A stretch of DNA of 64,000 bases from an uncultured Oscillospiraceae bacterium (lineage in GTDB: Bacteria > Bacillota > Clostridia > Christensenellales > CAG-314), in contig CAZFTO010000001.1 in assembly GCA_964521735.1 (NCBI GenBank), forward strand, positions 72,442 to 136,441, read 5' to 3'. The position numbers and the translations under genes were made by a program. How positions within the stretch are numbered: the stretch's first letter is position 1; each line of letters opens with the position of its first letter. This document shows, piece after piece, positions 1 to 64,000 of this stretch. The notes beneath the pieces were generated by a model that did not search any database, was not told where the DNA came from, and saw only the letters and a program-made list of their open reading frames with translations.

Positions 1-2
1 CC

Positions 3-245
3 TATGGCAAGGGCATTGCACAGGCAATAGTTAACTTAAGGCAGTATGCAGGCAAAGTCACGGTTCCGGGCAGCAACCAACAAACAACGTATTGGTGGTC
101 TATCTACTATACTTTTGCCGCCTACTATTCACCTTTGGGCACCAACATTCACGGCGTTGGCTACACCCCCACCGAAGGCTACAACGGGTTGAAAAGCTAT
201 GCCGACTTGTGGGACGCAACCTACCGCTATTGGAGCATAGACTAA
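3..245 (+). CDS. 3' end of an unidentified gene (5' part lies outside the window)
   Basis: Frame 3 is open from the window edge to TAA at 243-245 (...YWWSIYYTFAAYYSPLGTNIHGVGYTPTEGYNGLKSYADLWDATYRYWSID*). A terminator follows. No family recognised. Confidence 0.4.
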   Translation, partial: YGKGIAQAIVNLRQYAGKVTVPGSNQQTTYWWSIYYTFAAYYSPLGTNIHGVGYTPTEGYNGLKSYADLWDATYRYWSID

Positions 246-264
246 ACAAATTTTGTTTTTAAAA

Positions 265-292
265 ACGCAAGGAAAAATCCTTGCGTTTTTTT
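265..292 (+). terminator. Rho-independent terminator
   Basis: acgcaagg-aaaaa-tccttgcgt hairpin followed by a T-run. Confidence 0.7.
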
Positions 293-370
293 GTTTTGTC
301 GGCAATTTTTATGGGCGTTGCGCACTTTTTACGGCCAAAACCTGCGTTTGACGCTATTTTTGTGCAATTT

Positions 371-400
371 GCATAGTGCAAGCGGCAGTTTCTCATACTA
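371..400 (+). promoter_or_regulatory. Candidate forespore sigma-G/F-type promoter for sleB-ypeB
   Basis: GCATA - 18 nt - CATACTA matches the GHATR-N18-CATnnTA forespore consensus as I recall it. It lies 28 nt upstream of the sleB GTG. Confidence 0.4.
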
Positions 401-427
401 AATGCACAACAATCTAAGGGGGAAATC

Positions 428-1126
428 GTGACACAATCAAAAAGAAAAACCGTCGCCTTGCTTTTGGCTGTGCTAACGCTTGTAGCGTTGCTTTCGGTTT
501 TGGCAGTTAGCCAAGCCAACGCTGCCGTTATAAAAAGTGGCTCTCGTGGCGAGGTGGTTAAAACAATTCAAACAAAACTAAAGCGATGGGGCTACTACAA
601 CGGCTCGGTGGATGGCATTTTTGGTAAGCAAACTACTGCCGCAGTGAAGTACTTTCAGCGACGAAACGGACTAACTGCCGATGGCATTGTGGGCAAAGCC
701 ACAGCCAAGGCAATGGGAGTCAACATTGCGTCGTCAGCATCCGGTTCTGGCACAACTTCCGCGGGGAGCTTATCCAACAGTGATTTGTATTTGCTGTCTT
801 GCTGCATCTATGGCGAGGCTCGTGGCGAAAGCTACACCGGCAAAGTTGCCGTGGCGGCCGTCGTCTTGAACCGAGTGCGCAGCGCAAGTTTTCCCAACAG
901 CGTTTCGGGTGTAATCTACCAAAAGGGAGCTTTCACCTGCGTTGCCGATGGCCAAATAAACCTTGGCACAAACAACGAATGCACGCGCGCAGCGCAAGAT
1001 GCTTTGAACGGTTGGGATCCTACCGGTGGCGCCATCTACTATTTCAATCCGGCAACGGCCACCAGCAAATGGATCTGGTCGCGCCCGCAACTGGTAACCA
1101 TTGGCAATCACATTTTTTGTTCCTGA
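428..1126 (+). CDS. sleB: Spore cortex-lytic enzyme SleB (signal peptide + peptidoglycan-binding domain + Hydrolase_2/SleB catalytic domain)
   Basis: GTG start after the gggggaa RBS. PG_binding_1-like block: GSRGEVVKTIQTKLKRWGYYNGSVDGIFGKQTTAAVKYFQ. Catalytic block: IYGEARGESYTGKVAVAAVVLNRVRSASFPNSVSGVIYQKGAF. Followed by ypeB, the classic pair. Confidence 0.9.
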   Translation: MTQSKRKTVALLLAVLTLVALLSVLAVSQANAAVIKSGSRGEVVKTIQTKLKRWGYYNGSVDGIFGKQTTAAVKYFQRRNGLTADGIVGKATAKAMGVNIASSASGSGTTSAGSLSNSDLYLLSCCIYGEARGESYTGKVAVAAVVLNRVRSASFPNSVSGVIYQKGAFTCVADGQINLGTNNECTRAAQDALNGWDPTGGAIYYFNPATATSKWIWSRPQLVTIGNHIFCS

Positions 1127-1134
1127 GGTGAAAA

Positions 1135-2466
1135 GTGACAAGCAAAAATTCAACAATAAAAAACTTTTGGATGATATTTTTCGGCGTCGTTGCGTTGCTG
1201 GCAGTGGCAGTGGCAACCTTCTTTGCAGCAAGCTGTTGCAAAACGGAACGCATGCGCATGTCGGTGGTGGATGACGAAAACTACTACAAAATTTCCGAAG
1301 AAAACGGCTTCAAGCGTTCGCTTTATGCCGCATGCGACAACCTAAAAAATCTAAGCGCCAATTTGGGCAAGGCATCCATATCTCGTTTGGCGGAAAATCA
1401 GGCGCAAACGCTAACCAACGTTGTGTTGCACGCCAATTTTGTTAACAGATATTTGGCAAATTTGCCCGTTGCGGAAAGCAACAATCTGTTCAGTTGTCAA
1501 AAATTTGTCAATCAATCGCAAGATTACGCCACGTTTTTGCTAAAAAATTTGGCCGCCGGCAAAACAATTTCGCAAAGTCAGCGACAGTCGCTTGCCGAGC
1601 TGAACAACGTGGCACAAAATTTCTATGACTTTTTGCAAAGCTATGCCCAAAGCGACAGTGGTCTTTTCGTCACCAACGGAAACGGGCAAAACAACGTTGG
1701 CACTCTTTCTGATAGTTTTAACGACATTGACGAAAAGAACTTTGCGTACGAAAAACTTATCTACGACGGACCGTTTTCCGATGCAGTCCAACAAAAAACC
1801 TTGCCGTGTGCAAAGACGGACAGCCCCGACAAAGTTGCGCAAACGGTGCAAAAACTGTTTGGAGAGGCCGCCTTTCAAAGCCAGATTAACAAAGGCGGTT
1901 GTTGGTACGTCTTTTCCGTACCCAACGGAACTGTGGTGACAACCTGCGACGGCAAAATTGCTCAGTATCAAACCTATGCCGAAAGAGATTTGCAACAGCC
2001 GGCCGAAGCTTCCCGTTGCGTTGCCGTGGCGGAAGATTTTTGCAAACGTTTGGGATATAACGTAAAAGGCGTGTGGGTTTCCGCCGTGCAAGAAGTAACC
2101 TACGTCACCTGTGCGCCAGTGGTGGATCAAGTCGTGGTGTATCCAGAGCAAATAAAAGTTGTGGTGGATGGTAACGGCACGGTTGTTGGGTGCGAAGCAC
2201 GCGCCTATTTGTATAATCACTCGGAGCAGGCCGTTAGTTTCAGCGGAATGTCGCAGTTGCAAGCACAACGTTCGCTGGACGAATCCCTTCAAGTGGTGGC
2301 CGCAAGCAAATGCGTTGTGGAAAAATCCAACCAACGTTACTACTGCTACGAATTCCGTTGCAACGGCAAGTGCGGCAGCTACTACGTGTATATAGATGCC
2401 CAAAGCGGCAGGGAAGTGGAAATTTTAAAAGTTGTGGAAACAAGCGTGGGGCACGTGGTTATCTAG
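1135..2466 (+). CDS. ypeB: Germination protein YpeB (N-terminal TM, C-terminal PepSY repeats)
   Basis: GTG start 8 nt after the sleB stop. N-terminal TM: IFFGVVALLAVAVATFFAA. PepSY-like C-terminus: ...YYVYIDAQSGREVEILKV. Conserved sleB-ypeB synteny. Confidence 0.8.
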   Translation: MTSKNSTIKNFWMIFFGVVALLAVAVATFFAASCCKTERMRMSVVDDENYYKISEENGFKRSLYAACDNLKNLSANLGKASISRLAENQAQTLTNVVLHANFVNRYLANLPVAESNNLFSCQKFVNQSQDYATFLLKNLAAGKTISQSQRQSLAELNNVAQNFYDFLQSYAQSDSGLFVTNGNGQNNVGTLSDSFNDIDEKNFAYEKLIYDGPFSDAVQQKTLPCAKTDSPDKVAQTVQKLFGEAAFQSQINKGGCWYVFSVPNGTVVTTCDGKIAQYQTYAERDLQQPAEASRCVAVAEDFCKRLGYNVKGVWVSAVQEVTYVTCAPVVDQVVVYPEQIKVVVDGNGTVVGCEARAYLYNHSEQAVSFSGMSQLQAQRSLDESLQVVAASKCVVEKSNQRYYCYEFRCNGKCGSYYVYIDAQSGREVEILKVVETSVGHVVI

Positions 2467-2480
2467 CAAAAAACAATTTT

Positions 2481-2508
2481 GGCAATCGCAGTTTGCGGTT
2501 GCCTTTTT
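2481..2508 (+). terminator. Rho-independent terminator after ypeB
   Basis: ggcaatcgca-gtt-tgcggttgcc hairpin followed by ttttt. Confidence 0.7.
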
Positions 2509-2818
2509 GCATTTGTGTGCCTAGATTTGCGCAACTTGCATGCAAAGTTTTGCCATCGGCCAAAAGTGCTGTTTTATGCTAAGTGTCAGGGCAAATGCGG
2601 CTAACTTGCACCAGAACGGCCATAACAATCAGGGCATATTGTCACCCAAACTTGCGCAATCGCTACGGCATTTGTTTTGCGCTAAAAAAAGCCATGTTCA
2701 ACTCCAATCAAATTTAACGCGGCACTTGACTATGAAACGCAAATAATATATAATTATTTATAGTGGCAAAATCAAAAAGCAACAGCCACAAGCGTCCAAA
2801 ATGGCGCGAAGGAGCAAT

Positions 2819-3697
2819 ATGCAAGTAAAAAAAGCTTTGATTTTGGCGGCAGGCCGCGGCACACGTTTTTTGCCGTTTACAAAAGCATATCCCAAGGAAA
2901 TGTTAGCAGTGGTAGATAAACCGGCATTGCAACTGTTGGTTGAAGAAGTTGTTGAAGCGGGAATTTGCGACGTTGCAGTTGTAATATCTCCGCAAAAGCA
3001 AAAAATTGCCGAGCACTTCACTCCCAACCCCGACTACGTGCAAGAACTTCGTCAAAGTGGCAAGTTGGCCGAAGCCGAAGCTTTGGAACAGCTCGACAAC
3101 TTGGCAAAAGTAAGTTTTTTGTATCAGGAAGTTGCAAACGGCACGGGCAAGGCAGTTGCACTTGCCGAACAATGGGCAGATGGTCAACCCTTCGTTGTTC
3201 TTAACGGCGACGACGTTATGATGGGCAAAAAATCCGTCACGGCGCAACTAACGGAAGCGTTTGAAAGTTGCCAAAAAACCGTTGTTGGCGTGCAAACGGT
3301 AACAAAAGAAGCCATCAAAAAGTATGCAACTTGCAAAATTGTGGAAAGCAACGGTCGCTTGCACAAAATTGACGACATTGTGGAAAAACCTCAAACGGAA
3401 GCGGAAATTTACAGTTTGCTTGCCCCTTTGGGTCGCTATGTTGTCACACCCAACGTGTTTGAAGTGTTGCGTCGCACACCAAATCGTGGAAATGAAGTAT
3501 ATCTAACCGATGCTTTGCGCATAATGGCGCAAGAAGAAGGCATCTACGTCTACGATTTTGAAGGAGAACGTTTCGATTTTGGCGACAAACTAGGCTACGT
3601 AAAAGGTGTAACGAAGTTTGCCTTGCAAGATCCTCGTTTTTCCAAAGAATATTTCCGTTACGTTAAGCAACTTGTGGAAGAACACGAAAATAACTAA
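2819..3697 (+). CDS. galU: UTP--glucose-1-phosphate uridylyltransferase
   Basis: MQVKKALILAAGRGTRFLPFTKAYPKEMLAVVDKPALQ is the nucleotidyltransferase signature. ATG at 2819 sits behind the gaaggagc RBS and is preferred over the track start at 2801. Confidence 0.9.
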   Translation: MQVKKALILAAGRGTRFLPFTKAYPKEMLAVVDKPALQLLVEEVVEAGICDVAVVISPQKQKIAEHFTPNPDYVQELRQSGKLAEAEALEQLDNLAKVSFLYQEVANGTGKAVALAEQWADGQPFVVLNGDDVMMGKKSVTAQLTEAFESCQKTVVGVQTVTKEAIKKYATCKIVESNGRLHKIDDIVEKPQTEAEIYSLLAPLGRYVVTPNVFEVLRRTPNRGNEVYLTDALRIMAQEEGIYVYDFEGERFDFGDKLGYVKGVTKFALQDPRFSKEYFRYVKQLVEEHENN

Positions 3698-3711
3698 AAA
3701 GGAGAATTGAT

Positions 3712-5508
3712 ATGTCATATACAAATAGAAACGAAATCCCCGAAAAGTATAAATGGAATTTGGGCGATATTTTTGCAACACCTGCCGAATGGGAAGCATC
3801 CTTTGCGGAATTTGCCGCCATCGTTGCCAATCCCGACCAACTTTTGTCTCAATTCAAGGGCAAATTGGGCAATCGTGACACGTTGTTGAAGTATCTCAAG
3901 CTTTCCGACGAATACGACGTTAAACTAAGCAGATTGTATTGCTACGCATTTATGAGCTACAACGAAGACAGTCAAGATGCCGAACGCCAAGCAAGATTTT
4001 CCAAGGTGTACGGTTTGCTTACCAACTACAGCGCACTGTTGTCTTTCGTATCCCCCGAACTATCCGCTTTGCCCGACGAAACTTTGCAAAAGTTCATTGA
4101 CGATCCGGAATTTTCCGACTACGACGTTTCGCTCAAAAGCGTTCTAAGAGGCAAAGCTCACGTGCTTTCCGCCGCCGAAGAATTGCTTATGGCCAACGTT
4201 GGTGCTTTCAGCGGCCAATTCCAAGAAGTTTTCAACCGTTTGGATAGCGGCGACATCAAATTTGAACAAATCGAAGTGGAAGGCGAAAAGGTGCAACTAG
4301 GTCACGGAACCTATTCCATGTTGTTGCAACACAAAGATCAAAACGTTCGCAAACTTGCATTCGAAACCTACTACAAATCTTATATCAACGTTATCAACAC
4401 GCTTGCCGGCCTGTACGAAGGCAGTGTTAAGGCAGACGTTTTCCGTGCTCGCGCAAGAAAATTCCCCTCGGCAATGGATTCGGCATTGTTCAGCGAACAA
4501 GTGGATAAGGCCGTATACGACAATCTTATCAAGTGCATGCACGAAAGCTTCCAGCCGTTGCATCACTATGTTGCTTTGCGCAAAAAATTGATGGGCGTTG
4601 AAACCCTCAACATGTACGACCTTTACGTTTCCATTTTCGATAACGCCGATATTTCTTGCGAATACGAAGAAGCGTGCGAACTTGTCAAAAAGGGACTTGC
4701 CCCCTTGGGCGAAGACTATTTGGCCGTGGTGCAACAAGCTTTCGACAACCGTTGGATCGACGTTCACGAAACACCCACCAAACGCAGTGGCGCATATTCC
4801 ATGGGCGTTTCTGGCGTTCACCCCTACATGTTGTTGAACTACCAAAAAACAACCCACGACATTTTCACCATTGCGCACGAAATGGGCCACTCTATGCACA
4901 CATATTATAGCGAAAAGAATCAACCCGTGGCAAAAGCCGACTACAAAATTTTTGTTGCGGAAGTTGCATCCACCTGCAATGAAGTGTTGTTGCTAAAATA
5001 TTTGCTCAAAACGCAAACGGACGTTAAACTTAAAAAGTATTTGTTGCAATACTATTTGGATATGTTGCGCACAACAATGTATCGTCAAGCTATGTTTGCA
5101 GAATTTGAACAAATTTCTCACGACATGGTGGAAAAAGGCCAACCGCTAACCGCCGATGCAATGTGCCAAAAGTATTTGGAACTAAACAAAATGTACTATG
5201 GCGAAGCCGTTAACCACAACGACGAAATCAAGTACGAATGGGCTCGTATTCCTCACTTCTATCGCGCATTCTACGTGTACAAGTATTCCACCGGCATCAT
5301 CTCCGCTGTGTGCATTGCCGAAAAGATTTTGAGCGAAGGCGAATCGGCCGTTAAAAACTACAAAAAGTTTTTATCTTTGGGCGGCAGCATGGATCCCGTT
5401 TCCGAACTTAAAGTTGCCGGTGTTGATCTCACCAGCGAAGAACCCTTCAAAATCGTCACAAAATCCTTTGAAGATACCTTGCGCGAATTGGAAGAACTTT
5501 GCAAATAA
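3712..5508 (+). CDS. pepF: Oligoendopeptidase F (M3B family)
   Basis: 598 aa, with HEMGH zinc motif (TIAHEMGHSMH) and typical PepF N-terminus (IPEKYKWNLGDIF). Confidence 0.9.
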   Translation: MSYTNRNEIPEKYKWNLGDIFATPAEWEASFAEFAAIVANPDQLLSQFKGKLGNRDTLLKYLKLSDEYDVKLSRLYCYAFMSYNEDSQDAERQARFSKVYGLLTNYSALLSFVSPELSALPDETLQKFIDDPEFSDYDVSLKSVLRGKAHVLSAAEELLMANVGAFSGQFQEVFNRLDSGDIKFEQIEVEGEKVQLGHGTYSMLLQHKDQNVRKLAFETYYKSYINVINTLAGLYEGSVKADVFRARARKFPSAMDSALFSEQVDKAVYDNLIKCMHESFQPLHHYVALRKKLMGVETLNMYDLYVSIFDNADISCEYEEACELVKKGLAPLGEDYLAVVQQAFDNRWIDVHETPTKRSGAYSMGVSGVHPYMLLNYQKTTHDIFTIAHEMGHSMHTYYSEKNQPVAKADYKIFVAEVASTCNEVLLLKYLLKTQTDVKLKKYLLQYYLDMLRTTMYRQAMFAEFEQISHDMVEKGQPLTADAMCQKYLELNKMYYGEAVNHNDEIKYEWARIPHFYRAFYVYKYSTGIISAVCIAEKILSEGESAVKNYKKFLSLGGSMDPVSELKVAGVDLTSEEPFKIVTKSFEDTLRELEELCK

Positions 5509-5577
5509 CTTGATAGCATTTGTTGCGTTTGGCAAAACACGCAACGCTATCAAAAAAAATCAAAATTTAGCAAAAAA

Positions 5578-5610
5578 ATGCCTCCGAGTTTTTCGGAGGC
5601 ATTTTTATTT
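5578..5610. terminator. Bidirectional terminator between convergent pepF and fba
   Basis: atgcctccga-gttttt-tcggaggcat hairpin flanked by an A-run and a T-run. Confidence 0.8.
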
Positions 5611-5621
5611 TGTTTTTTTTG

Positions 5622-6557
5622 TTAAGCTTTGTTTTCGCTGCCCAAAACGTTGATGATTTTGTGTTTTACCATTTCTTTCATCATGGTGCGAGCGTCGCCC
5701 AAATATTGTCTGGGGTCGAAGTGAGCGGGGAAATCAACAAAGTGCTTGCGGATAGCGGCGGTGAAAGCCACTCTCAAGTCGCTATCGATGTTAATTTTGC
5801 AAACGGCCATTTTTGCTGCCTTTTGCAATTCGCTTTCGGGAATGCCAATTGCGTTGGGCATACTGCCGCCGTATTGGTTAACAATGGCAACCTTGTCTTG
5901 AGGAACGCTGCTTGCGCCGTGCAAAACAATGGGGAATCCGGGCAATCTGTGGCCAATTTCTTCCAAAATGTCCAAACGAAGTTTGGGATCTTGACCGGGT
6001 TTGAACTTGAATGCGCCGTGGCTTGTGCCGATGGCAATTGCCAAACTGTCAATGCCCGTTCTTTGCGTGAATTCTTGCACTTCGTCGGGGCTGGTGAACA
6101 AAGCATCGTCGGCTTCCACGTGAACGTCGTCTTCAATGCCGGCAAGTTTGCCAAGTTCTGCTTCAACAACAACGCCGTGAGCGTGTGCATATTCCACAAC
6201 CTGTTTGGTGATGGCAATGTTTTCTTCCCAAGGTTTGGAAGAAGCGTCAATCATAACGGACGTAAATCCACTGTCGATAGCCGATTTGCAAACTTCAAAA
6301 TCTGCACCGTGATCCAAGTGCATAGCAATGGGAATATCTGTTGTTGCAACTGCGGCATCTACCAAGTGTTTCAAATAAACGGGGTTGGCGTATTTTCTTG
6401 CGCCGGCGGAAACTTGCAAAATAACGGGAGAACGACATTCGTTTGCTGCGTCAACAATTGCTTGAATCATTTCCATGTTGTTCACGTTGAAGGCGCCAAT
6501 GGCGTATCCTTCACGGTATGCTTTTTCAAACATTTCTTTTGTTGTAACGAGTGGCAT
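5622..6557 (-). CDS. fba: Class II fructose-1,6-bisphosphate aldolase
   Basis: MPLVTTKEMFEKAYREGYAIGAFNVNNMEMIQAI..., plus AMHLDHG and the VLHGASSVP blocks. Confidence 0.95.
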   Translation of the reverse strand: MPLVTTKEMFEKAYREGYAIGAFNVNNMEMIQAIVDAANECRSPVILQVSAGARKYANPVYLKHLVDAAVATTDIPIAMHLDHGADFEVCKSAIDSGFTSVMIDASSKPWEENIAITKQVVEYAHAHGVVVEAELGKLAGIEDDVHVEADDALFTSPDEVQEFTQRTGIDSLAIAIGTSHGAFKFKPGQDPKLRLDILEEIGHRLPGFPIVLHGASSVPQDKVAIVNQYGGSMPNAIGIPESELQKAAKMAVCKINIDSDLRVAFTAAIRKHFVDFPAHFDPRQYLGDARTMMKEMVKHKIINVLGSENKA

Positions 6558-6631
6558 GGTTTTTTACCTCCAAGATAAAAAAATTTTATATCGCGCTAAA
6601 CTTAAATTTATATTTTTTGGCATTTCTTTTG

Positions 6632-6660
6632 TTGTCAAACGTTTGGCGCTGTGTTATAAT
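6632..6660 (+). promoter_or_regulatory. Sigma-A-type promoter for gap
   Basis: TTGTCA - 17 nt - (TGt)TATAAT, with extended -10. Confidence 0.6.
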
Positions 6661-6745
6661 AACAAAGGTATTTTAGCACAATACTTAATTTTAGTAAAGA
6701 AGTATTTGTGCCGCCAATAAGAAATTTTTTTGGAGGTAACTCACA

Positions 6746-7813
6746 ATGGCAAACAAAACAGTAAGAGTTGCAATCAACGGTTTCGGACGTATCGGTCGTC
6801 TTGCATTCCGTCAAATGTTCGGCGCAAAAGGTTACAAAATTGTTGCAATCAACGATTTGACAAGCCCCAAAATGCTTGCTCACCTTTTGAAGTACGACAC
6901 AGCTCAAGGCAACTACGTAGCATTGGGACACACTGTTTCCCACAAAGATCCCGTTTTGGCAGAAGATGGCAAAACCGTCGTTACACCCGGCGCAATCATT
7001 GTTGACGGAACGGAAATCACCATTTATGCAGAACCCAAAGCAGCAAACCTTCCTTGGAAAAAACTTAGAGTAGACGTTGTTTTGGAATGCACCGGCTTCT
7101 ATTGCTCTAAAGAAAAGAGCCAAGCTCACATCGCAGCAGGCGCAAAGAAAGTTGTTATTTCTGCTCCCGCAGGAAAAGACCTTCCCACAGTTGTGTTTGG
7201 TGTTAACGAAGACGTTCTCACTGCCGAAGACAACATCATTTCCGCAGCTAGCTGCACAACCAACTGCCTTGCTCCCATGGCAAAAGCTTTGAACGACTAT
7301 GCTCCTATCCAAAGCGGCATCATGACAACCGTTCACGCCTACACCGGCGACCAAATGGTTTTGGACGGACCTCACCGCAAGGGCGACCTTCGTCGTGCAC
7401 GCGCAGCAGCACAAAACATCGTTCCTAACACCACCGGCGCAGCAAAAGCTATCGGTTTGGTTATCCCCGCTTTGAACGGCAAACTTATCGGTTCCGCACA
7501 ACGCGTTCCCGTTTGCACTGGCAGCACCACAATTTTGGTAGCAGTTGTTAAAGGTCACGACGTAACCGTTGAAGGCATCAACGCTTATATGAAGTCCGTT
7601 GCTAACGAATCCTTCGGCTACAACGAAGATATGATCGTTTCTTCCGATATCATCGGTATGCGTTTCGGCAGCTTGTTCGATGCAACTCAAACCATGGTTG
7701 CTAAAATCGACGACGACACCTATCAAGTACAAGTTGTTTCTTGGTACGACAACGAAAACAGCTACACTTCTCAAATGGTTCGCACAATCAAATATTTCGC
7801 AGAACTCAACTAG
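6746..7813 (+). CDS. gap: Glyceraldehyde-3-phosphate dehydrogenase
   Basis: [17 protein letters not shown]ossmann N-terminus and active-site [10 protein letters not shown]. Confidence 0.95.
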
Positions 7814-7831
7814 TAAAAGGTGTTTTCAAAG

Positions 7832-7860
7832 GAGACTTCGTTTCGAGGTCTCTTTTTTTT
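7832..7860 (+). terminator. Rho-independent terminator after gap
   Basis: gagacttcg-ttt-cgaggtctc hairpin followed by T8. Confidence 0.8.
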
Positions 7861-8042
7861 GCAAAAATTTCGTTCAAATTGCAATAAGCCTGTTTTATTT
7901 TTGCCAAACTGTCAACACTTGTCACAAAAAACTGCATCAAGAGTTGCTGTTTTTTGAATAATGTGATATTATTATTCAAAAAAGTGCGCTAGTCGCTTTT
8001 GTGGAGAATACAAGTGTTGCGCTTGTAACAAGAGGAGAGATT

Positions 8043-9398
8043 ATGAACTACATTGAAATTGGCATTTGGGCAATAACGGGCATCGCATTGGTGCTAAGCG
8101 TTTTGCTAGGTATGATTCGTGGCGCGCGCCGCTCCGTTTTGCGCCTTATTTTGGTGCTGGTGTGTGTCGTTGCGGCTTTTTGCCTTAAAGATTTTGTAAC
8201 AAACACGTTGCTAACAACAGAAATAACTACAGGCGAAACAACAACCACTATTCAAGATTACGTCCTAACTTCCTTGCCGGAAGACGTAAGCAGTTTGGGC
8301 GAATCGTTTGTTATTCCGCTTATCCGCATCATTGTGGGGGTGGTTGTGTTTTTGGTGTTGTTCTGGGCGCTCAAACTTGTATCCTGGATCATCCTTTACC
8401 CCATCTGCAAAATTTTCGTCAAAAAGGGTGCAAAAAAACACGCCGGTATTGGCGCGTTGACGGGCTTAGTGCAAGGCGTTGCAATTGCATTGTGCTTTTG
8501 TGTTCCCATATCCGGCATGATTGTGCAAGTTAACCGTGTGATTCCCATGGTGGAAGAACTTCAAGGCTCCACGGCATCCGCTTCCACAGACGATAAGTTT
8601 GCTTTTGCTGCCGAAGAAGGCAGTGTTCCTTCTAGAAGCACTTCCCCCGAAGGCGGTAGTGAAGGCGAAGGTGGAATCATTTCCGACGAAGTAAAGCAAA
8701 TTTTGCTTGGCTATGAAGAAACGATAATCGGCAAGTTCTATGGCCACACGTGCAGCCCCATTTTCGATCTTATTTCCGGCGTGCAAGTTCCGCAAGAGGA
8801 CGGCACCAATCAAAAAATGACATTGTCTGGTCAAATTGATGCCATAAAAGCCATGGTGGACATTTTGCAACAACTCAGCGAAACCACGGAAAAACTAAAC
8901 AACATCGATTTTTCCAACCTTAGCAGCTTTTCCGAACTTCGAGAAGCGTTTGGCAAGTTGGACGAAATAACTGCCGACCTGCCCCAAGAAGCCAAGAACA
9001 CCATCAACGCAGTTGTTTCTTCCGCCATCGATATGGTGCCTGTTCCCGATGATGCCGCCGACGGAGTGGCAGAAATGGTTGCCGGCATCAAAGATACGTT
9101 GAAGAGCACCGATTTCACCGATATCGAATTCACTAAGGAATTGGACGTTATCGAAACCATCACCGCAACTATCGAAAAGGGCGAAGATGTGACTGTGGAC
9201 GACATTGCCGCAACCATAAATTCTGTTTCGGAAAGCGCATTGCTTGTTCCCGTGCTTAGCAACGTCAACTCCGATTTGAATTTGCCCAACGGCACCAAAA
9301 TGAAATTGGAAGAAGTGTTCAGCGAATTGCCTGCCGATACCGACCAAGAAACGGTTGCCGTGCTCAAAAACATTTTGGGACTATCCACCGGCGAATAA
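8043..9398 (+). CDS. Membrane protein with a CvpA-like N-terminal TM region and a long acidic C-terminal extension
   Basis: ATG at 8043 follows the agaggagaga RBS. The N-terminus MNYIEIGIWAITGIALVLSVLLGMIRGARRSVLRLILVLV resembles CvpA family starts. About 4 TM segments are followed by ~270 aa rich in D/E/S/T. Confidence 0.55.
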   Translation: MNYIEIGIWAITGIALVLSVLLGMIRGARRSVLRLILVLVCVVAAFCLKDFVTNTLLTTEITTGETTTTIQDYVLTSLPEDVSSLGESFVIPLIRIIVGVVVFLVLFWALKLVSWIILYPICKIFVKKGAKKHAGIGALTGLVQGVAIALCFCVPISGMIVQVNRVIPMVEELQGSTASASTDDKFAFAAEEGSVPSRSTSPEGGSEGEGGIISDEVKQILLGYEETIIGKFYGHTCSPIFDLISGVQVPQEDGTNQKMTLSGQIDAIKAMVDILQQLSETTEKLNNIDFSNLSSFSELREAFGKLDEITADLPQEAKNTINAVVSSAIDMVPVPDDAADGVAEMVAGIKDTLKSTDFTDIEFTKELDVIETITATIEKGEDVTVDDIAATINSVSESALLVPVLSNVNSDLNLPNGTKMKLEEVFSELPADTDQETVAVLKNILGLSTGE

Positions 9399-9429
9399 CA
9401 ATTTGCAAAAAAACAATCAAAAATCAAAA

Positions 9430-9458
9430 GAGCCTGCCGCATGTGGCAGGTTCTTTTT
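9430..9458 (+). terminator. Rho-independent terminator
   Basis: gagcctgcc-gcatgt-ggcaggttc hairpin followed by ttttt. Confidence 0.7.
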
Positions 9459-9793
9459 GCACAAAAACGGCTTAAATACAAAATGTCGTCAAAAATCCGC
9501 CACGTGGTTGAAAAAATGTGCCAAACGTTGCTGTAAACGCAACAAAAATATCAATATTTTGTTGCTTGCGCTAGTTGCTAGCAGGGTTTGTTTGGGTGCA
9601 GTGCATTGTTTCAACTGTCTTTTGTTGGGCCAAAAAGTTTTGCGCCCCTCTTTGTCATAAATTTTATTGTACGCAAAACAATTGTTGAAGAGAACGCCCA
9701 CAAAACAATACGCTTGTTCGCTAAAAAACAGGCAATTTGCAAGGGCATGTTTTTTTAGGTACATATATATTATGTTTAGTACTAATTTGTCTA

Positions 9794-9822
9794 TTTACAT
9801 TTCCCCTGTCGTGTGCTAAAAT
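9794..9822 (+). promoter_or_regulatory. Sigma-A-type promoter for the rnf operon
   Basis: TTTACA - 17 nt - (TGc)TAAAAT, 58 nt upstream of the rnfC ATG. Confidence 0.6.
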
Positions 9823-9879
9823 GAACACAATATAGGTGGAAGTTGTCCATCTCAAAAATACAAGGAGGTTTTTCCTTAT

Positions 9880-11187
9880 ATGAGAACGTTTAGGGGCGGC
9901 ACTCACATCCCCGATAACAAAACCATGTCGCAATACGTGGCAATTGAACAAATGCCCATAGTTGCCGACTATTTCGTTGCGCTCTCTCAACACGTCGGTG
10001 CTCCCGCACAGCCTGTTGTAAGTGTTGGTGACGAAGTTTGTCAAGGCCAGTTGTTGGCAAAGGCCACAGGCTTTGCCGCCAACGTGCATTCGCCCGTTTG
10101 TGGTGATGTGGTGGAAATTGTCAAGCGCAAAAACGCTCGTGGGGCAGAGTGCGACTATATTCACATAAAATCCAACGGCAAGCAAAGCGAACAGCTTTTG
10201 CCCGTGTTGGATAATCCCACTCCCGAGCAAATTGTCCAAAGAATTGCCGATGCGGGCGTTGTTGGTTGCGGCGGCGCAGGTTTCCCAACTGCTGTTAAGG
10301 TTCAACCAAAAAATCCCGTCGATACGCTTATTATAAATGCGGCGGAATGCGAACCCTACCTCAACTGCGACAATCGTTTGCTTATTGAACGTGCGCAACA
10401 CGTTGTGGACGGAGCCCGTTTGTTGGCGGTGGCGTGCGATGCCAAACAAGTGTTTATCGGCCTTGAAAGCAACAAGATGGAGGCCTATTCCGCATTGTTG
10501 GCGCTAGACGGCGTAGTTGGGGAAAAGGATCCCAAAACGGAAAGCGACGTCGTTGTTATGTTGCTAAAAACAAAATATCCGCAAGGCGCCGAAAAAACGT
10601 TGATAAAGGCTTGCACCAACAGGGAAGTTCCCGTGGGAGGTTTGCCTGCTGCCGTTGGTTGCGTGGTTTGCAACGTTGCAACGGCCTATTGCGTTTGGGA
10701 TGCCGTCAAAAACGGCCGCACTTTCTATAAGCGTGTTGTCACCGTTTCCGGCAGAGGCATTGGCAATCCGCACAATTTAGAGGTGCTAGTAGGAACACCG
10801 CTTTCTGCAATAGTGGAATTTTGCGGCGGCCTATCCGACGATGTTGCAAAACTTGTGGCCGGTGGCCCGATGATGGGATTTTCCCTTATAAGCACCGACG
10901 TCTACACAACCAAGACGGACGGCGGTTTTTTGGCACTAACTCAAAAGGAAGCAAGCACAGTTTTGCCAACGCCCTGCATCAGTTGTGGCCGTTGTGTTGA
11001 TGCTTGCCCCATGAAACTTATGCCACTCTATATCGATTTCTACGCCACGGCGGGTGGCGTGGAAAACGCCGTAAAATACGGTGCGCTAAATTGCTACGAA
11101 TGTGGCACCTGCGCCTACGTCTGTCCAGCAAAGCGTCCGCTTGTTCAAAGCGTCCGCCTAACAAAACTAAGAGTCAAGGAGAAATAG
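9880..11187 (+). CDS. rnfC: Rnf electron-transport complex subunit C
   Basis: GCGGAGFPTAVK block and two 4Fe-4S motifs (CISCGRCVDACP, CYECGTCAYVCP). First gene of the rnfCDGEAB order. Confidence 0.9.
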   Translation: MRTFRGGTHIPDNKTMSQYVAIEQMPIVADYFVALSQHVGAPAQPVVSVGDEVCQGQLLAKATGFAANVHSPVCGDVVEIVKRKNARGAECDYIHIKSNGKQSEQLLPVLDNPTPEQIVQRIADAGVVGCGGAGFPTAVKVQPKNPVDTLIINAAECEPYLNCDNRLLIERAQHVVDGARLLAVACDAKQVFIGLESNKMEAYSALLALDGVVGEKDPKTESDVVVMLLKTKYPQGAEKTLIKACTNREVPVGGLPAAVGCVVCNVATAYCVWDAVKNGRTFYKRVVTVSGRGIGNPHNLEVLVGTPLSAIVEFCGGLSDDVAKLVAGGPMMGFSLISTDVYTTKTDGGFLALTQKEASTVLPTPCISCGRCVDACPMKLMPLYIDFYATAGGVENAVKYGALNCYECGTCAYVCPAKRPLVQSVRLTKLRVKEK

Positions 11188-11188
11188 C

Positions 11189-12226
11189 ATGTCAAACTAC
11201 GTTTATTCAAGTTCTCCGCAAATTCGAAGCAGCGTCACAACAAAACGGATAATGATTGACGTTTGCATTGCATTATTGCCTGCTTGCATAGCCGGTTGCA
11301 TATTGCTCGGATGGATGTCTCTTTTGATTTTGGCCATTGCGGCACTTTCGGCTGTTGCGGCGGAGTTTGTTTTTCTGCTTTGTTGCAAAAAAACTTTCCA
11401 ACAAATTTTGGATCAATTCGATTTTTCTTCACTGGTAACAGGCTTGCTAGTTGGCATGAATATGTATGCCAATTCAAAGTGGTATGCGCCGCTTTTAGCA
11501 AGCGTATTTGCAGTTGTTGTTGTAAAAATGCTGTTTGGCGGCACGGGCAAAAACGTTGTTAATCCGGCCATTGCCGGCAGAATTTTCGCATTCATTTCCT
11601 TTGGAGCGGCTTTCGGCGGCACAATGCACTTCGTCCGCCCAGATGGAACGGCTGCAAAAGTGCTTTCTTCCGTCACCGGCGGTTATATTCAGGGTGCAAC
11701 CCCATTGCAAGCCATTTTTGGTGCGGAAATCACCAATAACGCTCTCACCAATTTGGATTTGTTCCTTGGCACCGGCGTTCCCGGTTGTATAGGTGAAACT
11801 TGCAAACTTGCGCTTATTATTGGCGGATTGTATTTGGTGGTGCGTGGTGTTCTAAACTTCCGTTGGCCGCTAGTATACGTGTTTGTGGCAGGAGTAACGG
11901 CAGTTGTGCTAAATTGGGCAGACGGCCTAACGTTTAGTCAAGCCATTGCAACTTTCCTTCCCAACGTGCTTTCCGGCGGTTTGATTTTGGGCGCCATTTT
12001 CATGGCAACCGACTACGTGACAACACCCACAACAAAATTGGGCAACTACGTGTACTTTGCAATTTTGGGCGTGCTTACGGCCGTGCTACGCAAGGCTGTC
12101 AAAGGTGAAGCCGTTTCCTTTGCAATTTTGCTAATGAATTTGATCGTTCCCATTTTCGACAGGTTGTTCGTGCGTCGCCCGTTCGGCTACGTAAAGCCTC
12201 AAAAAACGCAAAAGGAGGCTAAGTAG
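11189..12226 (+). CDS. rnfD: Rnf complex subunit D (NqrB/RnfD family)
   Basis: Polytopic membrane protein with PLLASVFAVVVVKMLFGGTGKNVVNPAIAGR and the FMATDYVTTP blocks. Confidence 0.9.
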   Translation: MSNYVYSSSPQIRSSVTTKRIMIDVCIALLPACIAGCILLGWMSLLILAIAALSAVAAEFVFLLCCKKTFQQILDQFDFSSLVTGLLVGMNMYANSKWYAPLLASVFAVVVVKMLFGGTGKNVVNPAIAGRIFAFISFGAAFGGTMHFVRPDGTAAKVLSSVTGGYIQGATPLQAIFGAEITNNALTNLDLFLGTGVPGCIGETCKLALIIGGLYLVVRGVLNFRWPLVYVFVAGVTAVVLNWADGLTFSQAIATFLPNVLSGGLILGAIFMATDYVTTPTTKLGNYVYFAILGVLTAVLRKAVKGEAVSFAILLMNLIVPIFDRLFVRRPFGYVKPQKTQKEAK

Positions 12227-12227
12227 T

Positions 12228-13490
12228 ATGAGCAAAAACACTCTCACTGCCGAACAAAAAGCGGCAAAAAAAGCAACTACAATTCAATCGGTAAAAACCG
12301 TTGCCGTGTTGGTTGTTATTTGTTTGGTGTGTTGCTTGTTGTTGTCCGTTTGCAACGACTTGTTCTACATTTCCGATGAAGATCGCTTCCAGCGTTCCAT
12401 GGCAAAAATCTATCCCAACTTCGTCAACGACGATTCCTTCGATACAACACTCGACGATCAATATAAGGTCGCTGCCGAATATGGCGAAATAAAAAGTGTT
12501 GCTCGTTCCACCGACGGCGCGTATATAGTGGAAGCGCTGGGCAACGGCGGATACGGCGGTGGCACCGTTACGTTGTACGTTATTGTTGGCGGCGATGCTA
12601 AAATAATTGGCTGGGCCGTTAAGGAAAACGTTTCTCAAAGCTATATCAATCGCATTCCGTCCGATGCTGGCAGCACTTGGTACGTGGGTAAAGACGTTTC
12701 GTCTTCGTTGCAACTGGATATGACCGGCGCAACGGTGGTGCTAACTTCAACGGCAATAAACCACGCCGTAAACATGGCGGCATACTACTGCCGCAACGCT
12801 CTAAATTTGGGACAAAATCCCGAAGCGGATGCGCTTGCCGCAGTGCAACAACTGCTAGGTGAGGAATATTCTTCGCAAGTTTGGCAAGGCAAGGCGCAGG
12901 TGCTGAACGCAGCTGTGGGCACTCAAACAGTGGCGCAGTTGCTTTCCACAAGCGATAGCGAGGCAACCTATTTGTTTGTTTCGGAAGAAGGATTGCAAGC
13001 GTTTGTTTATGGCACGCAAAACCTCAAAATTGTGGTGCTAAACGATGGTGAAGTTGTTGCCACCAACTTGCAACAAGAGGACGAAATTTTGTCAAAACTA
13101 TCTCAAACAAGATTGTTGTCTTTCCAATTTGGTTCCTACACGGCTTTTGCGGTAGCAACAGAAGAGCAGCGGACGGACAAATGCATATACACCGTTGCGG
13201 GACTTAACGTCGACACCGTTCCCGGCAGCTACGTGTTGGAAGTCACCATCGAAAACGTTTCCGGCGCAGGCAAGGTTACAAGCATTGTTGCAAAAACCAG
13301 CGGTTACGTAAGCGGTTCTCCGTCGCAAACAGATGCAGACGTGCTTATAACCTCTTTGGTGGGCGCAACAAGTGAAACGGTGGATAGTATTTATTCTAGC
13401 AACAAGGTTGCCGGTGCAACACAATCGGCAAACCTAATAACTGCGGCAGTAAAAGCAGCGTTGCAACTTTTCGACGCTACGTTGGTCTAG
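12228..13490 (+). CDS. rnfG: Rnf complex subunit G, unusually long (420 aa), with a second FMN_bind-like module
   Basis: N-terminal TM, GYGGGTVTLYVIVGGDAKIIGW, and the flavinylation-type motif TGAT (MTGATVVLTSTAINHAV). The C-terminal half repeats the pattern (KVAGATQSANLITAAVKAAL). Positioned between rnfD and rnfE. Confidence 0.8.
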   Translation: MSKNTLTAEQKAAKKATTIQSVKTVAVLVVICLVCCLLLSVCNDLFYISDEDRFQRSMAKIYPNFVNDDSFDTTLDDQYKVAAEYGEIKSVARSTDGAYIVEALGNGGYGGGTVTLYVIVGGDAKIIGWAVKENVSQSYINRIPSDAGSTWYVGKDVSSSLQLDMTGATVVLTSTAINHAVNMAAYYCRNALNLGQNPEADALAAVQQLLGEEYSSQVWQGKAQVLNAAVGTQTVAQLLSTSDSEATYLFVSEEGLQAFVYGTQNLKIVVLNDGEVVATNLQQEDEILSKLSQTRLLSFQFGSYTAFAVATEEQRTDKCIYTVAGLNVDTVPGSYVLEVTIENVSGAGKVTSIVAKTSGYVSGSPSQTDADVLITSLVGATSETVDSIYSSNKVAGATQSANLITAAVKAALQLFDATLV

Positions 13491-13503
13491 AAGGAGGAGC
13501 AAA

Positions 13504-14169
13504 ATGAAATTAAACAGATTCAAAGAAATTGCTCTTGACGGAACGATTCGTCAAAACCCCACCTTCAAATTGGTTTTGGGCACTTGCCCAACGCTTGCGC
13601 TAACAAGTGCGGCATTGGATTGCATGGGCATGGGTGCCGCGGTAACGTTTGTTTTGGTGTTTTCCAACATGATAATTTCCCTGTTGCGCAACATCATTCC
13701 GGATAAAGTTCGCATCCCGTGTTTCATCGTTATCATTGCAACTTTCGTCACCATCGTGCGTATGTTCATCGAAGCCTACGTCCCCAGTTTGTATGATAGT
13801 TTGGGCGTATATCTGCCGCTAATCGTCGTCAACTGCATCATTTTGGGCCGTGCGGAAAGTTTTGCCTCCCACAACCCCGTGGGCGAAAGCGCATTGGACG
13901 GCCTGTTTATGGGCATTGGCTTCACGTTGGCGCTAACGGCAATGGGCATCGTGCGTGAATTTTTGGGCAAAGCTAGCATATTCGGTGTGCAATTGTGGAA
14001 TCCCAACGATTTTTCCATTGGCTTTTTTGCAAATCCTGCTGGTGCGTTTATGACGTTTGGATTGTTTATTGCAATTTTCACCGCTTGCTACAACGCAGTG
14101 GAACGCAAACAAAAGCGCAAATCGGCTCGTGCAACTGCGGCTGTAAATGCGGCAAAGGAGGCAGAGTAG
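13504..14169 (+). CDS. rnfE: Rnf complex subunit E
   Basis: IRQNPTFKLVLGTCPTLALTS and the GVYLPLIVVNCIILGRAE blocks. Confidence 0.9.
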   Translation: MKLNRFKEIALDGTIRQNPTFKLVLGTCPTLALTSAALDCMGMGAAVTFVLVFSNMIISLLRNIIPDKVRIPCFIVIIATFVTIVRMFIEAYVPSLYDSLGVYLPLIVVNCIILGRAESFASHNPVGESALDGLFMGIGFTLALTAMGIVREFLGKASIFGVQLWNPNDFSIGFFANPAGAFMTFGLFIAIFTACYNAVERKQKRKSARATAAVNAAKEAE

Positions 14170-14170
14170 T

Positions 14171-14815
14171 ATGGATATTCTCGGTATCATCGTAGCGGCG
14201 CTGTTCTCGCAAAACTTCATTTTAGTAAAATTCTTGGGAATTTGCCCCTTCTTGGGCGTTTCAAAAAAGGTTAATTCGGCATTGGGTATGGGCTTGGCCG
14301 TAACTGCCGTTATGGTTATCACGTGTGCGGTAACGTACCCCATCTACACTTTCCTTTTGATACCTTTGGGCATCGAATATCTAGAAATTTTGGTGTTCAT
14401 TTTGGTTATTGCGGCGCTGGTGCAAATGTTGGAAATGATCCTAAAAAAGTTCACGCCGTCGCTCTATTCCGCATTGGGTATCTACCTTCCGTTGGTAACC
14501 ACCAACTGCGCCATTTTGGGCATTGCGGAAATTGTCATTGCACAAGTTCAAACGGAAAGTGCCGCACACTTCGTGCTTAAAGACGTGTTGTTTGGCAAAT
14601 GGACGGAAGTCTACATGGCCTATTCCTATGCAGAGGCCGTTTTGTCTGGTTTGTTCTATGGTTTGGGCTTCACTTTGGCCATTGTTATCATGGCCGGTTT
14701 GCGTCAAAAGGTAGATAACTTGCAAGTTGCAAAACCTTTGCGTGGATTTCCCATGTCCATGCTAACGGCTTGCTTCATGGCAATGGCTTTCTACGTTTTC
14801 ACACTTATGGTGTAA
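14171..14815 (+). CDS. rnfA: Rnf complex subunit A
   Basis: ATG at 14171 lies directly after the rnfE stop, behind an aaggagg RBS. Blocks: MDILGIIVAALFSQNFILVKFLGICPFLGVSKK and GIYLPLVTTNCAILG. Confidence 0.9.
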   Translation: MDILGIIVAALFSQNFILVKFLGICPFLGVSKKVNSALGMGLAVTAVMVITCAVTYPIYTFLLIPLGIEYLEILVFILVIAALVQMLEMILKKFTPSLYSALGIYLPLVTTNCAILGIAEIVIAQVQTESAAHFVLKDVLFGKWTEVYMAYSYAEAVLSGLFYGLGFTLAIVIMAGLRQKVDNLQVAKPLRGFPMSMLTACFMAMAFYVFTLMV

Positions 14816-14831
14816 GGGAGGGGGCTATCAA

Positions 14832-15680
14832 ATGCAATTGTTATCTTTTGTTGGACAATCCATTCAATGGGCATCTTTGGGAATAGCCGTCGCCATTGCT
14901 TTTGTAGTATCGTTGGTGTTGGGTGTTCTTATCATCGTCATTTCCCGTTTTTGTGAAGTTAAGGAAGATCCTCGCATAGCGGAAGTGGAAAAACTTTTGG
15001 CCGGCACTAATTGTGGCGCTTGCGGATATGCAGGTTGTTCTGGCTTCGCAAAAGCGTTGGTGGAAGGCACGGCCAAATCGGATGCGTGCGGACAGACCAA
15101 AATAGAAAATCAAATAGAAATATCAAACGTTTTGGGCATCTCCTATAATGGTGCAACGGAACCAACCATTGCCGTTGTTGCATGTTGCGGTGGCAACAAG
15201 TGTCAAGACAAGTATTCCTATCAGGGCTACGGCACTTGCACAAGTCAAAATATGTTGGCGGGCGGCCGCAAAGCGTGCGAAGCAGGCTGCATGGGTAGTG
15301 GAACTTGCGTGGATGCTTGTCCCTACGTGTGCATCGAATGTTACGACGGCTATGCGCATATCGCACCCGATTTGTGTCGTTCCTGCGGGTTGTGCATAAA
15401 CGCATGCCCCAAGAACCTTATCAAACGTATTCCCGCATCGGCAAAAGTGTTTGTCGCGTGTTCTACGGAGTGTCGCGGCAAGGACGTTATGACCAAATGC
15501 CAGGCCGGTTGCATTGCGTGCGGAAAGTGCGAACGCAACTGTCCCACCGGTGCCATTCATTTGGTGAACAACGTTCCTATCATCGACTATGCAAAATGTT
15601 CTTCCTGCGGCAAATGTTTGGAAGATTGCCCTCGTCACTGCATCAAGTACGTGCACCCAACCGATTCCCCTGCCGAATAG
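14832..15680 (+). CDS. rnfB: Rnf complex subunit B (N-terminal TM + polyferredoxin)
   Basis: NCGACGYAGCSGFAKAL block plus four CxxCxxCxxxCP clusters. Confidence 0.9.
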   Translation: MQLLSFVGQSIQWASLGIAVAIAFVVSLVLGVLIIVISRFCEVKEDPRIAEVEKLLAGTNCGACGYAGCSGFAKALVEGTAKSDACGQTKIENQIEISNVLGISYNGATEPTIAVVACCGGNKCQDKYSYQGYGTCTSQNMLAGGRKACEAGCMGSGTCVDACPYVCIECYDGYAHIAPDLCRSCGLCINACPKNLIKRIPASAKVFVACSTECRGKDVMTKCQAGCIACGKCERNCPTGAIHLVNNVPIIDYAKCSSCGKCLEDCPRHCIKYVHPTDSPAE

Positions 15681-15723
15681 CATCGTTTGGCAAAAACTTG
15701 CCAAAAGTCACTAAAAAACATAA

Positions 15724-15752
15724 ACGTACCGATTTTTTCGGTACGTTTTTTT
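15724..15752 (+). terminator. Rho-independent terminator after rnfB
   Basis: acgtaccg-atttttt-cggtacgt hairpin followed by T7. Confidence 0.8.
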
Positions 15753-16225
15753 GCGACCCAAAAGCGAGGCGCCGAATGGCTAGGGTAGCAGGATTCGTCG
15801 CGAACGAAGAGAGCGTAAGCGAAGCAATAGTAGAAAAAAGAATGGGATAAAAAGAAAAAGGCGGAGCGCTACGTTATTTCGAACGCCCTGCATACAAGTA
15901 CAACAAGGCGGCGAAGCCAAAGGAAGCAAAAAAAAGGGAACGGTGTTTTTCCGTTCCTGTTTTTTTGCGACCCAAAAGCGAGGCGCCGAATGGCTAGGGT
16001 AGCAGGATTCGTCGCGAACGAAGAGAGCGTAAGCGAAGCAATAGTAGAAAAAAGAATGGGATAAAAAGAAAAAGGCGGAGCGCTACGTTATTTCGAACGC
16101 CCTGCATACAAGTACAACAAGGCGGCGAAGCCAAAGGAAGCAAAAAAAAGGGAACGGTGTTTTTCCGTTCCTGTTTTTTTGCGACCCAAAAGCGAGGCGC
16201 CGAATGGCTAGGGTAGCAGGATTCG
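15753..16225. repeat. Perfect 214-bp tandem repeat: 2 full copies plus a 45-nt third start that runs into tRNA-Gln
   Basis: The unit starts (gcgacccaaaagcgagg...) at 15753, 15967 and 16181. The two full copies look identical by eye. Each unit holds the last 21 nt of tRNA-Gln (tggctagggtagcaggattcg on +), 31 nt of its 3' flank, a 162-nt unique part, and a ggaacgg-tgttttt-ccgttcc hairpin with A/T runs. Confidence 0.9.
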
Positions 16226-16280
16226 AACCTGCGAAATGACGGAGTCAGAATCCGTTGCCTTACCGCTTGGCGATACCCCA
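16205..16280 (-). tRNA. tRNA-Gln (anticodon CUG)
   Basis: Reverse complement: TGGGGTATCGCCAAGCGGTAAGGCAACGGATTCTGACTCCGTCATTTCGCAGGTTCGAATCCTGCTACCCTAGCCA. It folds as a cloverleaf with the U1-A72 pair typical of bacterial tRNA-Gln, anticodon loop TTCTGAC, T-loop GGTTCGAATCC, and an encoded CCA. Confidence 0.9.
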
Positions 16281-16297
16281 ATATTTTCAACGCCAAC

Positions 16298-16326
16298 AGT
16301 ATATAACTTTTAACAAAACTTGTCAA
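16298..16326 (-). promoter_or_regulatory. Sigma-A-type promoter for tRNA-Gln
   Basis: On the minus strand: TTGACA - 17 nt - TATACT, ending 17 nt upstream of tRNA position 1. Confidence 0.6.
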
Positions 16327-16373
16327 ACGGTATTTTTGCAATATCAAAAGATTGTTTACTGTCTCCCAAACCC

Positions 16374-16402
16374 TTGAACATAGGGTGCAAATGTGCTACA
16401 AT
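16374..16402 (+). promoter_or_regulatory. Sigma-A-type promoter for the metallophosphoesterase gene
   Basis: TTGAAC - 17 nt - (TGc)TACAAT. Confidence 0.55.
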
Positions 16403-16466
16403 GCTACCATAAAAGTGGCAGTGCAATGGCTTACGGCCAACTGCTGCATGGCACAAAGGAGTTTTT

Positions 16467-18731
16467 ATGAAGCGTCTATTTTTGATAGCAACGTTGTTTG
16501 CACTATTGTGCGCAAGTTTGGTCGTTGCTCCGGCATTTGCCGAAGAGCCAGTGCTAACAACAAACAAAACAACCTATAACATCGGCGAGCCCATCACCGT
16601 CACAGCATCCAGCGCAAACACAAGCGGCAAGGATTGGGTCGGCTTGGTTGTTGGGGACAACTCCGATTGGGGATCCCTGCGTTGGGCTTACCTAAGTGAA
16701 TTTTCCGGTTCATTTGATATTCGTCTTGCCCCGCATGCTGCAACCACCGGATATTTTGCCCCATATAAAGATATTCCCGCCGGCGAATACACAATCTATC
16801 TTATGCCTGACGATTTGTCTCTGGGCGGCGACAAGGCCAACGCTGCCAAGGCGCTTGCATCGGTTAAAATAACCGTTGTTGGCGAAACAACGGCCCCGGT
16901 TTCGGCAAAACTCACTTTGGATAACCCCCAAAGCGGCATGGCGGATGGCACACTCACCATCAATTTGCCCGCTGGGCACAATGCCGACGACATTTACGTT
17001 TGGTGGGCAAACGAACAGGGCAAGTTGCCTGGCTACACAAGGCTTGCTCGTTTCAAAGTTCCCTATTCGTACACAACCTGTTTTTCACAGGCAATGACGC
17101 CGCATACGCTTATTCCGCAAGGTGCAACAAAACTTTTGGTATATACGTTTAGTGATGCCTATGGCCTTAGCAAAAGTTGTGTGGAAGTGCCCATTGGCAC
17201 GGTTGGCAGCGTGCTTGGCGAAGAAACTCCCATTGCCGAATTTCAAGTTGTCAGCGACATACACATTTCCAGCGCCGAATACATAAGCCATTTCCAAAGC
17301 ATGTTGGACGATATTGCTCAAAACAGCCCCAACTCTTGCGGCATATTTGCCGTTGGTGACGTTGTGGATCTAGGCGGAATTCCTGCCTATTGGCAAAGTT
17401 TGTGGTCCACCTACGATGCGGCCGAAAACGTCCCGTTTTTGTATATCGGCATGGGCAACCACGAAAGTTTTGGTTTTGCCAACCCCACCTACGAACAGCG
17501 TTTGCAAACCTTTTTGCAAAACTTGCGTTTGCCTAGCGGAATGGAAAAACCCCAAACTGCCTACTACGACGTTTGGGTAAACGGATTCCATTTTGTATTT
17601 TTGTCCTCCACGCAAAACAGCACCTATGCGATTATTGGTGATGAACAGTACGATTGGCTAGAACAAGTGCTTTCCAACTCGCCGGACGATCGTCCAGTGT
17701 TCCTTTTCATGCACGAATCCATGATAAACACCATTGCCGGCAGCACGGCCGAAGAAGGGTGGTGGGGCTTGCAAGACGATATGCGCCTGCGCCAAATTTT
17801 GCAACAATATCCCAACGCTTTTCTTTTCAACGGACACTCCCACTGGATTTTAGATTCGGAAAACTGCATGTACGGCGGTGGCAGTGATGCGGCCATTTTC
17901 AACACTTCGTCTGTTGCCTACCTGTGGCACTCCTACGACATTGTCGGCGGCGAATATATGGCCGGAAGCGAAGGCTACTACGTGCAAGTTTTCAAAGATA
18001 AGGTGCTTGTTCGTGGCAGAAATTTCCTCACCGGCGAATGGGTTTCCTCTGCGCAATTTGTGGTGGATAATCGCTACACTTTTGTTGACGGCGTGGATTT
18101 TGTCGACTTGCAACGTCAAACGCAACAAGCGCAAACGCTGGTGGAGGACGACTATCTTCCAGAAAGTTGGCAACAGTTCGCCACTGCGCTAGAACAAGCG
18201 CAATCGGCACTTAATTCGGGCAACCAACAAACTGTCGACAATGCTTTGCAAAAGCTAATAACTGCGCAAAACGCCTTGCAAAAAAAGCCGCAACGCAACC
18301 AACTTATGCAACAGGTGCAACAGCTCAACGAGCAAGTTCAACAACTAACAAACAGTTTGCAAACGGCCACTGCCGATAACAATTCGCTAACGGCGCAAAT
18401 AAGTTCTCTAAATGCGCAGGTTGCACAGCTAACACAACAGCTAAAAACGGCCGACGACGCCAACGCTTCCTTGTCGGATCAAATAAAAACGCTGCAACAA
18501 AACGTTAGTCAGCTTACGCAATCTCTTTCCCAAAAGCAACAACAAAACGACCGGCTTTCGCAAGAAATTTCCTACTTGCAAACGGCCGTTAACAACATGT
18601 CACAACAGCAACAACTTTCGCAGGATAAAACGCACAAATTGCTGGTTGCAACGGTTGCAGTAAGTTGCGTTGCTGGTTGCCTGTTGGTGGCAGTGGGGCT
18701 GGCAATTTTGCTAAGTCGTCGCAAAAGATAG
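16467..18731 (+). CDS. Secreted calcineurin-like metallophosphoesterase with a FIVAR-like helix, a Gln-rich coiled coil and a C-terminal TM anchor
   Basis: Signal peptide: LFALLCASLVVAPAFA. MPP motifs: VSDIHIS, GDVVDLG, GNHE, FMHES, NGHSHW. Also LPESWQQFATALEQAQSAL, ~130 aa of heptad-like Q/L/N-rich sequence, and a final TM LLVATVAVSCVAGCLLVAVGLAILL + SRRKR. Confidence 0.8.
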   Translation: MKRLFLIATLFALLCASLVVAPAFAEEPVLTTNKTTYNIGEPITVTASSANTSGKDWVGLVVGDNSDWGSLRWAYLSEFSGSFDIRLAPHAATTGYFAPYKDIPAGEYTIYLMPDDLSLGGDKANAAKALASVKITVVGETTAPVSAKLTLDNPQSGMADGTLTINLPAGHNADDIYVWWANEQGKLPGYTRLARFKVPYSYTTCFSQAMTPHTLIPQGATKLLVYTFSDAYGLSKSCVEVPIGTVGSVLGEETPIAEFQVVSDIHISSAEYISHFQSMLDDIAQNSPNSCGIFAVGDVVDLGGIPAYWQSLWSTYDAAENVPFLYIGMGNHESFGFANPTYEQRLQTFLQNLRLPSGMEKPQTAYYDVWVNGFHFVFLSSTQNSTYAIIGDEQYDWLEQVLSNSPDDRPVFLFMHESMINTIAGSTAEEGWWGLQDDMRLRQILQQYPNAFLFNGHSHWILDSENCMYGGGSDAAIFNTSSVAYLWHSYDIVGGEYMAGSEGYYVQVFKDKVLVRGRNFLTGEWVSSAQFVVDNRYTFVDGVDFVDLQRQTQQAQTLVEDDYLPESWQQFATALEQAQSALNSGNQQTVDNALQKLITAQNALQKKPQRNQLMQQVQQLNEQVQQLTNSLQTATADNNSLTAQISSLNAQVAQLTQQLKTADDANASLSDQIKTLQQNVSQLTQSLSQKQQQNDRLSQEISYLQTAVNNMSQQQQLSQDKTHKLLVATVAVSCVAGCLLVAVGLAILLSRRKR

Positions 18732-18805
18732 TATAAAAAACAAATTCATTTACTGTTTTTGGTTTGCATTTTTCAAAACGGTTTGTCGTTTTTTTAACGA
18801 ACTGG

Positions 18806-18840
18806 CAGCCGCGGACATTTTGTCTGCGGCTGTTTTCTTT
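18806..18840 (+). terminator. Rho-independent terminator
   Basis: cagccgcgga-cattttg-tctgcggctg hairpin followed by ttttcttt. Confidence 0.7.
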
Positions 18841-19194
18841 GCTATTTGTTTGTTTTGTCGAACAACACCGGGGGGGGGTGTTACGGAAAAATTAAAACGG
18901 AAACACTGTGTCGCAAAATTTCAACGACGTGTTGCAAAAAACATAAAAATGCGGTTTTTTTTGACGACAAAATTGCAAACTCGGTGTCAATTTTTATATA
19001 AAAATGTTGCAAACCCCACTCATAAATATGGCATAATTTACCCAAACAGTTCATTTTTGTTAAGGTTTTGCGCCAAAACGGCACCCTGCCACCGAATTAT
19101 CCATATGTGTCGCTGTTTTGTGCATTTTGTCCCCAAAAACCCTTGTTTTCACCGCTTTTTTAGGACTTTTTTCGTTTTTTTTGTCCAAAAACCA

Positions 19195-19223
19195 TTGACT
19201 TATGATTATTGGGGCGGTATTAT
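19195..19223 (+). promoter_or_regulatory. Near-consensus sigma-A promoter heading the long leader of the SipW/TasA-like locus
   Basis: TTGACT - 17 nt - TATTAT. A direct repeat TTGTCC(CC)AAAAACC occurs at 19127-19141 and 19181-19193, the latter abutting the -35. A G8 tract at 19235-19242 lies just downstream of the expected start site. Confidence 0.6.
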
Positions 19224-19924
19224 ATATAACACACGGGGGGGGAGTGCCTTTTTTTGCCTTCTTTTTTCGTTTCAAACGTAGGCAAAGTTTTTTGCTTTGC
19301 GTGCAGTTTGCAAAGGATATTCCGTGGCCTGTTTGTCTTGTCAATTTTGTTGCAAGTCGGCAGCCAAACGTTCCCGATCGCCAATGTCCGTCTAGCGCGT
19401 CCCGAGCGAATAATTTTTTTGTCCGCCGAGGCGCGTTAAATTTATTCAGGTATTAAATGATTGCCCAATCAATCAAAGAATAATTTGCCACAATCCGTCG
19501 CACTTTCAAAAAGGCCTTGCTAAAAAGTGCCGTGCAAGTTGTTGCAAAAGCGCAAAGCCTTGTCGCTGTTTTTGGCTTTTTCGAATTTGGCTGTGCAGCA
19601 ATGCAAAAGGGCAACGCAAAAGAATATTCAAAAGCCGTTCGTCAATATATTTGAAGGACATTCCTAAAAAATTTAGTCATCGTCTTGTTCAAGCAACAAT
19701 AGTGCGCTTCAAACAAAATTTGTGCTTGAAGGAGCAAGACGAAAAACCCGTTGCAATTTGTCGGCAACAGTTGGCGGTTGCACGTGGATATATTATGTAC
19801 GCACGCGTGCACGCGTGTATGCGCATTGGGCACTGCACTTGGTGCGCAAACAATCAAAGGCTTTACCGATGCCGCATTGTGGCATCGAAACTAAAAAAAT
19901 CAAAAGCAAAGGAGGACTATTGGA

Positions 19925-20686
19925 ATGGATGAATTACTCAAAGTAGTAGTTGTTGTGTTCATGTTTTTCATGTGCATCATTTGTCTGTTCGCAGTGGTTG
20001 TTATCGTGCGAGATATCGTTCACGAAAGCGCCAAAAGTCGTCGTGGTCGCAAGGACGAAGAAGATTCGCCTGCAGCACCCGCACCTCATGTGGCTGCGCC
20101 CGTAGTTTTGCCGGCGGAAGCTCCGCAACCGGTTGTTGTTCAGCCTGCGGTTATCGAACCGCTCCCCGTTGAAGAACCCGTGATTGCGCCTGTTCCTGCT
20201 GTAGAGGTGGAAATTGCCGCCGCCGTTGCCGAAGAAGATCCCGATGCCGTTTCGTTCAGCCGTGGCTCGCTTACCATGGAAGAAAAGTATGGCACGCTGT
20301 CTACGGAATTCAAACGCTATTTCGACGACATTGTGAGGCATGCAACTTCCAAGTCGGGCGTGAAAGAACTTAAACGTGGCACTTCCTACGACTACAAAAT
20401 TGGTGCATATCGTGTTGTTCGTCTTATGATCAAACGTAGCGAAATCGTTTGCGAATTCACCTTTATCGATCGTGAATTCAACAGCTATGCAAACGAATCC
20501 AACGTTCGCATCAAGCAAGCTGCAACAACTGTTCGTGTTAGCGAAGCATCTGCCGTTGGCGTTGTCAAAGACGGTATCGACCTTGTTTGTCAGCAAATTG
20601 CCGAAGATAAGGAACGCAAGGAACAAATTGCTCGCGAAAAACGCAAAGAACGCCGCAGACTTGCCAAAGAACAAGAACAAAAGTAA
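19925..20686 (+). CDS. Membrane-anchored protein of unknown function; first gene of the locus
   Basis: aaggagg RBS. N-terminal TM: VVVVVFMFFMCIICLFAVVVIV. Then an RRGRK stretch, ~70 aa of P/V/A/E-rich linker, a ~130-aa globular part (SLTMEEKYGTLSTEFKRYFDDIVRHA...), and the tail EDKERKEQIAREKRKERRRLAKEQEQK. Confidence 0.7.
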   Translation: MDELLKVVVVVFMFFMCIICLFAVVVIVRDIVHESAKSRRGRKDEEDSPAAPAPHVAAPVVLPAEAPQPVVVQPAVIEPLPVEEPVIAPVPAVEVEIAAAVAEEDPDAVSFSRGSLTMEEKYGTLSTEFKRYFDDIVRHATSKSGVKELKRGTSYDYKIGAYRVVRLMIKRSEIVCEFTFIDREFNSYANESNVRIKQAATTVRVSEASAVGVVKDGIDLVCQQIAEDKERKEQIAREKRKERRRLAKEQEQK

Positions 20687-20716
20687 CGCAAAAACTAAAT
20701 TTGCAAAAGGTGCAAA

Positions 20717-21484
20717 ATGACAAAACAACCCAACGTCGGCTCGGCCGCAAACGGCAAACAAGCAGTCAGCAAAATTTTGCACGTGCTGGGCATTGTGCTG
20801 TGCGTGTTGTTGTTGGCAGTGTTGCTGTTCAACTGCATTCTTATCGTCGACGGAATGATTCACCCAAATCAAGTGCCGTCCATTGGCAACTATTCCCCGC
20901 TAATCGTGCTCACAAAATCCATGCATCCGCAAATCAAAGCCGGCGACCTTATCGTTTGTCGCCACGTAAGCAGTGAGGATGCAAAAAACCTTGCGGTTGG
21001 CACGGTAATTTCCTTCTACGACCCCGACGAAAGCAGTTCCGAAGTTGTTACGCACCAAATAATAAAAGTGCTAACGGACGAGCAAGGCAACGTATTCTAT
21101 GTAACAAAGGGCATCAACAACAACATTCAAGATATGTTGCCAGTTCCCTCCCAAAACGTCATCGGTGTCTATTCCGGTGTTCGCTTTGCGTTTGTGGGCA
21201 GTGTGGTTATGTTTGCTCAATCACCCGTTGGCTTGGCGTTGTTCATTGCTGTTCCCGTGCTTATTTTCGTTGCGTTTGTCGTGTTCGACCGCAAAAAGGC
21301 GGCGAAAGTTCAAAACAATCAGGAACTCACGCAAAGTTTGCAAGAAGTCGAACGCCTTCGCGCCGAAGTGGAATCGTTGCGTTCACAGCAAACTTCCGCT
21401 ACCGATGTCGAAACTGTTCAAAACGAAAAGGATGCACAACCAGCCGAACAATCTCAAACGTCCTTTGGCGACAAGCAAAACTAG
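20717..21484 (+). CDS. sipW: SipW-type (S26B, archaeal/ER-type) signal peptidase I, copy 1, with a long C-terminal tail
   Basis: N-terminal TM, Ser box VLTKSMHPQIKAGDLIV, His box VVTHQIIKV, box E-like YVTKGINNNIQDMLPV, C-terminal TM LALFIAVPVLIFVAFVVF, then a ~65-aa Q/E-rich coiled-coil-like tail. Confidence 0.85.
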   Translation: MTKQPNVGSAANGKQAVSKILHVLGIVLCVLLLAVLLFNCILIVDGMIHPNQVPSIGNYSPLIVLTKSMHPQIKAGDLIVCRHVSSEDAKNLAVGTVISFYDPDESSSEVVTHQIIKVLTDEQGNVFYVTKGINNNIQDMLPVPSQNVIGVYSGVRFAFVGSVVMFAQSPVGLALFIAVPVLIFVAFVVFDRKKAAKVQNNQELTQSLQEVERLRAEVESLRSQQTSATDVETVQNEKDAQPAEQSQTSFGDKQN

Positions 21485-21613
21485 TTTTTGCAACTAGCAA
21501 AGCATATCCATCCGAATTTGTTCGAGGTATGAAATACAATTTGCGCCCCTTGGGGCGTTGGCGAAGGCCCTTCGCCTGCAAAAGGGGCAAATTATTTATA
21601 AGGAGAAAAAACA

Positions 21614-22336
21614 ATGAAAGAAAACAACAAGAGAGTTTATAAGCTCTCCGCAATTTTGTTGGTTCTTTGCCTTATCACCGCGTGCGTAATCGGCACCACC
21701 TTGGCAAAGTATACAACAGGCGGCAACGGCACAGACAGTGCACAAGTTGCTAAGTGGGGCGTAAAAGTGGAAATCCAAGGCGATGACACTTTGTTCTCCA
21801 ACGAATACGAAAACGATGCTGATCCCGCTGTGAAAACAGTTATTTCTTCCAATACAAACATCGACGTTGTCGCTCCCGGAGCAGCTAGCACAAGCGCATT
21901 GAAGTTCGCTATCAGCGGCACCCCCGAAGTTTCCGCCAGAATCGAGTTCAACTTTACTGCAACTAAAGACGTGTTCCTTAAAGCAGCAACACACACCGAT
22001 CCTATCGAAGGAAAAACTGTAACAGTTGCAGCTGATTATCACCCCATTGTGTTCACGCTCAAACAAACCAAGAATGCAACCGGCGCAATCGATACCACAC
22101 TTGCAACCGGCACTTTGGAAGAAATCAAAACTGCAATCAACGCATTGAACACAAATTGCAATCCTAACACCAACCTTCAAGCAGAATACGAACTTACTTG
22201 GGCTTGGGCGTTCGATGGAAACGACTCCTACGACACGTTGCTTGGTAACTTCATTGCCGATCCCGCTGCTGATGGTGACAACGTTAGCACGGCTTTGGAA
22301 TATTCTCTTTCCATCACCGTAACGCAAATCGACTAA
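21614..22336 (+). CDS. TasA/camelysin-like secreted protein with a SipW-cognate-type signal peptide (candidate major subunit)
   Basis: N-terminus: MKENNKRVYKLSAILLVLCLITACVIGTTLA|KYTTGG..AQVAKWGVKVE. Blocks VVAPGAASTSALKFAISG, YELTWAWAFDGNDSYDTLLG and C-terminal YSLSITVTQID parallel TasA blocks as I recall them (GGGTWA|AFND, NLKPGD, IKLQFSFEATQ). Confidence 0.75.
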   Translation: MKENNKRVYKLSAILLVLCLITACVIGTTLAKYTTGGNGTDSAQVAKWGVKVEIQGDDTLFSNEYENDADPAVKTVISSNTNIDVVAPGAASTSALKFAISGTPEVSARIEFNFTATKDVFLKAATHTDPIEGKTVTVAADYHPIVFTLKQTKNATGAIDTTLATGTLEEIKTAINALNTNCNPNTNLQAEYELTWAWAFDGNDSYDTLLGNFIADPAADGDNVSTALEYSLSITVTQID

Positions 22337-22393
22337 TTTCAGTCTTCGCTTAACTTGGTCAAGCAAAAAAAATCACAAAGGAGGTAGAGCAAG

Positions 22394-23272
22394 ATGTCAA
22401 ACGACCGCAAAAAGTCCGAACGCCGTCAGTGGGTTTGGATAATGCTCATGGTAGATATCGTGTTCGTTTTGTTGCTTATGACGCTGGGCATCATTGCTCT
22501 GCAAGTAGGCAACGGTTTGCCGGATAACACCGACGTGCTGTTTATTGTTGGCAAAAACTATTCCGTCGACGTCGACGACGAAAGCGGAAAAACGTGGAGT
22601 TCCAACAACAACATTCAAATTTTCCAAGCAAGCTACGTCAACGATCAAGGCGTTGCAACGGTAAAATCCAGCAACGGACAATCGGTGTTTGCGCCCGGCA
22701 CAACCACAACCTATTCTTTTGCAATGCATAACAATGGCAACGCGGCAGTTATCTACCAAACAAACGTAAGTTTTGTTCTTTCGATAAACAACTCCGTTGC
22801 CACAAGCGAAAGTTTTCAATCGTTACCAATACTAGCGCGTTTGTACTATTCCAACGCTAACGGAGAAACAATCTATCTCATCGGCGACGAAGCCGTCGGT
22901 GTTCCTCTTAGCCAAGCGCTTGCAAGCAACGTGCAACTGGGCACGTTGGGCGCCAGTTCCTACCAAAAATTCAATTTGGAACTAACTTGGCCCTTCGAAG
23001 GGAACGACGACGTCGACACGTTGCTGGGCGACCTTGCTGCCAACAGGGATAACGGCGGTGTGGCCATCACAATGAAAGTCAGCACCTATGCCGAAGCACA
23101 TCCCAACACAACCGCAGAAGGCGGCATAAAAGTAGATCTCGATAGCACCGGTGGCACCGTCGAGCAAGGCGGCACAATACGTTGGTTGTGGCTGGTTTTG
23201 CTTATGCTAAACGCCGCAGTTATCATCTTCTACGTGGCATGGCTTCTCAACAAGCGTGCAAACAAATTTTAA
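22394..23272 (+). CDS. TasA-like paralog with an N-terminal signal-anchor and a C-terminal TM anchor
   Basis: SVFAPGTTTTYSFAMHNNGNAAVIYQ (cf. TasA KDFQFENNGSLAIKEV), LELTWPFEGNDDVDTLLGDL, VAITMKVSTYAEA. N-terminal TM: WIMLMVDIVFVLLLMTLGIIAL. C-terminal TM: IRWLWLVLLMLNAAVIIFYVAWLL + NKRANKF. It lacks the KY junction. Confidence 0.7.
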   Translation: MSNDRKKSERRQWVWIMLMVDIVFVLLLMTLGIIALQVGNGLPDNTDVLFIVGKNYSVDVDDESGKTWSSNNNIQIFQASYVNDQGVATVKSSNGQSVFAPGTTTTYSFAMHNNGNAAVIYQTNVSFVLSINNSVATSESFQSLPILARLYYSNANGETIYLIGDEAVGVPLSQALASNVQLGTLGASSYQKFNLELTWPFEGNDDVDTLLGDLAANRDNGGVAITMKVSTYAEAHPNTTAEGGIKVDLDSTGGTVEQGGTIRWLWLVLLMLNAAVIIFYVAWLLNKRANKF

Positions 23273-23311
23273 CGTTTGCGTACAAGCGCAAAACTATCAA
23301 GGAGAAATATT

Positions 23312-24064
23312 ATGGAGAAATCTCGTAAAAACAGAAAAGTTATGGCTATTGTAGCCATGGTGCTTATGGTTTGTCTAATTTTGGCAATGGGCGCCGTAAC
23401 CTTTGCAAAATATATCACCAGCGGAACAACCGATAACCAAACGGCAACCGCCGCAAAATGGGGCTACGTTGTCACTGTGGATGCAAGCAATTTGTTCGCA
23501 AGCGACTACAGTGTTGAAGCTGGCGGAGCACTTGCCACCAAAGCCACCGGTGACGGCGTTGCAATCAATGCTGCAAATATGGTTGTTGCTCCCGGCTCTA
23601 CCGGTTCTATGACAATCACCATTTCCGGCTCTGCCGAAACACTTGCCAAATTGACTATTTCAAATGAGGGAGAAATTAACGAAATTCACTATGGCGACTA
23701 CTACCCCGTTAAGTGGACTTTGAAGAAAGGCACGGCCACCCTTGGTGTGCCAAATGCTAAACTTGAAGATATCATAACATCGTTAGCAAGCGAAAACACC
23801 AGTTTCGATGCAGGCAGCGCGGATCAAACAATAACCTACACTCTCACTTGGGAATGGGCTTTGGATGGTACGGAAGCGTACGCCAACGTGCGCGATACCA
23901 TCATTGGCTATAAAGCAAGTGGCAAAAACTTCAGCGACATCGAAGACGTCTTCGTTGCTGGCACAAAAATCGGCGATTTTAGTAACGTGACGGCCTTTGA
24001 CGAAATCATTTATTCGCTAAGCTTCGAACTTAACGTTTCCGTTGAACAAGCTCAAACAAAATAA
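23312..24064 (+). CDS. TasA/camelysin-like secreted protein, paralog of 21614-22336
   Basis: ATG at 23312 follows the aaggagaaa RBS. N-terminus: MEKSRKNRKVMAIVAMVLMVCLILAMGAVTFA|KYITSG..ATAAKWGYVVTVD. Blocks: VVAPGSTGSMTITISG, YYPVKWTLKK, YTLTWEWALDG, C-terminal YSLSFELNVSVEQ. Confidence 0.75.
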   Translation: MEKSRKNRKVMAIVAMVLMVCLILAMGAVTFAKYITSGTTDNQTATAAKWGYVVTVDASNLFASDYSVEAGGALATKATGDGVAINAANMVVAPGSTGSMTITISGSAETLAKLTISNEGEINEIHYGDYYPVKWTLKKGTATLGVPNAKLEDIITSLASENTSFDAGSADQTITYTLTWEWALDGTEAYANVRDTIIGYKASGKNFSDIEDVFVAGTKIGDFSNVTAFDEIIYSLSFELNVSVEQAQTK

Positions 24065-24123
24065 TTTTTCAAAAAAACTTGTTCAAAACAAGCGGCGCAA
24101 GTCGCAAATCAACAAAAATTGGT

Positions 24124-24151
24124 CACATTCCCACAACTAAGTGGGAATGTG
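24124..24151 (+). terminator. Strong hairpin after the third TasA-like gene (possible terminator/attenuator; no clean T-run)
   Basis: cacattcccac-aactaa-gtgggaatgtg has a perfect 11-bp stem, followed by ccttgttgg. Confidence 0.4.
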
Positions 24152-24340
24152 CCTTGTTGGTTAAAGAGACAAACAGCAAATCGTTGCCCAAAAGTTTGCA
24201 AGCTACGTGGGCAAAATTGAAAAAATCGGTTGCTAGTTTTTCGCTAAGAACAAAATTGTCGCGAATAGTTTCTACAACAAAATTTTGTTTTTATCCAAAG
24301 ACTATCACAAGTGGCAACGGTGGTTGCCAAAGGGGAAAAC

Positions 24341-25063
24341 ATGTCCGAAAAGGCAAAAAAAGTTGGCAATATCATTGTCAAAATATTTTGGGGTGCGGTG
24401 TGGACGCTGTTGGGCTTGCTTGCACTGTTGGTGCTGTGGCTGGCATTTGATAAGTTCATCCTTAAAAATCCCGTTCCGTCCGTTTTTGGATATTCTTCAC
24501 TTAACATTGCCACCGGCAGCATGAATGGCAACAGCGCACTTGTTGCAAACGGCAAGCCCAAGCAGGTTGGCGAAGGCGATCTTATTGTCATCAAAAACAC
24601 CGGCGACTACGAAATAGGCGACGTTGTAACCTTTTTGCTAGACGGTGACAGAATCCCTACAACCCATCGCATTGTTAGCAAAACGGAAGAAGGGTTCATC
24701 ACCAAGGGCGATGCCAACAACTCCGCGGATTTGCGCCCCGTGCCGCAAGATAAAATTCTTGGCGAAGTTGTGGGGCACTATCCCACGCTTGGCGCATTTT
24801 CCATGTGGCTAAAGGCCGAAGGCGGCTGGATCTACATTGTGGCGGCATTGGCCGTTTTGGCATTGGGCGGTTTTTTGATTAAGGAAGCCGGCGCAAGCCC
24901 GGAAACTGCGCAAGAATCCACCGAACAGGCCGAATCCACCGATCAATCGGCAACAGAATCGGCCACCGAACAACCCCAAACCGAGCAACCGGTCGGCGAG
25001 CAAGAGGCAACTTCCCTTGTCAGGCAAAACGCCGAGGCGGAAGATTCCTTGCAAAACAAATAG
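24341..25063 (+). CDS. sipW: SipW-type (S26B) signal peptidase I, copy 2, with an acidic low-complexity C-terminal tail
   Basis: ATG at 24341 follows the aagggga RBS. N-terminal TM, Ser box NIATGSMNG with an insertion before GEGDLIVI, His box IPTTHRIVSK, box E FITKGDANNSADLRPVP, C-terminal TM WIYIVAALAVLALGGFLI, then a ~60-aa E/Q/T/S-rich tail. Confidence 0.85.
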   Translation: MSEKAKKVGNIIVKIFWGAVWTLLGLLALLVLWLAFDKFILKNPVPSVFGYSSLNIATGSMNGNSALVANGKPKQVGEGDLIVIKNTGDYEIGDVVTFLLDGDRIPTTHRIVSKTEEGFITKGDANNSADLRPVPQDKILGEVVGHYPTLGAFSMWLKAEGGWIYIVAALAVLALGGFLIKEAGASPETAQESTEQAESTDQSATESATEQPQTEQPVGEQEATSLVRQNAEAEDSLQNK

Positions 25064-25155
25064 TTTCTCAAAACAAGCGGCATAAGCCTGTTTGTCACAA
25101 ACGCAAGGCAAGCGGCCTTGTTGCAAACTTTCAACAAAACCAACGGAGAACACAC

Positions 25156-34800: not shown

Positions 34801-35159
34801 CTTCAGTGCAGTTTGGCTACGCATTTAGTGGCCAAGAACAACCGCCGCAAAGCCTAAGCTACTTCGGCAAGCAAGATTCTTTCCGGGAAGTTTGTCAAGC
34901 AAGCACTTTCGGCACGCTTATTTGCGGCAACGGAAAGATGCAGTATTCGTTTAGCGGCAGTGCGTTTGCCTTGGTGGTGCGCCAGCAAAACGATTGCAAA
35001 CTAAAAGTGACGGTGGATGGCGTTTCACAAACGGTGGAAGTTGGCGGCAGCGATGCGCGACAGTTGGCGGTTGCGCTCAACTTGGGCGAAGGCGAACACA
35101 CTGTGGAAATTTGGGTGCAATCGGGCACAATAAACGTCGATTGCATACTGGTGCGATAG
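31896..35159 (+). CDS. Membrane/secreted M60-like (enhancin-type) zinc metallopeptidase with PA14-like and F5/8 type C (discoidin)-like carbohydrate-binding modules
   Basis: N-terminal TM: IVILCILVAVCLLASVLLFVL. M60-N-like block: YVTGLYAPAGEVVKVEISQ. Zinc motif GFWGVIHEFNHLYQ (HEFNH at 33051-33065). PA14-like: GKIYVEKSGNYAFCLRSGRGNNTLYLSVNN. Discoidin-like: NVFDGDPNTFYH...FALHVSLDGQNWQQAG. Confidence 0.7.
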   Translation: MSAKRKNRTIVILCILVAVCLLASVLLFVLYGGAQEQLQFSTTFNGKVNQWNQTLDTIPRKIPQTTSNEGLCGRYPTYGTAIPDITEAEKDALLAENAIIMASATSYDAMDKDGNLLLGGTPTGKKLYKHTSAVGMYYGNVSDDELAVVERITITANEQRNYVTGLYAPAGEVVKVEISQADLDAIGGSLTVVVGQVSQRNNINNIWKARNDFSRMPVVANKLQIMSTTAYVGNPLGGPIYVYPTSLGSTFTVTISGAVPYAHYVHGQTTQAQVEKMQNYSAPYYDFEVWDLGVRISGPSKYGNYNYQNLVQVGNLWEKIIRTSRQVPCSANASISVGFVCDCFVAAGAACAFQGGDSWVNMPCSWMGNALNYQSMVTDGFWGVIHEFNHLYQSYGMENTKTNEVTNNATSLLSYVSYTNISQNRSLDDGDLSGWNRYTDASRSLRETVQNAESGEPQRALNAYADIIHAFGVQTFAQATQLQKGFGVDNWYQALSLATNYNFTFYFENMLNCKLGDEVKALYDTADRTPFVPVATVFQTGRSILQNGNEVFVETMRPYLIARGTSQEINFNTQLVLPSGVTFRIESISEPQSGTLTQLSQNVYRYVPGAEEYSGTIKVKLALESDYFPAQSVTLTLNFRQYDKNQVEVLKYSYDGETKYQSVEEAVANNFDGYTNLQTYNSQSTFLNGLANGQIGIVQGKIYVEKSGNYAFCLRSGRGNNTLYLSVNNPDDLQQVLSLNTDHGGFQTEGEHVVKLNLSAGDYVYFREITLSRHYADAFTELGMANLDEKQSMSTVPAKTLCTNDMQMPVFDFSSQQIFPRVYQTSELLEVSPSSEHTLISTNMQRWDETTDIQNVFDGDPNTFYHNQRNCFVSAQNPFELVADMGKVATFNTLKIISRTSGQLNLPCSFALHVSLDGQNWQQAGYFENLPLVGITVQANFNETSFRYYKLVVTDTKSAYEGNKYVTISSVQFGYAFSGQEQPPQSLSYFGKQDSFREVCQASTFGTLICGNGKMQYSFSGSAFALVVRQQNDCKLKVTVDGVSQTVEVGGSDARQLAVALNLGEGEHTVEIWVQSGTINVDCILVR

Positions 35160-35317
35160 CAGTTGGCTAGGTTTTTGCGGATGTTGTCACAAAACAAAAA
35201 AAGTGCTATAATTCTTTTGAAAGTTTTCACAAATCAACACTTTTCGTTCATTTTGTTGTTCATTTTGTTCAAAACGTTTGGTATAATCAACGTGTAATCA
35301 AAAGGAGGAACTAAAAA

Positions 35318-35677
35318 ATGAATGAATTTGACAAAGCTTATGCAGAAGGTATCGCAAAGGACTACGCTTTTCCTCAAAAAGCAGGATCTAAAGTTGTAGC
35401 ACTAAAAAAATTGGATAACAAAGTTCGCCGTCCGGCACTTATTTTGGCATACACGTTGGGTGTTGTGTCCGCATTGCTTTTGGGTGTTGGAATGTGCCTT
35501 TCCATGAACGTTATCGGCGCAGGAACACCCGTAACCATGGGTGTTGGCATTGGTGTTGGCCTTGTTGGCATCGCCGGCGTTTCCGCAAACTATCCTATCT
35601 ACAAAAAGTTTTTGCGTGCCAGAAAAGAAAAGTACGCTAACGACGTTATCGAACTAGCAAAAAGCATCATCGAATAA
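35318..35677 (+). CDS. Small two-TM membrane protein, unknown function
   Basis: aaaggagg RBS. 119 aa with two hydrophobic helices (ALILAYTLGVVSALLLGVGMCL, GVGIGVGLVGIAGV). Confidence 0.6.
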   Translation: MNEFDKAYAEGIAKDYAFPQKAGSKVVALKKLDNKVRRPALILAYTLGVVSALLLGVGMCLSMNVIGAGTPVTMGVGIGVGLVGIAGVSANYPIYKKFLRARKEKYANDVIELAKSIIE

Positions 35678-35709
35678 CAACCAAATCACCTAAAAGGGAG
35701 GCAGTTATT

Positions 35710-36294
35710 GTGAACAAAAATCAAAGCAAATATTTCAACACTGCCAAACTTATGAACGATGCATTGGTTTTGTTGCTAGACAAAAAGGATTTCGATCTGA
35801 TAACGGTAAAAGACGTGTGCAACAAAGCCGGTGTAAACCGTTCAACATTCTATCTTCACTACGAAACAATGGACGATTTGTTGGCGGAAACGTTGGAAAA
35901 CGCCAACAAGTCCTTTTTGGAAACGTTTCGCCAGGCAGAAGTTGATCCGCCAAATTTACGTGCCGAATCGCTGGAAGATTTGGTGATAGTGGACGAACAA
36001 CGGCTAATTCCGTTTTTGCAATTCGTCAAAGAAAACGTGCATATCTATGCGGCGTTTTGTCATCATCCCGTGTTGTTTAACGCGCGCAAAACCTATCAAA
36101 AATTGTTTGACGAAGTTTTCCGTCCTATTTTGGCTCGTTTCGGCTTCAATAATGACGAAAGCATCTACATGATGGAATACTATTTCAACGGCATGATGGC
36201 GCTGGTAATGAAGTGGGCAAGTGGCGGTTGCAAAGAAGACGTGCAAGATATTTGTCGTTTGTTGCTATTGTGCGTGCGCCCAACGGTAAAATAA
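35710..36294 (+). CDS. TetR/AcrR family transcriptional regulator
   Basis: GTG start after the gggagg RBS. HTH block: ITVKDVCNKAGVNRSTFYLHYETMDDLL. Confidence 0.85.
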   Translation: MNKNQSKYFNTAKLMNDALVLLLDKKDFDLITVKDVCNKAGVNRSTFYLHYETMDDLLAETLENANKSFLETFRQAEVDPPNLRAESLEDLVIVDEQRLIPFLQFVKENVHIYAAFCHHPVLFNARKTYQKLFDEVFRPILARFGFNNDESIYMMEYYFNGMMALVMKWASGGCKEDVQDICRLLLLCVRPTVK

Positions 36295-36305
36295 GTGGGG
36301 TAAAA

Positions 36306-36971
36306 ATGAATTTGTATCAAAAATACAAAAATTTGCCAAAGGAAAAGAGGAGTATTGTTAACATAATCCTCATTTTTTCTTTTGGAATTTGTTGGTCCGT
36401 CATAAAATTGTTGATGGGCGTATATCAAAACTCCAACTTTTTGATAGTATCGGCACTGTTCACAATGTGTTTGGCACTTTCTAAATTGTGTTGCCTCATT
36501 GGCATAGTTAAGCACAGGGAAAAATACGTTCGAATAACGCACGTGCTTTCTTCGTTGCTTATTGTTTTTGGCGGCGTGTTCTACGGATTGTATAACCTGC
36601 GCTTGCTAAACGGACAAACGGCGGCAAACTATGGGCTAATTCCCTCCATAACCATTGCAACTGTTTCTTTCACGTTGTTTATAAAGTCGGTAGTGGTGCT
36701 GTTCCGCGATAAGCGCCGCGACGACTATCATCGCAACTTGCGCATATTGTCTTTTATTTCCGCCTGTGTAGATATTGTGTTGACTCAAATGAGTTTGCTG
36801 GCTGTGCAGGCGCCGGAAATGGACCCTGTTTATAATTTCTATATTGCAATTGGTGTTGCAATAATGACTGTTGGTTTGGGCATCTATTGCATCGTTGCTC
36901 CATTCACCGAAAAAAACAAACAATCGGCCGTTGCCGAAGAAGACGAAGAAATAGAAGATCTGTTTATTTAA
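36306..36971 (+). CDS. Polytopic membrane protein, unknown function
   Basis: ATG at 36306 lies just after the TetR stop. About 6 predicted TM helices and an acidic C-terminus (AEEDEEIEDLFI). Confidence 0.6.
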   Translation: MNLYQKYKNLPKEKRSIVNIILIFSFGICWSVIKLLMGVYQNSNFLIVSALFTMCLALSKLCCLIGIVKHREKYVRITHVLSSLLIVFGGVFYGLYNLRLLNGQTAANYGLIPSITIATVSFTLFIKSVVVLFRDKRRDDYHRNLRILSFISACVDIVLTQMSLLAVQAPEMDPVYNFYIAIGVAIMTVGLGIYCIVAPFTEKNKQSAVAEEDEEIEDLFI

Positions 36972-36973
36972 CA

Positions 36974-37001
36974 GCCCGCCCTGTGCGGGCCTTTTGTTTT
37001 T
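36974..37001 (+). terminator. Rho-independent terminator
   Basis: gcccgc-cctgt-gcgggc hairpin followed by cttttgttttt. Confidence 0.7.
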
Positions 37002-37204
37002 CAAAAACGGCGTGAGGGTTCGGCTCTAAATTGGCGTTAGCAAGCTTTGTTCGCAGTTGCGTGTTTTTCCGCTTACTATTGGCAACAATGAAAATTGGCA
37101 TTCGTCGGCTTTTTTCACAGTTTGCGATTGTCCGTTTTCTTGATGATAACAATCTGTTTTTTGCCAAAAAACAATTTGTTTGTATTTTGGGTGTTTAGTG
37201 TAAC

Positions 37205-37228
37205 AAAAAACGCCGAGATGTCGGCGCT
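37205..37228 (-). terminator. Rho-independent terminator (minus strand) about 500 nt downstream of the antitoxin gene
   Basis: On the minus strand: cgccga-catc-tcggcg hairpin followed by tttttt. Confidence 0.55.
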
Positions 37229-37735
37229 TAGGTGTGTGTTATTTTGCTTTTATTTTTAGTTTTTGCTCATGGTGTGTCGCAAATGCACGTTTGTGTTGTG
37301 CAGTCACTTTTTTGTTTCCGTCAGGGAGCATGCCTGCGAACTAGTGCTAACGAATTTCACGTTCGGCAGTTTTCCAAGCCAAACAATTTCATGTGTGGTA
37401 GTGTGGGCAAAGCATTTTGGAAAGTAACTTTGGTGTGGGCTTATGCTGCACGGTCATAATGGCAGTGCAGCGCTTCGCAACAACTTTTTTGTTTGCACAA
37501 AGTTGCGTCCGCTAAGCGAGCATTGCCGCATTTTGCGTTTGGTGGTTTTGGAACAAACAAAGTTAATTTTCGTCGCCTTGCGTTCCTTAAATTTTGTCAA
37601 GCCTTTTGCCGTTTGCGCCGCATAGGTGGCCACGGGTCGGCACCGTTGCAAATTCTTTCGTTTGTGAAGTTGCCGCCATCAACATGGGCTAATGTTTTGA
37701 CGGCAATGGTGTACGGCAAATTTATGCGCTAGGCA

Positions 37736-37960
37736 TCACAGCCATTTAGCACGATCAATTTCTTTTTTTGCGGCTCTATCCAAATTGTCGTTGGATTGAG
37801 GCAACGTTATTTTCATTGCATCGATATCTAGCAAAACCATTTTGGGTTTGTTGTTCTTAAAAATAACAACACATCCCAAGTCTTCGCAAAGCCTAACCAC
37901 TTTTGAAAAGTTTTGGTTGGCGTCGGACATGGAAACTATTTGATTGCTGTTTATCATCAT
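37736..37960 (-). CDS. Phd/YefM-type antitoxin (orphan)
   Basis: 74 aa. MMINSNQIVSMSDANQNFSKVVRLCEDLGCVVIFKNNKPKMVLLDIDAM matches the Phd/YefM N-terminal fold pattern. Confidence 0.65.
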   Translation of the reverse strand: MMINSNQIVSMSDANQNFSKVVRLCEDLGCVVIFKNNKPKMVLLDIDAMKITLPQSNDNLDRAAKKEIDRAKWL

Positions 37961-38151
37961 GGCTTTTTCTCCTTAAAATGCGTGTGGTGTTGCAGTTTTT
38001 AGTGTGTTTATTATATACTAAATCTAGGATAAAAACAACCTTTTTTATTTTTATTTTTTCATATTTTTTGGCGAAAACAGTGCAAAAAATCCAAAAAAAT
38101 GGCAGTTTTGGGCAAAAAAAGCAAATAGAAAAATTATTTCACAAAATTTGC

Positions 38152-38180
38152 TTGAATATCTGTTGTGAAGATGATAAAAT
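38152..38180 (+). promoter_or_regulatory. Sigma-A-type promoter for the sugar ABC operon
   Basis: TTGAAT - 17 nt - TAAAAT. Confidence 0.6.
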
Positions 38181-38187
38181 TTTGAAG

Positions 38188-38217
38188 TTAATAGTGGTGC
38201 ATTATGCCCACAATTAA
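38188..38217. promoter_or_regulatory. Candidate operator dyad overlapping the transcription start region
   Basis: TTAATAGTGG-N10-CCACAATTAA. The arms match 9 of 10 as an inverted repeat. The spacer contains the palindrome gcattatgc. Confidence 0.35.
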
Positions 38218-38250
38218 TTTAGTATATGTAAAAATTTTCAGGAGGAAAAT

Positions 38251-39639
38251 ATGAAAAAACTAATTGCAACTGTGATTACGTTCGTATTGGTTGTAGCATG
38301 CGTAGTGTCTCTTGTAGCTTGCTCACCCAAAGTACTCACCATTTGGGTAGGAACGGAATCCGAAACCTACTACGCTAGCGTAGTGGAAAAGTACGTAGCT
38401 GACTATGCCGAAAAGAACGGCAGCGCATTCCCCTATACGGTAGAAGTTAAGGGTGTGGATGCTTCCACCGCTGCAGAAGCCGTTTTGAAGGATCCCGAAG
38501 CTGGCCCGGCCATCTTCACCATCCCTCACGACAACCTTGGCAAACTTATTGGCACTGCTCCCGTTATTGCTGCTCTCACAAGCCCCAGTTTGCTTGCTCA
38601 AATCGAAGCAGATAACGGCGACGGCTACAAATCCGTTATCAAAAACAAAGTTAACGGCACGGAATTTACCTTTGCTGCTCCCTATATCGGACAAGCTCTT
38701 GTTCTCTACTACAACAAAAGCCTTGTTTCTGACGAACAAGTAAAAACTTGGGAAGGCCTGATGGCCGCCGCAAAAGCTGCCGGCAGCAACGTTAAGGCTA
38801 CCACCGTTATGGGTAACGACAGTTATAACCTTAGTTTCTTCATGCTTGCACGCAACGCTCAAACAAACAGCACCAGCGTAAAAATCTACGAAGGTACCAC
38901 TCTTGCCGAAATGTTGGCAAGTTGCTATTGCACCGGCGACGACACGATGGCAAACTTCAAGTGGGCACAACGTTTCTTCAACGATCCCAACGGCGGAGCT
39001 CTTGCCGGTTCCGATGGTTTCGAAGTTCTTCTTCGCGACGGCAAAGCACTTGCACTTGTTGGGGGGGCTTGGAAATTTAACGGCGTAAAGAGCGCATTGG
39101 GCAACAACTTGGGCATTGCTCAACTTCCTACCTACACCATAACCGAAGCTGACGCATACGGCACTTGCACGGCAGGCACCGTTATGAAGTCCGGCACCTT
39201 TGCAGACTGCAAAGTTTTGTGCATCAACGCATCTAGCGCAGCTGTTAAAGACGGCAACAAACAACTTTGCGAAGATCTTATTCAATATCTTTCCAGCAAA
39301 GAAATTCAAGAAGGTTCCTTCGAAGAATGCAACAACCTTCCCACATACAAAAATGCATCCCAAGAATTTGCCGCAATGCAAGGCGACAGCGTAGAAGCTC
39401 AACTTGCTGCCAAGCAAATCGAAATGTCCGTTTGGGGAATTCCTCAACCGTTCGGATTCCACAACTTCCTCAACTTGTTCTTCTATCAAAATGGTGCAGA
39501 CACCTACACGCAAGATATCCTTTTGATGCGTGATTCCAGTGCCGACAACGTAAAAGCATACGACACGGACGAAAAGTTGAAAGCAGGTTTGCAAATTATT
39601 GAAAACATTTGGAAGACCGGCAAAGCAACAGGCCAATAA
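38251..39639 (+). CDS. Sugar ABC transporter substrate-binding lipoprotein (family 1 SBP)
   Basis: Lipobox: VVSLVAC|S. 462 aa, with typical SBP_bac_1 composition. It heads a binding protein-permease-permease-GH13 cluster. Confidence 0.8.
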   Translation: MKKLIATVITFVLVVACVVSLVACSPKVLTIWVGTESETYYASVVEKYVADYAEKNGSAFPYTVEVKGVDASTAAEAVLKDPEAGPAIFTIPHDNLGKLIGTAPVIAALTSPSLLAQIEADNGDGYKSVIKNKVNGTEFTFAAPYIGQALVLYYNKSLVSDEQVKTWEGLMAAAKAAGSNVKATTVMGNDSYNLSFFMLARNAQTNSTSVKIYEGTTLAEMLASCYCTGDDTMANFKWAQRFFNDPNGGALAGSDGFEVLLRDGKALALVGGAWKFNGVKSALGNNLGIAQLPTYTITEADAYGTCTAGTVMKSGTFADCKVLCINASSAAVKDGNKQLCEDLIQYLSSKEIQEGSFEECNNLPTYKNASQEFAAMQGDSVEAQLAAKQIEMSVWGIPQPFGFHNFLNLFFYQNGADTYTQDILLMRDSSADNVKAYDTDEKLKAGLQIIENIWKTGKATGQ

Positions 39640-39668
39640 GAATAACAAGTGATTACTAGGAGAAAATC

Positions 39669-41123
39669 ATGTCCGAACAATTACTAACAAAAAAACCCAA
39701 TCCTTTTCAACGCTTTTGGCGCAGAATTGTGAATGGTTTCAAAGGCTTCGGCGAACGCTTCGTGGATGGAAGTGTGGGAACAAAACTTTCCCACTTCATC
39801 ATGGGCGCAGGCAATTTCAGTCACAAGCAAATTGTCAAAGGCATTTTGTTTTTGCTTATAGAAATTGCATTCGTTGCCTTCATGATACTTTCCCCCGAAG
39901 TTAACAACACGCCGCTGGGCTGGAAAGCGTTGCAAAATCTTGGCACGCTGGGCTACGTCAATACGGAATCGCCCGATTTTAACGGCATCGGCCCCGACGG
40001 TTTGCCCATTCAGATTCCCAACTCAATGCTTATTTTGCTGTTCGGGGTTTTGACCATCGGCGCAATTGCATTGTTTTTGGTGGCATATTTTGCCAACATT
40101 TCTAGCTCGTATAAGGCCGATTTGGATCAGCGTTTTGGCGAAGGCGCAACGTCTTTCAAACAAGACCTTGCCGCCATGTTGGATACCAAGTTCCACGTAA
40201 CCATGCTTTCTCCCACTTTGCTGGGCGTTGCATTGTTCACGGTGCTTCCCACAATCTACATGATTTTGGTTGCATTCACGTCCTACGGCGGCACGGCCGC
40301 TATTGGTCAAACCAACTTCAAGTGGGTTGGCTTGGAAAATTTCATCAACATTTTCACCGATGAAACCAGCGAAGTTGGCCAGCGCATACTTCCCGTGTTG
40401 TTGTGGACGCTCATTTGGGCTTTCTTTGCAACGGTAACCAACTATTTTGGAGGAATTTTGCTTGCAGTGCTCATCAACAAAAAGGGCATCAAAGGCAAAA
40501 TCTTCTTCCGCACAGTGTTCGTTATGACCATTGCAATTCCGCAATTCATTTCGTTGTTGGCAATGAGAAACTTGCTTTCGGCAAGCGGCCCCATCAACGG
40601 TATGTTGCAAAGTTTGGGAATTATCGATCAGCCCATCAACTTCTTGGGACACGATATGGAAAACCGCAACGTAACTTTGGTTAGAGTTATGATCATTCTA
40701 ATCAACATGTGGGTTGGTATTCCCTACACAATGCTTATGACAAGCGGAATTTTGATGAACATTCCCTCCGACCTTTACGAAGCGGCCAAGGTGGACGGTG
40801 CAAAACCCGTAACAATGTTCTTCAAAATCACCTTCCCCTACATATTCTTCATCACCACGCCCTATCTCATCAGTTCCTTCATTGGCAACATCACTTCCTT
40901 CAACATCATCTTCATGTTGAGCGGTGGTGGTCCCGGCGTTGCAGGCTTCAAGGCGGGCGAAACCGACTTGTTGGTTACTTGGCTCTACAAGTTGACGGTA
41001 GATAACTCTATGTATAACGAAGGCGCCGTCATTGGTATTCTAACCTTCATCTTCACGTCGGCGATAACGTTGTTGACCTATCGCAGAAGCAAATCCTACA
41101 AAGAGGAGGATACGTTCCAATGA
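39669..41123 (+). CDS. Sugar ABC transporter permease (MalF-like, with a large N-terminal region)
   Basis: EAA loop: YEAAKVDGAKPVTMFFKITFP. Multiple TM helices. Confidence 0.85.
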   Translation: MSEQLLTKKPNPFQRFWRRIVNGFKGFGERFVDGSVGTKLSHFIMGAGNFSHKQIVKGILFLLIEIAFVAFMILSPEVNNTPLGWKALQNLGTLGYVNTESPDFNGIGPDGLPIQIPNSMLILLFGVLTIGAIALFLVAYFANISSSYKADLDQRFGEGATSFKQDLAAMLDTKFHVTMLSPTLLGVALFTVLPTIYMILVAFTSYGGTAAIGQTNFKWVGLENFINIFTDETSEVGQRILPVLLWTLIWAFFATVTNYFGGILLAVLINKKGIKGKIFFRTVFVMTIAIPQFISLLAMRNLLSASGPINGMLQSLGIIDQPINFLGHDMENRNVTLVRVMIILINMWVGIPYTMLMTSGILMNIPSDLYEAAKVDGAKPVTMFFKITFPYIFFITTPYLISSFIGNITSFNIIFMLSGGGPGVAGFKAGETDLLVTWLYKLTVDNSMYNEGAVIGILTFIFTSAITLLTYRRSKSYKEEDTFQ

Positions 41124-42019
41124 GAAACAATCTTGGTATTGCGGCTCAAAAGAAAGGTCACATGCGTCGCAACAGACGCATTGCCAATGCCGCCACGTAC
41201 GTTATATTGTCCATACTCGTTGTAATTTGGCTGTATCCTATTTTGTGGATTTTCCTTCAAGCATTCCGTTGCGAATATAACGACGGCGTGTTGGTTGGAA
41301 CGGTAGTTTCTCACTACTTCCCCAAGCAATTTGGGTTCGATAATTTTGCCAAATTGTTCACCGAAACAAAGTTCTTGCGTCAAGTTGGCAACACCGTTAT
41401 CGTTTCCATTTGTTCTTGCATTTTGTCCACGTTGCTCACCCTTTCGACGGCGTACATCATGTCCAAAATCAAGTTCAAAATGCGCAAACCTTTCATGAAT
41501 TTGGCCATGATTTTGGGATTGTTCCCCGGCTTCATGTCCATGATTGCCATCTACTTCATTTTGAAGACTCTCGGCCTAACTCAAACGTTGTTTGCACTTA
41601 TTTTGTGCTACTCGGCAGGTGCAGGTTTGGGATTCTACGTAGCAAAAGGCTTTTTTGATACCGTTCCCAACGCCTTGGTGGAATCGGCCAAATTGGATGG
41701 TGCAACGCAAGCGCAAGTTTTCGTGCATATCATTTTGCCCCTTTCCAAACCCATCATCATCTACACGGCGTTGCTGGCATTCACCGGCCCGTGGATGGAC
41801 TTCATTTTTGCAAGAGTTATTCTTGGTGAAGCCAACACCGAATTGCACACCGTTGCAGTTGGTTTGTATCAAATGATGTATGGCGCAAAAGCCGATGGCA
41901 ACGTGTTCACAACCTTTGCCGCAGGCTGCGTGTGTATTGCGGTTCCCATCGTAACGCTGTTCTTGTGCTTGCAAAAGTACTATATCGAAGGCGCAACGTC
42001 AGGCGCTGTGAAAGGCTAA
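41120..42019 (+). CDS. Sugar ABC transporter permease (MalG-like)
   Basis: EAA loop: VESAKLDGATQAQVFVHIILP. Its start overlaps the upstream stop by 4 nt. Confidence 0.85.
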   Translation: MRNNLGIAAQKKGHMRRNRRIANAATYVILSILVVIWLYPILWIFLQAFRCEYNDGVLVGTVVSHYFPKQFGFDNFAKLFTETKFLRQVGNTVIVSICSCILSTLLTLSTAYIMSKIKFKMRKPFMNLAMILGLFPGFMSMIAIYFILKTLGLTQTLFALILCYSAGAGLGFYVAKGFFDTVPNALVESAKLDGATQAQVFVHIILPLSKPIIIYTALLAFTGPWMDFIFARVILGEANTELHTVAVGLYQMMYGAKADGNVFTTFAAGCVCIAVPIVTLFLCLQKYYIEGATSGAVKG

Positions 42020-42205
42020 GGCCTAGTCAGATCGCAGTCGCACCAAAAAAACAACAATTTTGGCATCCGCAAAGTTCTTCTTTGCGGATGTTATTTTGCA
42101 AAAAAGTTTGTCGACAGGCAAGTGGTGCAATTTGCGTTGCCATAACGGCGAAAATAATATATAATTTTGTATAGCAAAAAAAGTTCAAAAATTTTGAGGA
42201 CGTAT

Positions 42206-43819
42206 ATGAAAAAAACTATTGTAGCTTTAGTGTTGTTGATGGTGCTTGTTTGGCCCTTGTGTTTTGCGGCTTGTGCCGAGCCCGGCGCAATAGTCGAGCA
42301 CAACGTGATAACGGATGACAACCTAAAAGCAAACATAATCGACGATAACTACCGCACTTTCTACGAAATTTTTGTAGGCGGCTTTTCCGATAGCAACGGC
42401 GACGGCATTGGTGATTTGCGCGGACTTATCAATCGCTTGGATTATCTAAACGATGGTGACCCCAATAGCGGCAAAAGTTTGGGTATCACGGGCATTTGGC
42501 TTATGCCCATAAACTTTTCACTTAGCTACCACAAATACGACGTGCTCGACTACAAAACGGTGGACCCCAAGTATGGCACCACGCAAGACATGCAAGAGCT
42601 AATTGCCGAATGTCACCGCCGTGGCATCAACGTGATTATCGACCTCGTGCTAAACCACACTTCCAAGCAACACCGTTGGTTCGAAGCAGCTCAAAAGGCA
42701 CGCAGGGAAGGTGACGTGGATAATCAATACTACGACTACTATTCCGTAAAAATCGGCTCGACTGGCGGTAATTGGTACGATTTTGCCACCGATCCGCAAG
42801 GCAACCACTGGGTTTACGAAGGTAATTTCAGCAGTGAAATGCCAGAACTAAACTACGAAAACCCTCTTGTCAAAAACGAAGTAGACGAAATTGTTAAGTA
42901 TTGGCTGGTGGATATGGGTATTGACGGTTTCCGTTTGGATGCCGTAAAGTATTTCTACCTTAACGAAGATGCCAAGAACATCGAATTTTTGAAGTGGCTA
43001 AACCAAACTTGTCAAAAGTATAAATCCGATGCCTATTTAGTGGGAGAAAACTGGTCCAATCAAGTATCCGTGCTCAACTACTACGAAGCAATCAACTGTT
43101 TCGATTTTTCCTTCTCGCAAGTTAACGGCTCCGTTATGGCGGCTGTTTTGTATGGCAGCAACAGCGGCTCAATGTTTTCCAGTGCAGTGGAAAGCTACTA
43201 CAACGCAACCAAGAAAAAAAATCCCGATGCAATAATGGCTCCATTCCTAACCAACCACGATATGGATAGAATTGCCGGTGCTGTCGACATTGAACAAAAA
43301 ACGGCACAACAAGCGGCCAGCTTGTATTTGCTTATGCCTGGCAACCCCTACATCTACTACGGCGAAGAAATTGGCATGAAGGGAAGTCGCGGCTCTGCCA
43401 ACACCGATGCCAACAGACGTTTGGCAATGCTGTGGGGCGACGGCGATTCTGTCAAAGATCCCACTGGCGCAACCTACGACAAAAAAAGCCAAACAAACGG
43501 CACCGTTTATGGACAACTAGGCAATTCGCAAAGCTTGCTAAATCACTACAAAAAGCTTATTGCCATTCGCAACGCCAATCCGGAAATTGCCCGTGGCAAA
43601 GTTACCGCCATCACCACCTTTGGCGAAAATTTTGCGGCGCTAAAGTTCGAATATAACGGCAGCGTCGTCTACGTAATTCACAATTTGGGCACGGCAAGCG
43701 TCACCTTGAACGTAAGTTCTTTGGGTGTTTCCACTTTGCGCGCGTGGGCTACGGAAAAATCTTCGCTAGATGGCAACACCCTTACCATTGGCGCACGTGG
43801 CAGTGTCGTTTTGAAGTGA
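42206..43819 (+). CDS. GH13 alpha-amylase-family lipoprotein (alpha-glucosidase/oligo-1,6-glucosidase/neopullulanase-like)
   Basis: ATG at 42206 follows the gagga RBS. Lipobox: PLCFAAC|A. GH13 regions: DLVLNHTS, GIDGFRLDAVKY, VGENW, LTNHDMDR. Confidence 0.85.
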   Translation: MKKTIVALVLLMVLVWPLCFAACAEPGAIVEHNVITDDNLKANIIDDNYRTFYEIFVGGFSDSNGDGIGDLRGLINRLDYLNDGDPNSGKSLGITGIWLMPINFSLSYHKYDVLDYKTVDPKYGTTQDMQELIAECHRRGINVIIDLVLNHTSKQHRWFEAAQKARREGDVDNQYYDYYSVKIGSTGGNWYDFATDPQGNHWVYEGNFSSEMPELNYENPLVKNEVDEIVKYWLVDMGIDGFRLDAVKYFYLNEDAKNIEFLKWLNQTCQKYKSDAYLVGENWSNQVSVLNYYEAINCFDFSFSQVNGSVMAAVLYGSNSGSMFSSAVESYYNATKKKNPDAIMAPFLTNHDMDRIAGAVDIEQKTAQQAASLYLLMPGNPYIYYGEEIGMKGSRGSANTDANRRLAMLWGDGDSVKDPTGATYDKKSQTNGTVYGQLGNSQSLLNHYKKLIAIRNANPEIARGKVTAITTFGENFAALKFEYNGSVVYVIHNLGTASVTLNVSSLGVSTLRAWATEKSSLDGNTLTIGARGSVVLK

Positions 43820-44239
43820 TTGTTTTTTCTCTGCCGCTAAAGCAGAAATTTAGTCTGTTTTTGAGGGAGGCAGTTTCCAAAAATATCTAATAGTTCTCAG
43901 CAGGCCCGACGTTTTGTTGGGCTTGTTTTTTGTTGCAAAACACCAAAAGTGGTGTGGCGTTTGCCGTTTTCTGTTTGCTTTTTAGCACTAGGCTTCAAGT
44001 TTTGTTTGCCTGGTGGTGTTGCAATTTTTTTGCATGCGCTTGAAGCATTTTGCCAGCAGTGCAAAAGGCGTGTTAAAAATAAAATTTTGTTTCTTTTCTC
44101 CATCTACAAACAACGCCAAGAGTGGCGGCCCAAAATATGTTTTTTGTTCTTTTACACATCAAAACGGAACGAATTTTTATATATATCCTAGAATATATCC
44201 TATACATAAGTGAACAGCATTTTTTATTGCCAAAACACC

Positions 44240-44268
44240 TTGACATTGACATTTTGTGCGGTTATAAT
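44240..44268 (+). promoter_or_regulatory. Perfect-consensus sigma-A promoter for the ATPase gene
   Basis: TTGACA - 17 nt - TATAAT. Confidence 0.7.
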
Positions 44269-44318
44269 TACTCAGTAAATGTGGGCAGTGTGCCCAAAAA
44301 AGAAAATTCGGAGGAATT

Positions 44319-46232
44319 ATGGCTAGTCTACAACTTAACCACATATACAAGGTTTACCCCAACGGCGTAAAGGCCGTCAACGATTTCTGCATGGATATCG
44401 CCGATAAAGAATTTATCGTTTTCGTTGGTCCGTCCGGTTGCGGAAAATCCACCACGCTAAGAATGATTGCCGGTTTGGAAGATATCACCGCTGGCGAATT
44501 GCGCATTGGCGACGTTGTTGTCAACGACGTGGAACCCAAGGATAGAGACATTGCAATGGTGTTCCAAAGCTATGCTTTGTATCCCCACATGACTGTCTAC
44601 GAAAACATGGCGTTTGGTCTTCGTTTGCGCAAACTTCCCAAGGAAGAAATCGATCGCAAAGTTAGGGAAGCTGCCGAAATTTTGGGCATCACCGAATATT
44701 TGAATAGAAAACCCAAAGAAATGTCCGGCGGACAACGTCAACGTGTTGCATTGGGACGCGCTATCGTTCGTGAGCCCAAAGTATTTTTGCTAGACGAACC
44801 TCTTTCCAACTTGGATGCAAAATTGCGCACGGCAATGCGTTCGGAAATTTCCAAGTTGCACCACAAACTTCAAACCACCTTCATTTACGTAACGCACGAC
44901 CAAGTTGAAGCAATGACTATGGGCACAAGAATTGTTGTTATGAAAGATGGTTTTGTGCAACAAATTGATACTCCCAGAAACCTATATCGTTTCCCTGGCA
45001 ACAAGTTTGTTGCCGGCTTCATCGGAACGCCTCAAATGAACTTCTTCGACGGCCGTTTGAATCTTCACGACGACGTTGTGGACGTTACGTTCAACAACAC
45101 TCCCGTCAGACTAACCGTTCCTGCCGACTATTTCAACAAAACAAAACGTTCCTATTTAGACGGCCAACAAGACGTTATAATTGGTTTGCGTGCAGAACAC
45201 GTTTCCGTTGATGCAAACCGCTATCCTTTCAAGGCAAAATGCCGTGTTTCTCACACCGAAGAATTGGGCACCGACTGTCAAGTTTATGCCGATTTCAACA
45301 TTGACGGTGTGGATACCATTGGCGAAAGCCCCACAAGAGTTATTGTTAAGGCGCCTGCCGGCAGCTACTACGACGTGGACGAAATCATCGAAGTTTCGTT
45401 GGATATGTCTCACTTGCACGTGTTCGATATCGAAACGGAAGATACCATCACTCCGCGTATTCCTCAAGAAATTGTTGTGGACGGCGCTGTTCAATCCAAC
45501 GTTCTTTCCGTGTTGAACCAAAAAATTGCATTGCCAGAAGCAATCCAAGCTGCCGATGGCAACTATCAAGTTTCCATTCCCACTTCCGCAATTTCTCTTG
45601 GCGGCACAATCCCTGCAACGGTGATTGAAGAAGAAGACGTCAACGGTCAACGCCTTGTTCACCTAAAGGTTGGCGACAGAGTTTTGTTTGCAGTTATCGA
45701 TAAGGAAGTTGTTATCGGCAAAGAAGTCAACATTGCTATCGACCTCAAACAAATTGCATTGACAGACGACTTAGATACCATCCAACCGTTGAATTGCAAC
45801 AACGTTTTGCCCGGCAAAATTTCCAAGCACAAAATCACCGTCGAAAAACTTATCAACGACAAAATCAAAAAGATCAAAGACCTTGCATTCACCTTGGATA
45901 TTGGTGAGGCTTCCTTCGATTGCCCCCGTGCGCTTGCTATGCGTCTGGTTAACGGCGGCGGTCAAGACGTTTTCGAAAAGGCTTTGGACTTTGGCTTTAC
46001 CGCATACGATGCAGTTATCAGCGACGAAAAAGGCATCAACGCAAGCGTTGAAGCAATTTTGAACTACGGCACCGAAAAATTTGCCGCATGCCGTGTTGGC
46101 GACGCAACCATTAACATTTTCGTTCCCGAACACCAAGCCACTTTGCTTCGCGTTGGCGACAGCGTGAACATTGTTCCCGAAGTGGAAAAATTGGCCATTG
46201 TGGAAGTTGCTCGCGGAATCCGTCTTGCATAG
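44319..46232 (+). CDS. msmX: MsmX/MalK-type sugar ABC ATPase with a ~260-aa C-terminal extension
   Basis: Walker [11 protein letters not shown]-loop, signature LSGGQRQR, Walker [12 protein letters not shown]. The MalK-like regulatory domain ends near ...[12 protein letters not shown], then ~260 extra residues follow with repeated VGD[RS]V...I...K OB/TOBE-like strands. Confidence 0.85.
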
Positions 46233-46247
46233 TTTAACAAAACTTCA

Positions 46248-46281
46248 GGGCTCATCCTCAAAAGGGTGGGCTCTTTTTTTT
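46248..46281 (+). terminator. Rho-independent terminator (stem with G-U pairs)
   Basis: gggctcatcc-tcaaaa-gggtgggctc hairpin followed by T8. Confidence 0.55.
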
Positions 46282-46899
46282 GTGTTTTTGTTGCACGGCG
46301 GTTGGGAAGGGCAGCAGAAGAAGCATTTGTGGTTGAAAATTAGTTGCGACGTTTAAATTGCGTTTGGTGGGTTTGTGGCACGTTGCAGTGTAAAAGCCTT
46401 TGGGCGGCTTGAAATACGTTGTGACGGGAAACACGTTGCGGCTCTTGGTGTTCAAAAAAGTTGCGTGCAGTAAACTGTTAGTGGTTTGCAAAAAAGTCTA
46501 GCGCGGCATCATGCGCAAAGAATATTATTTTTGCCGGAAGTTTTCAAAAATAACGTTAGTTTTGACATGCATTAAATAATTCAATTTGCCGCCGGCCTTA
46601 TTTTGCAGCACGCTTGGCAACGACTGGTTCACAAAAAGCTTGTTTTTTTGTTGCGTTTTATTTGTTCGTACCGTTCAAAATGCACAGCAAAACGTATAAA
46701 GCATGGCAAAATATGCGTGTGTTTTTATCGCAAAAGCATAATTTTTGACGACAAAAACATGGCAAAAATTGTTTCATAGTGTTTCATATTTGTGAACAAA
46801 CTTTTCGTTTTTTATTTTTTAAAAAAAGGCCTTTTTGTGCTTTACAAAAAAGGGCGGTAGTGGTAGTCTATATGATAGACATAGTATGGAGAACAAAAG

Positions 46900-47223
46900 A
46901 TGAAAGTTATTTCAAGTGATATGCTTCGAGGACATATCGACACCTTCGTTTTATCCGCCTTGATTAGCGGAACAAAGTACGGCAACGAGATTCGCCGTTA
47001 TATTGCGCAAAAAACCAACAACTTGTACGTTCCCAACGAACAAAGTTTGTATTCGGCCTACCATCGTTTGGAAGACATGGAATGCATCAAAGGTTTTTGG
47101 GGCGAAAACGTTGGCGCAACGCGCAAGTACTATACCATCACCGATAAGGGCAGGCAACTTTACGAGTTGAACAAGCGCGAATGGCAAAATGCCAAAAAGT
47201 TGATAGATTTTTTGATTGGTTGA
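46900..47223 (+). CDS. PadR family transcriptional regulator
   Basis: LRGHIDTFVLSALISGTKYGNEI...YSAYHRLEDMECIKGFWGE...RKYYTITDKGRQ. Confidence 0.85.
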   Translation: MKVISSDMLRGHIDTFVLSALISGTKYGNEIRRYIAQKTNNLYVPNEQSLYSAYHRLEDMECIKGFWGENVGATRKYYTITDKGRQLYELNKREWQNAKKLIDFLIG

Positions 47224-47230
47224 GGCAGTT

Positions 47231-48133
47231 ATGAAGTATTCGGAAATAACCGTCAGCACCAAAAGTGAAGCGGCGGAACTCGTCGCTTATTTCTTGCAAG
47301 AAGTTTGCATGGACGGCGTTAGCATATACGACAAAAACGATTTGTACCAAAACGCCACGTGGGACTACAAGGACGATGCGGCGGATGCTATCTATGGCGA
47401 AGAAGTGCTGGTAAAAGGCTATTGCAATTTGGAAGAAACGACGTCCGTTTTGGATCATTTGCAAAGCAGTTTTGCTTCCCTTCAAAACGCTGGCAGCTTG
47501 AAGGTGCAAGTTGCACAAGTGGAAGGCGACGCGTGGGTAGAAACATGGAAGCAAACGTTCCGTCCCATCGAAACGGAAAAACTTGTTATTTGCCCCGAAT
47601 GGCAAACTTGCCAAGACAACGGCAAAAGGGTTCTGCTCCTAGATACCGGCATTGCCTTTGGCACCGGTCAGCACGAAACAACGTCATTGTGCTTGCAATT
47701 TGCCGAACAAACGGCCTTGCAAGGCAAGCGCATTCTCGACGTTGGTTGCGGAAGCGGAATTTTGGGGCTTGCCGCATTGACGTTGGGCGCAAACAGTGCT
47801 GAATTAGTGGATATCGACAGCCAAGCAACGGCCATTGCATTGCACAATGCGCAAATAAACGGCCTTGAGGATAAGTGCAAAATTTTCACTGGCAACCTAA
47901 CCGAACAAACGGATGGCGTTTTCGACGTGGTGTTTGCAAATTTGACGGCGGATATTTTGGCGCTGCTTTTCGAAGGCATTTCGTCGGTGGTGCACAAAAA
48001 TACAATCGTTATTATTTCGGGCATTTTGGACGTTAAGTTGCAAGGCGTGTTGGATTTGTATTCGCAGAAGTTTTGCAATTTTGAAGTAAAGCGTCGTGGA
48101 GAATGGTGCGCACTGCGCATGAACGTGAAGTGA
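47231..48133 (+). CDS. prmA: Ribosomal protein L11 methyltransferase
   Basis: MKYSEITVSTKSEAAELVAYFL, FGTGQHETTSLCLQ, and SAM motif ILDVGCGSGILGLAA. Confidence 0.9.
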   Translation: MKYSEITVSTKSEAAELVAYFLQEVCMDGVSIYDKNDLYQNATWDYKDDAADAIYGEEVLVKGYCNLEETTSVLDHLQSSFASLQNAGSLKVQVAQVEGDAWVETWKQTFRPIETEKLVICPEWQTCQDNGKRVLLLDTGIAFGTGQHETTSLCLQFAEQTALQGKRILDVGCGSGILGLAALTLGANSAELVDIDSQATAIALHNAQINGLEDKCKIFTGNLTEQTDGVFDVVFANLTADILALLFEGISSVVHKNTIVIISGILDVKLQGVLDLYSQKFCNFEVKRRGEWCALRMNVK

Positions 48134-48134
48134 T

Positions 48135-49370
48135 ATGGTAGTTTCGGTCTTTACATTGGGTTGCAAAACCAACTTATACGAAAGCGGACAAATTATCACC
48201 GCGCTAAAAAACGCCGGCCACGAGGCATTCCACGGGCTCAAAAAGGCCGATGCCTTCATTTTGAACACGTGTGCCATCACCAAAGAGGCGGAAAACAAGT
48301 CGCGTCAGTTGGTGGCTCGTGCTCGCAAACTAAACCCAAATTGCAAAGTGCTTATTGTGGGTTGCGCTGCCGAAAAAAACAGCAATCAGTTTGTGGATAT
48401 TCCCAACGTCACTTTTATCAAGGGCGTTGCCGATAAAACAAAAATTGTGGACGAGCTGCAAAACGTGGGCGTGTGCGTGGAAGAAGTGCCCTCTTGCTTT
48501 GCCGAAAGTGTTTTTTCTTCGCAAAGCCGCACTCGCGCTTTTGTAAAAATTCAGGACGGTTGCAACAATTTTTGCAGTTATTGCATTGTTCCCTATTTGC
48601 GTGGGCGCAGCCGTAGCCGCAAAATTTCCGACATAGCAGAAGAAGTTAGGCGTGCGAACAGCGCCGAAACGGTGCTTATCGGCATAGATATTTCACAATT
48701 TGGTCGTGATACAGGCGAAAGTTTGCCACAGCTTATGCAAGCGTTGCAAGGCATTCCCACGCGAATTCGCCTTGGCAGTTTGGAAGAAAGCGTCGTAACC
48801 GACGAGTTGTTGCAAAGTTTGCAAACAATCAATTTTTGTCCGCATTTTCACCTGTCGTTGCAAAGCGGTTGCGACACGGTGTTGAAGCGCATGAACAGAA
48901 AATACACAACGGAACAATATTTCCAGGCGGTTCAAAAAATACGCAAAATCTTTCCGCAAGCGGCAATCACCACCGACGTCATAGTGGGTTTTTGCGGCGA
49001 AACGGACGAAGAATTTGAAGAAACTTGCCGTTTTGTGCAAAAAGTTGGTTTTGCCGATATTCACGTGTTCCCATTTTCCCCAAGGGAAGGCACCGTGGCA
49101 TACAGTTGGCCCGACGTAGACGGCAAAGTTAAAACGGCTCGTGCCGAAAAACTTGCGCAAACAAAAGCGCAGCTAAAAGCTAATTTTATCAGCAGTTTTT
49201 TGGGCAACGTTCGCCCCGTGTTGTGTGAACGCAAGAAAAACGGCGTTTTCGAAGGATACACGCCGGAATATTTGCGTGTATATTTTGGCGGTAACGCAAC
49301 CGTTGGCAAGGTTGTCAACGTAAAAATAACGCAGCCCTATTTGGACGGGGCAAAAGGAGAATTGCTATGA
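48135..49370 (+). CDS. mtaB: MiaB-like radical-SAM tRNA methylthiotransferase (MtaB type)
   Basis: UPF0004 N-terminal domain (FTLGCKTNLYESG), radical SAM cluster (QDGCNNFCSYCIVPYLRG), and a TRAM-like C-terminus. prmA-mtaB adjacency is common. Confidence 0.8.
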   Translation: MVVSVFTLGCKTNLYESGQIITALKNAGHEAFHGLKKADAFILNTCAITKEAENKSRQLVARARKLNPNCKVLIVGCAAEKNSNQFVDIPNVTFIKGVADKTKIVDELQNVGVCVEEVPSCFAESVFSSQSRTRAFVKIQDGCNNFCSYCIVPYLRGRSRSRKISDIAEEVRRANSAETVLIGIDISQFGRDTGESLPQLMQALQGIPTRIRLGSLEESVVTDELLQSLQTINFCPHFHLSLQSGCDTVLKRMNRKYTTEQYFQAVQKIRKIFPQAAITTDVIVGFCGETDEEFEETCRFVQKVGFADIHVFPFSPREGTVAYSWPDVDGKVKTARAEKLAQTKAQLKANFISSFLGNVRPVLCERKKNGVFEGYTPEYLRVYFGGNATVGKVVNVKITQPYLDGAKGELL

Positions 49371-49774
49371 GCGATTGCATTTTTTGCAAAATAATAAAAG
49401 GAGAAATTCCTTCACATAAAATCTACGAAGACGAATACGTCTATGCATTTTTGGATATTGCTTGCGACTGCTACGGTCACACACTGGTAATTCCCAAAAA
49501 GCATTGCGAAAACGTTATGGATTGCGACAGCCTTTATTTGGCGCACATTTTGCCTGCGATACAAAAAATTTCCCGTCACTACGTTGAAGATTGCGGTTTC
49601 AGTGGTGTAAACGTTTTGAACGCCAGCGGCAAAAGTGCCGAGCAAAGTGTGTTCCACTTGCATTTTCACATAATCCCGCGCAAGGAAAACGACGGTTTGC
49701 ACACTTGGCCGTTCGACGAAAAACACGATTTCGATTTGGCCGACGTGTGTCAAAAGCTTAAACTTACAAAATAG
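49367..49774 (+). CDS. HIT (histidine triad) family protein
   Basis: CIFCKII N-terminus and the HLHFHIIPR triad. ATGA overlap with mtaB. Confidence 0.9.
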   Translation: MSDCIFCKIIKGEIPSHKIYEDEYVYAFLDIACDCYGHTLVIPKKHCENVMDCDSLYLAHILPAIQKISRHYVEDCGFSGVNVLNASGKSAEQSVFHLHFHIIPRKENDGLHTWPFDEKHDFDLADVCQKLKLTK

Positions 49775-50287
49775 GCCAAGATAAAATCGGCTATTGTGTT
49801 TTTGTTGTGCAGTTCCGTTGCGCAAGGCATATTTGCCACGTGGTTTTGGTGGCAAAGCTATATTGCGCCTGCAAGGCGCGTATTGTTTTTTGAAGAATAG
49901 TCAACACTTTTTGCAAAGCAATTTGCAAAAAGTGTTTTTCTTTTTGAAAGAAGCTTTGCAAAAAATTTGACGAAATTTTGGTTTGTTCGGCATCAAAACG
50001 CAAGTTGGGATCGCGTAAAAAACGCAAACAAGTTATTTGGGTTGAGTAAAAAAATCCTAAATTCGCAAAATAACCGCTGACAAATCAATTTTTGCACAAA
50101 ACAGGGCGTATTTCGGCATTTTTATGCATCAAAACTGCATTTTTTTTTCAAAAACCCGTTGCGTTTTGTATTTGGTTGTGTTAAACTAGTTGCACGGCGG
50201 CAAAGATCGTTGGTTTTGTCGTGTATAAACAGGATACTACCGCAAAGCGGTTTGTATATTTTTTTAACAAAAAAAGGAGAAAAGAAA

Positions 50288-50908
50288 ATGAAAAAAATTG
50301 TTACGCTTGTTCTTGTAGCAATGCTCGCAATTTCTTGCGTAGTTGCTCTTGCAGCTTGCCAAGCAGAACCCCTTGCAAACCCCGATTATGATTATATCAT
50401 CACCGGACAATTCAACGGCTGGGGCGTTCCCAAAGATGCTAACGATGCCAGCAAAATCGACGCTAAGTACCAAATGGAAGCTATCGCTGTTTCCGACGCT
50501 CGCGTTGCTAGCATCAAAGCTCAACTTAAGAATGCTAAATATCTCTACATCGTTGAACACGTTGTTACCGATACCGGTGCTGGTTGGGATTTCGGCTATG
50601 CTTTGACAGAAGGCGCTGCAGTTACGAAGTTCGACGGTAACCAAGCTATCAAAGTTATCAAAACCAAATACACAGAAGAAGGCGGCGTAGGCGCTTGGGA
50701 ACAAAACTGGCTTCCCGATGCTGGTAACACCACAGTTGTTAGCCTTACTCCCGGCACCATCTATTTGCCTCCTCACTCCGAAGCTCCCACCTATGAAAAC
50801 AGTGGTGCTTGGAATGATAACCCCGCAGTTTTGACGGCTGGAACATACTACATCGTATTTGTAGAATACACCGATGGAACTTTCGGACTTGGAGCAATTG
50901 CGAAATAG
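50288..50908 (+). CDS. Lipoprotein of unknown function (possible carbohydrate-binding fold)
   Basis: ATG at 50288 follows the aaaggagaa RBS. Lipobox: VVALAAC|Q. The GQFNGWG motif is reminiscent of GxFNxW starch/glycogen-binding modules, which is weak evidence. Confidence 0.6.
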   Translation: MKKIVTLVLVAMLAISCVVALAACQAEPLANPDYDYIITGQFNGWGVPKDANDASKIDAKYQMEAIAVSDARVASIKAQLKNAKYLYIVEHVVTDTGAGWDFGYALTEGAAVTKFDGNQAIKVIKTKYTEEGGVGAWEQNWLPDAGNTTVVSLTPGTIYLPPHSEAPTYENSGAWNDNPAVLTAGTYYIVFVEYTDGTFGLGAIAK

Positions 50909-50930
50909 TTTTTCGAAATAGCAAAAAAAT

Positions 50931-50959
50931 AGACTTGCACTTGTTGCAAGTCTTTTTTT
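50931..50959. terminator. Bidirectional terminator between convergent genes
   Basis: agacttgca-cttgt-tgcaagtct hairpin flanked by A7 and T7. Confidence 0.75.
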
Positions 50960-51042
50960 GTTTAGGAAAACCACCAGATGGACCGGTAGTTTTCCTAAAC
51001 AAAAGCGGCCCCCCTATTGGGCCGCTTGCAAACTCTGTTTTG

Positions 51043-51633
51043 TTATTTTTTTAGTGTGGAAACAATTTGTTCGCCTTGTTTTTCCAACGATTGTGCAAGT
51101 TGCTTGTCTTTTATCAAGCAAGTGTTGGCATATACGTTTTCCATGGAGTTTTCTATTATGTTGGCAAACAAATCCATGCCTATTTTGCAATCGGATGCAA
51201 CGTAGCGGTACAAAAACGGATAGGTGCGGTTTTGCGCCACCGACAAAGCTTCGCGGCAAACGCTCATCACTTCCAACGGAACAAGCGCCGCTTTGTGGTA
51301 GGCCTTTTGCAGTTGGTTGGTGCGGTGGGTTTGTTGTTCGGCATTTTCTTTGGGAAGGTGCGTGCAATCTATTATGCGGCGAAAAGCTTCGGCATCGTCA
51401 TTGGAAAGTTGTTCCAAACGTCTGCGCGCGTGGGCAAACAGTGTTGCGCTGTGTTGCAAGTATTGCGCTTTTTCGTCGTTCGGGTCAAGTTTCGTCAGCG
51501 TAACGTTGACGGACATTTCTGCAAGGGAGCAAGCAATGGTGCCCACAATGGCCAAAGCGCTGCCGCCACCGGGTGTGGGCGCTTTGGAAGCAAGAATTTT
51601 ATTATATTCGGCAATGGATAATTTTTCAAACAT
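51043..51633 (-). CDS. Cyclodeaminase/cyclohydrolase family protein (FTCD C-terminal domain-like)
   Basis: LSIAEYNKILASKAPTPGGGSALAIVGTIACSLAEMSVNVT is the typical family N-terminus. Confidence 0.8.
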   Translation of the reverse strand: MFEKLSIAEYNKILASKAPTPGGGSALAIVGTIACSLAEMSVNVTLTKLDPNDEKAQYLQHSATLFAHARRRLEQLSNDDAEAFRRIIDCTHLPKENAEQQTHRTNQLQKAYHKAALVPLEVMSVCREALSVAQNRTYPFLYRYVASDCKIGMDLFANIIENSMENVYANTCLIKDKQLAQSLEKQGEQIVSTLKK

Positions 51634-51701
51634 AGTGCACCTATTATACTAGTTTTGTTTTTTGTCGTCAACGATATTTTTTGTCCAAGACTGCATTTGT
51701 G

Positions 51702-52412
51702 CTAGGCAAAAAGAAAAACGGAAAATTGCAACTTGCCTTTTTTGCTTTGTCCAAGCGGCTGGCCAAAGGCAAACTTGCCATATCCTCGCACGGAAACGAC
51801 GTCGCCGTCGTTTAGCGGCCGTGTGGACTTTTGGCAAGGCAAACCGTTAAGCGAAACTTTTTGCAAATCTATCAGTTGGCTTGCCTGTTGTCGCGAAAGG
51901 TTAAACACTTTGCAAAGCACCGCATCCAACCTGTTGGAGGATACGGAAATTTTTGCTTGCTGCATTTGGGGCGCAAGGTTTGACGGAATTTCTTCAACAA
52001 ATTGTGTCTTCACGTTGTTTCTGCCCACACTCAGCAGGTTTTGCGCAACAAAATCGGCCACCGATTGGTGCAAAACGACATAACATTGCTTGCCTACAAA
52101 AATATCTCCAACCTTTTCGCGCGTTATTTGCAGCGCCATAATTGCGCCAAGCACGTCTCGGTGAGATAGTTCCGTTGCATACTTGCCGCCCGTTGGCGTT
52201 ATTTGCAAAACACGCAAGGGAAAGTCTTCGCCGCCACCAAAGCAAGCAATTTTTCGCTCGGCAAAACTTGTCCCGCCAAAAAAGGTAGGATCGTATGCGC
52301 AATATTTGGTGGCAATTTCCGCTTGCGTTTGTTCATTTAGGAAATTTGTAAAAACGGCAGTGCCGGTTTTTTGCGCGCGCAAGGCCAGTTCTTCAATGCG
52401 ATTTTCGTCCAT
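51702..52412 (-). CDS. ylmH: YlmH-like RNA-binding S4-domain protein
   Basis: TAVFTNFLNEQTQAEI...; C-terminal S4 block RLDAVLCKVFNLSRQQASQLIDLQKVSLNG. Confidence 0.75.
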   Translation of the reverse strand: MDENRIEELALRAQKTGTAVFTNFLNEQTQAEIATKYCAYDPTFFGGTSFAERKIACFGGGEDFPLRVLQITPTGGKYATELSHRDVLGAIMALQITREKVGDIFVGKQCYVVLHQSVADFVAQNLLSVGRNNVKTQFVEEIPSNLAPQMQQAKISVSSNRLDAVLCKVFNLSRQQASQLIDLQKVSLNGLPCQKSTRPLNDGDVVSVRGYGKFAFGQPLGQSKKGKLQFSVFLFA

Positions 52413-52464
52413 AGCAAAATTATAGGACTTTTTTTGCTATTTGTAAAGCCACGTCGCAATTTCG

Positions 52465-52493
52465 TTGAATTTTGTTAAAAAGCGTGGTATAAT
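52465..52493 (+). promoter_or_regulatory. Sigma-A-type promoter for mrp
   Basis: TTGAAT - 17 nt - (TGg)TATAAT. Confidence 0.6.
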
Positions 52494-52537
52494 TTGTTTG
52501 TTGCCGTCAAAAAATATATGGCAACGGGAGAACTAAC

Positions 52538-53350
52538 ATGTCAGATTGCACTCACGATTGTTCCAACTGCTCGGCCAACTGTGCAGAAAGACCGCAAAAG
52601 TTGCAACTTTCGCAAAATTCCAAAGTTAAAAAAGTTATTGCCGTTGTAAGCGGCAAGGGCGGCGTGGGCAAATCGCTGGTAACTTCGTTACTTGCAGTAG
52701 ATTTTCAACGCAAAAACTATCGCACGGCTGTTTTGGATGCCGACGTCACCGGGCCTTCCATTCCGCAAACGTTTGGTTTGCACCAAAATGCATTTGCCGA
52801 TGGCGAAACAATATATCCTGTAGAAACGGCCTTTGGCACAAAAGTTATGTCCATAAATTTGCTGTTAGAGCAGGAAACCGACCCTGTTGTTTGGCGCGGA
52901 CCGGTTATTGCCGGCGCAGTGGAACAATTTTGGACGGACGTTGCCTGGGGCGACGTGGACTATATGTTTGTGGATATGCCTCCCGGAACGGGCGACGTAC
53001 CGCTCACCGTGTTCCAATCGTTGCCGGTGGATGGCATTGTAATTGTAACTTCACCGCAAGAATTGGTCGGCATGATTGTTGGCAAAGCCGTCAAAATGGC
53101 ACAAATGATGAACGTGCCCGTGTTAGGCTTGGTGGAAAACATGTCGTATTTCTGTTGTCCCGATTGTGGCAAACAGCACAAAATCTACGGCGAAAGCCAC
53201 GTTGATCAATTTGCCGCCGAAAACGGCATCGACGTTGTGTGCAAATTGCCCATCGACCCTTCAATTGCTCGCTTGTGCGATTTGGGCCGTGTAGAAGAAT
53301 ATCACGGCGACTTTTTGGCACCGCTTGCCCAAAAGATTTTGAAATTGTAG
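52538..53350 (+). CDS. mrp: Mrp/NBP35 (ApbC) family iron-sulfur cluster carrier ATPase
   Basis: Cys-rich N-terminus (CTHDCSNCSANC), deviant Walker A (VVSGKGGVGKS), and a CCPDCG motif. Confidence 0.9.
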   Translation: MSDCTHDCSNCSANCAERPQKLQLSQNSKVKKVIAVVSGKGGVGKSLVTSLLAVDFQRKNYRTAVLDADVTGPSIPQTFGLHQNAFADGETIYPVETAFGTKVMSINLLLEQETDPVVWRGPVIAGAVEQFWTDVAWGDVDYMFVDMPPGTGDVPLTVFQSLPVDGIVIVTSPQELVGMIVGKAVKMAQMMNVPVLGLVENMSYFCCPDCGKQHKIYGESHVDQFAAENGIDVVCKLPIDPSIARLCDLGRVEEYHGDFLAPLAQKILKL

Positions 53351-53372
53351 TTTTTTTGAAACATCAATAAAA

Positions 53373-53412
53373 AACGGAATTCCTGTTTTGCTAGCAGAAG
53401 TTCCGTTTTTTG
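53373..53412. terminator. Probable bidirectional terminator (large loop)
   Basis: aacggaa...ttccgtt stem flanked by an A-run and T6. Lies between convergent mrp and the GSIII-like gene. Confidence 0.45.
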
Positions 53413-53609
53413 TTTGGGAACAGCAAAGTTAATGGCCTGATAGCAAAAGTTGCTGTAACTGTTGAACGACGGTAAACGCAGGCAAAGTAGTAAACGTGCC
53501 GCCCATTATGTGCGTTTTTTTGTGTGGCAACTACGGCGCAAAAGTTGCGTTTTTTTTGCGGCAGCAAATGTGTTCAAAACGTCGTTTGGGCGGCATTGTG
53601 CAAAAAATT

Positions 53610-55607
53610 CTAGTCGTAGCGCAAAATTTCCGTGCAGTCGGGAAAGGGCCACAAGTTTTGGGGACAAAGGTTGCGAGCAGTGGTTAGCCATCTTTTCGTC
53701 ACCAAAATTATTTTTTCTAGCGGCATTGCAAACAGCACGGCACGCTGTTCAACGTCGCGCGTGGCATTTTCAATTTGTTTGCTCAGCCGTCTTGCGCACA
53801 AGTCTAGCATTTTTTTGCAGCAAAGAAGTTTTGACAGATGTCGGTTTGGTACGTTTTGGCCCGTTTGTTCTTCCGCCTTGCGTTGCAAACAAAGGGTTTT
53901 GTCAACAATGGGCACAACATCACGGCACATTTCTGCCAGCACAATTGCTTGGTTTTGGCGTTGCTGGCAATATTGATTTAGCATTGCAGTGCGCCAAGCG
54001 TTTTGTTCTTCGGCTGACAAAATTTTTAGCTTTTGCAACAAGTTGGATTGTTTGCTTGCCGCAAGTGTTTTAGGCACGTTTTCCGCCCAAAACAGTTTGC
54101 GCCGTTTGGCTTCTTCTTGCCAAAATGCAGAATAGTTGTCGCCGTCAAAAAGCACGTTGCAGCAATTTTTAAGCACGTTGGCAACAAAAGCGTGCGCTTG
54201 TGTCCAAACGTCCGATGATTTTTGCAGTTGTGTTGCCAGTTCGTCAGCCGTTTCCGCAAAGGCGGCGTTAAGCACTGTGTTGCAAGCAGCAATGGATGCG
54301 CAAGCACCCACCAACCGAAATTCGAACTTGCCTTGCGTCAGCACCAGCGGCGAAGTGCGGTTTCGTGGCGCATCTTTTGGTGGCGAAAGCAATTGATGCC
54401 CAAATCGAAAGTTGGGGCTAGCTGCTTCAGCAAGATCAGCAAGAGCATTGCCCAACGAAATGGAAATCACCGGCGGCGGTGCTTCACATTGTCCCAGCCT
54501 TTCGTCGTTACCGCATGATGCGGCGGATAGGCAAAGCAGTTCTTGATGCAAACTTACGGCTTGCACCATGCAAGCGATAAGCACTGCGTATTGTGCGTGT
54601 TGCTGCGGTGTCGTTCCCCTCTCAAACAGATTTTTTCCATTGCAAAAAAGCGACCAATTGTTGTGCTTGCCGCTTCCGCTAAGATGTGAAAAAGGTTTTT
54701 CGTGCAGCAGGCAGGCCAAGTTTTGCTTGTCGGCAACGATGCGCAACGTTTGCATTATTCGCTGATTTTGCCAATAGGCAGCAATCGCTGGTGCGCAACA
54801 AGGCGCCAATTCCGCCTGACACGGCGCAACTTCGTTGTGTTGCGTTTGGGCAACTATTCCCAAAAGGTGCAACCGTCGTTCCGTTTGCTGCCAAAAATTT
54901 GCCACTTTTTTCTGCGGTGCTTGGCAGTAGTTGGATGGCATATTTTTTTGTGTAAAGCTTGGCTCTATCAAAATTTTTCCCGTTTGCACCAAGTCGGGGC
55001 GTTGCAAATAGAGGTGCTTTTCTAGCAAAAAATATTCTTGCTCGGCACCGACAACGGAAAATACGTGCGCCGTCTTTGCGCCCAGCAAATTCACTAGTTT
55101 TGTTACGCATTTGTCCAGTGCTAGGCAACTGCGAAAAAGTGGCAGTTTTTCGTCCAGCGCCGCTTTGTTGCAACTTAGCGTTGCCGGAATGTGCAAACAA
55201 TTATCTTCCACGTAGGCAGGCAGTGGTGCAAACCACCTTATTTGTCCCTTGGCGTTGCAAGGCGAATTGCCACAGCAAAAGGCCGATGCATCGCATTCGT
55301 CAGTCAGCAGTTGCTTCGCTGTTGGGGTTTTTAAGTTGCCATTTACCGTGCGGCTTATCCAGGAATGCATTTTGCCAACAGTGCCGCCACAAAAAGGATC
55401 GAACACCAGCGTATAGTGCGTTGCTCCCACCGATTTTGCCCATTTGCGCAAACCGTTTGCAAATTTTTGAGCATGGCAGGGCGGCAGCTCCTTTCCGTTT
55501 TGTGCTTCAATCACAGCGGCACAGGTTTTTGCCGGCAAATACTTTTTCATTTTGGCGTTATCAAACACGTTTTGTGCAAATTTTGGGTGTTTTGTGGACA
55601 TTTGCAT
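53610..55607 (-). CDS. glnN: Type III glutamine synthetase-like protein (divergent)
   Basis: GSIII N-terminal block: FAQNVFDNAKMKKYLPAKTCAAVIEAQNGKEL...WAKSVGATHYT. Core block: LHEKPFSHLSGSGKHNNWSL. 665 aa. Confidence 0.7.
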   Translation of the reverse strand: MQMSTKHPKFAQNVFDNAKMKKYLPAKTCAAVIEAQNGKELPPCHAQKFANGLRKWAKSVGATHYTLVFDPFCGGTVGKMHSWISRTVNGNLKTPTAKQLLTDECDASAFCCGNSPCNAKGQIRWFAPLPAYVEDNCLHIPATLSCNKAALDEKLPLFRSCLALDKCVTKLVNLLGAKTAHVFSVVGAEQEYFLLEKHLYLQRPDLVQTGKILIEPSFTQKNMPSNYCQAPQKKVANFWQQTERRLHLLGIVAQTQHNEVAPCQAELAPCCAPAIAAYWQNQRIMQTLRIVADKQNLACLLHEKPFSHLSGSGKHNNWSLFCNGKNLFERGTTPQQHAQYAVLIACMVQAVSLHQELLCLSAASCGNDERLGQCEAPPPVISISLGNALADLAEAASPNFRFGHQLLSPPKDAPRNRTSPLVLTQGKFEFRLVGACASIAACNTVLNAAFAETADELATQLQKSSDVWTQAHAFVANVLKNCCNVLFDGDNYSAFWQEEAKRRKLFWAENVPKTLAASKQSNLLQKLKILSAEEQNAWRTAMLNQYCQQRQNQAIVLAEMCRDVVPIVDKTLCLQRKAEEQTGQNVPNRHLSKLLCCKKMLDLCARRLSKQIENATRDVEQRAVLFAMPLEKIILVTKRWLTTARNLCPQNLWPFPDCTEILRYD

Positions 55608-55727
55608 ACCTTTCTACACAATATGTTTTTGCCGTCCAAAAAGTAACTGCACCGTCCCAAATTTTTGCATTTGCGTTGTTTTTGTGGCGCATTGGTCTTT
55701 GCTAGGCAAGTTATTTTGGCAAAACGT

Positions 55728-55757
55728 TTGACCTATTGCGACAATGGCTGATATAAT
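55728..55757 (+). promoter_or_regulatory. Sigma-A-type promoter for the acyltransferase gene
   Basis: TTGACC - 18 nt - TATAAT. Confidence 0.55.
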
Positions 55758-55803
55758 AGCCAAAGGAGATTTCCACCTCTAATAAGCACAAGGGCAAAAG
55801 ATT

Positions 55804-56967
55804 ATGCGCAAAAAACCTGTTTTGGCAAAGAAAAGTTTCATCAGATTGGGCCTGTGGGTCTATGGCAACAAGTTTTGCAAAAAGCAAATAAAATTGGTGC
55901 ACGACGGAACTCTTGCCAAAATAAAACCGCCCTACATTGTGGTTGCCAACCACAGCAGTTTTGTGGACGTGGGTGCGCTAATAAAAATGATGTATCCGCA
56001 TTGCGCAAACTTTGTAATAAGCGAAACGCAGTTGGTGCAGTGGCCCAAACTTATCAAGCAATTTGGCGTTTTGCCCAAAAAGCAATTCACCGTGGATATG
56101 AAGTTGCTTTCCGACATAAAATACTGTCTAAACAAAAAACGTCCGGTGGTTATCTATCCCGAGGCAAAACTTTCCGTTGTGGGCACCCCCAACCCCATAA
56201 AGCCAGCCATTGCAAAATTAGTCAAGATGTTCAAAGTGCCTCTTGTTACCGTCCGTTTTGACGGCAGCTATTTGTTCAACCCAAGGTGGGCACATTCCAA
56301 ACGCTTTTTGCCGGTTACGGCACACGCAAAACTAGCGGTGGATGCAACGGAGGCAAAAACCATTTCTGCGGATGAAATTTACAAAAGAATTGTTGACGAC
56401 CTGCAATTTGACGACTACGAATATCAATTGCAAAACAAAATAGAAATTGACGTGCCCGATTTGGTGGAAGGGCTAGAAAGCATTTTGTATAAGTGCCCGC
56501 ATTGCAATGAAGAATTTGCCATGACGGGGCACGGCAACAAACTTGTTTGCGCAAAGTGTGGCCACGAAGTTGTCATGAACAAGTTTGGTCAACTAGAAGG
56601 CGGCAAGTTTGGCAAGGTGGTGGATTGGTATGCTTGGCAAACGCAGTGTGTTCGCACCGAGCTGCAAAATGGCAGCTACCACTTCGACAAAGAGTTTTTT
56701 GCTCAAAAGCTTGTGGGTGGCAACTACGTCGATTTGGGCAAGTCAAGAATAGTACACGACCAAAACGGAATTGTTGCAACTTTCGGCGACCAAACGCTTA
56801 GCTACCCCGTTGGCACGTTCTATACACTTTCCTTCAACAACGATTTTGTCTATTTGCCAACTGCGGATGCGGTCTTCCGTTTCAAACGTCTTGGCGACGT
56901 GGGATGCACCGCAAAACTCAATTTGGCCGTGGAGCAGCAAGCGGAACTTCACGAACAAAACAAATAA
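55804..56967 (+). CDS. Lysophospholipid (PlsC-type) acyltransferase family protein with a C-terminal zinc-ribbon-containing domain
   Basis: HX4D motif (VVANHSSFVDVGAL), VVIYPEAK block, and CPHCNEEF...CAKCGH ribbon. Confidence 0.7.
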   Translation: MRKKPVLAKKSFIRLGLWVYGNKFCKKQIKLVHDGTLAKIKPPYIVVANHSSFVDVGALIKMMYPHCANFVISETQLVQWPKLIKQFGVLPKKQFTVDMKLLSDIKYCLNKKRPVVIYPEAKLSVVGTPNPIKPAIAKLVKMFKVPLVTVRFDGSYLFNPRWAHSKRFLPVTAHAKLAVDATEAKTISADEIYKRIVDDLQFDDYEYQLQNKIEIDVPDLVEGLESILYKCPHCNEEFAMTGHGNKLVCAKCGHEVVMNKFGQLEGGKFGKVVDWYAWQTQCVRTELQNGSYHFDKEFFAQKLVGGNYVDLGKSRIVHDQNGIVATFGDQTLSYPVGTFYTLSFNNDFVYLPTADAVFRFKRLGDVGCTAKLNLAVEQQAELHEQNK

Positions 56968-57268
56968 TTTTTGTGGCGCCTGCCCATATTTTGGGGTGGG
57001 CGTTTTTGCTGCGCGTCAAATAGTTTGGCCGTATGTTGCGCCAGACCTTTATGCAATATTCAAGCGGACGTCATTTTTACAAAAAGGCTCAGCACAACGC
57101 CAAACTTTTGCGTGCAGTTGTGTTTTTGCCGTGGCGTTGTTTGTTTTTTTGTGCCATTTGCTTTGTTTCGCAAGTTTTTTGTGGGCGTGTTGTTGTCCAA
57201 AACTTTTTGTGAGGAATATTGCTTTTAAAGTTGCGCACACTAGCAACAGCATAAAGGAGGGAATAGTT

Positions 57269-57535
57269 TTGAAAAAGACTTTTAACGTGTTTAGCGTAAT
57301 CGCAATGGTGCTTACCATTGTTGGCGCGCTAAATTGGCTGTGCATTGGCATTTTTGGTTTTAACTTCGTCAATTGGGTTAGCTTTGGCATGGCGTGGCTA
57401 GAAACTTTGCTCTACGTATTGGTGGGCGTAGCCGGTGTGTTTGTGCTTGTTTGGCTGTGCATTTCTAAGGGAAAAGTTGTTGATTGCACCTGCGGCCGCG
57501 AAAAATACGCCGACCGATACGGTTATCACGGCTAA
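57269..57535 (+). CDS. DUF378 family small membrane protein
   Basis: TTG at 57269 lies 7 nt after the aaaggaggg RBS. VIAMVLTIVGALNWLCIGIFGFNFVNW...LLYVLVGVAGVFVLVWL is the DUF378 pattern. The long upstream extension of the track ORF (from 56771) has no coding character. Confidence 0.7.
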   Translation: MKKTFNVFSVIAMVLTIVGALNWLCIGIFGFNFVNWVSFGMAWLETLLYVLVGVAGVFVLVWLCISKGKVVDCTCGREKYADRYGYHG

Positions 57536-57548
57536 ATTCGACAAAAAA

Positions 57549-57579
57549 ACGGTTGGAACGACAGTTCTAACCGTTTTTT
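57549..57579 (+). terminator. Rho-independent terminator
   Basis: acggttggaac-gaca-gttctaaccgt hairpin followed by ttttt. Confidence 0.75.
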
Positions 57580-57709
57580 GCTTGCTAAACTTTTTTTAAC
57601 AAGTTGCATTGCGCGCGTTTTTTTGGTAATATAATAATTGACAAATTTCACGGCAGTTTGGCAACGTTTGTTGCAACGTGAAATTGCTATTTTAAAAATA
57701 AGGTGAAAA

Positions 57710-59170
57710 ATGACGGCAAAAGAATGCTTGCAAAAAACGGAAAACGTCGTGCGTCGCGTTGTATATAGCGACGTCTATTTTGCGTGCATTTGTGTTGTTG
57801 CGTTTTTGTGTTGGTGCCTGGGTTGGTCGGCAGTGGGGCTTATTTTGCTTGTTGCTGCAACATGCGTAACAATGTTGTTTGGCAACGACGGCTCGGCCAC
57901 CTTTTTGCCCGTTATGGTTTGTTTGACGGCCATTCGCAATCCTGCGGAAATAACCCCCGTCGTGCTAGCCGTAACCATTGCGCCTCTAACCGTTTGTTTT
58001 GTTATTTTTGTGTGCCGCAATTTGCCCAAGACAATTGTGCTTGGCCGCATGTTCGTGCCGCAAGCGGCCGTTTCGTTGGCGTTGCTAGTGGGAGGATTGG
58101 GCGTTGTTTCTTCATCCAACTATTTGGCAGAACTTCCCCTTGTTTTGGCTCTAGGCGCAGGCATGTTGCTAACCTATTTTGTTTTTGTCAATTTCACCGG
58201 ACGCAACTCGGTGGACGTGCCCTTGTGCTTTGCAAAAGCGTGCGTCTACGTTGGCTTGGTGGTGTGTGCGGAATTGGCCGTTCTAATTGCTCAATCGCAA
58301 CTTGCGCCGTCGCAATGGGCGGAATCATATTGGAATTTTGGCTGGGGCAACCGTGGAATGGCTGCAACATTCATTCCATTTGCAATGGTCATGAGTTTGT
58401 ACCTTTCCGTGCGAACAAAAAAACATGCCTTTGTTTACGTTTTGCTCAGCTTCGTCATGTTGCTTTGTTTGGCGCTTACGCTTTCTCGCGCGGCAACGCT
58501 TTTCGGCTTTGTTGCTTTTGTGTGCGCTCTTGTTGCGGCGATAGTTTTGGGCAACAAAAAACAAACTCTCGTTTGTGTTGCCGGCGCTGCGGCCGTTTGC
58601 ATTTTGGCGTGCGCAATTTTTTGGCAACAAGTTTCGCAGCTAGTGGAAGGCTTGCTTTCTCGTTTTTCGCAAATAAAAATTTATTTTGCCGAAGGCAAAT
58701 TGGTTATCGAAGGCACTAGTGGAAGGTTTGGCGAAGACGGTTTGTTCGGCAAGGCATGGCAATTTTTCAAGCAGAGTCCGCTGTTTGGCATTGGCATGGG
58801 CGGGCATCCCAACGTTGCCATTAACGACAGCCCCGATGCTTGCGCACGTTTCCATTCAACGGTGTTCGAAGTGATGGCATCTATGGGCATCGTGGGCATT
58901 GTGTGCTACGTTTTCTACTACATTATGCGTTTCCGGGAAGTGCTTGCAAAGCCACGCAGAAAAAATCCTTTTGCTTTGTTCACGCTTTTTGCCTGGATTG
59001 CTTTCGAAGGCCAGGGACTTGTGGATATGAACACGTTCGAACCGGTGTTTAGTTTTTTTGTGGTGTTTCAACTTGTTGTGTTGCAACGGTTGGATGATAA
59101 TTTTGAAAAAACGGAAATTTTGCAGTTGTTGCCGCCGACCGAAGTTGTTGCAACAAAAATCGTTCAATAG
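57710..59170 (+). CDS. O-antigen ligase/polymerase (Wzy_C)-like polytopic membrane protein
   Basis: About 11 TM helices. LALTLSRAATLFGFVAF block, and an extracytoplasmic loop with FGIGMGGHP. Confidence 0.6.
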   Translation: MTAKECLQKTENVVRRVVYSDVYFACICVVAFLCWCLGWSAVGLILLVAATCVTMLFGNDGSATFLPVMVCLTAIRNPAEITPVVLAVTIAPLTVCFVIFVCRNLPKTIVLGRMFVPQAAVSLALLVGGLGVVSSSNYLAELPLVLALGAGMLLTYFVFVNFTGRNSVDVPLCFAKACVYVGLVVCAELAVLIAQSQLAPSQWAESYWNFGWGNRGMAATFIPFAMVMSLYLSVRTKKHAFVYVLLSFVMLLCLALTLSRAATLFGFVAFVCALVAAIVLGNKKQTLVCVAGAAAVCILACAIFWQQVSQLVEGLLSRFSQIKIYFAEGKLVIEGTSGRFGEDGLFGKAWQFFKQSPLFGIGMGGHPNVAINDSPDACARFHSTVFEVMASMGIVGIVCYVFYYIMRFREVLAKPRRKNPFALFTLFAWIAFEGQGLVDMNTFEPVFSFFVVFQLVVLQRLDDNFEKTEILQLLPPTEVVATKIVQ

Positions 59171-59186
59171 TTTTTATGTCAAAAAA

Positions 59187-59218
59187 ATCCGTCGAGAACT
59201 CTCGACGGATTTTGTTTT
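59187..59218. terminator. Bidirectional terminator between convergent genes
   Basis: atccgtcgag-aact-ctcgacggat hairpin flanked by A7 and tttgtttt. Confidence 0.75.
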
Positions 59219-59289
59219 GCAAAATTTTTTTCAATGCAACAATCGTTTTGTTGTTTATTTTGCCTAGTGTTGTTTGCTTTTGCTTGCAA

Positions 59290-61116
59290 CTAGGCTTTTT
59301 TGTTTTGGCGGGCCCAAATGCGCATGCGTTCGGCGTGATCCAAAATGGCTTTGCGTAAACGGATGGAAGTGGGAGTAACTTCAACAAGTTCGTCGTCGCC
59401 GATAAATTCCAAGCACTGTTCCAAACTTAGCACGGTGGGCGGAGTAAGTTTAAGTGCTTCGTCACTGCCGCTGGCTCGGTTGTTCGTTAGGTGTTTTGTT
59501 TTGCACACGTTAACGGAAATATCGTCTTCGCGGCTGTTTTCACCAACAACCATTCCGGCATATACGGGAACGCCCACGTCCACGAACAAACGGCAACGCT
59601 CTTGTGCGTTGAACAAACCGTAAGCGGTGGTGACGCCGTCTTCGAAGCAAACCAAACTGCCTCTTGCGCGTTCTTGCACGTCGCCTTTATAGGGTTCGTA
59701 ACCGTCAAACACGCTGCTCATAACGCCAAAACCCTTGGTGTCGGTAAGCAGTTCGCTGCGATAGCCAATAAGGCAACGAGAAGGAATTCTAAATTCCAAA
59801 CGGGTGGATCCTTGGTTGTCGGGATACATGTTAACAAGTTCGCCCTTGCGTGCGCCCAACTTGTTCATCACACTGCCAACGTATTCGGCCGGCACTTCCA
59901 CAACCAAAAATTCCATGGGTTCGCATTTTACGCCGTCAATTTCCTTAAAAATAACTTTGGGGCGAGAAACTTGAAATTCGTATCCTTCACGGCGCATTTC
60001 TTCAATCAAAATGGAAAGGTGAAGTTCGCCGCGTCCATACACTTTGAAGCTATCCGGGCTTTCCGTTTCTTCCACGCGCATAGAAACATTTGTTTCCACT
60101 TCCTTGAACAGGCGTGCGCGCAGGTGGCGGCTGGTAACAAATTTGCCTTCTTTGCCGGCAAACGGACTGTTGTTCACAACGAACATCATAGATATGGTGG
60201 GTTCGTCTATGTTCACGAAGGGAAGCGGTTCAACGCAATCGATGGAACAAAGTGTTTCGCCAATGTTCATATCGGAAATGCCGTTCACGGCAACAATGTC
60301 GCCCATGCTACCTTCTTCGCATTCCACGCGTTTCAAACCTTCAAATTGATATAAACGTGTTACTTTTGCCGTGTTAAACTTGTTATCGCGGTGGCAAACC
60401 ATAACTTGCTGTCCGTTTTGAATTTTGCCACGGTTAACTTTGCCAATACCAATGCGGCCAACGTACTCGTCATAGTCGATGTTGCAAATAAGCAGTTGCA
60501 AACCGCCTTCAACTTCTCCTGCCGGTGCGGGAATCTCCGTCAAAATGGCATCTAGCAACGGTGCCATGTTGGTGGAGGGTTTGCCAAGTTTATCCGTTGC
60601 CCAGCCTTGTTTTGCCGATGCGTAGATGATTTTGAAATCGAACTGCTCATCTGTGGCTCCCAGTTCCATAAACAACTCCATTATTTGTTCTTGAAGTTCT
60701 GTCTCGTCAAACTCACCCTTATCCACTTTATTCACAACAACCAAGGCTTTTTTGCCCAAACCCAACGCTTTTTTAAGCACGTAGCGTGTTTGCGGCATGC
60801 AACCTTCAATAGCATCCACTAGCAACAATACGCCGTCTACCATCGACAAAATGCGTTCCACTTCGCCACCGAAATCGGCGTGGCCGGGGGTGTCGATAAT
60901 GTTTATTTTTGTTCCCTTATAGTGCACGGCGGTGTTCTTTGCCAAAATGGTTATGCCGCGTTCGCGTTCGATATCGTTGTTGTCCATCACGCGTTCGGCA
61001 ACCACTTCGTTGGCACGGAAAATGCCGTTTTGTTTAAGCAGTTGGTCCACTAGCGTCGTTTTGCCGTGGTCGACGTGCGCAATAATGGCAATATTTCTTA
61101 CGTTTTCTCTTTGCAT
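59290..61116 (-). CDS. typA: Translational GTPase TypA/BipA
   Basis: [38 protein letters not shown]. 608 aa. Confidence 0.95.
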
Positions 61117-61330
61117 AAACTTTCTCCGTATTCAGCCGCTTTTTGCGGCAACTTTCAAACCACAAAATTATACAACTATCTTAAAAAGCCGTCAAATATA
61201 TTTGGGGTGATTGCGCTGCGCGTCATCAAAAAAAGTGTTTTTTAACAAAACATCCAAACAATCTTTGTCGTTGTTTTTTTGTGTCGCAACTTTTGCCGCA
61301 GGCATATACTACCTCGAAAAGGAGATGGTT

Positions 61331-63091
61331 GTGTGTGGAATTTTTGCCACTACGGAACAGGAGTGTGTGGAAAAAACAATGGAAGCGTTGCGCTTTTTGC
61401 AATACCGTGGGTACGATTCGGCCGGAATTGCCATAAAAAAGCAACAAATTTCCGTTGTCAAAACGGTTGGAAAAGTAGATGCGTTGCAAGAAAAACTAAA
61501 AAACGTTTCTCTTCAAGCGTCGCTTGCCATGGGGCACACCCGATGGGCAACACACGGCGAAGTTTCCGAAGTCAACGCACACCCGTTTTTGTCTGCCGAC
61601 GGAAATTTTGCCGTTTGTCACAACGGCATCATCGAAAACCATCGCTCGCTTGCCAAAATGCTTGCGCAAAACGGGTTAAAAACGGTTTCTCAAACGGATA
61701 GCGAAGTGGTGGCGCATTTGTTGCAATTTTTCTACAAAGGGGACGTTTTGCAGGCGGTGCAAAAAACCGTGGCCATGCTAAAAGGGTCGTTTGCACTGCT
61801 TATTCTTTGCAACCATAACAACAAAATTTATGCTGCGCGCCACAAAAGCCCGTTGGTGGCAAGTGTTTCGGCGTGCGGCGTGAGTTTCTGTTCGGATTTT
61901 AGGTTTGCCGCAAGCATGGGAAAGGTTGCCTCTATGCCGGATGGTTGCATTGCCGTTGCGAAAAATTGCAATGTGAAGTTTTGCAGTTTTGACGGCAAAG
62001 AATTGTGTTTGAAATGGCAAAAAGCCGCCGTGAAAGTGGAAAATGCGCCGCAGGGCGATGCTATGCTAAAAGAAATTTTGGAAATTCCCTTGCGTGTTAA
62101 GGACGCCGTGCAAAACTACGCAAAAAACGGTGGGTTGCCTTGCAAAATGCTAAAAAAATTGCGCCGTATCTATCTTGTGGGGTGTGGCACTGCCTTCAAC
62201 AGCGGTGTCGCCGCTTGTGCCGCCGTAAGGCGTTTTTTGCATTTAGATTTGTTGCCTGTTGTGGCTAGCGAATTTGTCTGCGACCAATATCCCACCGATG
62301 GCAACACTTTGGCGCTGTGCATCAGCCAAAGCGGCGAAACTGCCGATACCGTTCGCGCGGCAGAAAAGCTAAAAGAAGCCGGCGCATACGTGGTGGCCGT
62401 CACCAATACGCCAATTTCGTCGCTAGGTTTTGTTTGTAACCGCGCGTTGAACGTTTTTGCGGGTGGAGAGTTTTCCGTTGCTAGCACAAAGGCATATAAC
62501 TGCCAACTGGTTACACTTGTTTTGTTGCTAACTGACTTTGCGTTTGTGCGGGGCGAAATTTCCTCGGAAAGCCACCAAACAATTTTTGATGCGGCAACAA
62601 AATTGCCCCTTGCGCTAGGGCAAACGCTAAACTTGCAAAAAACGGTGGAGCAGCTTGCTCTGAAAATAAAAGATAGCTCTGCCGTGTTTTTCGTGGGGCG
62701 TGGCCACGATTATCCCACGGCTGCGGAGGCATCGTTGAAGCTAAAAGAGATAACCTACACCCATTCCGAGGCCTATCCTTCGGGAGAATTGAAACACGGA
62801 ACGCTGGCACTTATGGAAAAGGGCGTTTCCGCTATCGTCATTTCCACGATTGGCAACTTGTTGGATAAAAACCAAACCACCGCGCAGGAAATTGCTTCGC
62901 GTGGCGCTTCCGTTACGACGATTTCTCAGTTTGGCGGTGCAAACACAATAACTTTACCAGTGGTGCACGACGTGTTCTGCGGCGTTGTTTCCGTTGTGCC
63001 GTTGCAGTTGTTGGCGTATTTTGTGGCCAAAAAATTGGGGCGTGACGTGGATAAGCCGCGCAATTTAGCAAAATCTGTCACTGTGGAATAA
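61331..63091 (+). CDS. glmS: Glutamine--fructose-6-phosphate aminotransferase
   Basis: GTG at 61331 lies 5 nt after aaaaggaga and gives fM-CGIFA, the obligatory N-terminal Cys of Ntn amidotransferases. Also HTRWATHG, SIS motifs GCGTAFNSG and SQSGETADT, and the canonical C-terminus KPRNLAKSVTVE. Confidence 0.9.
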   Translation: MCGIFATTEQECVEKTMEALRFLQYRGYDSAGIAIKKQQISVVKTVGKVDALQEKLKNVSLQASLAMGHTRWATHGEVSEVNAHPFLSADGNFAVCHNGIIENHRSLAKMLAQNGLKTVSQTDSEVVAHLLQFFYKGDVLQAVQKTVAMLKGSFALLILCNHNNKIYAARHKSPLVASVSACGVSFCSDFRFAASMGKVASMPDGCIAVAKNCNVKFCSFDGKELCLKWQKAAVKVENAPQGDAMLKEILEIPLRVKDAVQNYAKNGGLPCKMLKKLRRIYLVGCGTAFNSGVAACAAVRRFLHLDLLPVVASEFVCDQYPTDGNTLALCISQSGETADTVRAAEKLKEAGAYVVAVTNTPISSLGFVCNRALNVFAGGEFSVASTKAYNCQLVTLVLLLTDFAFVRGEISSESHQTIFDAATKLPLALGQTLNLQKTVEQLALKIKDSSAVFFVGRGHDYPTAAEASLKLKEITYTHSEAYPSGELKHGTLALMEKGVSAIVISTIGNLLDKNQTTAQEIASRGASVTTISQFGGANTITLPVVHDVFCGVVSVVPLQLLAYFVAKKLGRDVDKPRNLAKSVTVE

Positions 63092-63152
63092 TTGTTGCAA
63101 ATTGATTTTTTTTGTGCTAAAATACAAAAAAAAACACAAAGGAACTTTGGCA

Positions 63153-64000: not shown

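Follow-up and report, generated by a model that had tools for sequence, protein, structure and literature searches.

Two divergent, apparently active SipW-like S26B peptidases in a conserved gene cluster that probably encodes fibre-like surface proteins

Two divergent S26B peptidases are encoded in a 64,000-nucleotide stretch of DNA from an uncultured gut Oscillospiraceae bacterium (the window), and we think it fairly probable that they are the dedicated processing enzymes of a conserved operon whose secreted products are fibre-like proteins of the cell surface. The first (peptidase 1 or copy 1; 255 aa) is encoded at 20717..21484 and the second (peptidase 2 or copy 2; 240 aa) at 24341..25063; these and all other features described below lie on the + strand. 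Both proteins score above the curated cut-off (51.85 bits) of TIGR02228, the model for archaeal/ER-type signal peptidase I, at 90.0 and 66.3 bits respectively, and they are 28% identical to one another. However, neither reaches the 190 bits required by NF046067, the Bacillus SipW equivalog (100.9 bits for copy 1 and 45.0 bits for copy 2). The original prediction of two divergent SipW paralogs therefore holds as regards two real, divergent ORFs that pass TIGR02228, but not as regards SipW itself; judged by these scores the two proteins are relatives of Bacillus SipW rather than orthologues, and 'SipW-like S26B peptidase' is an apt name for both. The likeliest start of copy 2 is ATG 24341, which has AAAGGGG ahead of it and agrees with public gene calls, rather than GTG 24311 as first assigned.

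Our description of peptidase 1 as belonging to a subfamily of its own within S26B draws on TIGR02228, alignment with SEC11A/C, residue counts in 120 and 77 homologues, and AF2 modelling with Foldseek searches, and that of peptidase 2 on TIGR02228, alignment, the start codon and ribosome binding site, and statistics of its insertion and tail. Both have an N-terminal membrane anchor, a predicted extracytoplasmic catalytic domain, a second transmembrane helix (TM2) and a predicted cytoplasmic tail. By hydropathy TM2 spans residues 171-190 of copy 1 (21227-21286) and 161-180 of copy 2 (24821-24880), and the tails are placed in the cytoplasm because of the N-in topology together with stop-transfer logic.

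Alignment provides further insights into the active sites. The nucleophile in box B (xSM) is Ser68 in copy 1 (TKSMHP; 20918-20920) and Ser60 in copy 2 (TGSMNG; 24518-24520), both aligning to S56 of SEC11A. The general base in box D is His and not Lys, with His113 (21053-21055) and His109 (His109-Arg110, 24665-24670) aligning to H96, and the triad Asp of box E, equivalent to D122, is Asp139 (21131-21133) and Asp130 (24728-24730) respectively. Loss of the catalytic Ser or His from one copy had been raised as a possibility, and both residues are present in both copies. The equivalents of S56, H96 and D122 are invariant among 240 metagenomic homologues. Across 139 peptidases from 80 species loci those of H96 and D122 are likewise invariant (139/139), and that of S56 is Ser in all but 4, which have an alignment gap at this column; among the relatives of copy 1 in 77 species loci, a single gap at Ser is the sole exception in the triad. 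On sequence grounds, both peptidases are apparently active.

It had also been claimed that copy 1 lacks the first Asp of box E. This is confirmed, as residues 130-139 read TKGINNNIQD where copy 2 has TKGDANNSAD, but it is not a catalytic oddity, the D122 equivalent being present. In human SEC11A the triad Asp is D122, and D116 forms a buried salt bridge with R97; mutation of D116 lowers stability with activity kept, whereas mutation of D122 abolishes activity. The R97-D116 bridge is absent in copy 1 (Gln114 and Ile133, the latter at 21113-21115) and retained in copy 2 (Arg110 and Asp124, the latter at 24710-24712). Of 77 first peptidases, 31 have the (R,D) pair and 46 lack the Asp, with the Arg kept in just 2 of those; second peptidases have (R,D) in 49 cases, (K/E,T) in 12 and (E,R) in one. 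This covariation is significant by Fisher tests that ignore phylogeny (p ~1e-19 for first and ~1e-13 for second peptidases), and there are at least 6-8 changes of state of the pair across a rough tree. We conclude from this comparison that the Asp absent from copy 1 is structural and not catalytic, and that it has been swapped along with its Arg partner for uncharged residues.

The peptidase genes are part of a larger cluster. The product of the gene designated g0 (19925..20686; 253 aa) is anchored in the membrane, and its body is predicted to be cytoplasmic. In an alignment of 28 orthologues its TM helix, which includes two Cys, is conserved, as are a domain of ~115 aa and a basic helix (LAREKRRE.R, 20591-20683), and the P/A/E linker that follows the TM helix is variable. 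The protein has no Pfam or PDB sequence match; its homologues number 335 cluster representatives at E<=0.001. Its Lys/Arg/Glu-rich tail had been named as a conceivable partner of the peptidase tails; the gene is conserved, basic helix included, but was detected in just 22 of the 58 loci with sufficient upstream sequence, directly upstream of peptidase 1 wherever detected. Genes for secreted proteins lie 3' of both peptidase genes, so that each does head its own gene block as had been proposed. In the first block, A240 (21614..22336) is a secreted beta-rich protein with a predicted signal peptide (...GTTLA↓KYTTGG; the arrow marks the cut) and an N-terminal extension that is conserved and poorly modelled, and is the putative major fibre subunit. 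It has no Pfam domain, and its 1424 homologues are all unnamed. Its AF2 model (pLDDT 79.6, with residues 28-46 below 50) gives weak Foldseek matches to donor-strand fibre subunits such as CanA, Tafi pilin, FimF and Caf1 (best E 0.0096). Neither A240 nor its profile matches the TasA / Peptidase_M73 models, and the cargo family lacks significant similarity to TasA in sequence or fold. B292 (22394..23272), a paralogue of A240 and C250, has an ectodomain resembling A240 that is flanked by TM helices at the N- and C-termini, the C-terminal one with a basic end. The C-terminal TM helix is present in orthologues, and in two of them (loci L054 and L050) it is replaced by an LPQTG/PKTGD sortase-type signal, which supports B292 as a putative membrane anchor subunit. 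C250 (23312..24064) is an A240 paralogue with a predicted signal peptide (...AVTFA↓KYITSG).

The two gene blocks are separated by a 277-nt spacer with a strong RNA hairpin (24121..24155; dG -31.4 kcal/mol, z = -6.7), of which the stem is identical and the loop different in an 88%-identical relative (L007); the hairpin is listed as terminator-like but is without a clear T-run. The second block encodes two secreted proteins, D705 (25156..27273; 705 aa; predicted signal peptide ...GSISYA↓KYTTG) and E1378 (27434..31570; 1378 aa; ...GVTFS↓KYVTEEE), the latter a putative adhesin or tip component with internal repeats, as judged by offset BLAST alignments. A terminator-like hairpin followed by a T-run (31759..31783) is the probable end of the operon.

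This arrangement extends well beyond the window. Copy 1 falls in a monophyletic subfamily (78/78), present in at least 241 species genomes, whose signature combines a tail helix motif with T[D/E]SM at the nucleophile instead of the canonical (S/T)GSM. Copy 1 itself departs from its family at Lys67, immediately before the Ser, which is Asp/Glu in 118/120 and 75/77 relatives. A second S26B peptidase is located at most 7 kb away in each of the 59 loci for which 5 kb or more of downstream sequence is available. In every locus with enough sequence the copy 1 relative is followed by a gene for an A240-like secreted subunit and by the second peptidase, and in most of these a B292-like membrane- or wall-anchored paralogue lies in between. 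Collinearity extends over all 8 genes of the operon in L004-L007, among other loci. We found no description of a two-peptidase fibre-operon design in the literature.

Whether the two enzymes have split substrate ranges, as was originally suggested, can be considered from the cargo cleavage sites, which were assigned from the -3/-1 rule and from the presumed analogy to the TasA site (GTWA↓AF), the sole alignment backing a TasA-analogous site having 5.7% probability. In simple modules, cargo encoded before the second peptidase has the motif T-F-A↓K-Y, with T at -3 in 44/47 and K after the cut in 44/47, whereas cargo encoded after it has L-Y-A↓R-Y (L in 13/16, R in 16/16); the association of motif class with position has p ~1e-10 in a test that ignores phylogeny. 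These position-linked classes give partial support to the split, with the proviso that they could stem from descent within cargo families and not from peptidase specificity. The predicted sites of the four cargo proteins in the window are, however, much alike, namely TLA↓KY in A240, TFA↓KY in C250, SYA↓KY in D705 and TFS↓KY in E1378, with K after the cut in all four, and so the case for a division between small and giant cargo is weaker here than in the simpler loci. Copy 2 also has a lineage-specific insertion after its catalytic Ser (NSALVANGKPK; 24530-24562), which amounts to a net 11 aa and not the ~17 aa first estimated, as 18 residues separate the Ser from the Gly of GDL compared with 7 in SipW, SEC11A and copy 1. 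The insertion adjoins positions whose counterparts in E. coli signal peptidase form the wall of the S1 pocket, and for this reason may tune specificity.

The two tails are not equivalent. That of copy 1 (residues 191-255, 65 aa; 21287-21481) has a high content of Q, E, A and S and contains a heptad stretch, LTQSLQEVERLRAEVESLRSQ (residues 204-224; 21326-21388), with a pattern that no more than 0.3% of shuffled versions of this tail equal (p = 0.003). AF2 predicts a continuous helix over residues 170-235, with pLDDT 68-77 over 190-230 and below 50 over 231-255, and the last ~25 aa are predicted to be disordered and are variable. The motif L.[AEKS][EQ][LIVM]..[LM] is found in the tails of copy 1 relatives from 73 of 77 species, including distant loci, 13 residues (IQR 13-14) from the membrane. 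The tail of copy 2 (24881-25060) has 60 residues (E12, A9, Q9, S7, T7) and a net charge of -11; in comparable loci no conserved motif was found, the length ranges from 11 to 80 aa, and acidic composition alone is kept. The description of both tails as low-complexity thus applies to copy 2 but in copy 1 only to the last ~25-30 aa. In simple modules the tails of second peptidases conserve a motif of their own, eLdeIReEIeRLKaE, at an equal depth under the membrane; there, 13 and 12 residues separate TM2 from the tail helices of the two peptidases.

Several other explanations need to be weighed against two dedicated enzymes. Copy 1 might be a pseudo-peptidase that serves as a pilin chaperone or assembly factor, as does Streptococcus pyogenes SipA/LepA. 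Its AF2 model (pLDDT 78) has S. pyogenes SipA as third-best structural match, after SEC11A/C (E ~1e-5, TM-score 0.62 on target), and the missing Asp and the Lys in place of the family Asp/Glu before the Ser might be taken the same way. However, the triad is kept throughout the copy 1 relatives, and the missing residue is the salt-bridge Asp, which is dispensable for SEC11A catalysis and has been lost with its Arg repeatedly and family-wide, as is expected of a remodelled core and not of decay; a pseudo-enzyme is therefore very improbable. A less remote alternative, although still unlikely in our view, is that the peptidases are redundant, both cutting [T/S]x[A/S]↓KY, and that copy 2 just secures enzyme for the distal genes, for example from its own promoter or from a transcript stabilised after the spacer hairpin. 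The near-alike sites of the window cargo fit this explanation, as do the conserved spacer and its hairpin, which suggest separate expression control of copy 2. It is difficult to reconcile with retention of the pair in 59/59 loci when the partners are only ~25-30% identical, as pure redundancy seldom lasts so long, with the separate signature of each partner (D/E as opposed to G before the nucleophile), or with the segregation of cargo motif classes by position.

It is also possible, though somewhat unlikely, that the tails have no specific function and are tolerated, drifting extensions after TM2. The variation in length and lack of a motif in the copy 2 tail are what this would predict, and so is the disordered, variable end of the copy 1 tail. 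Against it, the copy 1 helix motif is held at a fixed distance from the membrane and the second peptidases of simple modules conserve a motif at the same depth; moreover a passage of PMC13566338, citing Terra et al. 2012, assigns the last 20 residues of B. subtilis SipW a protease-independent role.

Comparison with known systems places the proposed dedicated pair in context. The Bacillus SipW/TasA-type operon has an S26B peptidase of Ser-His type with a C-terminal TM2 and a cytoplasmic tail (predicted here), co-encoded with secreted fibre and anchor proteins, and SipW processes its partners. It has, however, one peptidase where the window has two; the tails in the window are longer by a factor of three, the R-D salt bridge is missing from copy 1, which also has K for the family D/E before the nucleophile, and the cargo has no detectable sequence similarity to TasA. 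The sipW-bsaA-bsaB-bsaC operon of Clostridium perfringens, also from Clostridia, begins with a SipW-type peptidase followed by several secreted matrix/fibre proteins, and its SipW is required for export and polymerisation of BsaA, but it has a single peptidase and no g0-like gene has been reported there. Human and yeast SEC11 share the fold (by the copy 1 model) and the Ser-His-Asp triad, and humans have two paralogous catalytic subunits; these, however, act together with SPC12, SPC22/23 and SPC25 as a hetero-oligomeric complex, keep R97-D116 and lack a long cytoplasmic tail. In the haloarchaeal taf (Tat-fimbriae) cluster a dedicated S26-type peptidase, TafD, with the accessory membrane protein TafG as its proposed partner, is co-encoded with donor-strand pilins, Tafi pilin ranking high, though without significance, in the fold search with A240; the layout of TafB, membrane-anchored with a cytoplasmic domain, recalls g0. 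Export there depends on Tat, TafD carries an additional Ig-like domain and spans the membrane with four TM helices, and there is one peptidase per cluster, with duplicated tafD-tafG pairs in some genomes. Haloferax volcanii has two S26B paralogues, Sec11a and Sec11b, with differing cleavage efficiencies and presumed different roles, but these are housekeeping enzymes encoded outside cargo operons and without tail motifs. S. pyogenes SipA (LepA), a pilus chaperone encoded in a pilus locus, has a signal-peptidase fold that matches the copy 1 model and is essential for polymerisation, but it lacks catalytic residues and works with sortases, whereas both window proteins keep the triad. The two copies do not fit the SipA/LepA-type pseudo-peptidase class, as the catalytic residues are kept in both and in the aligned relatives.

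In the model that we favour for the dedicated pair, precursors would be exported by Sec and remain tethered via their signal peptides until cut at [T/S]-x-[A/S]↓[K/R]-Y. The cut would free the conserved N-terminal extension (KYTT...DSARVAKWGV), which could then serve as the donor strand when subunits polymerise, in the manner of TasA-type fibres. Peptidase 1 would serve A240 and C250, encoded after it, and peptidase 2 would serve D705 and E1378, encoded after the second gene, perhaps with specificity tuned by its insertion. The tail of copy 1 may extend TM2 as an amphipathic helix just below the membrane for oligomerisation or docking, and the acidic tail of copy 2 may be a disordered spacer or an electrostatic module. 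A bolder proposal, which we regard as speculative and quite unlikely, is that both peptidases form a heteromeric membrane-embedded platform, with tail helices paired as a parallel coiled coil, that orders precursor cleavage and subunit addition to a donor-strand fibre ending at B292; in the window lineage the second tail would have been replaced by an acidic disordered one, with the basic helix of g0 maybe the partner instead. Such a platform, if real, would be a bacterial counterpart of the multi-subunit signal peptidase complex working as a pilus polymerisation machine. What recurs in every checkable related locus of gut Clostridia is the design itself, in which two divergent, apparently active S26B peptidases are encoded in one operon.

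Copy 1, the first peptidase of the window (20717–21484, plus strand, 255 aa), belongs to a widespread and previously unremarked subfamily of S26B signal peptidases that always lies beside a second S26B peptidase. Its relatives share the motif PLIVLT[D/E]SM, are monophyletic in a neighbour-joining tree (78/78) and are confirmed in at least 241 species genomes. Nearly all of the 80 loci listed come from gut or rumen Clostridia, mainly Oscillospiraceae, Christensenellaceae, Lachnospiraceae and Ruminococcus. Wherever at least 5 kb of downstream sequence is available, a second S26B peptidase is present within 7 kb (59 of 59 loci). The common gene order is peptidase 1, a gene like A240, a gene like B292 and peptidase 2, in many cases with a small A-like gene behind it; an extended form, confined to one subclade and collinear in several genomes, adds C250, D705 and E1378. 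One locus, L054, belongs to Adlercreutzia sp. ZJ176, an actinobacterium, so the module is present outside Clostridia; another is labelled Acidiphilium, probably through a binning error. SipW-type dedicated peptidases are known as single enzymes releasing TasA-like biofilm fibres, and our literature search found no paper describing paired SipW genes. The paired peptidases are a variation on this SipW/TasA-type theme of dedicated peptidases.

The window contains the extended form. Its gene calls place eight closely packed genes on the plus strand from 19925 to 31570: g0 (19925–20686), peptidase 1, A240 (21614–22336), B292 (22394–23272), C250 (23312–24064), peptidase 2 (24341–25063, 240 aa), D705 (25156–27273) and E1378 (27434–31570). 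We prefer ATG 24341, preceded by the ribosome binding site AAAGGGG, as the most plausible start of peptidase 2, and reject GTG 24311. A terminator-like hairpin with a T-run (31759–31783) follows the operon, and a strong terminator (18804–18834) lies ahead of it, 3' of the gene for a 754-aa secreted protein (16467–18731) in which a metallophosphoesterase region is accompanied by a FIVAR-like segment, a long coiled coil rich in Gln and a TM anchor at the C-terminus. The best promoter-like site ahead of the operon (TTGACT-17-TATTAT, 19195–19223) is approximately 700 nt 5' of the g0 start, which implies either a long leader or an unrecognised promoter closer to the gene. The operon DNA is present in three metagenome assemblies at 99.9–100% identity, and the closest species genome is an uncultured Oscillospiraceae MAG (nucleotide identity about 88%; peptidase 1 identity 90%). 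The 277 nt spacer between C250 and peptidase 2 (24065–24340) is more conserved than the flanking genes when compared with the 88%-identical relative L007. It contains a strong hairpin (24121–24155; dG −31.4, z −6.7), which in L007 has an identical stem but a different loop, together with a short second inverted repeat (GGCAAC...GTTGCC) directly 5' of the peptidase 2 ribosome binding site, and could be a regulatory or RNA-processing element.

The original prediction of two divergent SipW-like paralogs holds with minor corrections, its interpretation finds support in part, and the protein sequences quoted for them are found in the window. Peptidases 1 and 2, which are 28% identical, score 90.0 and 66.3 bits respectively with TIGR02228 (archaeal/ER-type signal peptidase I), above its curated cut-off of 51.85; with the Bacillus SipW equivalog model they score 100.9 and 45 bits, both below the cut-off of 190. 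The AF2 model of copy 1 has a catalytic domain with pLDDT 85–95, and its best structural matches are SEC11A and SEC11C. We aligned 240 database homologues (120 per copy) with human SEC11A and B. subtilis SipW; the SEC11A residues agree with PDB alignments. In both peptidase families the positions corresponding to SEC11A S56, H96 and D122 never vary, and the catalytic Ser and His are present in both copies in the window.

Copy 1 had been said to lack the first Asp of box E, and it does have Ile133 at this position, but the Asp that is absent is the structural one of a salt bridge and the Asp of the catalytic triad is kept. In the SEC11A structure paper, D122 is the triad Asp and its mutation abolished activity, while D116 is directed into the core to form a salt bridge with R97, the residue following the catalytic His, and a D116 mutant was less stable and kept reasonable activity. 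At the position equivalent to D116, 115 of 120 copy 1 relatives have Ile, Val or Thr, and 120/120 copy 2 relatives have Asp. Both partners are replaced in copy 1, which has Gln114 at the R97 position, and the five metagenomic copy 1 relatives that retain the Asp all retain the Arg too (5/5). Counting one genome per species, 31 of 77 first peptidases have the Arg-Asp pair and 46 lack the Asp, with Arg kept in only 2 of these 46; the 62 second peptidases comprise 49 with (R,D), 12 with (K/E,T) and one with (E,R), an apparent charge swap. Parsimony on a rough neighbour-joining tree gives at least six changes inside the copy 1 clade and eight overall, with Asp ancestral. Because the triad is invariant, Asp and Arg covary and the changes recur on the tree, the loss of Asp amounts to a buried ion pair remodelled repeatedly and in a coupled way, and does not mark an inactive enzyme. 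A pseudo-peptidase reading of copy 1 is rejected, given the invariant triad and the lost Asp being that of the salt bridge. The strict covariation provides an independent confirmation, from sequence only, of the structural role given to SEC11A D116, and counsels caution against labelling such enzymes inactive.

The residue preceding the nucleophile is Gly in copy 2 relatives and canonical enzymes, and Asp or Glu in 118/120 and 75/77 copy 1 relatives. We reject this acidic residue as compensation for the lost Asp: it is found in nearly all first peptidases (75/77), of which approximately 40% keep the Arg-Asp pair, and in all five metagenomic relatives that do so. Copy 1 in the window has Lys67 (20915–20917) at this position, where a 90%-identical relative has Glu. 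Sequencing error is ruled out, since two further assemblies of this species carry the identical codon.

Copy 2 differs near the nucleophile in another way. An insertion of about 17 residues after its catalytic Ser, as originally noted, shrinks to a net 11 by the spacing from Ser to the glycine of GDL, which is 18 residues in copy 2 and 7 in SEC11A, B. subtilis SipW and copy 1. We presume that this loop insertion lies beside the S1 pocket. Of 15 comparable second peptidases only 6 have it, and of the 47 from simpler loci none does. The locus L046 contains three S26B peptidases: one of the first type, one of the second type with the motif in its tail, and one with an acidic tail (4934–5503 and 6288–6869 of that locus; compare L037), which suggests that copy 2 in the window may be a member of a third lineage, and not an altered second peptidase.

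To see whether the two enzymes divide the cargo, we assumed cleavage after the small residue before [K/R]-Y, following the −3/−1 rule and the analogy with TasA (GTWA↓AF, the arrow marking the cut). In simple modules, cargo encoded between the peptidases has the site T-F-A↓K-Y (−3 T in 44/47, −2 F in 40/47, +1 K in 44/47), and cargo encoded past the second peptidase has L-Y-A↓R-Y (−3 L in 13/16, +1 R in 16/16); Fisher tests give p of about 1e-10 and 3e-12, computed ignoring phylogeny. In extended loci, T occupies −3 in 32 of 34 cargo proteins encoded ahead of the second peptidase, and those encoded past it have S there in 11 of 17. Position −3 is a classical determinant of specificity in type I signal peptidases, and the segregation of motifs therefore supports separate substrate sets, favouring them without amounting to proof. 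Each motif class could instead reflect inheritance within its cargo family. The split in substrate ranges that had been proposed finds some backing in two cargo motif classes that track the two enzymes, but the predicted sites of the window itself are similar in all four cargo proteins (A240 TLA↓KY, C250 TFA↓KY, D705 SYA↓KY and E1378 TFS↓KY). The peptidase pair is a natural experiment on the specificity determinants of ER-type signal peptidases, with the substrate −3 and +1 residues, the residue before the nucleophile and the loop insertion as its variables.

The tails of both peptidases are predicted to be cytoplasmic, because their basic N-termini give an N-in orientation and the 20-residue hydrophobic segment after the translocated domain would act as a stop-transfer sequence. 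The copy 1 tail is 65 aa long (residues 191–255) and includes a 21-residue heptad stretch that beats 99.7% of shuffles; in the AF2 model TM2 and the tail form one uninterrupted helix up to about residue 235 (pLDDT 68–77 over 190–230), and residues 231–255 are disordered. First-peptidase tails (median 47 aa) have a basic juxtamembrane stretch and then the motif L.[AEKS][EQ][LIVM]..[LM], found in 73/77 (consensus D.dALlAELEALRA), which begins 13 residues (IQR 13–14) past the hydrophobic segment; the helix in the window is one heptad longer. Second peptidases of simple modules have another helix motif, eLdeIReEIeRLKaE, in 40 of 47, situated 12 residues (IQR 11–13) from the membrane, and the AIREIERK stretch of B. 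subtilis SipW resembles it. The last 20 residues of B. subtilis SipW have a protease-independent role, according to the passage of PMC13566338 that summarises Terra et al. 2012. Of 15 second peptidases from extended operons, the window's among them, 14 lack the eLdeIReEIeRLKaE motif, and the tails there are instead acidic and of low complexity (median 45 aa, range 11 to 80; median charge −10; 9% Lys+Arg); that of copy 2 is 60 aa long with a net charge of −11. From these motif counts and the variable acidic tails, the copy 1 tail is under sequence constraint and the copy 2 tail is constrained at most in composition.

The g0 protein is conserved over its full length (45–94% identity). A variable linker of Pro, Ala and Glu follows its TM helix, which contains two Cys, and leads to a domain of about 115 aa and then to a basic helix, LAREKRRE.R. 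The body of g0 would be cytoplasmic, as positive residues follow the TM helix. This TM helix (19943–20008) is almost invariant in 28 species (FMLFLC.LCLFAV.VI.RDI); such constancy is not usual in a simple anchor and would point to a specific contact inside the membrane. The gene was detected in only 22 of 58 loci with enough upstream sequence, always directly upstream of peptidase 1, and these 22 include 14/14 scorable extended loci. Searches for Pfam or PDB relatives of g0 found none, and larger proteins with its domain have no informative domains; HMG-box and dynein-like matches were dismissed as weak (E about 0.05–0.1). In charge, the basic helix of g0 is complementary to the acidic tail of copy 2.

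The A240-like family gives 1424 matches (about 1400 proteins at E ≤ 0.001), none with a name or Pfam domain, and its N-terminus has the form ...C-x-I-(S/G)-G-T-[F/L]-A-K-Y-[T/V]-T-...-D-[S/T]-A-[R/K]-V-A-K-W-G-[V/I]. The A240 AF2 model (pLDDT 79.6) has a signal-peptide helix to residue 29, low confidence over 28–46 and a beta-rich body. Foldseek against the PDB gives no significant match to it; the best non-significant ones (E 0.0096 to 0.04) are donor-strand fibre subunits, namely CanA cannulae, Natrinema Tafi pilin, FimF and Caf1. Homology of the cargo to TasA was negative in Pfam, NCBIfam, a PDB profile search and hhalign, the last aligning the signal peptides alone. Since the fold matches are non-significant and no profile links the cargo to TasA, we infer a fibre by reasoning and not by demonstrated homology. 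In B292-like proteins an A-like ectodomain lies between two TM helices, one N-terminal and one C-terminal with a basic end, and in L054 (11591–12919 of that locus) and L050 a sortase-type signal (LPQTG/PKTGD) replaces the TM anchor, which would fit an anchor subunit. E1378 aligns with its orthologue in two offset registers (residues 553–1275 with 647–1359), implying internal repeats of about 90–100 aa, rich in G-I/G-V motifs, that look typical of beta-helical adhesins. Just past the operon terminator, 31896–35159 encodes a secreted protein of 1087 aa whose domains are M60-like_N, Peptidase_M60 (enhancin-like) and a sugar-binding one, F5/8 type C, and which may tie the fibre locus to the binding or degradation of host glycoprotein.

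Within gut and rumen Clostridia, a widespread group with at least 241 species genomes uses two divergent S26B peptidases as an obligate pair, alongside a cargo family that lacks annotation. The operon may specify an adhesive fibre not described before, made by gut bacteria that are abundant but uncultured.
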